A stretch of 63,922 bases of DNA, counting the filler, from Olpidium bornovanus S191 (lineage: Eukaryota > Fungi > Olpidiomycota), in assembly GCA_017911155.1 (NCBI GenBank). It is 27 parts of 27 records of this genome, joined end to end, with 100 filler letters (N's around TTAATTAATTAA, not from the genome) between each part and the next. Parts side by side here need not be neighbours in the genome. Positions count along the whole stretch, not along the records: positions 6,965 to 13,795 come from JAEFCI010004902.1; positions 13,896 to 15,784 come from JAEFCI010006047.1; 25 more parts are not named here. The stretch is one strand, 5' to 3'. Below, one piece after another: positions 1 to 63,922 of this stretch. The position numbers were made by a program, and so were the translations under genes. Each line of letters opens with the position of its first letter. Within the stretch, counting starts at the first letter, position 1. The notes under the pieces are model-generated. The model made no database searches, was not told the origin of the DNA, and worked only from the letters and a program-made list of their open reading frames with translations.

Positions 1-438
1 CATGTCAAGGGCACGCAGAAAAGGGAACGCAGAAAGAAGAAAGAGTCGAATGTGACGATCTCGTATTAAAAATGCGTATAGGAAGGGGTGGCCTGCAACA
101 TATAAAAAAAAAACGCCGTCCCGCCCGCTCAAAACGAGCAGTTGGAACTCAAAGCAAAAGGGAGATTGGAACCCGCAATAAGATTTCTGCGGGCGGAGGC
201 GTTCGGAGGCCTGTGCGCAAAGGCAGGAAACGATGCCGGCAAAGATTTTGCGGGGCAAGACGGTGAGCGGCTCTCAGCAGCTCAGCTTGCGTCGAAACCT
301 CAGAGCCCGTGGACGGGGCGCGCGCAAGCGGCACAGCCTTTCTCGGCTTCCGAGGGGCCCGGGCCGGGGGTGTTATTAGACTGTAAGCCAGCCGGCTTTT
401 GCCCGGCATTCGGGCTCGGCGGCCGCCGGCGCCGGGGG

Positions 439-936
439 TCACGGAGGCGCATCACAAGGGAGCGCCGGCCCCGCGACAACGGGGGCAGAATCGCACGGCG
501 ACTTCGCGTCAGGCTGTGCCGGGCCGCCGCTGCGCGCCACCAGGGCAAGCAGGAGCCGCCCGTAGTCTCTGGCGGTGGTCTTGGCGATCCTCTCCTCCAG
601 CGGCGTGCCAAACTTCGCGTGATAGGCCTCCTTGATGGGGTTCATGGTGAGCGGGTGGCGGAACCGCGTCACCAGGCGGATGAGCGTCGCGTCTGCCCGG
701 CCCGGGGAAACATTTTGCGGAGCGCGTGAATTTGCGTTGGGTAAGCACCACTCATGCGGGAACGCAAACAAAAAAAAAAAAAAAAAAAAAAAAAAAGGAA
801 CGACACTTGGGAGAAACGTCAAACGTCAATTCGCCCGTGCACGCTGCAAGGTCCCCCTCACCTCGGACGGTGGCACCGGCCATGCTGGCTTCAAAGAGCT
901 CTGCTGCCCACAGCGGGCGATCTCGTACGGAACACA
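439..936 (-). CDS. Annexin, C-terminal part (end of repeat 3 and repeat 4), 5' partial, 2 exons
   Basis: Exon 936-859 CSVRDRPLWAAELFEASMAG, GT-AG intron, then DATLIRLVTRFRHPLTMNPIKEAYHAKFGTPLEERIAKTTARDYGRLLLALV. This matches the annexin repeat pattern (A.RL..SM.G...D..LIR...IK..Y...FG..L...I...T.GDY..LL.AL). Confidence 0.8.
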
Positions 937-1001
937 CTATTTTTTATTTTTTTTTTTTTTTGGCCGACATCGCCGTTATTATAGTTTTCTCCGCCTTTTC
1001 C

Positions 1002-1101
1002 NNNNNNNNNNNNNNNNNNNNNNNNNNNNNNNNNNNNNNNNNNNNTTAATTAATTAANNNNNNNNNNNNNNNNNNNNNNNNNNNNNNNNNNNNNNNNNNN
1101 N
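1002..1101. other. Artificial contig linker (44 N + TTAATTAATTAA + 44 N), 26 copies in the window
   Basis: The same 100-nt spacer, with stops in all six frames, starts at 1002, 2485, 6865, 13796, 15785, 17875, 19095, 20211, 21799, 23494, 25965, 28207, 30290, 31654, 33133, 36277, 38022, 40548, 42376, 46862, 49969, 51141, 55006, 57093, 59868 and 62736. Confidence 0.99.
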
Positions 1102-1166
1102 CAAGCGACCGAAATCACGACAAAATTTTCGACAGGCCTCCCCCTCCCCCCCCCACGCGCGCTTAC

Positions 1167-1963
1167 ATGCGAAAGGTATTACGGCAAAGCTGAAAATTGC
1201 CACGCCCGCGTAGAATGCTGTTGTGCGCCGCGCGCGCAAAACGTGCAACCGTGGGCAGAACTACGTGAGCCTACGGAAGCTTTTCCGTGGACGTCGGCAA
1301 AACCCTTCTGCATCAGGGCTGAGGCCGTCCACGTTAGCCCGAAAGCCGAAAAACAACCGAAACAAAATAAAACAAATCAAAAGAAAAAAAAAAGGGGGGG
1401 GGGGCAGCGAAAACACTTCCGAGATTCCGCGGTGGGGGGGGGGGGCGGAACGGCCGCCTTTGGATAGAGAAACGGGAGGCACCAAAGAATCAAAACCCAC
1501 TGTAGTACGCGGCTTTGATCGTCCCGACCAACTCCACGACCTTGTCCGGGTTGGCCCAGGGGTTCTTGAGGCCGGTATCGGGGTCCGACGTGGACGAGAC
1601 GAGGTACACGTCGACAGGGGTGATCGCCACCGTGGCCAGGCAGAAGAACAGCCCCAGGATCGTCACCCCCGTTGCCAGCCATTCGGCCTCTCGGCGGTCC
1701 TGGTAGTACCTCGTAAACAGGAAAGAAAAGACGAAGAGGAACTGGGGCCCGAGGGGGGGGGGGGGGGGGGGAGGGGGCGGGGGGGGGGGGGGGGGGGCCA
1801 ATGAGATCCAAAACGAGACGGTTTTTATTATTTTTAAGGCAACGGGGGAGGGTTCGGCGTTTGCCGTGCGGAGTGAAACGGAAGAAACCAAACCCACCAG
1901 CACGGTGAAGCCAAACGTCGTCCAGCCCCCCGCGTGGGAGAGGCTGTCCAGCGTGGCGCCCAT
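1167..1963 (-). CDS. LMBRD1: LMBR1-family lysosomal cobalamin transport escort protein (LMBD1-like), N-terminal 3 exons, 3' partial
   Basis: Spliced: MGATLDSLSHAGGWTTFGFTVL | FLFVFSFLFTRYYQDRREAEWLATGVTILGLFFCLATVAITPVDVYLVSS...NPWANPDKVVELVGTIKAAYY | TFYAGVAIFSFAVIPFA. It shows the RYYQ.RRE.E, PVD..LVS and IPF motifs of LMBD1, with phase-consistent GT-AG introns. Confidence 0.85.
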
Positions 1964-2213
1964 GGCCGCTGCAGGCGCAGCGGCGGGGAACCCGCCTCGA
2001 CTTGGGGAGGAGCGGGGGGCAGCGGCCGGCGACTTGAGCCGCCCAGGGGGGGGAGGGGGGTGAAGACGGGAATTCGCCGCGGGGGGGGGGGGGCCGGGGG
2101 GGGACGTCGTTTTCCCTCACAAAGCTGCGGTTTCGTCGACGGGCGTTTCTTTTTTTTTTTCCTCTTTTTTTTTGTTGGACCGGGGGGGGGGGCGGCGCGC
2201 CACACGCGCACGC

Positions 2214-2256
<43 letters not shown>

Positions 2257-2418
2257 TCCCTCTGCTGAAACGAGACCTGAAACAAAGGGGGTTCAGGGGG
2301 GAGATAGCGCACTGCGCCCACCCGGGTTTTCCCCTGAAATCCTCTCTATAAAGTAGGGTAGATTCCCGGAATAGAGCAGCTCCCGCGAAGCTCCTTTCGA
2401 ACGCAGAATTCTACACCC

Positions 2419-2458
<40 letters not shown>

Positions 2459-2656
2459 ACCCCCCCCCCCGCCCCCGCCCCCCCNNNNNNNNNNNNNNNN
2501 NNNNNNNNNNNNNNNNNNNNNNNNNNNNTTAATTAATTAANNNNNNNNNNNNNNNNNNNNNNNNNNNNNNNNNNNNNNNNNNNNAAAAAAAAGAGAAGAA
2601 AAAAAATCGCTCCACCAGGCGATCCCCCCCCCCCGCCCTGTTTTGCCGTTTTCCCC

Positions 2657-2690
<34 letters not shown>

Positions 2691-3005
2691 ACGGGCGAAC
2701 CGGAAAAAAAAAAAGCACACAACGGGATAGAAACGAAAAAAAAAAAAAAGAGACGCGTTTTGCAAGGAGGTGCCGGCCCTCGGAAAAATTAAAAAAAAAA
2801 CAAAACCCGAGGCTTCCCCCACCCCCGTAAACCGCGTTTCTGTCCGCCGCAGCGGGCGGCGGCGTCCACGCGAAGAGGAACGCGCGGCCCGGTGACGACG
2901 TAGGCGCGCGCGCGCGCCGTTCTCGGGCCCCGACAGTCGCGGGACCGCCCGCGGTTCGCGGCCCGCAAAAGAACGGCCCCGGTCGTTCTTTGCTTCGCTC
3001 CGCGG

Positions 3006-3079
<74 letters not shown>

Positions 3080-3732
3080 TTCTCTTTCGGGGACCGGGGT
3101 GAGTTTTTTGCTCCCGAGGGGGGTGTTCGCGTCGCGTTTTTTGCTTCTTCTTCTTTATTTTTTTCCTTCCTCTTCTCTCGCTTTCAGGACGAGGCCGTTG
3201 AGAGACCCTTGACCTGCTGGAAAATGAGAAATTATCCTTGTTGTCCGTTTTGTTCCGCGGACGGCGGCAGTGCACCTTATGCGCTTTCCGACGCGCAAGG
3301 AGGGGCGTGTCTGAGGGAAAGGGGGGGAGGAGGGGGAAAAAGCCACGACCGCCAAATCCGTGTGGCTTCCAATGTGGTGCTCTTTTTCTCTCGCCGTCCT
3401 GATGATGCATTCGCTAAATAAATAATCAAAAAAAGAGCCCTGCCCCCTAAACGGATCAAAAGCCCAGACGGCAGCAAGCGCACGCTCTGGAAAGGGGCGA
3501 AAGGGCGCGCGGGCGCGCGGGGGGGCAGGCCGGCAGGAGGCGGCGGTCACATCCTGGACCGCCTCACAGATAGAAAAGCTGGACTCTACCTGACCCGCAC
3601 GCACTATTAGACCAACAGGAATTCCCGCGCGTTTCAAACCGAAAGAGCAAAAGCGTGTCCCCCCCCCTCCGCGACCTCAAAACGTAAAAAAACAATAAAA
3701 AAACGTGTGACCGGCAGAACGTCTATCTTATT

Positions 3733-6554
3733 TTACTGTTCGTTTTGCGGCGGCGGCGTGCTGTTGCCTGAAGATCTGTGCGGGGTGGCTGATCGCTTCT
3801 TCGACGATTTGGCGGGAGACGAGGCCGGGGTCAGGGAGATCGACGTGATGTTGAGCCCTTCGCCGAAAGACGGCGACCGCGACCTTCGGGGCGACGGCGA
3901 CGACGGGTACCCGTCGGGCGACGACGATCCCGATATGGTCGCCTCGTCCCCGCTCTCTGCGCTGTTGTTCTGGAAGAAAAACACGTCGTCCGCGGTGTCG
4001 TCCGTGCCCACGTCCGCCCAGTTGAACACGCTGTCCGAGAGCAGCGGCGTCGTTCTCGCGTAGCTGCTGACCGTTCCCGGAAGGTTTGCCAGCCATTGGA
4101 AGCTGACCGCCCCGGGAAGGTTGACCAGCCACTGCAGGCGGGCCAAAGTCGACGGGGCAGCCGCCGGCTGCCCGTTCGCGTCAACGCTCAGGTCCTCCTT
4201 GGTAATGATTCGGTTCTTCTCCAAGTTCGGGAACACTGCGGGAGCGTGCTGGTCGATCAGAGCCGTGAGGTCCCTGGAGAGCTCCTCCCGCACCTGCCGC
4301 AAGTTGCGGACGCTGCTAGCGCTGCCGGGAAACAGGGAGAGGAACAGCGGCCGCAGCGACCTGGCGCAAGGCGAGCGTAACGGAATTGAGTCTGCGTCCG
4401 ACGGCGACGGAAGAGAGACAAGAGTCGTTTGTTCCCTCGCGCGCGGAAAAGTTCTCCCCCTCCCTCCCCTTGACGTACCGAAGGATATCGAGACTGGTCT
4501 CCCCGAATCTCACGCTGGCGTACGAAACAAACGGTAGGAGGCAGAGGGTGATGAGGGGCATCGATATCTTGACGGACGGCGAGACATCGAGATGAATTGC
4601 GACTAGCAGCACGATGAATGCATAGAGCCAATAAAAGAGGGGAAGGAGGACGAGGGCCACCAGCAGCTTCCACGTCGCCAGGACATCCCGGCCGGCGATC
4701 TTAACCGTGGATGCGGCGAGGGCCTCTTTTGCCTTCCTGTGGGAAATTATCTTGGCGATGACCGCAATGGGAGCGTTCAGGATTGCGCTGAGGAGCAGAC
4801 TCCTGGTTAAAATTCACGATTCGCCGGGTGACCTGACGAGACACCGCCCCGACGTGACTCCGTCCTCACCCGGGCAAAGCGAACATGCCCATGATTGTCA
4901 GACTGATGGTCCGGTACACCAGGAGCGCCAGGGCCCTCGTGCCGCCGATCTGGGTTTTTTTCACTTGGTGATCTCGTAGGCCGTAGTACTTAAGCATCTT
5001 GTTGTAAGCCATCACCTTCTCCTTGATTTCCTGGACTTCGGGCTTGTCCTTCAGAAGCTCGTAAGCCGCGATAAAACGGCGGTTAAGCTCCAAAATCTTC
5101 GCAGTGGACAGCTTCTTGTGAGCGGGCCGGTACAGCCGGCGGCCGGCCTGGATGACCATAAGGGTTTCGTAGTCGCCCGCGTTAACGGTAACCGTTTTGA
5201 GGGCCTGATAAATGACCTCGAGGAGCTTGCCGCAGGCATCGCGCTTCGCCGCGCCACCCTCCAGAAAGCGGTCGACCAGGTCTGTCGGTATCGTGATTGG
5301 ATCTCCGAACTCGATGACTGCACGCGAGCGGAACTTGTGAGGGTGCAAGTAATTCAACCCGCACGGCACAATCTGGTCGGGAGGGGGGAGAAAACGGCGA
5401 TTTTCGTTCCCAGCGTGAGTCGACGTAAACACGACGACGGTCACAGAGGGGAGATGAAAGAGGAAAATCGCCTTTCACCTTGACATCCAGACCGGGATGC
5501 TCCGCCATGGCTCCCAGGGCCATTATGCAGACACCAGCCTTTAGCGGCAACATTTCGTACCTGTCGTGCGAACCGCCTTCTGGGAATATGCCGACGCACT
5601 CGCCCGCGTTCAGCCTGTCGTAAACCGTGCGGTACATGTCGCCCTGGTCAATATACGGAAGGCACTTGTAGGCGGATCCCTCGGAGGACGTGAGAACCTC
5701 CAAAACCTGGAGGTCTTTGGTCAGATCCTTCTTCAGGACGAGCTCGGTATCAGATATAATTTCAAAGATCTCGGCGGAGCCCAGGTTTTTAGGGAGGGCG
5801 ATCGAGTCCCGCTCGCTGAGCTGTTCCCGGAAGGCGGTGCCAACCCCGACGATGTGCGTGGGGGCAGCTATCCGGTCTTTTACGAAGATGCGACCCAAGC
5901 CCGGCTTGCCGAGGTCTTGCGGCCGCGCGACGGGGACTTTTGTTTTGCATGTGCGTGTGCGTGTGCGTGTTTAGGCGGGATACGGCAGGCGGGCTAAAGA
6001 GGTACGAGACGGCCCGCGGACGCCAAGTCACCGGTGCGCAAGGAGGGAGCGCACACGCGAGACACGTACTGGAGTTGACGGCCTTTGCAAATGCGCCGAC
6101 GTATTTCCTGTCCATCGTCTTCGCAGCGCAGAGGAAACCTACTCGCCGCCTGCATTCGCGGAGGAGAATGAGCGGGTCGACGAACTATACCGTTCGCGAG
6201 AAACACCGGCCCGCCCCAAACCACCCCCCACAAAGGCAAGACGAGCGGGCGGTAAGCGGAACTGGCAAAATTCGCTACATCCACGGCACGGACGGGACCC
6301 TCCAGCCCGCCGCCGTCCCCGGCCACCTGGTGCGGGCGCGGCGGTTTTTTTTTTTTTTTTTTTTTTTTTTTGGCGCCGGAACAGTGCGTGCGGGCGTTCT
6401 TCCCCACCTGATTTGCGTGCGGCGCAGCGACAAAGATAACGGGCCCGGTCTCCGGGATCTTGTGAGCCCCTCGCTGCTTGATGTCCCTGAAGAACAGCGA
6501 AACCACCATGGTGAAGAACCACACAGCTATGTCGTACACCCAAGCAGAGTCCAT
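3733..6554 (-). CDS. SCT1: Glycerol-3-phosphate/DHAP sn-1 acyltransferase (fungal SCT1/GPT2 family), multi-exon, apparently complete
   Basis: Motifs VIFVAAPHANQ|FVDP, GIFPEGGSHDR, IVPCGLNYLHPHKFRSRAVIEFG, KAKEALAASTVKIAGRDVLATWK, C-terminal TM helices and a Ser/Pro tail. Introns are GT-AG. Confidence 0.92.
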
Positions 6555-6774
6555 CGCGGCCGCGGCGGAGGGGCGGACGTTCGGCGGACCTCTCGCCCGC
6601 GTCGACCCGAGGTTCTTGTGCGGCGAATTCGGCGGCGGCGACAGTAGCGGAGGAGAAGGCGGGAGGAGGGCGCGGAAGGTAAACGGCTTCAAAGTCTCCC
6701 TTTCGGCGACCTCGGGCGCGGAGGTGGTGGGGGAGAGGGGCGGGGAAGGAGGGGGGGGGGGGATCTCGTTGCGG

Positions 6775-6812
<38 letters not shown>

Positions 6813-6822
6813 CTCCGGGAGA

Positions 6823-6862
<40 letters not shown>

Positions 6863-6964
6863 AANNNNNNNNNNNNNNNNNNNNNNNNNNNNNNNNNNNN
6901 NNNNNNNNTTAATTAATTAANNNNNNNNNNNNNNNNNNNNNNNNNNNNNNNNNNNNNNNNNNNN

Positions 6965-11327
<4,363 letters not shown>

Positions 11328-11740
11328 GCCACACGGTTTTTTCGTTTTCTTTCGCCGGGAGCCGGCCCCCGTCTCCCCCGTCCGGCGTGCCGGCCCGCGA
11401 CGCGGGGCGCGGAGCCGAAAGGCGGGGGCGGGTCGGGTTCTCCGCGCGCGTGCCTTTGAAAAAGAAGAAAAAAAAAACCTTCGTGCTTGCTCTCCGCGCG
11501 GGGGCAGAAACAAAAAAAAAAAGAAATATATCCAGATTTTAGTTAGTACCAATTCACACGAACTCAAGCAAAATAAAAAATTAGTACTGGCAGTGAGGAT
11601 TGAACCGATGACTAGAGCGTAACGTGCAGATTACTAGCCGTTTAGCTACGCGGTTTGGAACTGAAGTAGTAACACCACAGCAGGTTTATATAGTGCTAGC
11701 AGCTCTCAATGTTTCGGACAAGCTTGGTGCCGCTCCTGAG

Positions 11741-11880
11741 GTGCTCAGCGCGCTCTTGACGCTCCTGTCGCCGGTCTTGATGTTCCTGATGTGCTTAATG
11801 ACGCTCTCAACATTCCGGACGTGCTCAATGCCGCTCTCGATGCTCTTGACGTGCTCAGTGTCGCTCACGACACTCCTGAC
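11741..11880. repeat. Degenerate 30-bp tandem repeat (about 4.5 copies) within ORF 11686-11961(-); encodes a 10-aa repeat V(K/R)S(V/I)ES(G/V)IEH
   Basis: gtgcttaatgacgctctcaacattccggac / gtgctcaatgccgctctcgatgctcttgac / gtgctcagtgtcgctcacgacactcctgac. Confidence 0.7.
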
Positions 11881-12376
11881 GGTCGGTGCCTCGATGTGAT
11901 GCGCCGCGCTCAATGCCCCGTCGTCATTTCGGCGCGGGTATCGGGTAATCCGGAAGGGCACGAGAAACCCCCCGTCGGGGATTATTTCCCCCGGTGTTCG
12001 GGCCCTTCCCCCCTCCGAGCCGTCAACACCTTCCCCCCTTCTGAGCCGTCAACACCCGTCCCCCCGAGCGTCAACACCCTCCGCGGGACGCGCGGAGCCC
12101 ACGCGCAGGGCCAACCAGGGTCGCCGCGCAGAGACCAGCGAGGGCCGCGCGTCCGCGCGGAGCCCACGCAAAGTACCTCGCAGGTGGAAGGCAGACGGCG
12201 GCGCGCCAGCGCGCCGCCTCTGTATAAATAGCGCCCTTCTCCCCGCCTGTGTATCACTTTACACAACACTACTTTTCCTTACCTGGGAAATACCATTTCC
12301 CCGACTCGTAACTTGAAACTCCTTGACCAAGGACCTGACCGTGGGTATTGGGCCTGACTTGTACATCCACAGTACA

Positions 12377-12693
12377 CTCGAGCACAGTCAGCTGCCAGTG
12401 CGGCTTAAAGCCGCGCTTTTCCCCAATATCACGCACAAGGTGCCAGAAAGGACGTCTTGGGATGAGTAAGTCCGTGGTTCTTCAATACCGCCGTATCTCC
12501 CGAAGTGCGCGAACGCCCGGGCAGTACCGATACACGTGTTTTGGTGCATCTTCATCCGCAGATGCTTCGCGAGTCACTGGAGCGATCCAGTTATGCTGCT
12601 GCTTCTGCTTCTTGCGCGGTCGACTAGCTGCAGCAGCAGACGCGTTGCTAGCCTGCCCATTTTGTTGTTCTGACTGGCGGCGGGTGACAACCA
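12377..12693 (-). pseudogene. Histone H3 variant / CenH3-like pseudogene fragment
   Basis: MVVTRRQ...[55 protein letters not shown] aligns to H3 [49 protein letters not shown]. In-frame TGA at 12482-12484; similarity is lost after VLEC. Confidence 0.85.
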
Positions 12694-12723
12694 TTTTGCA
12701 ACGTGGGTGTGTGTATATTACGG

Positions 12724-13671
12724 AAAAACTACTACGCAAAACTACCGCGCAAACGTTGTGAAGGAGGGTGAGTGTTAGTTTTGAGTGAAAGAGATAAAAA
12801 AGGAAGGGAGAACCTATCCCCACCATTTATCAGCAATGAAATCCGAAGGCATGATGGCGTAGGCTTTCACCATGCATTGGGCATAGTGTACTTGTCGGCA
12901 TGGGCCTTGAGACTTTTTTGGTGTTACCTCTCGGAACCCAAGGTCGTTCCGAGAACATGCAACCCTCCATGGGACATTCATAGTTGCCGAGGCAGGATTT
13001 GTTGTGGGTCAGTCCGTTCTTTGATTTGTTGGAGCCGTACACAATTGTAGCCCAGCCAACGCTTCGAACATCCCGAGCTGTGTATCCATCAGGAATGTCA
13101 AAGCAGTAGTAGATGGTTCCTTGTGGGTATTCAGGCGTTGATTCCAATGCCGTTGATTCCAATGCCGTGCCGATTCCAGTTTGACAGGATGTTGTTGGGG
13201 TGGTGATAGGAAGAGCTGTATTTTCGTCATCTGCCGACAATTGACTTGAAACATCGGTAGTCAGATCTGCATCTGTAGTGTCTGCCGAATAAAAGAACAT
13301 TGATGATGACGGACTCTGTAGCGGAGGAGCGGGTCATCAACAAATGATTAGCATAGCAATGATCCCATCGATCACGCGTCTTGTAAGACTTGTAGACTAG
13401 GCTTTGTATTGGGGTCAGCGTTCAAGACGATCGTAACTATGGTGTAAACGTTGAAGTAAAGAGCGAGAGAAGCGAAAAGCGGTGACTTGCTTTTATCGAT
13501 GAGAACGAGTGCGCGGATTGGATAGTCATGGATGGCCCATCCGCGAGCGTCAAGAAAAAACTATAAATTAATCTATGTACAAGGCGCGCGTCACACGGTT
13601 TTGAGGGAGGGAGAGAGATAGAGAAGAAGCTGCTTTCAAGATCTGCGTAGTAGTTTTGCGTAGTAGTTTTT
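12724..13671. repeat. Perfect 22-bp inverted repeat pair (12724-12745 and 13650-13671), built from a 13-bp unit AAAACTACTACGC
   Basis: aaaaactactacgcaaaactac at 12724 and its exact reverse complement gtagttttgcgtagtagttttt at 13650. Confidence 0.85.
12830..13300 (-). CDS. GCM (glial cells missing)-like zinc DNA-binding domain ORF, probably truncated and transposon-associated
   Basis: PEYPQGTIYY...VGWATIVYGSNKSKNGLTHNKSCLGNYECPMEGCMFSERPW...LCPMHGESLRHH follows the GCM pattern EWPD..Y...SWAM..N......KKSCLGVVVC...C....RP......CPNC.GPL. Confidence 0.65.
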   Translation of the reverse strand: MFFYSADTTDADLTTDVSSQLSADDENTALPITTPTTSCQTGIGTALESTALESTPEYPQGTIYYCFDIPDGYTARDVRSVGWATIVYGSNKSKNGLTHNKSCLGNYECPMEGCMFSERPWVPRGNTKKVSRPMPTSTLCPMHGESLRHHAFGFHC

Positions 13672-13977
13672 TACCTTGGTTAGTTGTACAGCGACCAGAC
13701 CACCCAGAGCGACCCTGGCTCAACCAGTCTAGTCAATACCGTCCACCGATGATCGATTGGAAGCCAACCATGTTGTAGCAGCATTACAAGTTGAANNNNN
13801 NNNNNNNNNNNNNNNNNNNNNNNNNNNNNNNNNNNNNNNTTAATTAATTAANNNNNNNNNNNNNNNNNNNNNNNNNNNNNNNNNNNNNNNNNNNNAAGTG
13901 CCGAGTGATCTTTTTCCTTTTGGGGGACCAACTTTTTTTTGCGTCAAAAGGGGGCGGTGGGGGGCACTTTTCAGGGG

Positions 13978-14011
<34 letters not shown>

Positions 14012-14449
14012 AAGCCCGCGCCGATCCCGTTGGGGGAGACTTCATGGTCCAGCGTGCTCCTCCGCCGCCGCCGCCGCAAAGGCCCGGACCGCGGGGGGCG
14101 ACCGCACCGGCTGTCCGTGGCCATAGCGCAGAGGACTTTCGCAGCAGCACCGTGTCTGCCGCCAGAGCCGGGGGCAACCGGCCGGAGAGGAGCTCCAAAC
14201 TGCTCGGGCCTACTGGCACGAGGGCAAAACGCCCCGGCCCCGCAATACCTGCTGTTCGCGGAGACGCAGGTCCCGCCACGGTGAAACAGCGAAAGGAGCG
14301 GCCAACGAAAAACAGGGAATGGGACGTGAGTGCGGTCGGAGAGCGCCTAGGCCCGTCCGCCTTGGGGAAAACGTTTGCTCGGGGGAGGGGGGGTTACCTT
14401 TTTTTTCCCGCCGTTCCCGATCTGAACCCGAACCCGGCTGCATCGCTCC

Positions 14450-15784
14450 CTTTCAGAGCTCCCTGACCGATCTAAGCGCGTACAAGTTGACGCCGGCCGA
14501 ACGGGTGAGTGCAGAGCCATCCTTTTTCACTGACGTTCAAGTTTGCCGGACTTATGTATCGTAGCCTGTTTCGCGGCTGGCAGCAACGGCGGAAAGGGTG
14601 GTACCGGCCCAGGGTTTTCGAGGGCGCTGGCATCCGACCTGAACCGTCTGCTCGCCGCGCGTTTCCCAAAGATGGGAACGTTGAAAAGAATCACACGTCC
14701 GACCGCCTGTCGAGCCCGTACTTCGAAGCCGACGACTTCGCCGAGTTTCTAAACGACTACGCATCAAGGAAAGGCGCGTCGAAGGCAGAGGCGACGTCTC
14801 CGAAGTGCGCGGGGCGAACGCGCCTTCGCGGCGGGGAGCAGGAGGAAAAGCGTTATCGGCGGGATGCACCACAATGGAAGGCTCCTTCCTCTGAAATTCG
14901 GCCGGCGGGGCCGACTCGCAACCGTCAAGTGGAGCTGGAGCCGGAACATCCCCGAAGGCCCATCTCCAAGATATGCGAGCGTGAGGTGGACGTCGAAAGG
15001 GAGATCGCGCTTTTCGAGCAGAAGCGGTGCAATAAGAAGAGAACAACGGATGTCCCGGCGGGCGGGCCCGAGCCACTGCCGCCGAAGATGACGCGGGTTG
15101 CGAAATCGCGCGTAACGAAAGCCGACGAGGCGGGTTCAGAGCGTTCTGGCTTCTTTCACCCAGAACCACGTAAGAATGCTTTTTGCGATCGTCTCGATTG
15201 TGAGTTACGCCGCAACGGGCGTGTGATTTTTTTTTCTCCGGCTTTTTTTTGTTTTGTCTCTTGATTGTTCGGTGCCCTAAAGGGTTTCTCCTGAAATTCC
15301 TCCCCCAATCGCCTGCCATGCAATCAGTCGAGGGCAGCTTTCGGCCGCTAGATCCCCCGCCCCACGAGGAATTCAGTCCTTGCCGCGGCTACAGCTGCGA
15401 GATTTCGACACAACGGGAAATGGCCTCCAACTGGAAGAAAGTGAGTATTGGGGTAGGAAGTCGAAGAAAACCGATAGGTTCCAGATGCGTTGGTGTTTGC
15501 GTTTTGTTCACCGGCATGGATTCGTTCATTTTCGGGTCTCCGGGCGTACCCCAATTCCAGCCGGAAGACCCTCTGGCGTTCCTCAACGAGTGCGCTCGGT
15601 CGCTGACGTCGCTGACGTCGCCCATCACACGGGCGCTGGCGGAGGGACATTTCGCCAAATCTGCATGAGCTGGAGCATTTTCTGGGCTTCCAAATGACGT
15701 TGATTTTGTTGTGGCAAATGCGCAACGCGGCAAGTTTCGGAAGGAGCTCGAGGCGGAGCGGACTGCGCGGCTGAAACTGGAGGA
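14450..15784 (+). CDS. Hypothetical multi-exon protein fragment, unrecognised
   Basis: Protein-like + strand segments (PYFEADDFAEFLNDY, EREIALFEQKR, DVDFVVANAQRGKFRKELEAERTARLKLEE at the contig end). Exon structure not resolved. Confidence 0.3.
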
Positions 15785-15884
15785 NNNNNNNNNNNNNNNN
15801 NNNNNNNNNNNNNNNNNNNNNNNNNNNNTTAATTAATTAANNNNNNNNNNNNNNNNNNNNNNNNNNNNNNNNNNNNNNNNNNNN

Positions 15885-17050
15885 CATGTCCCATAACAAT
15901 GCACCAGCGGGTATAACGCCCAATATAATGGCGTACTTCCACCAACTGCTGGCCTCGGAAGTCGAGAATGCTCAAGAGCAGGCTCGAGAGCAAGTACTTG
16001 CCAGGGCACTACCGGCATCTGTGGAGGTGCCGCCGGTTAATTGAAAGCCTACGGAGCAGGAGCGTGCTGTAGCGAAGCTCCTCTCCTCCTACAAACAATG
16101 AGGAGATTCACCGGAAAGGATCGCCGCCCACACGTCTTTCACTCCTTCCTCCAAAACTTCGACAAATACGCGTCTCTAACGCGTCTCGAAGGGAAGGAAT
16201 CTTCTCCGGCAGCACTAGCCGGCTCCTCCGGCATTGGCTCCACTGCACGGGAGGCTGCCACCAACGGTTCCGTGTGTTATGCCGCCGATGCGCGCCACGT
16301 TGCCTTCGTGGACAAGAAACGTAGGCGTGCGGAGTCGGCGGCCGGTGGCCCAGTGATTGTCGAACTAACGCCTGAAAAGGAGAGGGAGGAGACTGCGCGA
16401 ACGGGACCATCGGCGACTCCGAGACTATCACCAGAACCAGAGAAGGCCGTTTTAATGCAGTCACCTCCACCCGCAAAGTCGATGTTGTTTGCCAATCGTG
16501 ATCCCGTGGTAGCCCCATCGGAGGCAAAGCATGACGGGGCGCGGAGATTGGTGAGTGAGGTCCAACTGGACTTCGATCCCCAGTGCTTCGTGGAAGCAAC
16601 GGTTGACGTGCCGACTATGATATCGCTGTGCCAATTTCTCGCGGCTTGCCAGGCCGACAGCACTGGGGTACCTGACAGAACTCTCGGTGCCATCCGTTGG
16701 CGCCGCATTGTGGTAACTGGGAAATAAAGTAGAGGATACTGTCCAAAATGCGGTCGACGAAACTGCCGGCCGGCAGGCGCCCGAAGTCAATCTTTAGTCA
16801 ACGAAAGTCACCCCCGGTTGATTGTCCGAAGACTCTTCCGCCCGCCAAATCATACGCCGTCAATCGAGCGGTCGAGGAGGCAGCGGCACTAGACCGTGGA
16901 GGGTTGGATTGGTGGAGAGGAGAACGTCATCGGGGTGGGGTGCGCGTCGATGAGGCCAGTTGATGTCGACATCGGCGAGGCCGTAGAAGAGGTCGTGCTG
17001 ACGGATCCATTTACGGAATCGGCGTATCTTTCGGCACTCGTAGCTGCGCA
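15885..17050 (+). CDS. Hypothetical protein fragment, possibly with a CxxC zinc ribbon
   Basis: ORF 16041-16727 continues in frame past a TAA into SRGYCPKCG; downstream segment GWIGGEENVIGVGC...VEEVVLTDPFTESAYLSAL. Family not recognised. Confidence 0.3.
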
Positions 17051-17815
17051 TAGTTGTGGCCCACAAAGATCCACCAACAGACAAACTGAAAACGAAACAG
17101 CAAACAAACTTGGAACGTGCGCACACACAACCGAAAAACAACTCCGTACCCGGTTCTCCGACTGAGTCGAAGAGGTGGCGCCCGACACGTCTCCCGCCGA
17201 GGGAATCTTCAACGGTTGGGGCCTCGGTCGGTTCCGACGGCACGGGCGAGGAGCAGCACGGCGAGGTGAGTGGCGACTGTGCGCAGCGCAAGGTGCGGGT
17301 GGCGTACAGGTCGACGGACGCGTCGACGAAACGAGCAAAAATCGACGCAGCGCAGCGACGGGGAGCCCGTGCAAGTTGCCCCCGGGCGGACCGATCCGCA
17401 CTGCTGCCCTCCATATCTGCGGAGACGGGCTGCGCCCCCAGGCCTCCACGCCGCGACCCCGGGAATTCTGATCGGCGAGGATGCGAGGCCCGGCGGCCGT
17501 TGCGACGTGCGCGAACCGCCGAGTTTGGTCGTTTCGGTTTTCCGGAGGGGAGGAGGGTTGGAGTGCGGGGAGCTCCGGGCAAAAGAAGGCGCGGCGGCTT
17601 ACGGTCTGGCCGCGCCTGTCCGCCTGTCCGTCCGTCGGGAGGAGGAGGGGAAAGCGGCGGAGCGGGAGGCCCCTCGCGGCGCAGGTCACAGGCACAGTAC
17701 GCGGCAGGCAGGTCGGGCCGGCCATTTTTTTTTTTTTTTTTTTTTTCGTTCATAATCCAGAACGGCGCGGGAGGAGGAGAACGGAGAGGGAGAGCGGAAA
17801 GAGAGAGGAGGGAAG

Positions 17816-17874
<59 letters not shown>

Positions 17875-18457
17875 NNNNNNNNNNNNNNNNNNNNNNNNNN
17901 NNNNNNNNNNNNNNNNNNTTAATTAATTAANNNNNNNNNNNNNNNNNNNNNNNNNNNNNNNNNNNNNNNNNNNNCCCAGCGTTCGCTCGGCAAAGGTGTC
18001 TTTACATTTTTTTACTCTTTTTTTTTTGCTTTTGGAACAGATACAAGCCGGTCTGAATTGTCTGGGCCCCAATGACCATAGCCGCTGGGTGTGTGGTCGG
18101 GGGTGGGGGGGGGGGTTTGACGGATCAATCCATAGGGTTTCTGATCGAAACACGAGGCAAGTCCGAAGCTACAGGGAACCCTCCCTTCCCCCCCACACCT
18201 CCCCACATTTCGCAAGCCGAGTTGAATGATTCGCCGCTGCGGCGCCTTCGCCGTGCAGGCAAAAAAAAAAAGGGGGGGGGGGGGGGGGGTTGCCGCGCAG
18301 GCAGGGCAGCGGTCCGGTGTTCCCGCGGCGTGCATGATCCCCCCTTCGAATACGGCCCCGCCCGCTTTGCAGCCCGCGCGCGCGCGCACAGGGGACGGGC
18401 CCGAATCGACAGTGATCAGGCGATTTTCGGAATCAAAAACCCGCGAGGGGAGAAACG

Positions 18458-18498
<41 letters not shown>

Positions 18499-18741
18499 CT
18501 GTCGCTATTGCTCTTTGAGGTTCGCCCGCCCGAAAAAAAAAAAAAAAATAAGAAAAAAATACAAATTATTCACCGCCCCGCGAAAGTGAGAGGTCACCTA
18601 CCTCGCCGCTTTCTCTGCTCTCTCTCTCTCGCTCTCAATCCCTCAGTCTCTCAGTTCTTTCCCTCTCTCTCTGCTCTCTCCGTGTCTCCCTCTCTTTGCT
18701 CTTCCGTTCTCTCTCTCTCTCTTTCTCTCTGCTCTCTCCGT

Positions 18742-18774
<33 letters not shown>

Positions 18775-19253
18775 TTCTCGCTCGCTCGTCGTCGCTCGTC
18801 CGCACTCGGGCGGCCCCGCGCTTCCCCACGCAGGCACGTTTTTTGTCCGCACTTCGTGCCCTCTCCACACACCCACCCCCCCACACCCTCTCCCCGTCCT
18901 CCCCGGCGCGCGGCGCGGATAAAAACCCCCCCATAGTTCTGTGCGCGCGCGCCCCCGAACGCGCCGCGGACACCATGGCGAACTGCTTCAGCAAATTCGG
19001 CCGGCTGCAGTGGTTTTACAACATTGGCCTCCGCTGGCCCCTAGCGCATCAATGTGATTTAGAATTCACCATAAGCCCGCACTCATTGGTTTGANNNNNN
19101 NNNNNNNNNNNNNNNNNNNNNNNNNNNNNNNNNNNNNNTTAATTAATTAANNNNNNNNNNNNNNNNNNNNNNNNNNNNNNNNNNNNNNNNNNNNCACACC
19201 CCCGCCACAGACATCCCCCCCCCCCCCCCCCCCCCCCCCCCCAACCCAGAAAC

Positions 19254-19968
19254 CTGGAGATGCGGTCCAAAATCTAGCTCCCTCATGATCTGCGCCAGTT
19301 TCGCCTGGTTCTCCCTGTCCCTCGCCGCCTCGTTCGCGGCGTCGAGCAGCCTCTCCGCGGCCTCCAGCGCCTGACGCACGGAGGCGTGGTCGTCGCTGTC
19401 TTTGGCTGTGTAGTGGAGGATCTGCCTCAGGAGCAGGGGGTACCGCGTCACCCGCTGCATCGGGCTGAGAAGGAAGCTGCTGAAATCCAGGTTGCGGCAT
19501 CGCGGGTCGGCTTGGCACCGCTTCAGGAATTCGCCGAGTTGGGCGTTCTTCTTCCGCAGTTTCTGCAGGAACGTCGAGGCGTTCATCTGGTTCCCGCAGT
19601 AGACGAGGTACACCCGCAAGGACTCGACCTGGATCGTGAGAGCCCCCGAGGAAATTGGATGAGAACCCAGCTTCCTTTTTCAGATGGCTCGCTCTGATCG
19701 CGCAATACCTTTAAACCTACCAACCAAACCCCCCCCCCCCCCCCCCCCGCAAACCCGCCAAGAATACAAAACGAAACAAAAGAAAAAAAATGCCTACGTG
19801 GCGAAGAAATATATCCCCGATGTTTTGGACAATGAACGCGTCATCTTCCCTCCTGGCTTCCAGTTCAGAAAGAATCCCCGTGTTGCAGAGAAGAATGTCC
19901 TCGACATTGGAAAATATGCTCTGGAGCTCCACTTTGGTGAGGTGCCTATGCAGCGGCCCGTAGAACAC
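19254..19968 (-). CDS. RhoGEF DH domain (intersectin-like), internal 2 exons
   Basis: VFYGPLHRHLTKVELQSIFSNVEDILLCN...IGDIFLRH | VESLRVYLVYCGNQMNA...EFLKRCQADPRCRNLDFSSFLLSPMQRVTRYPLLLRQIL..T..DS.DH is the DH consensus, closest in style to intersectin (DPRC...LSSF.LKPMQRVTRYPL). Confidence 0.88.
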
Positions 19969-20112
19969 CTTGCCAAGCAGACAAAATCTCGTTAGGAAAA
20001 ATTCATTTTCGCCGAAACTCTCATAAAAAAAACAACCCAAAATATACAGCAAAAAGCAAATAGAAAAACAAAACAAAAAGAAAGAAATAACCAACAACAA
20101 AACCAAAATAGC

Positions 20113-20210
<98 letters not shown>

Positions 20211-21229
20211 NNNNNNNNNNNNNNNNNNNNNNNNNNNNNNNNNNNNNNNNNNNNTTAATTAATTAANNNNNNNNNNNNNNNNNNNNNNNNNNNNNNNNNN
20301 NNNNNNNNNNGCATGGGTTCCGCGAAATAAGATCCCCTTTACGTCCCGTACTTTATTTGTTTTGCCCTCGTTTCAGACAAAACCCGTCGTCGGAATGGGG
20401 TCCCGCCCCCGTCCCTCCCTGACCACGCGCAGAGCACCGGCCATCCGTCTCGCACACGCCATTACCATTACCTCCATCCTGCAACCGATGCGTAGCCGCC
20501 TTTGCACACCACCGCCATTGCCGGAATCGCCCTGACCGAGCTCATCACACCTGTTAACCACACGCATCCCGTCGACCACCTTTGTAGTTGCCGGGAAATC
20601 GGCGCAGCGCAATCTTTTCTCGACATCAGTGAATGCAACCGGGATGTGGCGGAGTTTGCCCGAAACGATGTCAACATCGTCTCCGCATAATGAATTTTTT
20701 TTTCTATCTCTTTATCTATATCTCTCTCCCTCTCTTTTTCTCTTTTTTTCTTCCGCGCGCAGTTCTGCCACTGAGGATAACAAGCCTCGTTGTCTTCGCG
20801 TGCCTCACAGATCTCCCTCCATCTATTCGACGCGGGGATCTGCCTCGGTGCGCATTGGGAACTGCCTGGCGTCACCCTACAAGGGGGCAGAGGGGGGGGG
20901 TTCCAACCGAGGTGGCATGTTTGCTTGCGGAATTAGGTTCGATCTTTTGCATAGCAGCCTACATAGCGTTTCCGCAATGAGGTCCATCACAGAAAAGCAA
21001 TTTTCCGAACTCCCGTCAATGATTCCAGAATGGCCTGAATGCGATTGGCGGAAATGCCGAATACGCATATTCGAAGACATGTTTTGCAAGAGCTTAGACG
21101 GGCTCCTTGGGCAGGCGCGTTTTGCATGCCCTCAAAGCTAAGTTTCTCTCGGGGTAACAGAATGACGGACGCCCCACAGTCATCTTCCGTGTCTCTCCGA
21201 TTTACCAGTCTTCAACGCCGTCACCGGGC

Positions 21230-21469
21230 TTGACCACCGCGGTTTCGCGGCAATGAGTTTACCAGCGCTCTCCACTGACGGGAGTAGGGAAAAAATCTGA
21301 AATGAGGTTGGAAGAAGGGAGGCAAATTGTTGCGCGGAGTGCTCCGTACCTTTGCTGCGCATGCTACTGCTGAGCGTCCAGGTAGACTCTCCAGAAATTC
21401 TGACCAGCTTGGCCCATTTCCTATTTTAGTGGCGCAAGTAACAAACTTTTAAATTTCTGCTTCCGACCA
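21230..21469 (-). pseudogene. Myb/SANT-like repeat with one in-frame TAA, 2 exons
   Basis: WSEAEI*KFVTCATKIGNGPSWSEFLESLPGRSAVACAAK | WRALVNSL: W-x20-W-x18-W spacing and a PGRS...C..KW motif. GT-AG intron 21349-21275; TAA at 21449-21451. Confidence 0.55.
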
Positions 21470-21966
21470 TTTTGGACGTTTTCCGACGTCATCAACCTTT
21501 TCGCTAACATCCGGCACATGAAACGGCGGATAATCCTGCAACCTTTGAAGACGGGCCAACTGAACGCACGTCAGCCAAGAATTTCTTCTTATCCAAGATG
21601 TCGGCCGGGGCGATGACAGCCACAAACTTTTATTTGACTTGGCAGTCGTTCAGAACAAGGGGCCCGTTGTGGTTTTTCATGAGATCCCATCTTGTTGCCA
21701 ATCTTGTTTGGAGTTTTCCGCAGAATGCGAACAACTTCTTTGGAGATTATGCGGGGCGGAGCGGGAAGGGGAGGGTATATTCAGTTGTCGCAGGGGCCNN
21801 NNNNNNNNNNNNNNNNNNNNNNNNNNNNNNNNNNNNNNNNNNTTAATTAATTAANNNNNNNNNNNNNNNNNNNNNNNNNNNNNNNNNNNNNNNNNNNNCC
21901 CCGCCCGCCGTCACTCCGGCCGAAAAAAAAGATTAGACGAGACCAAAATATGCAACGGCGACGTAC

Positions 21967-23115
21967 CATTTACGCGGTCGTTCATCACGAAACCGCCGGC
22001 GTCCATGATCCGCCTCGCTTCCTGCGAGTCGCTGCCCTTGTGGTCATACGATAACCGGACTGCTTGCCTCCCACGGCTGCGCGGGTGACGCCGACGGCGG
22101 CGGTGAATCAGGCGTAGTACGAGAAAGGAGCAGAAATGAGCTTTAACATCCTCCGCCCCCCTCCCCTTTCCCACACACACACACTCTCTCTCTCTCTCTC
22201 TCCGTTGTGCAATATTAAGTGTACGACCCGAAGGAAAAAAGACGAATACCGCCCGCCCTGCACGAACTTGTTCTGACCAAAGGATAGCTCGCGCGTCACC
22301 GACGTTGCCTGCATACAGCTGTCTCTGGTTGATTGACCAAGAAAAACACAGCCCCCAAATCACGAGCCGGAAGTCAGCGAACAGACAAGCGCACAGCGTT
22401 CCCGAACCAACCGAAGGCGCCGCCGCCTAAGGCATACCTTGTGCGTAGGAGGTTTGTCGGTGGGTGTGATGTTCCCGTCGACGGGCCGGCCGCTGTCGGT
22501 CTCCGACCGGACGAAAACAACGATGGCCGTGCAGCCGGAGTATCTTCCCTGCCGCTGCTTGTTGAGTTGCTCGTCCGCCGCCAGGAACGCCTCGTGCACG
22601 ACGTCCTGGACCGGCGTAGATGGGTCAGCGGCCTTGAGAACCTGGCTAAACGTCTTGCGAATTCAGGAAGCCGGGCGAATTCAAACGGGGTCAGTTACCA
22701 ATGGACAGGAGTTTGCAATTAGAACCTTGGCGGGATTTCCCTTCCCCTCCCGTACCCCGCCCTTTATCCCGGCCCTCCTCCCGCCCTCGCCCTTCCCCCG
22801 CCCCTCCAGCCGCCCCTCCTATCCTCCCGCCCATCCTCCAGCCTCCCCCCAATCCCCTCCTTCCCCATCCCCCCGCCGACCCCCTATCCCGGCGCGGCAA
22901 AGCGACGAACACAAGGGGCACGAGGGGAATTTCCATAGATTGTTGCTGCAGCTTTACGTTTGCCTTTCAGCGTTGTGAGCGATTTGCGGACCACGTACCT
23001 CGTGGAAATGATCCCCGCACCAATCCGCCGCCTGCTTCCCGGCGTGGCCGTCAAATATTGCAAAGAAACCCTGGCCTTTCACGTTGTCAAAGTCGCACAG
23101 GTAGCAGTGCGAGTC
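21967..23115 (-). CDS. PTC1: Protein phosphatase 2C (PTC1-like), internal 4 exons
   Basis: DSH...[19 protein letters not shown] | AFLAADEQL...SGCTAIV | [15 protein letters not shown] | [36 protein letters not shown]. Confidence 0.9.
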
Positions 23116-23417
23116 CTGGTGGCGCGGGAACAGGAAAAAAAAGGCGGAACTTCAGAACGATGCGTAATAATAACGCGCCCAAACAATCCTCCTTCGGTCT
23201 CGAAACAAGCGACAGGGTCCTCCTCCGCAGGATCAGCAGGATTCACAGGATCCGCTCCTCCTCCGCAGGATCTTCCTTTTTAGGCCTCAAAAAGTAAGCC
23301 CCCGAGCGTGCGGGGGTCACCGGTCTCCTTCACACCGTTCCCCCGCGCGCATCCTAGCCGGCCGAGATGGAGCCGTTGCGCAGTGGAGTGCACGCGCTTG
23401 CTGTGTGCCTCTCTTCC

Positions 23418-23485
<68 letters not shown>

Positions 23486-23664
23486 CCAGGCCCNNNNNNN
23501 NNNNNNNNNNNNNNNNNNNNNNNNNNNNNNNNNNNNNTTAATTAATTAANNNNNNNNNNNNNNNNNNNNNNNNNNNNNNNNNNNNNNNNNNNNAGCATGC
23601 CGCGAATTGTCGTCGAACGTACCCGACATATACTAAAAAAAACTTTTCTTAAAAAACGCCGCAG

Positions 23665-25301
23665 TACTTTGCGTACTCCGGCTTGAACACAAACATCGGC
23701 GCGTTGACAGATGCGACTTCTTGGGGCCTTACATTTCTGCTCATTCTCGTGGCCTGCGGAGGCAAGGTTATAGGTTGCGGTTTGGCGGCGCGGCTGACCA
23801 AGTACAACACGAGAGAGTCTCTTGCCATCGGATTCCTGATGAACACCAAAGGGTAATTTGTTTGTTGGCCGTTCGAAAGAGCGCCGTTCTGCAGAATTTG
23901 AACGCTTTTTTTTTCCTGACAATAGGTTGGTCGAGTTGATCGTGTTGAACTTGGGTTACCAAGCCGGGGTTATCAATCAAAAGGTGTTCACGATGTTTGT
24001 CATCATGGCCCTTGTAACGACTTTCATGACAGGTATTTTCTCTCGTCATATCCGATTATTTTCGCGCGCATGATACCTGCTAATGCTGCTAACTCCATGT
24101 CAGTTCCGATGGTGGCCGCCATATATCCGTTGCACATGTATGAGAACACGATAGAGGAGAGGAGAATGGCGGAAGCTGACGAGGACAGTCTCGCGGAGAA
24201 GGGAGTGCAAGGGAAGTTAGACGTGCTGCTATGCATTCCGAACATGGAGGTAGGAGGCGCGATGCCGTTTTGTCACGGCCAAAACCTGTAGTCGCTTATT
24301 TCCTAATCGTATTGACTCTATTGACTCTCGCGCTCTAGACGATACCGTCCGTGATGGCCATAACCCAGCTGCTAAACAGTGCTGGCGGTAAATTCCGATT
24401 TAGGGCACTGCGGTTGATTCCGCTGTCTGACCGCGCGTCAAGTCTCTTGATGGCCACGACCACGGACACCATCCACACTTTCCAGGCAGACCCGATCTTC
24501 AAGGTTTTTCAGACGTTCACGCAGTTGACACGGGTCGGCGTAAAGACGACTGTCAGCGTTCTCCCGCCGGCTGAGTTCCCGACGAACATCGTCGCGGTTT
24601 CGTCGAACACGGACGCCAACATAGTCTTGTTTCCCTACGTGGCCGGCTCCGGTGACCAGTGGAAAGACCTGGTGGAGTACGTCAACGCGCACACGGTTTG
24701 CACGACCGTCATGCTGATTGACCGTGGATTCGGGGGGGGCGAGGACCACGTCGAAGGCGACAATCTGCGGCTGGCCAAGGCGACGCCGGCGCAGAAGGTG
24801 TGCGTGGTTTTTCAAGGCGGGACGGATGACCAGGAGGTTCTCCGGCTGGCGTACTACGTGGCAAAGTCGCGGACGGTCCAGATCAATGTTCTGCGGATTC
24901 ACCCGGCGTCGGCGTCTGCGTCGGCGGCTTGCACGAGTTCAGCGGAGACGACGGAGGAATCCACTCAGAGCGCGCGGCTGCTGGCGCCCCTGGCGCCGTT
25001 CCCGAACGTCACCGTGACCGACCTGGCCATACCCGCCGCCGAGGACCAGGCGGAAGTCATCGCCCGCGCGGGCCGCGGGTTCGCGGAGGGCGACCTGGTC
25101 ATCCTTGGCCGCGGGCTGTACGACACGTGCGGCGGCGGATCGTCTCGGAATTTGCGGGGCTGGGCGGAGAGCGAGTGCCGGGCGTCGGTCCTGGTCGTCT
25201 CGGCGGGGCCGCGCGGCCTGGGCGGCCGCGACTCAAGGCTTATGACCGGCGATCTCGGGAACGCGGCCGGAAGCTCGACAGAGACCGTCATCAGCGACTG
25301 A
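23665..25301 (+). CDS. KHA1: K+/H+ antiporter (KHA1-like, CPA2), C-terminal half, 5' partial
   Basis: [12 protein letters not shown]...[12 protein letters not shown]...[12 protein letters not shown] | [33 protein letters not shown], followed by a CHX/KHA1-type cytosolic tail ([13 protein letters not shown]; [15 protein letters not shown]). Stop at 25299-25301. Confidence 0.9.
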
Positions 25302-26064
25302 CGTTGTTTTTTTTTTTCTTCCCCTCCCCCCCTCCCCATTGGAAAATGCCTTTTCGAAAGTCTGACCTAGCACGCGGATGCAGCGCCTTTTGCCACCAGC
25401 CGCAAGTGTTCCCCGACTGTAGTCGGGTATTATCCCTCCTTACGTTCGTATTATCCCTCCTTACGTTCTCTTCTCGGTTTTCACGTTATGCCTTCCCGTC
25501 CCTCCCTCCTTCTCCCCCCCTTTTCTTCTCTATTTTGTTTCGCATCTTAAACCGCCACAAATATTCTGGCTTTTCCGCGGAAAGACATCCAACCACGTCA
25601 TCAGGTATTTACCCTTCTCTCGGGCTTCCGGGCCCTTCACTTCCAGTTAGCCGGACCCATCTTCCCCCCCCCCCTATTCCTCTTACCCCTCCTCCTGCTC
25701 CCTTTTAACTAGGAATCGAACAGGCACTTGCCGCCCCGGTTCATTTTGCTGGCCGTCCCCGCACGGGGACATCACCACTGTTTCCTCGTCACGCCACGCC
25801 CCCCCTCCTCGGTTCCGGGGGGGGGGGGGGGATGGGCTTCGGGCATGCGCCTATTCTGTCGGCGTCCGCTATGCGGGACATAGCTTCGCGGGGGCGGCCG
25901 TCTCGGTTCTCGACGTCACAATCGCAGCGCGGTCACCTGCCCTGGGAGCCAGAGACTCCGGTACNNNNNNNNNNNNNNNNNNNNNNNNNNNNNNNNNNNN
26001 NNNNNNNNTTAATTAATTAANNNNNNNNNNNNNNNNNNNNNNNNNNNNNNNNNNNNNNNNNNNN

Positions 26065-28080
26065 AAAAGCGGAAGCATTTTTTTGTTTAGCTTTTGCGGC
26101 GTAGACGTTCCGCTTTTATTCTTTCTTGAAGACATCGCAAACTTTATTAGAGAACAACGCACGTTGCGGCAACCCGGAGAGCATGACAAAATTGAAAATC
26201 AACAGATCCGCGGCGACGCAGGACGCTGGCGTATACCGTCGGGAGGGATTCCCACGCAGCGATTCTGACGGACGCGGGCGCGCTGGGCACCAGCGAAACC
26301 GCGACCGCGAAAGCAGCCAGGTGGTGCCCGAACGCGTGGTGAAAAACTTTTAGAAGGGATAGCGCTTGCAACGCCATGCCCGTGCAACAGCCCGCGAGTT
26401 CCGGTTGAACTGTCGGGGGCGCAATAACGCTACTCGCGCTCCGGACGCAATTCCAGAGCTCGTCCAACGTTTCGGTTATGCATTCAGGGCCTTCGGGCTT
26501 GGCGAAGTAGCAGAACGGAAATGCGACCAGAGCCGTGAAATCGGCAGCGACGTCGGAAATGGTCATTTCCTCGGCTGGATCTTGAGGGTCCGGCAGAGGT
26601 GAGCCGCGGAGTAGGCAAGCGTTGCCGTCGAAAAGTTATTAGCAAATTGTGCCTCACCACTATCTGCCCGTACAACAAGTCGCCGCAACATCTGAAGGCA
26701 CTCCTTGTACAAGGTTTCTACTGCTCCGAGATCTTCAAACTTTGAACGATTTCGCAGATGTAAGCCAGTAAGAGTAGGAGGCGCGGATTTTTTCATTTTA
26801 CGCGGCCACAAGGCGAAAGGATCTCACCCTACCTTCGCTAGATCAGCTCGGTTCGCCAGATGCTGTACAACAAGTTTTGACGGCTTTTGCAACTGTCCTG
26901 AAAGTGAAGTCAGGCTTCCGTGACCTGCGTCGACGAGGGCCTGGAACGAGACGCTCATGGATTTTATCGTCTCTTGAGAACTCTGCTATGCGAAGCCGGG
27001 CTTTTCAGATTGACTTGTCACGCCGGCCGTTCTATCGACGGTCGCAATGCCGTGTTCTGTCCTAGTTACCTTCCGATCGTCCAGATTGAGATCAGAATAT
27101 GCTGACTCGTATGTTTCGACGAAGCGGTGTTTTAGATGATTTGGTGAACACGCATCATCCACGTCAGCCGCCGCAACCGGACACGACCTGCGGTCGTTTA
27201 ATTTACGACGCTTTCTTCGTCCGTCATCGGCTTCGGCGACAGCTCCAGTCGACGGAGGAAGCGAGACCGCCTCCCGCACCTGATTCGGATAGCAATTAGT
27301 TCCGAAACAGTTCGCGAACTTCCGCTGGCAGGTCTTCCGACGGAATCCAAACGCATTTAACAAACCGGAGGGTTAACTCCGGCTTACCTCCAGGCGAATT
27401 ATCCGAGCGGCGTGCAAGATGCACCTAGTGGCCAGGTCTTCCAGCTCCTCGTTTCGCACGCACGCAAGCAGAGTTTCAATAATTGGATCCAGTGACAGGC
27501 ATGAGACGGCTTGGTTACGGAAGCATGCGACGAGCAGGGACAACAACGTGTTCTAGAAGCGCGCGAGGAGCGCGGTTCGGCGTCGGAATTTACGAGACGC
27601 GTTAGATGGCAGGACAACCCGATAAAGCTTGAACAACACACGTCTGGCGACCAGCCTCCCTCGGAAGAGGCGCAGGTAACGACGCACCTTGATGGCAGCA
27701 TGGCCACGATCCGCGAACCGCCGGCTTTTTAGGATGCTCAGCAAGGCGGCCAACACCTTTGAGCGCACATGGCTGTTGAACAGTGTTTTGTCGTCCTCTA
27801 ACCCCACGATGACCCCGATGATTCGGTTGACAGCCAACGACCACTCAGCGGGGCTCGCCGCCTCGCCGGCCCCGACAATCAACGCCGCCACATGCAGCGA
27901 TAGAAAAAGCGCACTGTCGGACACCTCAGGTTCGGTGACCTCGCAGCTGAGAAGAGCAAATAAGATGTCCATGCAGCCCTGCAAATTTGGGGTACACCGA
28001 ATCAATAACGGCGATGTCTTGTTTGGCATTCGCCAATCGTTTGCTCAAATTTCTTCTTGCTTCTAGCAGCGGAACACAGG
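26065..28080 (-). CDS. Large alpha-helical hypothetical protein fragment; exon structure unresolved
   Basis: Several protein-like - strand ORFs with amphipathic helices (e.g. CMDILFALLSCEVTEPEV...KVLAALLSIL; VETLYKECLQMLRRL). No diagnostic motif. Confidence 0.3.
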
Positions 28081-28307
28081 TATACCATGTACATCTCCGG
28101 GCACGCTTGACCTATTGCCGTTCGAGTGACAGACAAAACCAGGTCGTGGAGAACGCGGCGGACTGTGATCGGAACGTATATTTGCTCGTCGGTTATGACG
28201 GTGGCCNNNNNNNNNNNNNNNNNNNNNNNNNNNNNNNNNNNNNNNNNNNNTTAATTAATTAANNNNNNNNNNNNNNNNNNNNNNNNNNNNNNNNNNNNNN
28301 NNNNNNC

Positions 28308-30011
28308 ATGTTCAAAGACAACGACAACCAGCGGAAGTTGGACGACCTCGATCTAGACGACATCCTGGCCCGCGCGGAGCACACGGAGACAATGACCGGC
28401 GGGATCGACTCCGACGGCGGCGCGCAGTTCCTTGAGCAATTCAAGATGATCGATTACGGCGGGGGCGAGAACGATCTTTCGTGGGAGGACATCATCCCGG
28501 AGTCGGACCGGCGCAGGTTGGAGGAAGAGGAGAAGACCCAGGTGCAGCTTGCCATGTGGCAGACCTCGCAGCGGCGGAGGACGGTCGTCAACTACGCCAA
28601 CGACGGCGAGGCCGCAGCGTCGCGTCGCGGCGACGACGACGATCACGAGAAGGTTGCGAAAAAGAAGAAGAAGCCGTCTGTTCCGAAGAAGAAACGGAAG
28701 GCGGCCGAAGAATGCGCGGAAGCCGGCCTCGGCGACAAGGACGTGCGGGCGCTCATCAAGGCCATGATGCGCTTTGGGCCCATCCGGGCGCGCTACGACG
28801 ATATCGCTGCCGACGCCGAGTTGGAGTCGAAGGACCGCGGTGAAGTTATCGCCGTCGCGGACCAGCTCAGGTCTGCGTGCCTGAAGGCTGTGAGTGAGGC
28901 TGAGGACAACCGGGCCGAGAAGGCCAAGCGCGCCATCATGATCACGTTCCACGGGAACAAGGTCAACGCCGGCATATTCGTGCAGCGGCTGGGCGACATG
29001 AAGGCTCTTGCCAAATTTGTGGCCAACAGCCCGATGGCCAAAACGAACGTCTCGAGTTTCAGGCTCAACCTTCCTATCAAATCGGCCAACGGCTGGTCGG
29101 GGAACTGGGGCAACAAGGAGGATTCCATGCTCGTTTTGGGCGTGAACAAGCACGGGTTCGGAAAGTGGGCCGCGATCCGCGACGACCGCTCCCTCGGGCT
29201 CGGGGAAAAGATTTTTGTGGGAGGTCGGGACGACGACGAGGAGGTTGACGGTGACTCAAAAATGACGCCCGGCTCGGTGCACCTGGGCCGGAGGGCTGAC
29301 TACCTGTTAAGGCTTATCCGAGACTCTGAGTACGAGCGCGACGCCGTCCGAGGACGGGTCACGAACGGGTCCGCGGGGAAGACGACCACTCCGGCGCATG
29401 CGGGACATGTGCGCGGACCTGCGACGCGCATGCCGCTTCAGGAACAGGCTTCGCGGGGGAAAGAATCTCACCGCGAGCCGAAGGCGGAGCCGGCGGGGCG
29501 CTACAAGCCGTACGACAAGGAGAAGATTCCGCGGAAGCGGACGGTCACGCCCGAATCGCGCGGCGGCGGCGTCCCGTCGCGGTCGGCCAGCGCGAATTCC
29601 GCGTCGCAGGCGTCGGACGTTTCAATGAGCGACGGGGAGATCGCCTACCTCAAGTCGGAGATGTGGTCGGTGAGGAAGTACCTGGGGAAGCTGAAGCACG
29701 AGCTGTACGGCCTCAAGGGGCGCGAGAAAGTCCCGGTCATCAAGGAGTGCCTGGGCGCCATCGGCCACCAGATCGAGGAGCTCTGCGCCCGGCAGCCGGC
29801 CGCGGAGAGGGCGGCGTACACGCGGCGGCGCTGGGAGTTCGCCACGCTCTTCTGGCCCGACGGGCAGGGCACCGTGACGGCCGAGAAGCTCGCCGGGATG
29901 TACAAGAAGCTGCTGGAAGAGGACTGCAAGGCCTCCGACGCGACCAAGCAAGCGGCGGCCGCTGGAACGGCGCCCGCGACTCCGCCGTCCGCCGGGACGT
30001 CCAGTCACTAA
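28308..30011 (+). CDS. CHD1: Chromatin remodeller CHD1 (Hrp1/Hrp3-like), C-terminal half: post-helicase, SANT/SLIDE and C-terminal DUF4208-like domain
   Basis: MFKDNDNQRKLDDLDLDDILARAEHTET, SWEDIIP, WGNKEDSMLVLGVNKHGFGKWAAIRDDRSLGLGEKIF, HLGRRADYLL, IKECLGAIGHQI...WEFATLFWP...L..MYKKL. Single 567-aa ORF. Confidence 0.93.
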   Translation: MFKDNDNQRKLDDLDLDDILARAEHTETMTGGIDSDGGAQFLEQFKMIDYGGGENDLSWEDIIPESDRRRLEEEEKTQVQLAMWQTSQRRRTVVNYANDGEAAASRRGDDDDHEKVAKKKKKPSVPKKKRKAAEECAEAGLGDKDVRALIKAMMRFGPIRARYDDIAADAELESKDRGEVIAVADQLRSACLKAVSEAEDNRAEKAKRAIMITFHGNKVNAGIFVQRLGDMKALAKFVANSPMAKTNVSSFRLNLPIKSANGWSGNWGNKEDSMLVLGVNKHGFGKWAAIRDDRSLGLGEKIFVGGRDDDEEVDGDSKMTPGSVHLGRRADYLLRLIRDSEYERDAVRGRVTNGSAGKTTTPAHAGHVRGPATRMPLQEQASRGKESHREPKAEPAGRYKPYDKEKIPRKRTVTPESRGGGVPSRSASANSASQASDVSMSDGEIAYLKSEMWSVRKYLGKLKHELYGLKGREKVPVIKECLGAIGHQIEELCARQPAAERAAYTRRRWEFATLFWPDGQGTVTAEKLAGMYKKLLEEDCKASDATKQAAAAGTAPATPPSAGTSSH

Positions 30012-30790
30012 TGTCCATTCGCAAGGGAGCTTGGCCTGCCTCCCCCCCCCGCCCCCCCCCCCCCCCCCCCCCCAACTTCATCGCTCGTGCAACGCTATGG
30101 CTTTGGGTGGGGGGGGGACCACGTGCTCGACCATCGGGCGCGTTGCCGCCAAAGACTGAAAACTGTTCCATGTCGAGTCCTTCGAACCTACTTTTCTTGA
30201 TGCACACACACAACCCCCCCACCCCCTGCCTTTTCCCCGCACGTAGCGCTTCTGTCGTGGTGTCGTCAAAACCCGTTGTCTCCCCCCCGNNNNNNNNNNN
30301 NNNNNNNNNNNNNNNNNNNNNNNNNNNNNNNNNTTAATTAATTAANNNNNNNNNNNNNNNNNNNNNNNNNNNNNNNNNNNNNNNNNNNNAATTCTAATAA
30401 CTCCGTTTGGTTTGTACAACCAGGGGGCTTCCCCGGGAAAGAAGGGGAAGAGAGAGGCAGAAGAAAGAAGGGAGGGGGGAGGGGGAATGTGCGCGCCGCG
30501 GGCGTTCATGCCATCCTCCCGGCGGGGGATGCAAGCGAGCAGATCGTCAGCGACCGCCCGCTGCACCTTCTGCGCGGCGAGACCGACGGTCTCGGCCACC
30601 GCAAGGCACACGGCGAGGGCGAACGTGCCCGTCCAGCAGGCGACGTACGCCCCCGTCCGCGCCGAGCCAACGGCGGCGCGGTCCGCGCCTGCCAGCGCTG
30701 CCGACAGCACTGGTCGGCAGCGCGCCGACCACACCGCGAACCGCCGCCGTCCAAGGGCGGCGGCTTCGCGGACGCCTCCGCCGGTTTGCC

Positions 30791-30837
<47 letters not shown>

Positions 30838-30898
30838 TTGGGAGGACGAGCTCCTCCAGTACCGGGTCCGCGGAGGCAACCGCTCTCCGGAACTGCTC

Positions 30899-31010
30899 GC
30901 GGCAGGCGTCGCGAAGCCGGCCGCGAAGGGAACCGCGGCAGGCGTCGCGGAGCCGGCCGCGAAGGGAACCGCGGCAGGCGTCGCGGAGCCGGCCGCGAAG
31001 GGAACCGCGG
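30899..31010. repeat. 36-bp GC-rich tandem repeat, 3 copies
   Basis: gcggcaggcgtcgcg(a/g)agccggccgcgaagggaacc x3 (AAGVAEPAAKGT on +, RGSLRGRLRDAC on -). Confidence 0.9.
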
Positions 31011-31829
31011 CCGGCTGCCGCCTCGGTCTCCAGGTCCTTGCGGGCCTGTGGGGGTAGGGAAAGCCGCGTCGCAGCGCTTCCTTCTTGGGACGGCTTGGTT
31101 GCAATGGCCTGACAGCTTCTAACGTCCTCACAAGGCGCGTTCGCATCGACCTGACCACCTTCGAGGAGCCGGCTCGATCGCTTCAATTCCGTGTGACCTG
31201 CGGTGTCACGAGCTGCGCACAGGCGGGCGCTCATTTCCTCCGTCGTCGTGTCACCAGGCTCGGACGTGTGTGACCAGCGGTGTCCGTCAAAAAAAAAATT
31301 CCGGGCTTGCTTCAGCCGGGGAGGGTTCGACGTTCGCGGCGCCGACGTTGGGGTTCTGGAGTGCTCGTTGGAATCGCGCTGGTCGCGAAAGGCAGAATCA
31401 GACAACCACGCGGGCAAAAGCGGGCGGCGCGCTATCGCAGAATTGGTGGCCGCGTCCCCGGCCAAGGTCGAGCAATCCACGTCGGGATCGACCGCAAAAG
31501 AAACGTTCTGCATGAGGCCGTCCAGCAGGACGCACACCTGCTTAAAGGCGTTTTCCTCCCAAGTGCCCGCGAATGCGAAACGTGGAGTGGTCTGATCCGA
31601 GTTCGAAAGTTGTCCCGCGTTTTCGTTGGGGTGTTGAGATATCTGTTCCCATGNNNNNNNNNNNNNNNNNNNNNNNNNNNNNNNNNNNNNNNNNNNNTTA
31701 ATTAATTAANNNNNNNNNNNNNNNNNNNNNNNNNNNNNNNNNNNNNNNNNNNNCCTCCCACGTTCCAAAACGGAAAGTTTTGAGGAGAGGTTGTCCCGGA
31801 AGATCACGACGCAAAAGATATCACGTGGA

Positions 31830-32310
31830 GCTGGGGTGGAAAAGGTGTGGCGGGAAAAGGTGTGCCAAGAAATCGTGACGCGGAAACGTGTGTCGGAAAA
31901 AGTGTGTCGGAAAAAAGTGTGTCGGAAAAAAGTGTGTCGGAAAAAGTGTCGGGAAAGGTTTGTCGGGAAAAGTGTGTCGGGAAAAGGGTGTTGGGGAAAG
32001 TGTGTCGCGAAAAGTGTGTCGGGAAAAGTTGTGTCGGAAAAAGTGTGTTTGTGTCATCGAAAGTTGCATCGACAAAAGTTTTGTCGGGAAAAGTGTGTTG
32101 CGCAAAAATTTGTGTGCACACCCAAAATTTGGCGAGAAAGCCGTGACGGAAGCCTCATTGTACCGGCAAAAGTTGTGTGCGCAAGTTTTGGCAAGAAAGC
32201 TGTGACGGAAGCCTTGTTGTGTCGGCAAAGGTTATGTCACGAAAAGTGCATCGCGTGAAAAGTTGTATGCACAAGTTTTGGCTGGAAAGCCGTGATGGAA
32301 TCCGCGCGGC
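31830..32310. repeat. Hierarchical minisatellite: 13-15-bp GAAAA(A)GTGTGTCG units grading into about 3 longer (about 55-60 bp) units
   Basis: Near-perfect core ggaaaaagtgtgtc x4 at about 31895-31950, degenerate copies on both sides, then repeats containing aagttttggc..gaaagc(c/t)gtga(c/t)ggaa. Confidence 0.85.
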
Positions 32311-33364
32311 AAATATGTGCACCGGTGCAGATATCGGTGCAGATATGCGCACCGGCTTTGGCTGTCATGCGATATCTTCTAGTGATGTCACGTTGGTGAC
32401 TCCCGATATATCAACGAGATATCTGGGGGGTTTGGCTGTGTAGTGCGGAAGTCGAAAATTTTTACCCTTTTTCAAAAATATTTGTGGCGCGACAGGTTGA
32501 CCGAAAGAGAGCACTCCGGAACGCCCGCGCGCCCATCGGACGTTCCCGTCATGGTGGGGCGGCGCGAAGGGTGGCTCCGGCGATAGAAGGTTAACGAGAT
32601 GCCGTGACGAAAGAGCGGGGGCAGCGCGCCTCTGCCGGTCCCTCTTCCCAGGGTTGAGTGGCAGTCAATCACTGCTAAATGGCGGATGTGGATGGATCCG
32701 GAAACGCGTGACGAACGACGCACGCAGAAAGCCCGCGCCCGCGCGCAACGCGGTCCCGTAACTAAAATAACTGAACGGCGCGCCCTGTCGAGTTACGTCC
32801 GGATTCTCGTTTTTCTCTGTTTTCTTTTTTTTCTTTTGGTTCGGTTTTCTCTTTTTTTCAAGTTTCTTTTGGTTCGGTTTTCTCTTTTTTTCAAGTTTTT
32901 TTTTTTTTCCTTTTTTTTTTTTTTTTTTTTCCTATTTTCATTTTTTCCTATTTTCTTTTTTTCCTATTTTCTTTTTTTTTCGTTCGATTTCTTTTTGGTT
33001 TCTGTTCTTCTTTTCTTTATTTTTTTTTGTTTTTGTTTTCTTTTTTTTCTTGTTTTTCTCTTTTTCTCCCTTCTCTTTTTCCTTTTTTTTCTTCTTTTTT
33101 TCATTTTCTTTTTGAAATATTCCAACGTGAACNNNNNNNNNNNNNNNNNNNNNNNNNNNNNNNNNNNNNNNNNNNNTTAATTAATTAANNNNNNNNNNNN
33201 NNNNNNNNNNNNNNNNNNNNNNNNNNNNNNNNAAAAAAGGCGACGCCGGCCTCTCTGTCCCGCTCCTTTACGGCGGTCTCCTTGCCTCCTGCGACAAAAC
33301 GGATATCGTCCGCAGCCTCAGGAGTCTCGTCTGATCGGAGGCTCGCCGGTGCCAAATACGAAAA

Positions 33365-36232
33365 TTGCATGGTTACAGGATCCAGGCCTCTGCCAACGGA
33401 CAATCGTCGTCCTCCAACGAGTCGGCGGACTCGGATTTCACGCTCGACGGGCCTCTGTCAAACTCCTTCCTGAAGGAGGAACAGAGTCCCGCTCGGGTCT
33501 TAGACCTCTGCTGCGGTCAAGGTCGCCACGCCCTGCAGCTGGCCAGGGAATATCCCCACTTGACCATATGCGGTCACGACCAGTCTTCTTTTTTGATATC
33601 TCTGGCTAAGGAACGCGCGGCGGCCGCCGGCCTGACCGTCAACACGACGTTTACCGTCGGGGATTGCCGCAGCGCCCCCTACCCGGACGAGCACTTCCAG
33701 CTGATCCTCGTCCTGGGGAATTCTTTCGGGTATTTCGATGCTGATTCCGGCGACCGTGCGTTCCTCGACGAGGTGTACCGCCTGCTGGCGCCGGGGGGCC
33801 ACGTCGTCCTGGACCTCGTCGACGGCGGCTACATGCGGGAAAACTTCGCCGAGCGCTCCTGGGAGTGGGTGGACGACTCCACGTTCGTTTGCCGCGAACG
33901 CGCGCTCTCCCGTGACGCGAAGCGGCTCCTGTCCCGCGAGGTCGTGACGGTCGCGGATCACGGGGTGGTCCGCGACCAGTTTTACCAGGAGCGGCTGTAC
34001 TCCCGCTCCGAGATCACCGACCTCCTCGAGTCCTCGGGCCTCCTGGACGTCGCCAAGCTCAATGACGGCGGGTACGGGACCAACTCGCTTCTGCGTTACG
34101 AAGCCTCGTACGGCTCGTCGTCTTCGTGTTCTTCGAACGAAACGGACTCGTCCGTTCCGCCGGTCAAGCCTTCGCCGGCCGAGATCGTGACGGCCGCCAA
34201 GGACATGAGCAAGCGGAAAGAGGATCTGGGCATGATGGAGCAGAGGATGTTTATTTTTGCGATGAAACCGACGTGGCTCGAATGCTCCGAGGCCGACGAG
34301 CACGAGACGAAGAACCCCGAGGAGATCGTTATCCCCTCCCCGAAACCGAAGGCGTGCCGCTTCCCGGCAAAGACCGACCGTCGCGGCAAGTCCAAGCGGC
34401 AAGCCAGCCGCGCAAGCCGCTCCTCGAGCGCCACCGCGAGCGACGAAGAGGCCGAGGGCGAACGCGGGGGCGACCCGGCGGACTTCGTCGCCGCTGCGCC
34501 GCCCGAGCCGGCCGCCGTGCCCCGGCAGGTTCGCGCGCCAGGCGTACGTGCGCCGCCGGCGTTCCCCGCGCCCTTCACCGTCATTCTCGGCGATCCGCGC
34601 ATTCCGTGTCCCGGGAAGCTCAACGACACGTGGAACCCGGAGGATTACGACACCCGCCGGCGGCTGATCGACGCCCTCGTCGAGATGGGCTACCCGCGAT
34701 CGAGTTTCGAAGTCCTCGACGACCACTCGTCCCTCGTCGCGGACCTGTGCGCGCAGAAGCCGGGTTTCGTCTTTAACCTGTGCGACGAGGGCTTCGGCAA
34801 CGACGCTCTCAAAGAGCTCCACGTTCCGGCATTGCTGGAGACGCTGGGCGCCAAGTACAGCGGTGCGGGCCCGGTCTGCCTGGGAATCTGCTTTGATAAA
34901 GGTGAGGTACCGGTAATTACGGCGTGCTCGGGCGTCAAATTTTAGTCGGACGCTCACCCTGCCCGACGTTAACCCGGATGTGCAAGGTCTGGTCAACCGC
35001 ACCGCCAAAGCGCTCGGGGTGCCCACCCCGCGAGAAACGTACTACCTGGCCGAGAACGCTTCCACTCGGTTCCTGGCGGACCCGGGCTCGTCGCCCAGCC
35101 CCGACTTTTACGACCCTGTACTCCCTGCATCAGCCTGGCAAGCACGCGAATCATCGTCGAAGTCTCTCACTCCTTGCACGCAAGACATCACGGCCGTCAC
35201 CACGGCCATCGCCACCGAGATCGGGTACCCGTGCTTTATTAAACCAATGCGGGGCGACAACTCCATCGGCATTACCACGCGGTCCATAATCCACACGCCG
35301 GCCGAAGCCGCGAGCTACATACGCGAGCTTCGCGGAATGGACATCAGCGACGTCATCATCCAGGAATACCTGGAGGGACCCGAGTACGGTGTAGGCGTCA
35401 TCGGCAACCTTGTTCACCAAGACGGGGGGACGGGCACGGAAGGGAACGGCCTGAGATATCTGCCGACCATGAAAGTTTGTATTCCGCGTCCCGCACTTTC
35501 GAACCTTCGAAACTCTGTGCACCGTCCTGCGGCCGAAACGACTCCTGATATCCTCTTCTTACCCCCCCCACACCTTTGCGGGTATCCGACATGCGGGTGT
35601 GTCCAGGTTGACTTCAGCCGCATCGTCGACCTCGACCTACCCCCGATACTCGGGTTTGAGTCCAAATGGAACCCCGCGAGTCCGTACTGGTCTGGTACGC
35701 GCAATCGTCCCGCTTTGGATTCGCGACTGAAAACTCGCGGTTAACAGCGGCTCCCCGCCGCGTCGGTACTGCGCAAAAAAAAAAACAAAAAAAAAACGTG
35801 GCGGGTCGGGCAGAGGTCCGGTACGTCCCCGCTCAGCTTCCCGCGGAGACGGAGGCCGCGCTGCGGACGTGGTGCGCGGTCCTGTTCGAGCGGTTCGGCT
35901 GCCGCGACTACGCGCGGTTTGATTTCCGGGCCGACAGCCGCGGCGCGATCAAGCTCCTCGAGGTGAACCCGAACCCGGGCTGGTGCTGGGACGGCAAGCT
36001 CGCGCACATGGGCGAGTTCGAGGGTTCTTCGTACCCGGACGTCCTGCGCGAGGTGCTCGAGGCGGCGCATCGGCGCTGCTTCCCGCCCGAGGAGAAGCCG
36101 CCCGCGCACGCCGCGGGCCCCGCAGCTGCGGTCGACGGGCTCGAGGTCAAAAGGGCATGGCCTCTGCCGCCGGCGGCAGGCGAGAAGGAGAACGGGGTCG
36201 CGGAAGGGGGCGAAACGTCCCCGCCGCCGTGA
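33365..36232 (+). CDS. Class I SAM methyltransferase + D-Ala-D-Ala-ligase-like ATP-grasp fusion protein, 4 exons, 5' end uncertain
   Basis: MTase motifs VLDLCCGQGRH and LGNSFGYF. ATP-grasp motifs VFNLCDEG, ELHVPALLE, DKG, FIKPMRGDNSIGI, IIQEYLEGPEYGVGVIG, RDYARFDFR, LLEVNPNPG. Phase-consistent GT-AG introns at 34902-34986, 35475-35606 and 35695-35813. Confidence 0.9.
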
Positions 36233-36719
36233 TATCCGCCCGCCTTCCTCCCCCCCCTTCCTCCTTTTCTCCCTGTNNNNNNNNNNNNNNNNNNNNNNNN
36301 NNNNNNNNNNNNNNNNNNNNTTAATTAATTAANNNNNNNNNNNNNNNNNNNNNNNNNNNNNNNNNNNNNNNNNNNNCATGCGGTCCACCAGGGACATCGC
36401 CCGCGGCCTCGGCGGAAAGGCCGGCGGAAAGGCCGGCGGTTCTGGCCGTAACGCAGAGACTCGCTCCTGTTCCATTGAAAACGTCTCCGGCTGTTTTTTT
36501 TGTTTTTTGTTTTTTGTTTTTGCCAGGCAGGAACAGATTACGCCTGTCGTTCAGAAACACGCAGATCACACACGCTGACCTCCCCCTCCGCCCCGCCCCG
36601 CTCCCCTTCCACGCGTCCTTCGCACCGCGGGCATTTCGCAACTGCTTGAAGGAAGGCGTCAGAATGGCAACCAACGGGACGATTTACCTTCTGCTGCACC
36701 TCAGCCCGCCCGGTGAGCC

Positions 36720-37372
36720 CGGTTGACGTTTCTGCCGCAGCAGAGGCGGACTGCGCGTCCCAGATTATCTCGTAGCATTGCTTAGCCTCCACGACGAGGT
36801 TGATGAGATTGCTCTCGTTGTGGCTCGTCCGCTCTTCGAGTTTCTCGACAGCGGCCTTTGTCGCAGATTGCAAAGCGAACAGCTACGGCGCGAGGCAGAG
36901 GTCCGTCAAAAACGTTTTCCGCCAGACGCCGTTTTCGGAAAGAGCCCCTCCCGGCCGTCCCCCGAGAAACGCACCTCGGCAACCTCCTTGGCAAGCTCCG
37001 AGGCCGTTTTGGAGGCCCGGCCGGACTGGTCGCGGGCCGCCTGGATCCGCCTCTCGGTCCGCGCGGCCTGTTCCTCCTGCTGGGCGTGCAGCACCTGGAC
37101 CTCCTGCTCCAGGGCGGCGCAAGTGCGCGCGGCCGCCGACGCCTTGGCCAGCGCGGACCGCGCGATCTCGTCCAGCCCCGCGACCTTTTCCGCCAGCGCC
37201 TCCAGCTCGGTGCGCAGGTCCTGGCACGCGCCCCGCGCGGCATCCAGCTCCCTCTGCACGGCGCGGCCCGACTCGCGCAGGGAGGCGTTCAGCTTTTCCG
37301 ACTCCTCGACCTGCTCGGCGTAGCGGTTCAGCAGTTCGCGGTTTGCATGCTCCGCTCGAGCTATCTGAGTGA
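36720..37372 (-). CDS. Coiled-coil protein fragment, unrecognised
   Basis: Heptad-rich exon IARAEHANRELLNRYAEQVEESEKLNASLRESGRAVQRELDAARGACQDLRTELEALAEKV... followed by exon LFALQSATKAAVEKLEERTSHNESNLINLVVEAKQCYEII. Confidence 0.5.
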
Positions 37373-38121
37373 AAGGAAAAGGCAAAATCCGCCCCCCCCC
37401 CCCCCACACCCACGCACACCCCACCCCGGCCGCCGAAGTTAATGCTGCGAAGTCTCCCGGCGAAGCATTCCCCTCCTCCCCCCCCCCCCCCCCCCCCAGG
37501 CCCCCCCCCCTTTTCTCATCCGAAGTCTTGCCAAAACGCCTCAACGCACCATCGAACGCGCCTCCGACTCGTCTTCCGCGAGCTTCCGCTCGAGCTCCTC
37601 GTTTCTCTTCGTCAGCTCAAGGCCATACTGAGCACTCTGCGTCAACAGCTCGCGAAGGCTCGCCGTCTCCGCCGCTGACGACGGCTGATCTACGACGGGC
37701 CGTGAGTGCCGCGAAAAAGCCGGGCGCGCACGCCGACCGGCCTGCCGACCGCGGAACCGGGTCCGGCTCCGGATCCGGCCGGGAAATTAAATGTTCCTCC
37801 CGCACGTACCCAGGCCGGCTTTCTGTCCGCTTCGCCATCGAACGCGACGAGTATCCGAGCCGTCCGATATCTGTGTCGCGTTTTTTTTTTTGGTTTTCGC
37901 GTCGCGCGCGCGGGGTTTCGGGGCGAAAAAAGCCAGACGACGGCGTATGTGTGAAACGGGCAGGATCCCCCCGGGGGAGCGGGGGGGGGGGGGGGGGGGG
38001 TGTTTTGTGGGGGGGGGGGGGNNNNNNNNNNNNNNNNNNNNNNNNNNNNNNNNNNNNNNNNNNNNTTAATTAATTAANNNNNNNNNNNNNNNNNNNNNNN
38101 NNNNNNNNNNNNNNNNNNNNN

Positions 38122-38940
38122 CATGCGTCTGGCCATTGCGGCCATTCCTGGGAATGTCACAAGCCTCCAGGATTGTCAGGCCGCAGCACTCCAGTACGGC
38201 ACGTTAACTCTCGCTCGACCGCTCAAAGATTACGGCATTGAGCACACAGGGAAGGCCTGGTTCCAAGGACAAGGATAGATGTTCAGGCCGGAATTCCAAT
38301 TTCCACGGCCCAAAATCCGGACCACGCCCGGACCATCACAAGGGTCAACGTGCTCTGCCTAGGGAGCGCATAGCCGCCAAGCCCAAACACCCTTGCAAGT
38401 TTTGCAATTCAGCAGAACACTTCCCAAGCAACTGTCCTCGTATCCCACGTGAACTTCATGATGATGCCAAAAGGAACATCGAGGAACGTCAAAGGAATGA
38501 TGACCAAGGCAATGGTGATGTCTGCCATGATCACCCACCAGTTAGAGCCCTTGCCGCATGCGCTTGCGATCGCCCAACGGCGAACGACCGCTCTGGCACG
38601 ACCCAGCACATGTTCAACAGCCCCGACGCATTTGCCGATACCTGACAAGCCGTCACCGACATTGAGGTCCCAGATGGGTCACACATAAAATCGGCCGGCA
38701 CCGGGAATGTCGCCCTCGCCCAATCGCAAGGCTGTGGACTCCTTCTCGAAGATGCCCTCAACGTACCATCCTTTTCAACGTCACTGTTCTCGATTGCGAG
38801 AGCATGCGATCACAATGCTACTGTGACCTTTATGGCAAACATGGTCGAGATTCGAGACTCAACAACATCAGGATTAATAGCGACTGGGTCTCGACACGGA
38901 AATCTTTACCACCTAGATGTTAGATTGTGTCCATCCCCGC
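38122..38940 (+). mobile_element. Ty1/copia gag-pol fragment (zinc knuckle, protease, pre-integrase), degenerate
   Basis: CKFCNSAEHFPSNC (CCHC), degenerate protease D(R)SGTTQHM, in-frame TGA 38643-38645, then ...ATGSRHGNLYHLDV (pre-integrase). Interrupted at 38941. Confidence 0.8.
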
Positions 38941-39306
38941 TGTTGTACTATATGTAGTTTTTTCTTTGAATAAACTCTCCCCCTCCTCACGGAGCGGAAA
39001 CACAACGCAACGCAACAGGTTATGAGCCCAAAGGGACTCTGACGGGACGCCCCTTCCCCTCCCGTTGACGCGTCGCAGCTCCCTCCGTCACCCCCCCCCC
39101 ACCGCCCGCCGGCCGCCGCCGCCGCCGGCCGCTCACCGCCATCGCCGCCGCCACCGCCGCCGCCGCCGGCCGCTCATCGCTGACGCCGCTCACAGGCCCC
39201 TCACCGGCCGCTCACCCGCCGCTCACCGGCCCCTCACCGCCGCCGCCGCCGGCCGCTCATCGCCGCCGCTCATTGGCCCCTCACCGCCGCCGGCCGCTCA
39301 CCGCCA

Positions 39307-39378
<72 letters not shown>

Positions 39379-39598
39379 GCTCACCGCCATCGCCGCCGCC
39401 GCGCCAGCCGCTTACCGCCATCGCCGCCGCCGCCGCCGCCGCTGCCGCCGCCGCTCACCGGCCGCTCACCGGCCGCTCGCCGGCCGCTCACCGGCCGCTC
39501 GCCGGCCGCTCACCGCCGCCGCTGCCGCCTTCCGGCCGCTCGCCGGCCGCTCGCCAGCCGCTCACCGCTGCCGCCGCTGCCGCTGCCGCCGCTGCCGC

Positions 39599-39643
<45 letters not shown>

Positions 39644-40547
39644 TGCCGCCGCCTTCCGGCCGCTCACCGGCCGCTCATCGCCGCCGCCGCTCACCGGCCC
39701 CTCACCGGCCGCTCACTGGCCGCGCACTCGCCGCTCACCGGCCCCTCACCACCGCCGCCGCCGCCGGCCGCTCATCGCCGCCGCCGCCGGCCGCTCATCG
39801 CCGCCGCCGCCGGCCGCTCATCGCCGCCGCCGCTGCTGCCGCTTACCGGCTGCTCATCGCCGCCGCTGCTCACCGGCCGCTCACCGGCCGCTGACCGACC
39901 ACCACCGCCGACATTTCTGTGACCGACCACCACGGCCGACACCATGTCTTTCGCCGACGTCACTGAGGAAGGCCGGGCCAGCGCAAGCAAGCCAGGTCGG
40001 GGAGCCATTTTCTCCTCTACTCGTTTCACCGGCATTCCTCCCGAGGAGGAGCACAACAACGTTGTTCCCACCGAGACGGCCAACCCTCTTCCTCTCACCG
40101 AAGAGAATGCGATATTGCAAGCACAAGTGACGTCCCTTCAACGCCATGTTGACCGACTTACAACGAAAACAACTGCTCCGTCTTTATCCCCTTCCTCGAC
40201 AGACGTCAAAGATTCCATCAAGGCGGCCCTCACGGAGATTACAAAGTTTGACGGAAGAGGAGGGGCGGTGAAATACCATGCGTTCGTGCATAATCCCGAC
40301 ACATATTTTGCCCTAACCGGTCTCTCTAGTCACCTTCAAGTTGTCGTCGCAGAGAACAAGCTGACCGGCATGGCTGAGACCCTCTGGTCGCCCACATTGA
40401 CACTGGAAAAGAAGCATCTTGGACCGCCATGAAAGAGCTCCTGCGCGCTCACTTCTCCAACGAGTACGAGAGCCTCGACGCCAGCCGCAAACTTCGAGGA
40501 TTGCGTCACACAGGCAGCATACAAGAGTATACGTTGCAATTCAACGC
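38941..40547 (+). mobile_element. Ty3/gypsy element A, 5' part: 77-bp LTR, PBS, GCC-rich leader, gag
   Basis: TGTTG...CAACA at 38941-39017 containing AATAAA; PBS GGTTATGAGCCC at 39018-39029; (GCC)n leader at about 39080-39920; gag from 39944 with KFDG...YF..., KLTGMAE.LW and, frameshifted, KLRGLRHTGSIQEYTLQF (retrotransposon gag pattern). Confidence 0.8.
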
Positions 40548-40859
40548 NNNNNNNNNNNNNNNNNNNNNNNNNNNNNNNNNNNNNNNNNNNNTTAATTAAT
40601 TAANNNNNNNNNNNNNNNNNNNNNNNNNNNNNNNNNNNNNNNNNNNNGCATGAACCGACTGATTCTCCCCTCCCCCCCCAACACCGCATCGTTCGCACTC
40701 CCCACGTCGTCGAAGCTGCCGTCAGTTAGCAGTATCAACCAAAACTTTTTTGCAGCGGGAAATCGCTCATTAGTGCACGTGACTCAGGAAATTTTGTTAT
40801 CCAGTCAACCCCGGCGGCACAAGAAACAATAAAATCGATGTCGTTGATCGATGTCGAAT

Positions 40860-42290
40860 CTATGTTCTTTCTAACCTCTGCTTCTCCGACTTTGACTTTA
40901 ACCATCCGCGAATAAACGTGGAGCTGAGCTTATCGGCATACGGCGAGGCCGCGGCCGGAAAATGTCCGTCCGTTCGCGTGGATTCGCTCTCGGCGCCGGC
41001 AAGTACGTCGATCACGAAGATCTCCAATGGGTCGAGTCCCCTTTTCGCCCGTTCGGAGTTGACTGAGTGCGAGGGGTTGTAGGCAGTTTCGGCTGTCAGC
41101 AGTAAAGATTGAGGGCAGGAGGCCGGGGGGGGAAGGGAGGTGGGGTGGGGGAGGGGAAGGGGATGCGACGCCTCACAAAACGTTTAGACAAACCAAATTC
41201 CCCGCCAGAAAGCGTCTCGTGTGAGACAACCAAAGCAGAGAATGTGCCGTCGGAGGCTGCCGGACCGCAGGGGTCGTCGATGATTTCGACCTAAAACGTC
41301 AAAAAAAAACCTCGGGGGCTTAGACACTCTCGAGGCGGAGAAAAGGGCTGACGCGCGGGCCGACGCAGGTATACCTGGTAGCGGATCTGAGGTCGAATTC
41401 TCTGCAAAAAATTTCTGGCCTCCGTCAGCCTGACCTCTTCAGGTTGGAGCAGCTCACGATTAATCTTGGATTTAAGCATCGACGCGGCTGGGAAAGAGCG
41501 CGGCGTTGCCTTTCCAAGTCATGCTTTCTACGGAAGGTCCCGGGGAATCCACGAAGCGCGGTTTTGGACCGGGGCGCCGCTTACACGTTACGCCGCAGAA
41601 CAGCGTCTCGCTCGGGACCCACGCGGCCATGGTCAGCAGGATCTTGTGCCCGACGTGCAGGTGATCAAACGTTCCCCCGACCGCGGCGTACGCGTGATCG
41701 CGTTTGGAAAACGGCGGACGAGCCGTCGTCTCCCCGATATTCCGGAGACGGCTGGAGCGCTCCGGGAGGCACGCCTGCGGCGTCAGGCTACGCGACGGCA
41801 GTTTCGACAGTCCCTCCTGCAATCGCCTCGACTGCAGCTTCTCGAGCTCCTCCCCGTCGCCGGAGTGCATGAGGACCACCTGCGGCGGGCGTTTGCCCTC
41901 GCTGTCCCGCAACGCCGACCGCCGGGCGCAGTGCCAGTCGGGCACGACGTCAAACCGGAGCAGGGGCTTGTCCTCTTCCAGCGCGCGTTCTCCGGCCGCG
42001 CCGTAGAGGAGGGCGAGCACGCGCTGCAGGTGTTTCCAGACGTAGGGCGGCCCCGGAGCTTGCGCGCTTCCGCACTGGTCGCGCGGGACTAGTTCCGGGC
42101 AGGACAGGAGGACCACGACCTCCTCGGAGCAGAGCGCCACCGACTGCGACACAAGTGACGCAAGCGCGCGCGCCGTCCCCTCCTCCTTGGATGCGCCCGC
42201 GAGGGACCTGAGCGGCAGGAGGAGGAGCGCCCGTTCGTACTTGTCGGTCTGCTGCTGCCGCCGCTGATGAGGCTCCATGTGGTCCGACAT
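40860..42290 (-). CDS. CAB4: Phosphopantetheine adenylyltransferase (fungal CAB4-like), 4 exons
   Basis: AAVGGTFDHLHVGHKILL (HxGH), FCGVT | MLKSK...ELLQP...R | VEIIDDPCGP...ALVVSHETLSGG | VNSERAKRGLDPLEIFVID...KLSSTFIR. Stop at 40860-40862. Confidence 0.88.
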
Positions 42291-42375
42291 CAGGGGATGC
42301 CTCGCAGCATCGTCGTCGACCGGGACTCGCGTTGGACGAGCAAATTCTGGACGGCGTTGGCCACCCGTCTCGGAA
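42291..42375 (+). mobile_element. Ty3/gypsy integrase fragment
   Basis: QGMPRSIVVDRDSRWTSKFWTALATRLG matches the gypsy integrase core HG.P.SIVSDRD.RFTS.FW..L...LG. Confidence 0.75.
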
Positions 42376-42475
42376 NNNNNNNNNNNNNNNNNNNNNNNNN
42401 NNNNNNNNNNNNNNNNNNNTTAATTAATTAANNNNNNNNNNNNNNNNNNNNNNNNNNNNNNNNNNNNNNNNNNNN

Positions 42476-44045
42476 CATGTTTGTGTTTTGTCCACCAGAT
42501 CGCGGCATCACCCGTAAATTTGGCGGTGACGATGGCTATGAGAATCTCATTGCTGTGATGAACGATGTTGGCATACGAGTCAACTCGATCGATGAAAGAG
42601 AGAATCTTTGATGCACTTTCGATACCAGAGAGTTTCGGTATATCAGCCTGGATCCCCTTTAGAACATTGCGATCGACGCGATTCTCTTGTGACGACGCTG
42701 TCGGTGGCCAGTATGGTGGATACGTTTTCCTGTAGTCTTGGGAATACCTTTCCCGATGACGACGTCGCTTGAACTCTAGGAAAGCTTGATATTCATCATC
42801 GTCATCCTCAAAGTGCACATCGTATGGCCTTGATGAACAATGTTTGTAACGTAGATTTGCAGTGTGACGGGGAAGGTTCCGACGAGGAATATTATCGTCG
42901 GTTCCCTCGGAATCGTCATCTTTTTCGGCAGAATACAAAGTAGTCCGACTCACCCGGGATGCGGGCTTGGCAGAGCGAGAGCTGTTGCCCTCATTCTCAA
43001 GCCGGGCGACCAACCGTGCTGAGTCAGGGTCAGACTCCCGTCCTGCCAGCCTTACTTTTTTCTGGTGGACACGGGTGTTGGTCCTTTGCATTGAAGAGTC
43101 CCTATGCAGAAGCTCGTCAGGAAGGTGGTAGGAATCGTTGTCGCTCTCAAAAACAGATTCATCACGTTCTTGGCGGCCTTGAGGTGTTGGAAAACTGCCC
43201 GGCAGTTTCCGTGGTGGTGGCCTCTCTGCAGTGTTGTCATACACGTTGCCGGTGTCTTCCATGGGCGATTCCGGGTGAGCCAGTCTTGTTGGCATAGACG
43301 GTCGGGGCCTAGGAGCGAGTCCCAGGGCTTGGAGCCTTTCCAGAGTTTGAAGTTCGGCATTGTTGTTATTGGAGGTTCCATGAGATCGTTGGTCTTCGGC
43401 TGCAGCAGCGTCATTAGGGTCTGACGCGTGCCGCAATGGAAGTTTTTGTCGGGAAGAAGTAGTGGCTGCGTCCCGCACTCTTTCCTGAACTCGTAGGACA
43501 TACTCGTGCTCGGTTTCACCTTCCGTGCGGCCTGGTAGACCGGCCTTGCGCCGGGTCGAATCGCTCATGGTCGCGCTAGTTCAAGCTGCGGAGCGGGAAA
43601 ATAAGGGCCTTGGAGAGCGGTAAAAACGCGGTCACAGAACGACGCCGAGTGCACGGCGGCGGCGGCGCGCGGCGATGGTGGGAGCGCAGCTGCGGCTGCG
43701 AAAATGGGCGGCGGCACAGCTGCGAAGAAGGGCAGCGGCGCGCGGCGGCGAAGAAGGGCGGCGGCTGCGCGGCGGCGAGAATGGGCGGCGGCGCGCGGCG
43801 AAAATTGGCGGCGGCACGGCTGCGAAGAAAGGCGGCGGCGCGCGGCGAAAATTTGCGGCGGCGAAAGCGCAGAGAAGGGCGGCGCGCGGAAGCGGGGCAG
43901 CGGTCAGAAGAGTCGCGTTGGGCTCATAACCTTTCGCGTTCTTTTTCTCTTGTATTGTGTGAATTTGTGTGGGAAGTACGGGAAAAACATGAAGAGTGAA
44001 GGTGGGATGTATCTGTGGTCACGTGACTGATTTATCCCCATGACA
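42476..44045 (-). mobile_element. Ty3/gypsy element B, 5' part: about 114-bp putative LTR, PBS, GC-rich leader, gag ORF from 43568
   Basis: Minus strand: TGTCATG start at 44045, PBS GGTTATGAGCCC at 43931-43920, CGCCG-rich leader, gag ending KLSGIESASKILSFIDRVDSYA...KFTGDAAIWW. The LTR 3' end is not the canonical CA. Confidence 0.72.
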
Positions 44046-44204
44046 TTATTTGCTACACCTCGGCAAGCTTTGCTCCCTCAAAGATAGTGCCAAGGCTTAC
44101 TATAGGTTTTTTTCTGGCCCAGTTATGGTGGGGCCCGCTCCGCGAAACACCGAGTTCCCATGGCGAGCCATTGCTAGAGATAGACCAATGCCCTTACGGG
44201 CCAT

Positions 44205-46132
44205 TGTATTAGCCAGTGACCTAGTGCGCTGCAGTAGCAGGGCAGACCCAGTGAGTCCCTCGGGGCTGTGTTGGCCCCGGGGTGGTGGCCTCCTGTGCTG
44301 TGGCACCGTCCACAGCCCCGACCATCGCCCAACGCCAAGAAAGACGCCAAGGAGGGCAGGTGGCGGGCGGCAGGCGGGACTCGGCAGCGGGCGGTGAGAG
44401 GGACAGCGGTGCAGGCACGCGACCCGTAGCCGACCAATAGAATAGCCCCCCCTCCCATAGCAACGCCACACGCGGGACCCCACCGCCAACCACATCCCCC
44501 CCCCCCTTGGCAAAGGAGGCCGCCCCCGCGCGCAACCGCGCAAACACGGTCCCCACGTGGGGACCACGACCGCGCGGGACGAGGACCGCGGCCGAGCCCG
44601 CGACCGCAAAAACGAAGGGACTCTGCCGTCGTCCTGCTTCGCTGGTCGACGGGCATAAATAGCGGCCTTCCTGTTCCATAGCTCCGCCTCTCACCGTTCA
44701 CGGTTTACCAACCCCGGAAGAACCTCTCCCTTCCCCAACTTGTTAGCCGCGTCCCCACACCCGTAGCTCTCGCTCGAACCGGACATTGCAATAAAAAGAT
44801 TTGAACTTTGCAAACCTTGCCGCAGTACATGGTAGCAACGCCTCTCTTTCGACATGGCCCGTAACCCGACCTCCCCCGTTGCCTCTGCCGCAGGACCGAC
44901 TCTCCTGCAGACAGAGGCGGACTACCAGCTGGCGATCCGCCAGCTGGAGGCCCGCCTGGCAGAGGTGACCGCGCAGCGCGACCACTCGCTGCAGACGGCA
45001 TTTGCCGCCATGCCGCCGCCGAGGACTCCGTATGGAAGCACTCGGAATCCGACCGCGCCGTCGCGAAACTTATTCGCGACAAACTTCGGCCGTTCACTGG
45101 CCGTAACCGGACCCCCCACCACGTGCGCAATTTCCTGTCGCAGTTTGAGCAATACGCTGACTATGCATGCCTCGAGCCCTCAGCCAGGGTCATGGCGGTC
45201 GGCGCGATGCTCGCGGACGAAGCAGCCACCTGGTATCAAAGTTTGGCGAGCTCGGTGTTGAGCTCCACCGAGTTCCACCGACTCTTCCTCCACCGTTGGG
45301 GAACCCCCCCTGGAGGAGGAGAACGCGCGGAGGCGGCTGGCCAGCCTCCAGCAGACCAGGTCGGCACGCCAATACACGGAATTCCAACGTTTGGCGTTCC
45401 TCCTCCCTGACCTCACCGAAGCCGACAAGTACTTCGCATACAGGCAGGGCTTGTCGGACGGTCTTCAACGAGACCTCCGCGTAATGCGAGTCGCCTCCCT
45501 GGAGGAGGCCATATCTGTCACGCAGGAGCTCGACAAGATCGACCGCTAACGATAGCGAGGGCCTGGGCATGCACCGGAGCGCCTTCAAGAGCAACCCTAC
45601 CGCCCGGGGCCCTTCGACAACGGACCTGTGCCCATGGACCTCAGTGCAGTCGCGACAACCTGCGAGCCGACGCCTGACATGGGCAATTACAATGACTTCC
45701 TCGTCTTCCCACGCATGACAGAACCGCTGCGTGAGTTCCTCCGGGCACAGAACGCCTCTCTGTACTGCAGGCACCTGGAGGCTGACCACCAAGCGTCGGC
45801 CTGCCCAAAAAAGAGGAAGATTCGGAAGTCAAAAAACTAGAAGCGGTGACAGGACTCTCGATGCCGCAGGTGGCGCCGACCCCGTCGCCTGAGCCTCCGG
45901 CGAAAGCTGCGACCGACTTCCGGACGACCGACAAACCCCTGGCCAAAAAGACCGACTCGCACCCTAAGGCAGGCGAGCCCGGAACAATCGCCGTGAGCTC
46001 TACCGCTCTTGGCACCAAGTCCTCGATGGGAAGCCTCCTGCTGGCAAAGGGACTCCTCGGTAACCGCTCTGCTGAAGTCCTTATCGACAGCGGCTGCACC
46101 AGGAACCTCATGAATTCCCGAGTGGCCGCGAG
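44205..46132 (+). mobile_element. Ty3/gypsy element C: 5' LTR (left edge uncertain), tRNA PBS, frameshifted gag, protease
   Basis: TATA-like CATAAATA near 44655, AATAAA near 44790, LTR end CAGTACA at 44829, PBS TGGTAGCAACG at 44830-44840. Gag fragments VRNFLSQFEQYA...LADEAATWY, ARRRLASLQQT, YRQGL, PMDLS; protease VLIDSGCTRNLM. Confidence 0.82.
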
Positions 46133-46720
46133 TGTAACAAGAGAAGTACTTAATCTGCGCAATGTGCTATCTGGATATTGTATTTCTCGAGTCTGACTCT
46201 AGACTCTGGGTCTGGGTCTGGATCTGGACTACAATGCTTTTGAGATGTAGTGGGATGTTATGCACGATCTATATCTAAAGTACGCGGGGCGTAGCGCTTT
46301 ATATAGGCGCGTCCTAATGCCAACGCCTGCGCTGTTGTGCGGGTGTGTAATCTTGATAGTGCTGCGCGTACCGCCGGTGCGCGGTACCGCGTACCGGTGC
46401 GGTGTGAACTTTGTTCACTTCGATTTTGATTTTCCCTTATTACTTTGATTTTATTCTGTTTTGATTTCAATTGTACTTTGGTCGATTTACTTCGATTTTA
46501 TTCTGTTTCGATTTCGATTGTACTTTGGTTGATTTCGATTTGTGAACTTTGTTTGCTTTTATTTTGATTTATGCCGTTTCGATTTCGACTTTATCTTGTT
46601 TCGATTTCGATTGTACTTTATTTGATTTGATTTCATTCTATTCCAGTTTGATTCTGTAGCCTTTGATTTGAGTCTGTCCCCTTCGAGTTGCCTTTCCATT
46701 GCTTCTCGACTTCGATTTAC
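46133..46720 (-). mobile_element. LTR-like insertion interrupting the element C protease, with AT-rich internal repeats
   Basis: Coding similarity stops at TGTAACA (46133). Minus-strand TATA (CCTATATAAAG) near 46300; repeated gattttattctgtttcgatttcgattgtactttg-like units at 46410-46640. Outer boundary not defined. Confidence 0.5.
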
Positions 46721-46961
46721 ACGTGGCGATAGTTTACGCATTCGACGGCTGTACGCAGATAGATTTTCTTTCTCCCCCCCAGCTCGAACGCACCAAACGA
46801 ACGAAACCAAATGTAGAATCGAACGCAATAAAAGCAACGAACTCGCGATCTTCTCAAAGGANNNNNNNNNNNNNNNNNNNNNNNNNNNNNNNNNNNNNNN
46901 NNNNNTTAATTAATTAANNNNNNNNNNNNNNNNNNNNNNNNNNNNNNNNNNNNNNNNNNNN

Positions 46962-48108
46962 CATGATCTGATCCAATGCCCCCGGAAGCGCTAGCCCTTC
47001 CGTCCCGCTCTTGTTCTCCAAAATGTGGGCGTCCCGACTCCACACAGTCCTCTTGGTGGTCAGGCTGAGAAATTGCCAGGCTTTTTGTTCTTCAGCATAT
47101 CCAACGAACATCAATTGCTTGCTTTTCGCATCCAGTTTGGTGTCACTGCATCCTTCAGGCCGCCGCACAAATGCCAGGGACCAGAAGATGCGCAAAGAAT
47201 TTGTCGCTGGCAGTTTCCGGTGCCGCTTCTTGTATGGAGTGGTGCCTGCAATGCCAGAGTGTGGTGCACAATTATAGAGGTACGAAGTTGTTACCAGCGC
47301 TTTGGCCCACAACGTTTTCGGCAACTGAAAGTGCGCCAGCATGGCTTGAATTCTCTCGTTCAATGTTCGGTTTACTCTCTCCGCCAGTCCGTTCTGATAC
47401 GGAGTGTCCCTTGCGCTGACGAAATGCCGAACTCCCCAACGGCACAGGTCCCCTTGCGCCCATGTACTCGCCGCCGCCGCCGGTCTGCAGCACCTTCATG
47501 CGGTGCCCAGTAGAGTTCTCCGCTTCGGCCTTGAACCGCCGCAGCCGGTCTGCACAGTCACTTTTTACCTTGATTGGATAGATGTATAGGTACCTGGTCG
47601 CCTCGTCTAGTAACGTAACAGCAAAGCGCGCTCCTCCCATGGATGGCACAGGAAAACTCAGCACATCCGAGTGTAGTTTTTCCAGCGCCCTTACCGCTCG
47701 CGTCCCCTCTCTTTCCCGCGGGATATTCGCTCGTGGTAGGCGTGCGACAGGGCAGATCTTGCAACCTTGGAGTTCTCCGGCATGGCCCATACGACAGTGA
47801 TGCAGTGTCGCTTCCCGTGATGGTGCTCCGTTCACCGTCAAGGCCGCGGTCGCTGTCCCGCCAGTCCGCATCATGGGTGTGCGCACCTCCATTTCGTAGA
47901 GCAGGTTCCTGAGGCGTTGCCCAATGATGGCCAATTTCCCGCGCACAGTCACTTGGCATCGGTCTCCCTCGAAGCTGACAGCCCCCCCGCGTTTGGTTAT
48001 CTGTCCGATTGAAAAGATGTTTTTGGTCATCTGAAGAACCACATGCACATTCTCCAGCTTCAGGTCTCCACATGCAGCGATGAGTCTCAGGGATCCTTTC
48101 GCGGTCAC
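46962..48108 (-). mobile_element. Ty1/copia pol fragment (pre-integrase + integrase), frameshifted
   Basis: GQRLRNLLYEM, LHHCRMGH...CKICPVARLPR, LEKLHSDV...GGARFAVTLLDEATRY, LQTGGGGEYM, then NGLAER...ERIQAMLAHFQLPKTLWAKA and KLDAKSKQLMFVGYAEEQKAW. Confidence 0.9.
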
Positions 48109-48114
48109 GCTCGA

Positions 48115-48749
48115 TTCTGGATGATCTCGGGATCACCGAGGAAATTCCATGCCTTTACATCGACAATTGTGGGGCAATACACTTGACCTCGAATGAGAGA
48201 CAAGTTGGACAACGCTCGAAACATATTCATGTCAAGCATCTTTTCGTTTGTGAGCAAGTCCACTTGGGACACCTCGAGATTCCTCCGGAGTTGACAGCCA
48301 AAAACATTGCAGACATTTTCACCAAGGGACTGCCTCGTCCAGCCTTTCTTGGGCACCGGCAAACTCTTAACGTCCTCCCCGTTATATTAACTTGATTTTC
48401 TTTTCTTTTGCTTTCTTTTATTTATTCTACACCTACGTAAATCTCCATTTTTTCTTGATTTTCTATGCGAGAAGGAGTGTTGAGTGTCATTTCTTTTGCT
48501 TGCTTTTATATATTCTACACCTACGTAAATCTCCATTTTTTCTTGATTTTCTATGCGAGAAGGAGTGTTGAGTGTCACAGTTTAGTCAGAACCATTTCTT
48601 TTGCTTTCTTTTATTTATTCTACACCTACGTAAATCTCCATTTTTTCTTGATTTTCTATGCGAGAAGGAGTGTTGAGTGTCACAGTTTAGTCAGAACCCC
48701 TTAATGTTTCAGTCCTCATAACGCGTAAAATCCCCTGTACAATACAACG
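48115..48749 (+). mobile_element. Ty1/copia 3' end: RNase H, triplicated 3'UTR-PPT-LTR start, about 79-bp putative 3' LTR
   Basis: LYIDNCGAILLTSN...RSKHIHVKHLF..EQV..G...NIADIFTKGLP (stop 48393-48395); PPT GCGAGAAGGAG; TGTTG at 48671 to CAAC(G) at 48749. Confidence 0.82.
48401..48698 (+). repeat. Three direct copies (88-104 bp) of the 3'UTR-PPT-LTR start
   Basis: tattctacacctacgtaaatctccattttttcttgattttctatgcgagaaggagtgttgagtgtca occurs three times. Confidence 0.92.
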
Positions 48750-48804
48750 CCCACCGGGCGGCGAAAACCTTTCAACACAGGCCTCCTGCTCCAATTCTGC
48801 GCCA

Positions 48805-49968
48805 ATGTCGCCTACGGTTGTGATGGGCGGCTCGGGCCAGGACGAGAGGCTGCTGCGACGTGTCGGAGAAGGACCGGGGGCAACGGGGGAGAGCGCAAAC
48901 AAAGCTACAGCCATGGGAGGACCTTCGGCGGCAAGGACCGACACCAGTAGCACCAGGATCGCCTTGGAGAGCGGTGGAGGAGGGCCTCGGGCGGCCTCTT
49001 CGGCTGACCCTATGTCGCGTGGCACGTGCGCCACTCCTCAAAATGCGACGGTGGAGAGGGGAGCTACGGCTGCGCCAACCGCCAGGAAGAGGCCGCGAGC
49101 AGCGGCAGCCACTGGCGCCGCCTCAAGCGCGACTGCCTCTTCAAAGGGGACTTTGAAGATCATTAAGCAGACTACCTTTGTGACAGGGCCTTCTTCGCAG
49201 AAGAAGCAACGTGGCGCGCGGCCCGAAGGCCACTGTGAAGACGAGCAGCGTACGGGCAGGGACCGCGAGGAAGAAGCTGAGGGAGGAAGTATCACGCAGA
49301 GCCAACCGGTGAGAAGGGCCCGGGTGAAGGCTGCTGCAGCACTGCAGGGGGCGGCCGAGGAAGAGGAATCAGACGAGGACCGGCCACAGACGCGGTCGAT
49401 GCGCCGCGCGTGCCTTCGAGCGGCTGCCCTGTCAACCCAGCGTCTCATGCGCAACACTGGGGACATCGAGGCCAACCCTCCTGGTACCCCAGTCAGCGAG
49501 GAAGCAGGGTCTACATCAAGTTTGACAAGAAGGCTGAGCACAGACGATGTCGTTGGGACTGACCACGCCTCGACCCTGTCGTCAACGCCGATGCCTCGCC
49601 TGAGAACCCCCATGCGGCTGTCCGCCCGGACAGGCCGGAACGATCCGACTCGGGAGCACCCAGACCTCCCCGATCACAGGACGCTTTAAAAGCGGGAGCC
49701 TCCCCGAAACGATGGGATCCGCCTTCGCCCCACGTCGGAACTGTCTCCGTGGAACCGTAAACAGCTTGAGATGCTGAAACGTTCGGAATGCCGCCACTGG
49801 TCGACAATTCTCACGCTGTCCCACGAGTTTCACGTCGACTCGCTCGACGAGGGGTGGGCGGGGCGTTTGGCCGATGCTGCAGCTGCATTCTCTTTTCTGG
49901 TTTGCCGGTATCGCGGGTACCTTCCGGCACTGCAGCGTGCTCAATTCATGCGACATCGCCATATTGTC
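48805..49968 (+). pseudogene. Long TE-like ORF with one in-frame TAA and a degenerate 2A-like motif; possibly non-LTR retrotransposon derived
   Basis: ORF 48805-49689 continues in the same frame after TAA (49687-49689) to the contig end and contains LMRNTGDIEANPPGTP. No RT or endonuclease motif is visible. Confidence 0.35.
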
Positions 49969-50076
49969 NNNNNNNNNNNNNNNNNNNNNNNNNNNNNNNN
50001 NNNNNNNNNNNNTTAATTAATTAANNNNNNNNNNNNNNNNNNNNNNNNNNNNNNNNNNNNNNNNNNNNGGGGGGGT

Positions 50077-50122
<46 letters not shown>

Positions 50123-50419
50123 GGGGGGGCCGGCTGCAGCAGCTGCTGCGTTTGCTGCTGTGGTTAGCCGTTTGCGGTTTGCGCGCGAGAGAAAGGAGAG
50201 CAGTTCGCCGGGATTCCGCGCACTTCGGCGGTGTTCTTTCTCCGGCGCCCCGCCAGGGTGGCGCAGGGAGGGGAGGGGCGGAGGGGGGACTTCGGGTGTA
50301 TGACGCCATAAAAGCCGGTCTCCCTGGGGCGGATGCAGTGAGGCGGCCGGTACCCCGCCCACCTGCCCATCGTCGCGCGCCCACTCTTGAAACCACCGCC
50401 CGCCCTCGTCCGTCAGACA

Positions 50420-51140
50420 ATGGCACTCCGCGCCAAGAACATCGTCCCGCTGCTTGACAGGGTCCTCGTCCAGCGGGTAAAGCCGCAGGAGGTGCGTCTC
50501 ACCGCCCACCGTCCCACTCCCCCCCCCTCCGCCCTCCGGTCGCGTGCGCTCCCAGGACCCCCTCGGGCGCACTGCCGCGCCACGGATTGTTTCCCTTTTT
50601 ATGCCGCGAAACTCGAGGGCGGTTCGTTCATGCTTCGATTCTCCTTTTGAAACCCCGATCTGCTATAGAAAACCGCTTCCGGGGTCTTCATCCCGGAGAA
50701 GTCCCAGGAGTCTCTGAACCAAGGTGTTGTGGTCGCGGTCGGCAGCGGCGCACCGAACAAGGTGGGAGACAAGGACGTTACGTCTGGCAAGCCCGGCGCG
50801 CTATCGTACCCCCGTCCCCATCTCTCCACTTCCAGGCGCTTTCCTGGCCTTCGCCGTTGTCATGCCGCCTGAAACTGACTTCGCGTTCAAACGGCTCCAT
50901 CCGCCACGCACCCGCGGAACAGGATGGTGTCGTCACCCCTGTTTCGGTGAAGGAGGGCGACAGGGTCCTGCTCCCTCCGTATGGTGGAAGCACCGTTAAG
51001 CTTGGAGACGAGGTATGTACATGGCCAATTGAGCACGTGTTTTATCCTGTGCAAATCGCGGGGCCTTTGGGCTCCCCTCTGACGACGCCAAATATTGTCG
51101 CCTGCGTCGTGTCGTTCTCTAGGAATTAATCATCTTCCGA
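50420..51140 (+). CDS. HSP10: Mitochondrial 10-kDa chaperonin HSP10, 4 exons, 3' partial
   Basis: MALRAKNIVPLLDRVLVQRVKPQE (50420-50491) | KTASGVFIPEKSQESLNQGVVVAVGSGAPNK (50669-50761) | DGVVTPVSVKEGDRVLLPPYGGSTVKLGDE (50923-51012) | ELIIFR (51123-51140). Confidence 0.95.
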
Positions 51141-51353
51141 NNNNNNNNNNNNNNNNNNNNNNNNNNNNNNNNNNNNNNNNNNNNTTAATTAATTAANNNN
51201 NNNNNNNNNNNNNNNNNNNNNNNNNNNNNNNNNNNNNNNNCCTCGCCGGGCTCGAAACCCTGGAAAAGGTGGAGAGAGGCGCACTTCGGGAAAAAAAAAA
51301 AAAATATGGCGGGGGGGGGGGGGGGGGGGGAGAAAAGGGGGGGGGGGGGGGGG

Positions 51354-51387
<34 letters not shown>

Positions 51388-51392
51388 CGCAC

Positions 51393-51917
51393 CTGACTTT
51401 GCTGCTGCCGATGTCTGCTTCGGACTGCTTCCGGATTCGAGCCAGCTTGTCGAGGTCCTGCCGCGGATGCGACAGAATGAGGGTTCGGTTGGCGGGCCAG
51501 GGAACACGGTGGGGGGGGGGGAAAGGCGACAAAAAAAAAACCGGTCACGCGGTTTCAGCTGCCGAAGTTGGCGATCGTGGAGAGGGGAAACCGGGCTACA
51601 GTACCTTGTGCGCGGCAGACAGCTTCGCCTCGAGCTCTCCGTTCTTTTTTGTCAACTCCTCGATTTGGCGCACAGCCGCGTCTTGCTCCTTCTGGAGAGC
51701 GTTCGAAGACTTCGACAGCCGCGCCAGCTCGTCGTTGGCCGCTTTCGCTTGCTCCGCGGCCTTCAACGCCGCGATATCCTTTGTTGGTCCCCGAAAAAAA
51801 CAAAAAAGCGTTCGTTCCGCGAAAATAAGAAAGACGGCGTGGGATTAGGCGCCGACAGAGTTTCCGACGAACAGGCGGCGTCAATCAGCGCGCCCCCGGC
51901 GGTACCGGCCGTTGGTT

Positions 51918-51958
<41 letters not shown>

Positions 51959-53162
51959 GCGTCGCCAATTTGATGTGCGCTCCTTTGCACACGGGCGCGG
52001 GCCGTCAAAAAAAAAAAATCACGTCTGCCGGCGGACGTTCCCACCTTTTCCTTGAGCTCCGTCATCGTCTTGTCGAGCTCCTCGGTGAGCGCCAGGGTCT
52101 TCGCCCTGAGAAACCTCTCCGTGGCCTCCGAGCCCATGCCCTCGGTCATCCCGGGGACCGCCGGCGGGCCCGCGAGCGCGACTTTCACCGCCAGGCTCTC
52201 GGTGATCTCCTCGGCCGCCCGCGCCGGCGACTGCTCGCGGCCGCCTCCCGCCGAGGCGCGGTCCGATCCGGCGAACGCGGATCGGGGACGCGCGCGCTGC
52301 GGATACGCGCTCGCCGCGCCCCCCGAGGGCGGCCGAGAACGCGCCGAGCGCGGCGGGCCGGAGACGTCCGCCGAGGTGTGCGACCTGGGGGAGGCGACGG
52401 TTGGAAGGAAGAGGAGGAGGAGGGGGAAGGTGGGAACAGCGTGAGAAGCCCCTTGTCGAGCGTTACGGCGAACGCCTTCCTGTTTGGGGGTTTTCTTTTT
52501 TGCTTGGACGGAAACTTCCACAGCAAAAACTTTTGCAGTACCTTTCCGTACACACCTCGGGCCATCCGCGGCAGACGAAGTCGGCTTTTTGCGGATATCT
52601 GTGCTCAAAATGGACAGGCTCTCATTCTTACAGAGCCGGGGCGGGGAGGGGAAGCAGGAGGGGGTGGGCGCGGTAGGAAAGAAGCGAGGGGCGGCAGACG
52701 AGAAGTTTCGCGGGGAGAGGGGGGGGGAAACGGGTTACCGACGACGACGGCGCTGACGTGTATTCTTTGCAGGCGCACTATCGCTTCGCGGTCCCGAAGA
52801 AACAGAACGGTACCACAACTTTCTCGGCTTCCTGGATGACGTGTGCGGCCTTTGACTTGATCTGCTTATTGAGCTCTCTGAGGGGGAATGCGGTGATCGA
52901 AAAGGTGTTTTTTTATTATTTTTCCCGAACGCGTCAGAAAACGAGGCTTTTTCGCCCGGGAAAAGCCGGCGTTTGCGAAAGGGAGATGGGGCGGGGAGAA
53001 ACCTCGGGCACCGCGCGCGCACCGGAATTTTTTCTCACGCTCCAGCAGGTCGCTGCTTACGCCGATGTCAGCCGCGCGGGCGCGCGCGGCCTCGTCGTCG
53101 TCGCCGTTGCAGGCGCCGCCTCGTGCCGAACCGCGCGCGGCGGCGCGTTCGGCCGAGTCCAT
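51393..53162 (-). CDS. TEX9: TEX9 (testis-expressed 9) centriole/cilium-associated coiled-coil protein, 3' partial
   Basis: DLLEREKKFR|ELNKQIKSKAAHVIQEAEKVV and GMGSEATERFLRAKTLALTEELD...DLDKLARIRKQSEADIGSSKVR match the TEX9 pattern (DLL..EEEYKRLN.ELQ.K.A.VVQ; G.EAQIRFLKAKL..MQEELD). Confidence 0.75.
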
Positions 53163-54614
53163 TTTAGTCTCTCTTTTTTTTTTCCCCTCTTTTTGTTTTC
53201 ACTTTGTCTTTCTTTGCTTTTTTGCCCGGGGAGGTGCGGGGGAAGCGCGGGGGGAGGAAAGGAAGGAGGGAGGAAGGGGGCGGAACTTCGCGTCGCGCGT
53301 TTTTTTTTTTTTTTTTCTCTTTTTTCCTTTTTCCCTTTTATCCTTTTTCCCTTTTTTTGACTTTATTCTGCGGTCGCGCGTCGCGACAACACACCCCCCC
53401 CCTCTTCCTCCCCCGAACCGCGCAGAACCAAAAAAGAAAAAAAGTATTTGGAAGTCGCGGCCGTCGTGCTCTACCCCGCCGCGGAGCTCGTACTCGTCAT
53501 CGGTCGAAATGTTGAAAGTTCCCTAAGTGACCAGACCCGTCCGGCCCGGTCAAACGCGTTCTTGTCTCGCGGTTGGCCCCTTTGCCCCGCCCCCGCCGCC
53601 CCCTCCCCGAAGCGCTGCCGTCACCACGCGTATGTGCCGCACACGCCGCGCCCCCCGAGAAGCCCCGCTAAAAGCAAAGTTGGGAGGCGTGTGCCCACGG
53701 ATGCGGCGCGGGAAACGCAGGGTTGCAGCAGGGGAGACTTGACGGAACTCTGTTTAACCTCTGAGCCGCAGCGTGCGTTCGACGTCTTGCCTCGCATGTT
53801 CCGCCATCCAACTGGGCTCGCAGCACGAGTACCCAATGATGGCCGCGACTCCTCTCCCTAACCGCGTCCGGTAAACAAAAACCGCGGTTTCCGCGCGGGA
53901 GGTGTCGCAGAAGGGAGCAGAAACCGAACTCGAACTCGTCGTCCACAGCGCGGTGGTCGCGCCGGAGCCTGTCTGGAGCGGCGGCGGAGCTTCCCCGCGG
54001 GCCGAGCAGTCGGCCGGCAGCGCGTTCGGCCGCTCGCTGGAGACGGAGCGAATGTCCCTGGGCCGCAGCGGGTTCTGCTTTTCGAGGTGTCACGCGGTGG
54101 ACGCTCCTTCTGCGTTCAGCGCGCAGGTCCTGCGCGGATCGCCCGTTCCCCTCCTCCGGCCCTCGCGCCTCGCATTCTCCGTCTCGCGGCGGCGGCCGCC
54201 CCGCCGCCCTTCCGTCTGCTCCGGTGTCCAGTAGCAAAAGACCGGTTGAAGTCCTCGACGAAGTTGTTCAGAACGCTGGCAGGGATGTCGTCCGGGCAGA
54301 AATCAACCCCGGCCCCTGGAGCCGTGCGCGAAGCCTTACGCATCAAGAGACCCACTCCCACCCCCCACCCAAAAAGAAAAACCTCCCGCCAGAAGATCCA
54401 AATTATTCGACTGACAATCGGTAAAATTGCGGCTGCGGCGCTACTTTTTTTTTTTTTTTTTTCTCCCCTTTCTCTCTCTCCCTCTGTATTTTCCCTTCTT
54501 TTCTTCGTTTTTATTTTTTTTTTTCTTTCCTCACAGCACGCGCGCGGTGACGACCAGGGAATCGGGGACGACGGGCCAGGCGCGACCGCGAACGGAGAGC
54601 GTGAGCGAGGTTCC

Positions 54615-54918
54615 TCACGGCCGCCAGGTTATGACCTCGACGGCCTTTTTCGCCGCCTCGCGCAGCTGCTCGAGCTGCTGCTGCTTCTGCTTGGTCAGCG
54701 CCGCGTCGCCGCCGCGGGGCCCGGGCGCCGCTTTCTCCTCCAGTTGCTTGATGCAGACCTGAAAGGCGAACCTTCCCCGGTAGTCCTCCGCGCAGTTGGT
54801 GATCGTCTTGATCGCGTTGATCTTGACAGTGTCCGACTTGTCGTCCAGGAGGGTGATGAGCGGCTTGTAAAGGGAGTCCCGGACCATGATTCTTTTCGCT
54901 TCGATGTTTACCGTGATG
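54615..54918 (-). CDS. RSPH14: Radial spoke head 14 (RSPH14/RTDR1), last exon
   Basis: ITVNIEAKR...LITLLDD...VKINAIKTITNCAEDYRGRFAFQ...AAKKAVEVITWRP* matches the RSPH14 C-terminal armadillo repeat (RLNATKALT.LAE.PEGR..LQ...AA..AISVIEFKP). Confidence 0.78.
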
Positions 54919-55677
54919 CTGGATGAAATACAAAGAACCAAAAAAGAATAGAAAGTCGGAATATGCGGGGGGATTTTGTTGTTGGATTTTCGCGCGCGCA
55001 ATCCCNNNNNNNNNNNNNNNNNNNNNNNNNNNNNNNNNNNNNNNNNNNNTTAATTAATTAANNNNNNNNNNNNNNNNNNNNNNNNNNNNNNNNNNNNNNN
55101 NNNNNCACTGGGGCCAATTGAAGACCATAAAACTGTTAGCCTCAGTGGAAGAGTCAAACGGTTCGAGCGGCGCAGCGGGATTCGACCCGCCAACATCCAG
55201 GATGATAATAGGAAAGAACGAACATGTACAGCGTTCATTTGTTGGCTGGCATTCCCGGCACGCCAGCCGCTCCGAATTGCCATTCAGCAACTTGCCGCAG
55301 CAAGCTACTGTGATGCATAGAGGGACGGAATATACGGGAAGGAACAGTGCGACGCGGGTCGTATTTTTTTTTTGTCCGATCAACCGCGCTGACGGCACTT
55401 GCCACAAAACGTGCAGAAAATTGTGCATGAAGCGGCCCCGGCGGTTTCGCAGAAGTCGGCCTCGCCGCGACGTGACATGCAAACCCGATTTCCGCGCGCG
55501 CGCAAAGTGTACGAGGTTTTGCCGGCCTCGCGTAGTGCCTGTTTGATGGCGGCGGCTTGCTTTTGTCAGGTGGCACTCGCTCCCGCCCGTGAACCGCCAG
55601 AAAACACTGCAACTGCGGCAAGAGCTCAGGCCAACACGAACCTTGACGTAAAGAACTTAACCACGAAAATACCGCGT

Positions 55678-56929
55678 TCAAAATTGGTGGAGCTTGTGGG
55701 CACCGTGGCCACTCCCCGTCGGCACTCGGTCAACGGTAACAGCCGTGGGCACGTACCAGTTCTGGACCAAGAACGTGAACGAGGGTATCGCCAAGACTAG
55801 GGCGAGGAACAGAAAGGAGAGGTACTGGATCCAGGCGTGTTTCATCTCCTCCAGGAATCCGGGCTTATAAGTAATTTGGATCGCAAACAGTTGTCAAAAA
55901 GTCAAGGGCGGCAGGTGCGCAAGGTAAACCGTGAACCGGAAAAAACTGGGACGAGCGCGACCAAAAAAAAAATTCCGCAGGATATTATATCCGGTCTTCG
56001 GAGTATCGAATCTTGCCGGTGATAACAAAAGGTTCATTTGGTCCCCTCCCGGACGTCCACATTGGGTAGAGAGCAATCAGGTCCGTCCTGACTTTGGTTC
56101 CAGTTACATTAGAAGTCAAGATGGCCAGCAAATGTAAAAACAAGCTAGCCTTGCCGACGTCCTGCGTGTGCGAAACACGTGTGTGCCAAAGGAATCTTCC
56201 TACCCTCACTCCATTACCATCGCGGTCCATGTACTCGGCCACCATCAGCTCAGCGGTCCATTCAACAGTGCCCGCGCGAGACACGTTGGCGACGGGTCCT
56301 TCCTCGTCGAGATACAGCCCCTTGTCACGGAAAATACTGCGCTGGAAAATGCGGAGGTCGCCTTGCACAGCGAGTTTCGAGGCAGGCAAGGAATGGGTGT
56401 AGTCAAGGAGGGCCATCGTCTCCATCGACAGTTGCACGGAATCCTTTTCTCACCGGCAGCAGCAAAGAAGCAACGGTCAGATTTGAGCAGGAATTCCCTT
56501 TCGAACCCAAGGAGCGCTGGTTACCTGCAGCGAGTATTGGAATATGAAGGCAACGCGGGCGTGCAACACGTTCTCGCCGGCGAAGGTGGGGACGGTGATC
56601 GCGAACGTCAGGTAGTCGTTTTTCCCGTCGCGGTTCTCGTCGACGTCGGCGGTCTGCGAATAAGCCCGGTGCGCTGGTTCCAGCTCTTAGATACGACGGT
56701 GCGCGCTGCAGAAGGGGGAGGGACACGCTCTAGATTCACACCTTGACGACTGGAGTGCGGACAATCTCGCGCACGATCTGGTTGTACGAAGGGTCCGTAG
56801 ACCACGCCGCGCGGAAAGGGATCGGGACGTCGGTCGACCGCGTCGACGTCCCTTCGAGGAGTAAGAACAGCGAATGCTTGAACGCGACTCGGGGCTGTTC
56901 TCTATAGGAGTTTTCCTTCTTCCAGAAGG
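55678..56929 (-). CDS. TMEM231: Ciliary transition-zone protein TMEM231, 5' partial, multi-exon
   Basis: FWKKENSYREQPRVAFKH...AWSTDPSYNQ | DENRDGKNDYL..FQYSL | ...QGDLRIFQ | ...PFVITGKIRYSEDRIY|YKPGFLEEMKHAWIQYLS follows TMEM231 (FWLK..SYEEQP.V.F, D.NQDGK, Y.PGFWE..KFAWVQY). Confidence 0.9.
55871..55985 (-). other. U12-type (minor spliceosome) AT-AC intron in TMEM231, 115 nt
   Basis: 5'ss ATATCCTG, branch site CCCTTGAC about 31 nt from the 3' end, 3'ss TTAC. Removal joins ATA TA|T TAT AAG CCC (IYYKP), restores the frame and removes a TAA. Confidence 0.85.
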
Positions 56930-58081
56930 CTGGTTGGTTGGTGGCGAGACCAAAGCGCCGGTCAGTTCCGGTTCTCCTGCTCGCGGTCGGGGGTCTGAAG
57001 GAGCCCGGGTGCAGGCCCCGGGAACCGGAAGGAGCGCAATGTCAACGCCAGGGAAGAAAGGAGTGGGAGGAGGGGGGGGGGGAGAGGGGGGGNNNNNNNN
57101 NNNNNNNNNNNNNNNNNNNNNNNNNNNNNNNNNNNNTTAATTAATTAANNNNNNNNNNNNNNNNNNNNNNNNNNNNNNNNNNNNNNNNNNNNCATGTTTC
57201 GAGGGATTTTCCCGGCGCACGTAGCTCATACGGGCCAGAGTTGGCTGGATTCGCAAAACAACAAAACTTTCATTTGCAAATCCACTCGTTTTATCCGAGC
57301 TTGGAGCGTATTCCAGGCTACACATCACACGGGTAGCCGGTAGATTTTTTGAGAATTTGTAAGTGCTGGTTTAACTTGGTATCGTGCGGCGCCGTGCGTC
57401 CCAACAGGACCATCCTGCACGGAGTGCAACAAGCGGCGCAGACTTTTCAAGTAATCCGCCGGCCATCCCCACCTCACCCACTCTTCTGCTTTTGGCAGCC
57501 GCCTCCGCCCGCCGACCTTCACTGCCGGATAAGGCGACAGCGAACTTAACCAGTCTTATCCTCATCAAAAGATAAAACGATGTTTCAAGAGGTTCCAATC
57601 TGATTTAAACAAGATATATACAAATTGTGCATTGTAAAGTTAAGTACAGGGGTGGAAGGGCAGTGAGTTGGCCAAACCGAACAAAAAAAGTGCGGGGGGA
57701 ACCTCGGATCTCTTCTCCGAGGAGCTTCGGCTGCGTTACGTACCCGGTTGCCCTGGATCAGAAGGTTCGTAGTTGCATGTGATTAATAGAAATAAATAAG
57801 TAAAATAAGGGGAGGGCCAAAAAGCCCCTGCATAAGTACATTTGATGCTGGATGGGGAGGGGAAAAGGGAGGCAGAGGGAGAACTTGTTGGGAAGGTGGA
57901 GGGGAGGGCAGAGAGAGGTAATGAGGGAGGGAGAGGAAGAAGGTAAAGGACGAGGGAGAGGTACGATGAAAGGGAAGAAAAGGAACGCGTAGGTGCGTGT
58001 TTTGAAAAACGCGTTATGGCGCCGCGTTGTGTGGGGGAGGATGGTCTGAGAGTGGCGGGGAGCAAACGCCTTTTATACCCG

Positions 58082-58160
<79 letters not shown>

Positions 58161-60127
58161 GGGACGGCGGAAGGCGCAGGGGCGATGACGCTTTGTTACG
58201 TCTCCATCACCTCGGAAACTTTCTCTTCCGGCGGCGCACCCCTGCTGCGGCGGGCGGACGGGGTGCAGCTGATGCGGGGGGGAAGGGAGAGGGGGGGGGG
58301 AAGAGAGGAGGGGCAGTGGTTGCCGCAGGGAAGGAAGGGGGGACCCGGAAGGATGGCAGCGGTTGGTGGCCGAAATAAACCTGGGGGCGAATGGTCGGGC
58401 GGAAGGGCGCGGATGACATCAGCAGCCTCGGTACATACCGCGGCCGACATTTTTGGAACTGGAACAATCGCGGCTGCTATTTTTGAAGCAAACGGGCAGT
58501 CGGACGAGACGGAGGGCGAAAAGTGAGTGTAGAGTTCCTAGAGGGCTGGCAGGCTTTCGGCGCGAAAATACGCTGCGCCCTCTCTTTGCTGTTTGCATCT
58601 AAGAGCTGCGTGCATACAAGGCCCCTTCCCTGCGCTACCTTTTGATTCTTATATTTTTAGCCGACGTCCTGAAGCGGCGGCGGGCCTCCTTGGGCCTCGC
58701 CGCTTTCTTCAACAAACCTATCCTTGTGCGTTGTGCTCCTTGTTTTGTTTGCCCTGTGCGCTGCGCGTCTCGGTTGTCGGGGCCTGCCTCTGCTCCGTGC
58801 GCAGATGCCTCGCGGCCTCTCTCATCTTTTCCTTTCGAGAACGCCACGCTGCCGGTCCGGCTTTGGTTTGCTCGCCGTTACTCTGCCGGTCTTCACTCGC
58901 TTTCCTTTGCTCGCCCCTTTTGTTCTCTCCGTTCGAGCCGACGTCGGGGCCCAGAGCCTCCGTTGCGTTCCGCCGGGAAAGGCGAAAGCTGCCGAAGGGA
59001 GCCGGCGGCGGACTCCGGAGGGCACGAGGCGGCTTTTCCACACAAACGCAGACGGGGCCCGAGCTGTCCGTGAGCGATCGTGACAGGCGTCTGATCGGGG
59101 TTTGTTTCTTCTTTTGTTTTTTTTTTCTTGTTTCTTTTTTGCGGTCGCCGGTGTACGTTTTTTTATATGAACGGAGGGCACTTTCTTTTTTTGAGAGGTG
59201 GGAGGAAGCCACTGGCGTACCTCAATTTTTTTTTTCGTCTTTTTTTTGTGGTTTCTCCCTGATCCCTGTTTCCAACGGAGCCCGAATCCCGCGCGCCCTC
59301 GCTTCTCCGCCCGACGGGACGAAATATCTGCGTCGCAGATCTCTCTCATCGCCCGGTCTGTAAAAGGGGTCCCCAAAAATCCTCGCGAGCCTCTCGTCCT
59401 CCGATTCCCCTTCGGTCTCCCGTTAGCGAAGTCGCCCGCTGCAACCGGGCCGTCGACGCCGACCTGTCCCCGATTCCCGGCCATCATGTCCTTTAAGCCT
59501 GCCTTCGACTTCAAGCGCACCGACCGTATCGTCGTCTCTGGATGGATCGACGGCGACGAGTCGAGCCCACCCCTCAAGAAAATCGACGTTCGCAAACTCA
59601 TAACGGAAACCGCCTGGCCGCTTTGCTTACGCAGAACCTCGGGCGAACAACAACTGCAACGGGGAAGGGGGCGGTGACAAGGGTGGGCGTGGGGGCCGGA
59701 GGCCACGAAGGAGCGACCGCAGCGGGAAAACAAACCCGGATCCTCCCGGACGCTGTACGGCGGCCCCAGCGACGAACAGACGGCCCCTGCGCCCGCCGAG
59801 ATCCGGAGGCGAGGGGCAGTTTCGCGGGCGGAGGACGGGAGAACGAGGCGTGCGGGAGCCCCATGAANNNNNNNNNNNNNNNNNNNNNNNNNNNNNNNNN
59901 NNNNNNNNNNNTTAATTAATTAANNNNNNNNNNNNNNNNNNNNNNNNNNNNNNNNNNNNNNNNNNNNCCCCCCCCCCCGGGGGCGGGGGGCCAAAACCCA
60001 AAACCCCCCCCCCCCCCCCCCCACCCACGACCGCCGCCCCAGGCCCCGCCTCGCCGAGATCCGATCCGGGGCCCCGTTTTCGGCTGGAAATACAAAAAAA
60101 AAGGAAAACAAACAAAAAAAAAGGAGG

Positions 60128-60487
60128 ATGCGCTGGAAAAACCCGACGCCGGCGCTGGCGGCGGCGGCGCTGATCCTGCTGGTGGCCCAACTCGCGGCCT
60201 GGGGCGGCACTCCGGCGGCCGGCCAGGCGGCTTCCAACTCGACGGCGGCGGCCGCCGCCAACAGGACGGCGAACGGGACCGCCCCCACGGCAAACGGGAC
60301 CGCCCCCACGGCGAACGGGACCGCTCAGGTCGTCGAGGGCCAGCCGTGGACGGGCCCGGACCCCCGGCTCGGGCCGCACTTCCCCGCGCCGTCGCCCACC
60401 AACCCCGGCGCCCGCAAGGTCCCCCTGGATCTCGGCAGGGTAGTCTGCGCCGTTCTCGGCGGGACGATATACGGCCTGATCGGATGA
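60128..60487 (+). CDS. Small putative membrane-anchored or secreted glycoprotein (119 aa)
   Basis: Signal-like N-terminus (PALAAAALILLVAQLAAW), five N-X-S/T sequons including a 21-bp repeat encoding ANGTAPT, hydrophobic C-terminus VVCAVLGGTIYGLIG, stop followed by an A-rich tract. Confidence 0.55.
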   Translation: MRWKNPTPALAAAALILLVAQLAAWGGTPAAGQAASNSTAAAAANRTANGTAPTANGTAPTANGTAQVVEGQPWTGPDPRLGPHFPAPSPTNPGARKVPLDLGRVVCAVLGGTIYGLIG

Positions 60488-61056
60488 AAAGAAAAGAAAA
60501 GAAAAAAAAAAAAAAAACGAGGGGAACGAGGGGAGGCGGAGGAGAATCAGATAGATATTTATTTCCTGGGCCACAGGAGCTGGACAAAGTAGAGTTTAGG
60601 CGAGCAATCACAAAAAAAATTACAAACAAGCAGAAGATTCGAAAAGAAGTCCTCGAATGAATTGGTTATTCGAGTGCGAAACCGGAGTTTCAAGCATTTT
60701 ATTTTGCGTGGTCGACGGCGCTTGACGGGGCGGCCAACGAGGCCACATCCAGATCTGCCAGGGGCTGGGGAAGGTTGTGCTTTTTATGAACCTGAAAAGG
60801 AAGGAACGTTGTTGCAAGGATGTCCGGGCCGCAAAGTGCAGGCATGTCGCAAACCCGTGGCGCCCTGATAGCTGATAGTGCCCGGCCGCATAAAACCGCA
60901 GCATAATTGACATATCCACACAAAAATTCGGAACATTTCGGAGTTTTTGTAAGATCGCCATTAAAGGGTAGAGCGTTGACTCTAATTTGGGCAGGGGTAT
61001 AATCAAGGCGCAACGGTAAACAAGGAATCAAGTCGCACGGATGTGCGTCGGCCTGC

Positions 61057-62519
61057 TTATTTCCTAACCTCTGCCTGAGCTTCTGGCGGGGTGGCGTACA
61101 GCGGCGCGTCGTTGGCGAGAAACATCGTCTTGCTGCCGACAGTGCCCACGCTCCCCGCAACCCCAAACGTCGTCCAGGTCTGGACATTTTCGCTTGGCTC
61201 GAGGGAGGCCCAGGAGATGCCTTTGCGGAATCGTAATACGGAAAAGAGTGCGCCGAACCGACGAAATAGAGGGCAGCCAAGCGTGCACGCGGCAGGCCAA
61301 GAAAAGAGGAAAAAAGCAAATGAGCAAGAGCGAAAGTTGAGAAGAGTTGCGCTGGTTGCCGCGACGCACCGTTGGCTTTCCGGAGCGTTATTTCGACCTT
61401 CGTCGTGAGGAACTCGTACTTGCTTTCTGCCGCGACGATCGGCTGCGAAAGCGGGACAACCTTGTGGTACGCCTTTCCTTCCGGTAACTTCAAATCAATG
61501 GTGATCTGCCGCGAGCGCGCGGGGAATTAGTGAAGAGCACAGGAGCAGTCAGGCCTGTGGCCGAACGGCACGCGAGAACAAAAGTTTGCATTTGGCAGTC
61601 CTCCCCCGCCGTTTTCTTTGAGAAAAAAAAAACCGCTTAACTCACCTCACCGTCGGCGAACGCGATCGTCGAGAGCTGCTTGTCCGCCTTCTTCCCGAAC
61701 ACCGACAGGATGACGCTGGTCGGCGTCTGGTACCAGTCGATCTTGAGCTCCACGTTCTCGCGGGCCTTGTCCTCTTCCCGCCCGCCGAGGAACCGGTGGT
61801 TGCCGGACGTCTTGCAGCCCGCGAGCTTCAGAAACTCGTCAAACTCGAGCACCTTCCGCGGGCAGCACGAGTAGCCCTTGCTCCCCTCGTGGAAAACGGG
61901 CGCCCCCGGATGGTAGGAGCACAGCGGCGGGCCGTCGGCGCTCGTCCGCCGGCTGGCGGCCTCGTCAACGTACGTCGCTCCGCAGCCGCGCCGAAGGCAC
62001 TTCGCGCCGGCCGGGACGGAGATCGAAAGGTCGTCCTCCGCCTCCGGCGGAGGCTCCCTCGGCAGCGCCGGCGGCGCGGGGGGACTGACTTGAGCAGGGA
62101 CTGGGAGGGGTGGGGGGAAAAGGAACAGAGAAGGACCAGAAAGAAAAATCCTCGCGCGTTAGGAGGAGCCCAAGACGGCGGTCCGCCCGGTTTTCGAAAA
62201 CCTTTTCCACGCACAGAACGACAAGGACGGAACTGTGGCCAAAAGGGGAGGAGGAGGCGGGCGAGGCGGGGGGCGGGGGGGGGGGGGGGGAAGGAAAAGG
62301 GGTCGCACCTTTCACCGGGATGTGGTGCGCCCCGCTCACCTGCCCCGGGGCGCCCTCGGCGGCCCCGGACGCGCCCCTGTTGTTCTGCTGCGCCCCCGGG
62401 GCGGTGACGACGGGCTTGGGAGCCTCGGTGGGTTCCGAGGTGTGGGCGCCCGAGCAGCAGCCGGGGATTTCCACGAACTCGTCGAAAGTGGTCACCCGCT
62501 TCTTGCAGCAGTTCCACCC
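61057..62519 (-). CDS. CHORDC1: CHORD-containing Hsp90 co-chaperone (CHORDC1/Chp1-like: CHORD-I, CHORD-II, CS), 5' partial
   Basis: GWNCCKKRVTTFDEFVEIPGCCSGAH | CLRRGCG...C.YHPGAPVFHEGSKGYSCC.RKVLEFDEFLKLAGC..G.H...KIDWYQTPTSV.LSVFGK | TKVEITLRKAN|GISWASLEP. Stop at 61057-61059. Confidence 0.92.
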
Positions 62520-62664
62520 CTGCGCCAGGACAAAAAAAAAATCAATGCAGGAGAAAAAAAAAAGGCGTGTAGGAACGCGGGAGTGACCGCGAAGGGGGGG
62601 GGGGAGCAGAAAAGAGGAGAGACAGAGGAGCGACGGGGAGGCTTCGGACCGGTCGGTTGGGAAA

Positions 62665-62724
<60 letters not shown>

Positions 62725-63797
62725 CGGGGCCCCCCNNNNNNNNNNNNNNNNNNNNNNNNNNNNNNNNNNNNNNNNNNNNTTAATTAATTAANNNNNNNNN
62801 NNNNNNNNNNNNNNNNNNNNNNNNNNNNNNNNNNNCCTCGGAAGTTGTTGTGGAACCGAATGAAACGCCCGACGTAGAACCAAAATCCAAAACAAACCAC
62901 AAAGGGAGAAAAGAAAGCTTGAACCAAAAAATCTCGGCCTTTCGGTTCTGATCATGGGCAGGGGCCAAGTACTTCGCAAAAGACTCAAACGAAACAAGCG
63001 ACGCTGACGCGGGAGAAGTGGAAGCAATCATCAGGGGATGGAACTGCGTGGTTACCAAGCGTGTGTATCCCTTCTGCGACCTCGCGATTCTTCCACGTCC
63101 CGACATCCGGCTGCGGCCCATCTGCATTGCTTCTCGACCCTTTCAAGTACCCTGCCTGGACGAGACGTTTAGACGCCACTATGTTTTTTCAAAAAAATAT
63201 TTCGATAGATAATATGATGTCCCGTTACTGTGGGCACGACACCCATACAGTCCGCATGAAGAACAAGGCCACGCCTGTAGTACTGTTCGCACGAACTCAA
63301 ACAAGTTCCCGAAAGCTATCAAAGTCCGAAAGGGCGAGGCGTTTGATTAGAACGCAATATCGAGCACTGTTATAAACGAAAACGTCCTGCCGGCATTTTG
63401 GATGCGGACAGTGGTCCAGTGACCATGGCGATAATTATCCTCGAGCAGCAAGGGGGCGAGTGCCACACTTGATGCATGCATCTCGAGATCATCTTCTGCG
63501 CTGTACCAAGGCGCAACATTAGGCACTGTTCTCTTAGGAATGTCCACGCGCAACCGCCGCCGGACGGCTCACGGGGACCGGCGGACGGAAGCGGCGGTTT
63601 GCGGTTCAGGAGGTTCCGGGGTTTTATCCGGGCTGGAAATGATTGTTACGAGCGGAGGGGAGGTGTCGGATGATTTCAATGCTGTTTCCACAGTTTGACT
63701 GGATTTCAAATGCGTTTGTTGCGTCGTCGTCGTGGAGAGAGTTCCGAAAACAGATCACACCGAAAGAGAGGGAAAAAAAAAATATAAGAAAGGAAAG

Positions 63798-63837
<40 letters not shown>

Positions 63838-63886
63838 CCCCCCCCCACACCCCCCCCCCCCCCCCCCCACCCCCCCCCCCCCCCCC

Positions 63887-63922
<36 letters not shown>

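What the first reader, a model, noticed from the sequence alone, without database searches (positions are those of the whole stretch)
12300..13795. Candidate histone-carrying transposon: GCM-like zinc domain ORF in tandem with an H3/CenH3-like gene
Upstream of PMR1 the contig changes to a lower-GC segment lacking the long homopolymers seen in host introns. It holds two co-oriented minus-strand ORFs, a GCM-like domain (13300-12830) and an H3-like gene (12693-12377), plus a perfect 22-bp inverted repeat. WRKY-GCM1 zinc domains are an established transposase-associated superfamily, and the H3-like gene shows CpG-type decay typical of methylated repeats. Inference: a DNA transposon family that carries its own histone H3 variant, possibly to alter its chromatin or to target centromeres. 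No transposase catalytic domain is visible, and the contig ends at 13795.
Basis: partly seen in the sequence, partly recalled or inferred. Interest (0 to 1): 0.8.

Follow-up and report, generated by a model that had tools for sequence, protein, structure and literature searches.

The report
Dead transposon remnant beside histone pseudogene
Upstream of a calcium-pump gene lies a patch of genomic debris: a truncated Mutator-type transposon that keeps only part of its GCM-like DNA-binding domain, and next to it a broken fragment of a centromeric-histone-like gene split by a retrotransposon LTR. It is not a working transposon that carries its own histone.

Summary
Two co-oriented minus-strand ORFs, a perfect 22-bp inverted repeat and a lower-GC segment are all present.

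- **GCM-like ORF (12830-13300).** It is the 5' remnant of a Mutator-like (MULE/IS256-type) transposase. 73 representative homologues exist. Many carry a conserved 380-residue DDE domain that the window lacks. Their N-terminal domain folds like the animal GCM domain (1ODH).
- **H3-like ORF.** It matches H3/CenH3 only from the alpha-N helix to the start of alpha-2. It has an in-frame TGA (12482-12484). A 482-bp solo LTR (11895-12376, TG..CA ends, 5-bp duplication CTCGA) cuts it.
- **Other copies.** A ~94% identical copy in RNA contigs lacks the LTR and is also broken. A ~94% copy of the GCM ORF is also dead.
- **Linkage.** The 35-nt inverted arms enclose only the GCM remnant, and the H3-like start lies 30 nt outside them. 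Seven loci of GCM-MULE relatives hold no H3-like sequence. The second H3-like copy appears to have a different upstream neighbour.

Verdict: this is a nest of decayed repeats. A duplicated, possibly transposon-captured, histone fragment is plausible, and fungal hAT elements offer a precedent. A functional histone-carrying transposon is not supported. Interest is low to moderate.

The parts
13637..13671 (.). Right inverted arm: two perfect 13-nt units (AAAACTACTACGC on the minus strand). It is the outer boundary of the GCM remnant.
12830..13300 (-). 156-codon ORF. It is the N-terminal part of a MULE-type transposase and holds most of a GCM-type zinc DNA-binding domain. About 35 residues are missing, including one conserved Cys and the last His. 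The whole DDE domain is also missing.
13136..13165 (.). 15-nt tandem duplication inside the ORF (ALEST x2). One unit is absent from the ~94% copy in run X4.
12724..12758 (.). Left inverted arm (13-nt units, 86% complementary to the right arm). It lies 72 nt downstream of the GCM ORF stop and 30 nt upstream of the H3-like ATG.
12377..12694 (-). H3/CenH3-like pseudogene fragment: divergent N-terminal tail, alpha-N, alpha-1, loop 1 and the start of alpha-2. It shows CpG-to-TpG decay relative to a second copy.
12482..12484 (-). In-frame TGA at the position of Gln in the H3 motif RRYQ(K/R)ST. No difference is listed here for the second copy, so the stop is inferred to be shared.
11895..12376 (+). 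Solo LTR, 482 bp, TGTGA...GTACA ends, 63% GC. It has internal 26-nt and 31-nt direct repeats and TATAAATA at 12224-12231. CTCGA flanks it on both sides (11890-11894 and 12377-12381). It is absent from the second H3-like copy. Another copy lies elsewhere.
11686..11889 (-). In-frame continuation of the H3-like ORF once the LTR is removed. It contains 4 degenerate 30-nt tandem repeats (11751-11861). It has no detectable histone similarity. It is itself present in further diverged copies.
13672..13795 (.). Flank between the right arm and the contig end. 13682-13792 recurs in another context in run X4.
6965..11330 (-). Context: P-type Ca-ATPase (PMR1-like) gene, cut off by the piece's edge. Ten GT..AG introns are confirmed by spliced RNA contigs.

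Best explanation
The 2.1 kb between PMR1's promoter and the contig end is a nest of dead repeats. It is not one functional element.

(a) 12724-13671 is a ~950-bp non-autonomous remnant of a Mutator-like DNA transposon. It has two 35-nt inverted arms made of 13-nt units, a 5' leader, and the first ~150 codons of the transposase gene. Those codons encode an incomplete GCM-type zinc DNA-binding domain. The DDE catalytic domain is deleted. The remnant cannot move by itself. At most it could be moved in trans, or make a defective DNA-binding peptide. It is transcribed.

(b) Thirty nucleotides outside the left arm starts a fragment of an H3/CenH3-family gene. It covers only the N-terminal tail to the start of helix alpha-2. 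It has a premature TGA, has lost CpGs, and was later split by an LTR retrotransposon. That retrotransposon recombined down to a solo LTR with a 5-bp target duplication.

The H3-like unit exists in at least one more, equally broken, copy. It therefore spread as dead DNA, most likely by transduplication (capture by a mobile element) or by segmental duplication.

Shown: the anatomy, the homologies, the LTR with its empty site, and the existence and defects of second copies.
Inferred: that the arms are transposon termini, that the second copies are paralogues rather than alleles, and how the histone fragment was duplicated.
For: GCM ORF:
- 73 homologues were found, many 400-1300 aa long.
- At least 25 share a ~380-aa domain after the GCM-like domain. 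It has invariant D, D, C..H and E residues.
- A model of that domain (pLDDT 76, pTM 0.70) best matches the IS256-family transposase ISCth4 in the PDB (E 3.5e-6).
- In AlphaFold DB/Swiss-Prot it matches FAR1/FRS proteins, ZSWIM proteins, IS256/IS1081 transposases and K. lactis alpha3.
- The N-terminal domain matches Pfam GCM (14 of 29 sequences) and structure 1ODH.
- The window ORF lacks ~35 residues of that domain and everything after it.
- A relative's contig has perfect 30-nt inverted ends.
- A ~94% copy in run X4 overlaps a ~99% copy in the same run. It carries TGA at codon 79 and changes at invariant Gly and Pro.

H3-like:
- The two pieces give collinear H3 and Cnp1 matches on either side of the stop.
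- No C-terminal half of the histone fold is found.

LTR:
- An X1 contig joins 11889 to 12377, and 5 letters fit both sides of the joint.
- The TG..CA ends and the CTCGA duplication were verified in the sequence.
- Another LTR copy lies in a different flank (X1 record 3).
- An X4 contig spans the LTR/H3 junction with no mismatch.

Second H3-like copy:
- It is ~94% identical, with an extra base at 12522 that gives TAA or a frameshift.
- It keeps the canonical Arg where the window has His from CpG decay.

Composition: GC3 is 0.67 in PMR1, 0.56 in the H3-like part and 0.45 in the GCM ORF.
Against: - No target-site duplication flanks the arms (ATATTACGG against TACCTTGGT; read directly). They may not be true termini.
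- The same 21-mer occurs right after the stop codon of an unrelated polyadenylated mRNA in a metatranscriptome. The arms could therefore be a shared regulatory or 3'-end motif.
- Both ORF families differ from their second copies by a similar ~6%. That would also fit co-amplification as one unit.
- X1 contigs join the right arm (13644) to the continuation of the H3-like unit (11875). This hints that these pieces occur together in other arrangements.
- Contig word depths are not copy numbers, and no DNA run of the organism was laid.
- No listed contig bridges 12719-12846.
Confidence: 0.6

Rival explanations
1. The H3-like unit and the GCM-type transposase belong to one composite Mutator-like transposon that carries a histone H3/CenH3 variant as cargo. 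The window holds a decayed, internally deleted copy, and intact master copies lie elsewhere.
For: - The two ORFs are adjacent and co-oriented.
- Both are multi-copy at ~94% identity.
- 13-nt arm units lie upstream of both ORFs.
- An X1 contig joins arm sequence (13644) directly to the continuation of the H3-like unit (11875).
- MULEs are known to capture host genes, and hAT elements are known to carry H3 copies in fungi (PMC6710886).
Against: - The H3-like ATG lies outside the only inverted-repeat pair.
- The H3-like part covers only half a histone fold. Its TGA appears shared by both copies.
- In the second copy, different sequence precedes the H3-like leader from 12732 outward (joint 11567|12732).
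- The X4 GCM copy continues with other sequence beyond 12847.
- No H3-like sequence occurs in seven loci of relatives.
- No intact homologue of the H3-like ORF turned up in the protein collection.
Confidence: 0.13
2. The H3-like sequence is the organism's own single-locus H3-variant or CenH3 gene. It degenerated in place after transposon insertions. The ~94% contig would then be a divergent allele or strain variant rather than a second copy.
For: - The N-terminal tail is unique and CenH3-like, with Trp in the HWQ motif as in Cnp1/Cse4.
- GC3 is nearer to host genes than the GCM ORF's is.
- The window's exact H3-like copy is not seen in run X1, so one copy per genome is not excluded.
Against: - PMR1 exons in run X1 are ~99.7% identical to the window, while the H3-like contig is only ~94%.
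- Two different X1 contigs cover 11824-11854, which implies more than one further copy of the continuation part.
- Both versions are broken.
Confidence: 0.15
3. The inverted arms are not transposon ends. They are copies of a short lineage-specific regulatory or 3'-end motif (TAG..TAGT..TTT-like) that happens to sit on both sides of the GCM ORF.
For: - The identical 22-mer lies directly after the stop codon of a calreticulin-like polyadenylated mRNA in a metatranscriptome contig. No other similarity to the window exists there.
- The left arm lies, in the same sense orientation, 72 nt after the GCM ORF stop.
- No target-site duplication flanks the arms.
Against: - There is a single hit in 241 million records. 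By my own rough estimate of the collection's size, about 0.1 chance hits would be expected for a 21-mer.
- The motif occurs nowhere else in the 6.8-kb piece.
- An inverted pair bracketing a truncated transposase gene is the classic layout of a deletion derivative. A relative has inverted ends.
Confidence: 0.12
4. Assembly chimera: unrelated repeats were joined at a contig end.
For: - The contig ends 124 nt beyond the right arm, and the region is repeat-rich.
- No listed independent contig bridges 12719-12846 (the table is truncated).
Against: - An X4 contig spans 12242-12415 with no mismatch.
- An X1 contig covers 13048-13553 with 2 mismatches.
- An X4 contig covers 13271-13423.
- X1 has non-zero depth in every bin from 11600 to 13795.
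Confidence: 0.04

Closest known systems
hAT DNA transposons that captured and amplified histone H3 in Dothideomycete fungi (Pseudocercospora fijiensis, Pyrenophora tritici-repentis; PMC6710886, PMC3538342)
   Same: A histone H3-family sequence is duplicated as part of repetitive DNA next to DNA-transposon sequence. The copies are inactivated by C-to-T type mutation.
   Different: In those fungi the H3-like copies lie inside complete ~9.5-kb elements with 20-bp terminal repeats and 8-bp duplications, in hundreds of copies. The transposase is hAT and the decay is RIP (CpA to TpA). Here the transposase is MULE-type, and the H3-like piece lies outside the inverted arms. It is CenH3-like and only half a fold. 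The decay is at CpG. Carriage by the transposon is not shown.
Defective Mutator-like elements that retain only the WRKY-GCM1 DNA-binding ORF (for example Mutyl variants in Yarrowia; Babu et al. 2006, PMC1702500)
   Same: A MULE derivative keeps the N-terminal zinc DNA-binding module and lacks the DDE catalytic domain. It is bracketed by inverted repeats.
   Different: In the window even the DNA-binding domain is incomplete, with conserved Cys and His ligands missing. No target-site duplication is visible. The domain is of the GCM type, not the insert-containing or HxC WRKY types described for MULEs.
Pack-MULEs (Mutator-like elements carrying captured host gene fragments)
   Same: The transposase superfamily is Mutator-like. 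A fragment of a host-type gene lies immediately beside it and exists in more than one copy.
   Different: The defining layout is a gene fragment between the two terminal repeats. That layout is not met: the fragment lies outside the only repeat pair.
Solo LTRs of LTR retrotransposons
   Same: TG..CA ends, a 5-bp target duplication, an internal TATA box, an empty site in another copy, and further copies elsewhere.
   Different: None noted. The parent retrotransposon was not identified.

Membership tests
Mutator-like (MULE) DNA transposon | DDE transposase with an RNase H-like fold of the MULE/IS256 type | tested here: not met
   It is absent from the window, where the ORF stops after ~150 codons. 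It is present in relatives: invariant D, D, C..H and E, and fold matches to ISCth4, FAR1/FRS and IS256.
Mutator-like (MULE) DNA transposon | N-terminal WRKY-GCM1 superfamily DNA-binding domain | tested here: met
   Residues ~50-150 align with the family domain. The family hits Pfam GCM and 1ODH. The window copy is incomplete.
Mutator-like (MULE) DNA transposon | Terminal inverted repeats | tested here: inconclusive
   35-nt arms, 86% complementary with a perfect 22-mer, bracket the remnant. That they are true termini is not shown. A relative's contig has perfect 30-nt inverted ends of unrelated sequence.
Mutator-like (MULE) DNA transposon | 9-11 bp target-site duplication | tested here: not met
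   The flanks ATATTACGG and TACCTTGGT do not match (sequence).
Mutator-like (MULE) DNA transposon | More than one copy in the genome | tested here: met
   Run X4 holds both a ~99% contig (13271-13423) and a ~94% contig (12847-13324), and they overlap.
GCM domain (Pfam PF03615) | Sequence match to the family profile | tested here: inconclusive
   The window ORF has no hit. 14 of 29 sequences in the domain alignment hit at E<=0.1, best 1.8e-6. P0029 scores 23.2 bits against a cut-off of 25.
GCM domain (Pfam PF03615) | GCM fold with a full set of zinc ligands | tested here: not met
   The relative's model matches 1ODH (TM 0.59). The window ORF lacks the conserved Cys at alignment column 134 and the last His.
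Histone H3 / CenH3 | Complete histone fold (alpha1-L1-alpha2-L2-alpha3) | tested here: not met
   Homology ends at the start of alpha-2 (~12377). The LTR-less continuation has no H3 similarity, and no remnant is found in any frame.
Histone H3 / CenH3 | Uninterrupted reading frame | tested here: not met
   There is an in-frame TGA at 12482-12484 and a solo-LTR insertion after codon 106.
Histone H3 / CenH3 | alpha-N/alpha-1 signature (PG..[16 protein letters not shown]..LVREI) | tested here: met
   15 of 34 residues are identical to H3t residues 25-58, and 18 of 38 to Cnp1 residues 37-80. The two matches are collinear across the stop.
Histone H3 / CenH3 | CenH3-specific traits (divergent tail, Trp in the (R/H)WQ motif, longer loop 1) | tested here: inconclusive
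   The best match of the second piece is Cnp1/Cse4, and the Trp is present. Loop 1 is shorter than in Cnp1. No phylogeny was possible.
Solo LTR | TG..CA ends, 4-6 bp target duplication, empty site, other copies | tested here: met
   The ends are TGTGA..GTACA, with CTCGA on both sides. X1 record 4 joins 11889 to 12377. X1 record 3 is another copy in a different flank.
Pack-MULE / transduplicated gene fragment | Host gene fragment located between the element's terminal repeats | tested here: not met
   The H3-like ATG (12694) lies 30 nt outside the left arm (12724). There is no third arm copy in the piece.
Pack-MULE / transduplicated gene fragment | Identifiable parent gene in the same genome | not testable with these tools
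   The rest of the genome is not available. Protein searches with the pieces were blank.

The most novel reading that the evidence does not exclude
A Mutator-like transposon family with a GCM-type DNA-binding domain has captured a CenH3-like gene and spreads it through the genome of a soil eukaryote. The window would be one decayed copy. Intact copies elsewhere might still encode a transposon-borne centromeric-histone-like protein.
Probability: 0.1. Interest if true: 0.6.

Novelty: new member of a known kind. Interest (0 to 1): 0.25.

Why it matters
As it stands, this is ordinary repeat debris at a contig end: a dead MULE remnant, a solo LTR and a histone pseudogene fragment. Two modest points may be useful.

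1. A duplicated CenH3-like fragment next to a DNA-transposon remnant would extend the known fungal cases of transposon-mediated histone H3 amplification (hAT elements in Dothideomycetes). It would add another transposon superfamily and another lineage, if linkage were shown.
2. The relatives found here join a GCM-type domain to a MULE transposase in non-animal eukaryotes. The GCM family was described in 2006 as exclusive to animals. This bears on where the animal GCM transcription factors came from.

Tried and rejected
- **Word-index protein searches.** Searches with the GCM ORF, the H3-like ORF and the LTR-less continuation were all blank.
- **ESM Atlas.** Searches gave no usable lead for the GCM ORF or the H3-like piece. 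They gave only a weak Mucoromycota hint for the PMR1 exon, so the organism stays unidentified.
- **Pfam and PDB sequence searches.** The window GCM ORF gave no significant match in Pfam and none in the PDB. The transposase C-terminal domain gave none either. Structure prediction was needed.
- **Exact look-ups.** The window ORF and P0001 gave nothing.
- **tRNA idea.** The T-arm-like stretch near 11590-11625 is not supported by ARAGORN or Rfam.
- **Histone C-terminal half.** The continuation 11686-11889 was considered as a diverged C-terminal half of the histone. This was rejected: no H3 match, only spurious hits to designed repeat proteins.
- **A third arm or a shared repeat.** A third arm copy was sought, and a repeat shared between 13672-13795 and 11450-11690. 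None was found.
- **TGA as a sense codon.** This was rejected because the PMR1 exons read open in the standard code.
- **Copy number from depth.** This was not attempted. The runs that hold the region are RNA contigs, and the tool warns that their depth is not copy number.
Full report
**What is in the sequence.**
The piece runs from 6965 to 13795. A P-type Ca-ATPase (PMR1-like) gene lies on the minus strand up to about 11330. Ten GT..AG introns in it are confirmed by spliced RNA contigs that are about 99.7% identical. Above it, GC falls from 0.59 to about 0.47-0.52. The perfect 22-bp inverted repeat is 12724-12745 / 13650-13671. It is the core of 35-nt arms that are 86% complementary. The arms are built from a 13-nt unit, AAAACTACTACGC. 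This unit matches six times at up to 3 mismatches, against 1.1 expected by chance.

**The GCM-like ORF is the stump of a Mutator-type transposase.**
- The ORF has no Pfam or PDB sequence hit of its own.
- An exhaustive profile-free search found 73 cluster representatives. The best has E 4.5e-35 and 60% identity.
- Named members come from an oomycete (Peronosclerospora sorghi) and a Mortierellomycete (Dissophora ornata). The rest come from metagenomes and public run assemblies.
- Most are 400-1300 aa. At least 25 share a ~380-residue domain directly after the GCM-like domain. It has invariant Asp, Asp, Cys..His and Glu.
- Pfam and PDB sequence searches do not recognise this domain. An AlphaFold model (pLDDT 76, pTM 0.70) does find matches:
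  - the IS256-family ISCth4 transposase in the PDB (E 3.5e-6);
  - FAR1/FRS proteins, ZSWIM proteins, IS256/IS1081 transposases and the K. lactis alpha3 protein in AlphaFold DB/Swiss-Prot.

  All of these are Mutator-superfamily transposases or their domesticated descendants.
- One relative's 3,935-nt contig ends in perfect 30-nt inverted repeats.
- The N-terminal domain is of the GCM type. 14 of the 29 aligned sequences hit Pfam GCM, best E 1.8e-6. A confident model (pLDDT 90) has the GCM-DNA complex 1ODH as its only significant PDB match (E 1.8e-4, TM 0.59), with WRKY domains lower down.
- The window's ORF aligns from STPEYPQG to LRH. It then lacks about 35 residues, including a conserved Cys. 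It ends HAFGFHC*, where the family has H-x-G-x-H-x-H and goes on into the DDE domain.

The catalytic domain exists in relatives but has been deleted here.

**The H3-like ORF is a broken half-histone split by a solo LTR.**
- The frame reads ...[54 protein letters not shown].
- The part before the stop matches H3 up to REIRRY (E 0.19).
- The part after it starts one codon later in S. pombe Cnp1 and in Cse4 (E 0.087).
- The two hits are each weak. But they are collinear, both point to the H3 family, and one codon separates them. I therefore accept the homology, with a CenH3-like flavour (the Trp in HWQ).
- The homology ends at 12377, at the start of helix alpha-2.
- RNA contigs explain the break. 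X1 record 4 joins 11889 directly to 12377, and five letters fit both sides.
- The sequence shows CTCGA at 11890-11894 and again at 12377-12381. These flank a 482-bp insert that starts TGTGA and ends GTACA. The insert has a TATAAATA box and internal repeats.
- That is a solo LTR with a 5-bp target duplication. Another copy of it sits in a different flank (X1 record 3). A contig from a 2012 run spans the LTR/H3 junction without a mismatch.
- With the LTR removed the frame stays open for 67 more codons (APTVRSVVSDTEHVK...). These include four degenerate 30-nt repeats. This part has no similarity to histones, and no frame holds an alpha2-alpha3 remnant.
- A working histone is therefore excluded on three counts: the stop codon, the missing half of the fold, and the LTR.

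**Other copies are also dead, and the window copy has lost CpGs.**
- The X1 contig is about 94% identical over 12377-12718, while PMR1 exons in the same run are about 99.7% identical. I read it as a paralogue (an inference).
- It carries an extra base at 12522 that gives TAA or a frameshift in the RYC codons.
- No difference is listed at the TGA. The table hides only changes near piece ends, so the stop is probably shared and older than the duplication (inference).
- Of the 12 transitions between the two copies, 7 are CpG in the other copy and TpG/CpA in the window. None run the other way. One of them turns the canonical Arg of the FQRLVRE motif into His.
- For the GCM ORF, run X4 holds both a ~99% contig and an overlapping ~94% contig. 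It is therefore truly multi-copy. The diverged copy has TGA at codon 79 and changes at invariant Gly and Pro.
- The window's own GCM remnant is transcribed (X1 record 5, 13048-13553, 2 mismatches).

**Is it one transposon?**
Evidence against:
- The arms enclose only the GCM remnant, and the H3-like ATG lies 30 nt outside them.
- There is no third arm in the piece.
- In the second H3-like copy, homology with the window seems to stop at 12732 and other sequence follows (joint 11567|12732).
- The diverged GCM copy continues beyond 12847 with sequence unlike the window.
- Seven loci of relatives, about 44 kb in all, hold no H3-like sequence.
- GC3 differs: 0.45 for the GCM ORF, like its relatives' loci, against 0.56 for the H3-like part and 0.67 for PMR1.

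Evidence for:
- The two ORFs are adjacent and co-oriented, and their second copies are equally diverged.
- One X1 contig joins the right arm to the continuation of the H3-like unit (11875|13644).

I put the composite-transposon reading at about 0.13.

**Open points.**
- The arms have no target-site duplication.
- The arm 21-mer was found once in JGI metagenome contigs. It lies right after the stop codon of a polyadenylated calreticulin-like mRNA that shares nothing else with the window. This may be chance, or the motif may have a role of its own.
- No listed contig bridges 12719-12846.
- The organism is not identified. Related PMR1 sequence occurs in soil metagenomes.

**Comparison with what is known.**
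- MULE transposases with WRKY-GCM1 domains, and defective derivatives that keep only that domain, were described in 2006 (PMC1702500).
- DNA transposons that captured and amplified histone H3 are known in Dothideomycete fungi. There the H3-like copies lie inside complete hAT elements with terminal repeats and 8-bp duplications (PMC6710886).
- The present locus resembles both. It meets the defining layout of neither a Pack-MULE nor a histone-carrying element.

**Verdict.**
The locus is a new but ordinary example of decayed mobile DNA next to a duplicated histone pseudogene fragment.

Noticed in passing
proteins P0001-P0073; alignments A2, A3: A family in non-animal eukaryotes (oomycete, Mortierellomycete, soil and other metagenomes) joins a GCM-type domain (top PDB match 1ODH) to a MULE/IS256-type DDE domain that Pfam does not recognise. 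Babu et al. 2006 described the GCM1 family as exclusive to animals. These transposases could be relatives of the source of the animal GCM factors.
   Followed up: partly
L005:1242-1263: The 22-nt arm core occurs immediately after the stop codon of a 396-aa calreticulin-like ORF in a polyadenylated metatranscriptome contig. Nothing else in that contig resembles the window.
   Followed up: partly
L004:1-3935: A Logan contig encodes the 641-aa relative P0003 and two further ORFs (291 and 198 aa). It ends in perfect 30-nt inverted repeats, so it is probably a complete element of this family.
   Followed up: partly
window 11460-11567: This A-rich stretch in the PMR1 5' leader is shared by many RNA contigs that diverge on either side (loose ends at 11460, 11509, 11526, 11529; joints from 11567 to 12732 and to 13449). 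It may be a small dispersed repeat, or these may be low-complexity mis-joins.
   Followed up: no
window 11583-11660: A stretch with a tRNA T-arm-like GGTTCAATCC (minus strand). ARAGORN and Rfam find no tRNA or other RNA family there.
   Followed up: yes
window 12089-12145: This internal piece of the LTR (CGCGCGGAGCCCACGC... repeat) has a word depth of 3481 in run X4. Neighbouring single-copy pieces there have a depth of ~2-3. The sequence is very abundant in that sample.
   Followed up: no
window 8070, 8580, 8670: Most contigs covering each of these three PMR1 positions, among runs X1, X28 and the soil metagenome X25, read C, C and G where the window has T, T and A. These may be strain differences or assembly errors in the window.
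   Followed up: no
window 11015-11330: The PMR1 N-terminal coding region is ~80% GC. It encodes Pro/Ala/Arg-rich low-complexity sequence, and several unrelated highly expressed contigs mis-join there.
   Followed up: no
window 11679-11686 and 12224-12231: There are two TATA-like boxes. TATATAAA lies on the minus strand just below the end of the H3-like continuation, and is a likely PMR1 promoter. TATAAATA lies on the plus strand in the LTR and points antisense into the H3-like fragment. An X4 contig starts at 12242.
   Followed up: no

Follow-up and report, generated by a model that had tools for sequence, protein, structure and literature searches.

A 5'-truncated Olpidium member of a conserved methyltransferase and ATP-grasp fusion family, probably acting in amide ligation and N-methylation

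What could a fungus make with a methyltransferase that is joined in one polypeptide to a ligase of the D-alanine-D-alanine ligase (Ddl) type? The question is raised by a locus in a window of 63,922 nucleotides (the whole stretch of DNA analysed) from Olpidium bornovanus S191, in which the piece at 33233-36276 carries, on the + strand, one gene in which a class I SAM methyltransferase precedes a Ddl-type ATP-grasp ligase. The fusion had been proposed in an earlier note and is confirmed exon by exon: Pfam Methyltransf_25 matches within 33380-34900 (4e-19), Dala_Dala_lig_C matches in 34989-35474 (1e-8) and again in 35816-36229 (2e-10), and the first long exon holds parts of both halves. All searches, alignments and trees for the window gene used single exons as queries rather than a spliced protein.

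Exon A (33386-34901, + strand as all features below, with an approximate 5' boundary) encodes the methyltransferase and the ligase N-terminal domain in one continuous reading frame. The NmbA-like class I SAM methyltransferase domain lies at about 33482-34045, with motif I (LDLCCGQGRH) at 33500-33529, and is followed by a Ser/Ala/Pro-rich linker, a conserved interdomain helix (SKRKEDLGMMEQRMF, about 34208-34250) and the Ddl-like ligase N-terminal domain (NLCDEG..KELHVP..YSGAGP..C.DK, about 34571-34901). The central ATP-grasp domain is encoded by exon B (34987-35474; FIKPMRGDNSIG and IIQEYLEGPEYGV), the equivalent of the Ddl omega loop by exon C (35607-35694; VDFSRIV..LPPILGFESKWNPASPYWS), and the C-terminal ATP-grasp catalytic region by exon D (35814-36232; CRDYARFDFR and LLEVNPNPGWCWDGK), which ends in a short Pro/Ala-rich tail and a TGA stop at 36230-36232. 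Intron 1 (34902-34986, 85 nt, phase 1, GTGAGG..CAAG) contains the stop that closes the long ORF. Intron 2 (35475-35606, 132 nt, phase 0, GTTTGT..CCAG) is in frame and stop-free and appears as a 44-residue tblastn gap against all homologues, and intron 3 (35695-35813, 119 nt, phase 1, GTACGC..GCAG) includes an A-rich run. All three have canonical GT..AG sites exactly at tblastn homology gaps, and the splice sites of each were verified. Exon B also holds a Pro/Ser-rich insertion, which puts 57 residues between two conserved anchors where most fungal members have 28. For a hidden fourth intron in it, just two frame-preserving GT..AG candidates exist: removal of 35039-35098 would cost conserved residues, and 35118-35162 is very short at 45 nt. 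Other fungal members also carry insertions at this site, of up to 49-54 residues, and the segment is treated as a loop insertion rather than an intron.

The start at 33365 given in the earlier note could not be upheld, as the codon there is a TTG, simply the first one downstream of an in-frame TGA at 33332-33334. ORF translations of the piece contain no in-frame ATG upstream of methyltransferase motif I, and exon A must therefore begin at an acceptor, for which the candidate AGs are at 33377-78 and 33384-85. The region before it (33233-33385), in which the TGA lies, is a candidate intron and/or poorly conserved upstream exon. Homologues have about 90-120 more N-terminal residues than the window copy, with an invariant Y..TDGDV motif; the family N-terminal segment (W-W..F..Y-L-x-T-D-G-D-V-V-E) is not recognisable in 33233-33385, and tblastn with homologue N-termini against this interval found nothing significant. 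The gene is thus 5'-incomplete in the piece, the edge of which cuts it, and the missing segment presumably lies beyond that edge. An upstream exon inside the piece was considered and is not supported: the frame-1 peptide of 33233-33331 faintly resembles the family N-terminus (tblastn E > 1), and a profile of that N-terminus scores it no higher than 300 shuffled copies.

Judged by its motifs and a modelled homologue, the ligase half is predicted to be a complete three-domain ATP-grasp of the D-Ala-D-Ala-ligase fold. The motifs DK, FIKP..GDNSIG, QEYLEGPEY, LGFESKW, RDYARFDF and EVNPNPG are seen in the ORF translations, and mapping through a bacterial homologue, P0069, finds the DdlB residues K144, E180, K215, R255, D257, E270, N272 and G276 kept, with the same ATP/Mg motifs present in the window exons. 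The D-Ala-binding positions are changed: Y216 to W, S281 to G and L282 to K (via P0069), and S150 to N in the window copy. Both the retention of the ATP-binding and catalytic motifs and the alteration of the Ddl substrate loops had been noticed earlier and are upheld by this mapping. E15 and H63, further D-Ala-binding residues of Ddl, have equivalents that are not alignable by sequence. Exon C, aligned to DdlB YDYEAKY through P0069, falls in a region that is near-invariant in the family (S-K-W..P.SPYW), and exon D matches PDB Ddl and VanA chains as well as NCBIfam Ddl models, the latter from 5e-12 and under their cut-off. An AlphaFold model of P0069, the bacterial homologue and not the window protein, has a pLDDT of 87.7 and fits whole Ddl chains including DdlB at TM 0.84; its pTM of 0.61 means that the placing of the two domains relative to each other is not fixed. 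The three-domain fold, per this model, and the ATP, Mg and acyl-phosphate residues are therefore shared with DdlB and VanA (EC 6.3.2.4 and relatives), whereas the substrate pocket differs at the four positions named and Ddl has no fused methyltransferase.

For the methyltransferase half, by far the closest solved or characterised relative is NmbA of Chlorobaculum tepidum (CT1040, PDB 9RI2), which exon A matches at E = 9e-23 and P0069 at 3e-24; the alignment takes in the strands of the Cap domain as well as the Rossmann core, and includes an SFGYF motif common to both proteins, and the next-best solved methyltransferase reaches only 1e-8. A daptide N-methyltransferase follows at 5e-18, with nearly the whole model covered, and CypM at 9e-9. 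All three of these closest characterised relatives methylate primary amines. NmbA is the N-methyl-bacillithiol synthase, which methylates the cysteine amine of bacillithiol; its acceptor is the free alpha-amine of an amino acid in amide linkage (PMC12719100). The bacillithiol pathway is reported from no eukaryote or archaeon (PMC12719100), so bacillithiol is an unlikely substrate here, and the similarity denotes relatedness, not orthology. NmbA is moreover a stand-alone protein of 266 residues that works with BshA, BshB and BshC, whereas the domain in the window is fused to a ligase. With about 30% similarity to N-methyltransferases, the methyltransferase half appears to be of the NmbA-like, amine-directed natural-product type, although the substrate class of N-methyltransferase-like clades can shift.

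The rarity implied by the earlier note does not hold, for zoosporic fungi share the fusion by descent, in a single clade, and it is already annotated in databases. Full-length fungal proteins of the same architecture match exon A at 43-50% identity over 93% coverage (48-50% among chytrids at the same coverage), and the fusion was found in essentially every chytrid order sampled and in Rozella, Coelomomyces and Caulochytrium. Examples are BATDEDRAFT_34316 of Batrachochytrium dendrobatidis and SPPG_09245 of Spizellomyces punctatus; database names run from 'methyltransferase domain-containing protein' to 'D-alanine-D-alanine ligase' and 'ATP-grasp domain-containing protein'. As the earlier note had supposed in proposing a prokaryotic link, the non-fungal relatives are prokaryotic: the same fusion occurs in at least 5,685 protein clusters from prokaryotes, the carriers including uncultured bacteria and archaea, with Planctomycetota and Alphaproteobacteria named, and relatives were confirmed in 513 stretches when 185,579 species genomes were scanned. 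The ESM Atlas also shows an Ascomycota cluster that combines a methyltransferase with Ddl_C and may belong to the same clade. Identity is about 70% between bacterial phyla and an archaeal MAG. At 157 columns that are near-invariant (at least 93% conserved in 113 full-length members), the window copy is identical in 156, the sole change being Y to F at 34883. Fungi together with the window copy separate from prokaryotes with 100% support both in FastTree (all rows of a 128-row alignment) and in IQ-TREE PMSF (40 rows), and the window copy sits on a long branch inside the fungal clade but outside the chytrid orders sampled. It shares the domain order of the family and differs in its longer exon B insertion, in its 5' truncation in the piece and in its three ligase-half introns, of which the copies of Batrachochytrium dendrobatidis, Rhizophlyctis and Fimicolochytrium have none.

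Could the surroundings of the gene betray its substrate, as the earlier note had hoped of prokaryotic neighbourhoods? Among clustered ORFs of 80 prokaryotic loci no neighbour is shared across phyla, and three further loci likewise gave no cross-phylum conserved neighbour. Recurrent neighbours, a sigma-70-family factor and an Orn/DAP-type decarboxylase, occur only within Stellaceae, and no precursor-peptide or RiPP genes recur beside the fusion gene in the clustered loci. The largest apparent neighbour family consists of antisense ORFs of the fusion gene itself. The lack of a conserved neighbour across phyla fits a self-contained pathway.

The window gene, from an early-diverging and probably zoosporic fungus, is probably a 5'-truncated copy of a conserved bifunctional enzyme that combines amide ligation with N-methylation to give a small N-methylated amide. 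In the proposed mechanism, the ligase half would activate a carboxylate as an acyl phosphate and then join it to an amine, giving an amide or dipeptide-like bond, and the methyltransferase half would N-methylate a free primary amine of the product or of one of the substrates, so that a single polypeptide could produce the metabolite without partner genes. Because the nearest characterised methyltransferases act on primary amines and no neighbour is conserved across phyla, such a self-contained enzyme that ligates and then N-methylates is plausible but unproven, and the two domains need not belong to one pathway. The earlier proposal of a two-step enzyme making an N-methylated dipeptide or amide thereby gains indirect support. 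A comparable logic is that of Ngg, the bifunctional N-acetyltransferase/ATP-grasp dipeptide synthase of the osmolyte N-acetylglutaminylglutamine amide (NAGGN), in which an amide-forming ATP-grasp and an alpha-amine cap are also placed in one polypeptide; however, the cap is added by a GNAT acetyltransferase domain instead of a methyltransferase, and Ngg works with a partner amidotransferase, AsnO. DsyGD, a bifunctional enzyme of DMSP synthesis, was rejected as a precedent since its C-terminal domain is ureidoglycolate-lyase-like (PF04115). A more specific version, by analogy with N-methyl-bacillithiol, is improbable: the family would be a one-protein route to an undescribed N-methylated amide-linked molecule such as a cysteinyl low-molecular-weight thiol, with the ligase half as a cysteine ligase and the NmbA-like half capping the amine. 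If true, all zoosporic fungi would have that molecule, and it would also be widely distributed among uncultured Planctomycetota, Alphaproteobacteria and archaea.

The strongest competitor to a small N-methylated amide is a modifier of macromolecules or peptides, in which the ATP-grasp would, like RimK, attach an amino acid to the carboxylate of a protein or peptide and the methyltransferase would act on a peptide N-terminal amine. Among the nearest characterised relatives, CypM and the daptide methyltransferases have peptide amines as their substrates, and no biosynthetic genes accompany the fusion gene. The sequence is very highly conserved between domains of life, as is common for enzymes that recognise conserved macromolecules; the identity across phyla and the near-invariant columns are unusual for a niche metabolite enzyme, so that a macromolecular substrate could be involved. 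But the ligase half is nearest to the small-molecule enzymes Ddl and VanA in sequence and fold, not to RimK or graspetide ligases, the top methyltransferase match acts on a small molecule, the recurring precursor genes are missing as described, and a housekeeping target fits poorly with the patchy distribution among prokaryotes. Such a modifier is thus considered unlikely, if less so than the thiol.

That the enzyme is a working D-alanine-D-alanine (or D-Ala-D-X) ligase to which a methyltransferase has been added is very improbable, even though homologues bear that name in databases, Ddl chains give the best fold matches and the ATP/Mg residues are kept. The NCBIfam Ddl models have cut-offs of 243-246 bits, whereas full-length homologues reach 85-105 bits and the window exons 26-45 bits; the Pfam model of the Ddl N-terminal domain is not detected, the D-Ala-binding positions are replaced, and the carrier fungi and archaea are not known to make peptidoglycan. 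The ligase half is not a peptidoglycan D-Ala-D-Ala ligase. As for an artefact, whether contaminating bacterial DNA, a chimeric assembly or a pair of neighbouring genes taken for one, the short piece of just 3 kb, the bacterial nature of the nearest non-fungal relatives and the readability of part of the gene unspliced through the in-frame, stop-free intron 2 would invite such a reading. Against it, the canonical introns lie exactly at homology gaps, the window copy falls inside the fungal clade with full support, exon A spans both domains in a single frame, and the chytrid single-gene fusions sit on megabase-scale scaffolds amid ordinary eukaryotic genes. The chance of an artefact is therefore put at next to nothing, and the earlier view of a resident nuclear gene with three spliceosomal introns stands.

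In conclusion, the window gene is a further, divergent member of an annotated but biochemically uncharacterised fusion family. The bacterial-type nature of the fungal copy was already flagged in 2016, when that of Batrachochytrium dendrobatidis was listed as a bacterial-type horizontally transferred "D-alanine-D-alanine ligase" (PMC5005798). The earlier note had allowed for an already characterised, widely inherited fungal enzyme; it is widely inherited, whereas a biochemical characterisation was found for no family member, and the literature yielded nothing relevant on a characterised methyltransferase-ATP-grasp fusion. The 3-kb window copy itself adds little beyond the family, which is conserved in essentially all flagellated fungi, amphibian pathogens included. 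With the structure of NmbA providing a concrete hypothesis, that ligation would be followed by N-methylation of a primary amine, the family is a reasonable target for enzyme discovery.

The piece at 33233-36276 (63.9% G+C) contains a single gene on the + strand, encoding a SAM methyltransferase followed by a Ddl-like ATP-grasp ligase in one polypeptide. Pfam scans, run exon by exon with the exons kept separate, found Methyltransf_25, a class I SAM methyltransferase domain, within 33380-34900 (+; 4e-19) and the C-terminal ATP-grasp domain of D-Ala-D-Ala ligase within 34989-35474 (+; 1e-8) and 35816-36229 (+; 2e-10). An NCBIfam scan agreed with these domains, all its matches being far under the curated cut-off. 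Eight homologues aligned to the piece by tblastn in three collinear blocks, and the gaps coincided with frame changes and were flanked by canonical splice sites. Intron 1 (34902-34986, 85 nt, GTGAGG..CAAG) holds the stop that terminates the long open reading frame, intron 2 (35475-35606, 132 nt, GTTTGT..CCAG) is stop-free and in frame, and intron 3 (35695-35813, 119 nt, GTACGC..GCAG) includes an A-rich run. The four exons from 33386 total 2,508 nt, a multiple of three, with agreeing junction codons and a TGA stop codon at 36230-36232 (+). The fusion is a genuine fungal nuclear gene; an intron-containing fusion was what the earlier note had described, and every motif it quoted was found in the ORF translations, but its 5' end needs correcting.

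The start proposed there, 33365, is merely the first TTG past an in-frame TGA (33332-33334), and the piece has no in-frame ATG upstream of motif I. Homologues extend about 90-120 residues further at the N-terminus, with an invariant Y..TDGDV segment, and 33233-33385 matched this N-terminal segment no better than shuffled controls. Since the homologue N-terminus is not recognisable in 33233-33385, the gene is cut 5' by the piece edge, and the candidate acceptors of the first visible exon are AG 33377-78 or AG 33384-85. Because intron 2 is stop-free and in frame, a transcript retaining it would still encode a full-length protein; retention of 35475-35606 would insert 44 residues just N-terminal to the omega-loop equivalent. 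Within the second exon (34987-35474), a Pro/Ser-rich insertion separates two conserved anchors by 57 residues, against 28 in most fungal members; a check for a hidden intron there found no convincing one, and insertions of 49-54 residues at this site occur in a few fungal relatives. An antisense ORF of 508 codons (33500-35026, - strand) overlaps the gene; such ORFs are typical artefacts of high-G+C coding sequence, and among the spurious families from the bacterial loci theirs was the largest.

When the first exon (507 aa) was used as query, full-length proteins sharing the gene's architecture were found, with identities of 43-50% over 93% of the query. Carriers were found in essentially every sampled chytrid order, namely Rhizophydiales (including Batrachochytrium), Spizellomycetales, Rhizophlyctidales, Chytridiales, Cladochytriales, Lobulomycetales, Synchytriales and Polychytriales, as well as in Caulochytrium, Rozella and the blastoclad Coelomomyces. 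Bacterial proteins of 630-690 residues ranked next at about 43% identity. With each prokaryotic species represented by a single genome, a scan turned up 513 stretches that encode a relative, with carriers including Stellaceae and other Alphaproteobacteria, Planctomycetota, Sumerlaeota, Anaerolineales and one Bathyarchaeia MAG. When the archaeal copy was used as query in another word search, at least 5,685 protein clusters matched at E <= 1e-50, with mutual identity of about 70% across phyla. This level of identity extends to the Bathyarchaeia MAG among the prokaryotic members (proteins P0121-P0228, loci L007-L086), nearly all of which come from MAGs or metagenomes and few from cultured isolates, a pattern that points to very strong constraint or else to lateral spread in recent times. 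In the ESM Atlas, clusters of the same architecture occur in Chytridiomycota, Pseudomonadota, Bacteroidota and Methanobacteriota. Other fusions there, a PrmA/MTS-type methyltransferase with Dala_Dala_lig_C in Thermodesulfobacteriota (375 members), a CPSase_L-type ATP-grasp with a methyltransferase in Actinomycetota and, as no more than a lead, a cluster of Methyltransf_25 plus Dala_Dala_lig_C proteins (547 residues) in Ascomycota, are probably independent. Of the columns in an alignment that covers 113 full-length members, 157 were at least 93% conserved, and the window copy retains 156 of them, the sole exception being Y to F; the visible part of the gene is thus under the family's constraint. 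The rarity implied by the earlier note does not hold, as the feature is neither rare nor new: the window copy is a divergent addition to a large, widely inherited, annotated but uncharacterised fusion family.

All fungal sequences, together with the window copy, were split from every prokaryotic sequence at 100% support, both by FastTree (128 rows) and by IQ-TREE PMSF (40 rows). The window copy forms a long branch on the fungal side, outside the core chytrid orders and near the deep branches of Caulochytrium and Coelomomyces. The trees are consistent with the fusion having been present once, long ago, in the fungal stem and passed on vertically since; both are unrooted and so do not give the direction of transfer. 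The family's bacterial affinity was already published in 2016, when Sun et al. listed the Batrachochytrium (Bd) copy among bacterial-to-Bd transfers, as a 'D-alanine-D-alanine ligase' with a SAM-methyltransferase GO term (PMC5005798). The Bd, Rhizophlyctis and Fimicolochytrium copies (loci L087, L088 and L089) lie on large scaffolds with ordinary eukaryotic genes on either side. Each has one intron, in a shared position that precedes methyltransferase motif I by a few codons, and an intron-free ligase half, so that the three ligase-half introns of the window copy are lineage-specific.

Pfam did not detect the N-terminal Ddl domain. An AlphaFold2 model of the bacterial homologue P0069 (pLDDT 87.7, pTM 0.61) nevertheless matched entire Ddl chains such as DdlB 4C5A and 1IOW (TM 0.84, about 340 columns), so that the C-terminal half forms a complete three-domain Ddl fold. 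Residues were mapped by a HMMER alignment of P0069 with E. coli DdlB and the equivalent window motifs. K144 (FIKP), E180 (QEYL), K215 (ESKW), R255/D257 (ARFDFR), E270/N272 (EVNPNP) and G276 are retained, whereas Y216 is changed to W, S281 to G and L282 to K; the S150 position is N in the window and S in bacteria. Against Ddl models, for which the cut-offs are 243-246 bits, full-length homologues reach 85-105 bits. Together with the retained and replaced residues, these sub-cut-off scores mark it as an active-looking ATP-grasp ligase of Ddl lineage that is not a D-Ala-D-Ala ligase. The C-terminal half is a ligase of Ddl fold for which catalysis is plausible, with a pocket unlike that of Ddl.

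Among solved structures, PDB 9RI2 stands well ahead as the nearest relative of the methyltransferase half (E = 9e-23 with the first exon, 3e-24 with P0069), the runner-up methyltransferase reaching only 1e-8. The 9RI2 protein is Chlorobaculum tepidum NmbA, for which N-methylation of the bacillithiol cysteine amine was demonstrated in 2025 (PMC12719100). The alignment spans the Rossmann core, the Cap-domain strands and a common SFGYF segment past strand 4. P0069 also matches a daptide N-methyltransferase model over almost its whole length (5e-18), as well as CypM. NmbA, the daptide N-methyltransferase and CypM all methylate free primary amines, and the methyltransferase half is nearest to amine N-methyltransferases. 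NmbA is a stand-alone enzyme, whereas the methyltransferase of the window gene is fused to a ligase. Since the bacillithiol pathway is reported to be absent from eukaryotes (PMC12719100), bacillithiol is not expected to be the substrate of the fungal fusion.

Prokaryotic gene neighbourhoods, suggested earlier as a source of substrate clues, did not define a pathway: no neighbour was conserved across phyla in three bacterial loci or in ORF clustering over 80 loci. Within the Stellaceae/Alphaproteobacteria loci (L007-L049), 33 have a divergent upstream gene for a sigma-70-family factor (regions 1.2, 2 and 4; median ORF 312 aa) and 15 have an Orn/DAP/Arg-type PLP decarboxylase downstream, a synteny limited to the Stellaceae lineage. 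In one Sedimentisphaerales MAG (L005:933-9911) the fusion gene comes right after clpB, in the same orientation, with groES, groEL and dnaJ just past clpB, which hints at a stress-related context. In one Hyphomicrobiales MAG (L004:7178-9965) a separate gene for a 206-residue UbiE-type methyltransferase lies 200 bp upstream on the same strand. The neighbourhood data are compatible with a self-contained enzyme.

A model is proposed in which the ligase half would use ATP to form an amide bond and the methyltransferase half would N-methylate a free amine, the two steps being coupled, to yield a small N-methylated amide or dipeptide-like compound. The two-step mechanism of the earlier note is reasonable in this respect and gains indirect support from methyltransferase relatives that act on amines. 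Modification of a peptide or protein is kept as the main alternative; the extreme conservation of the family may indicate such a target, as may the presence of CypM and the daptide N-methyltransferase among its relatives. A literature search for biochemical characterisation of any family member found no paper.
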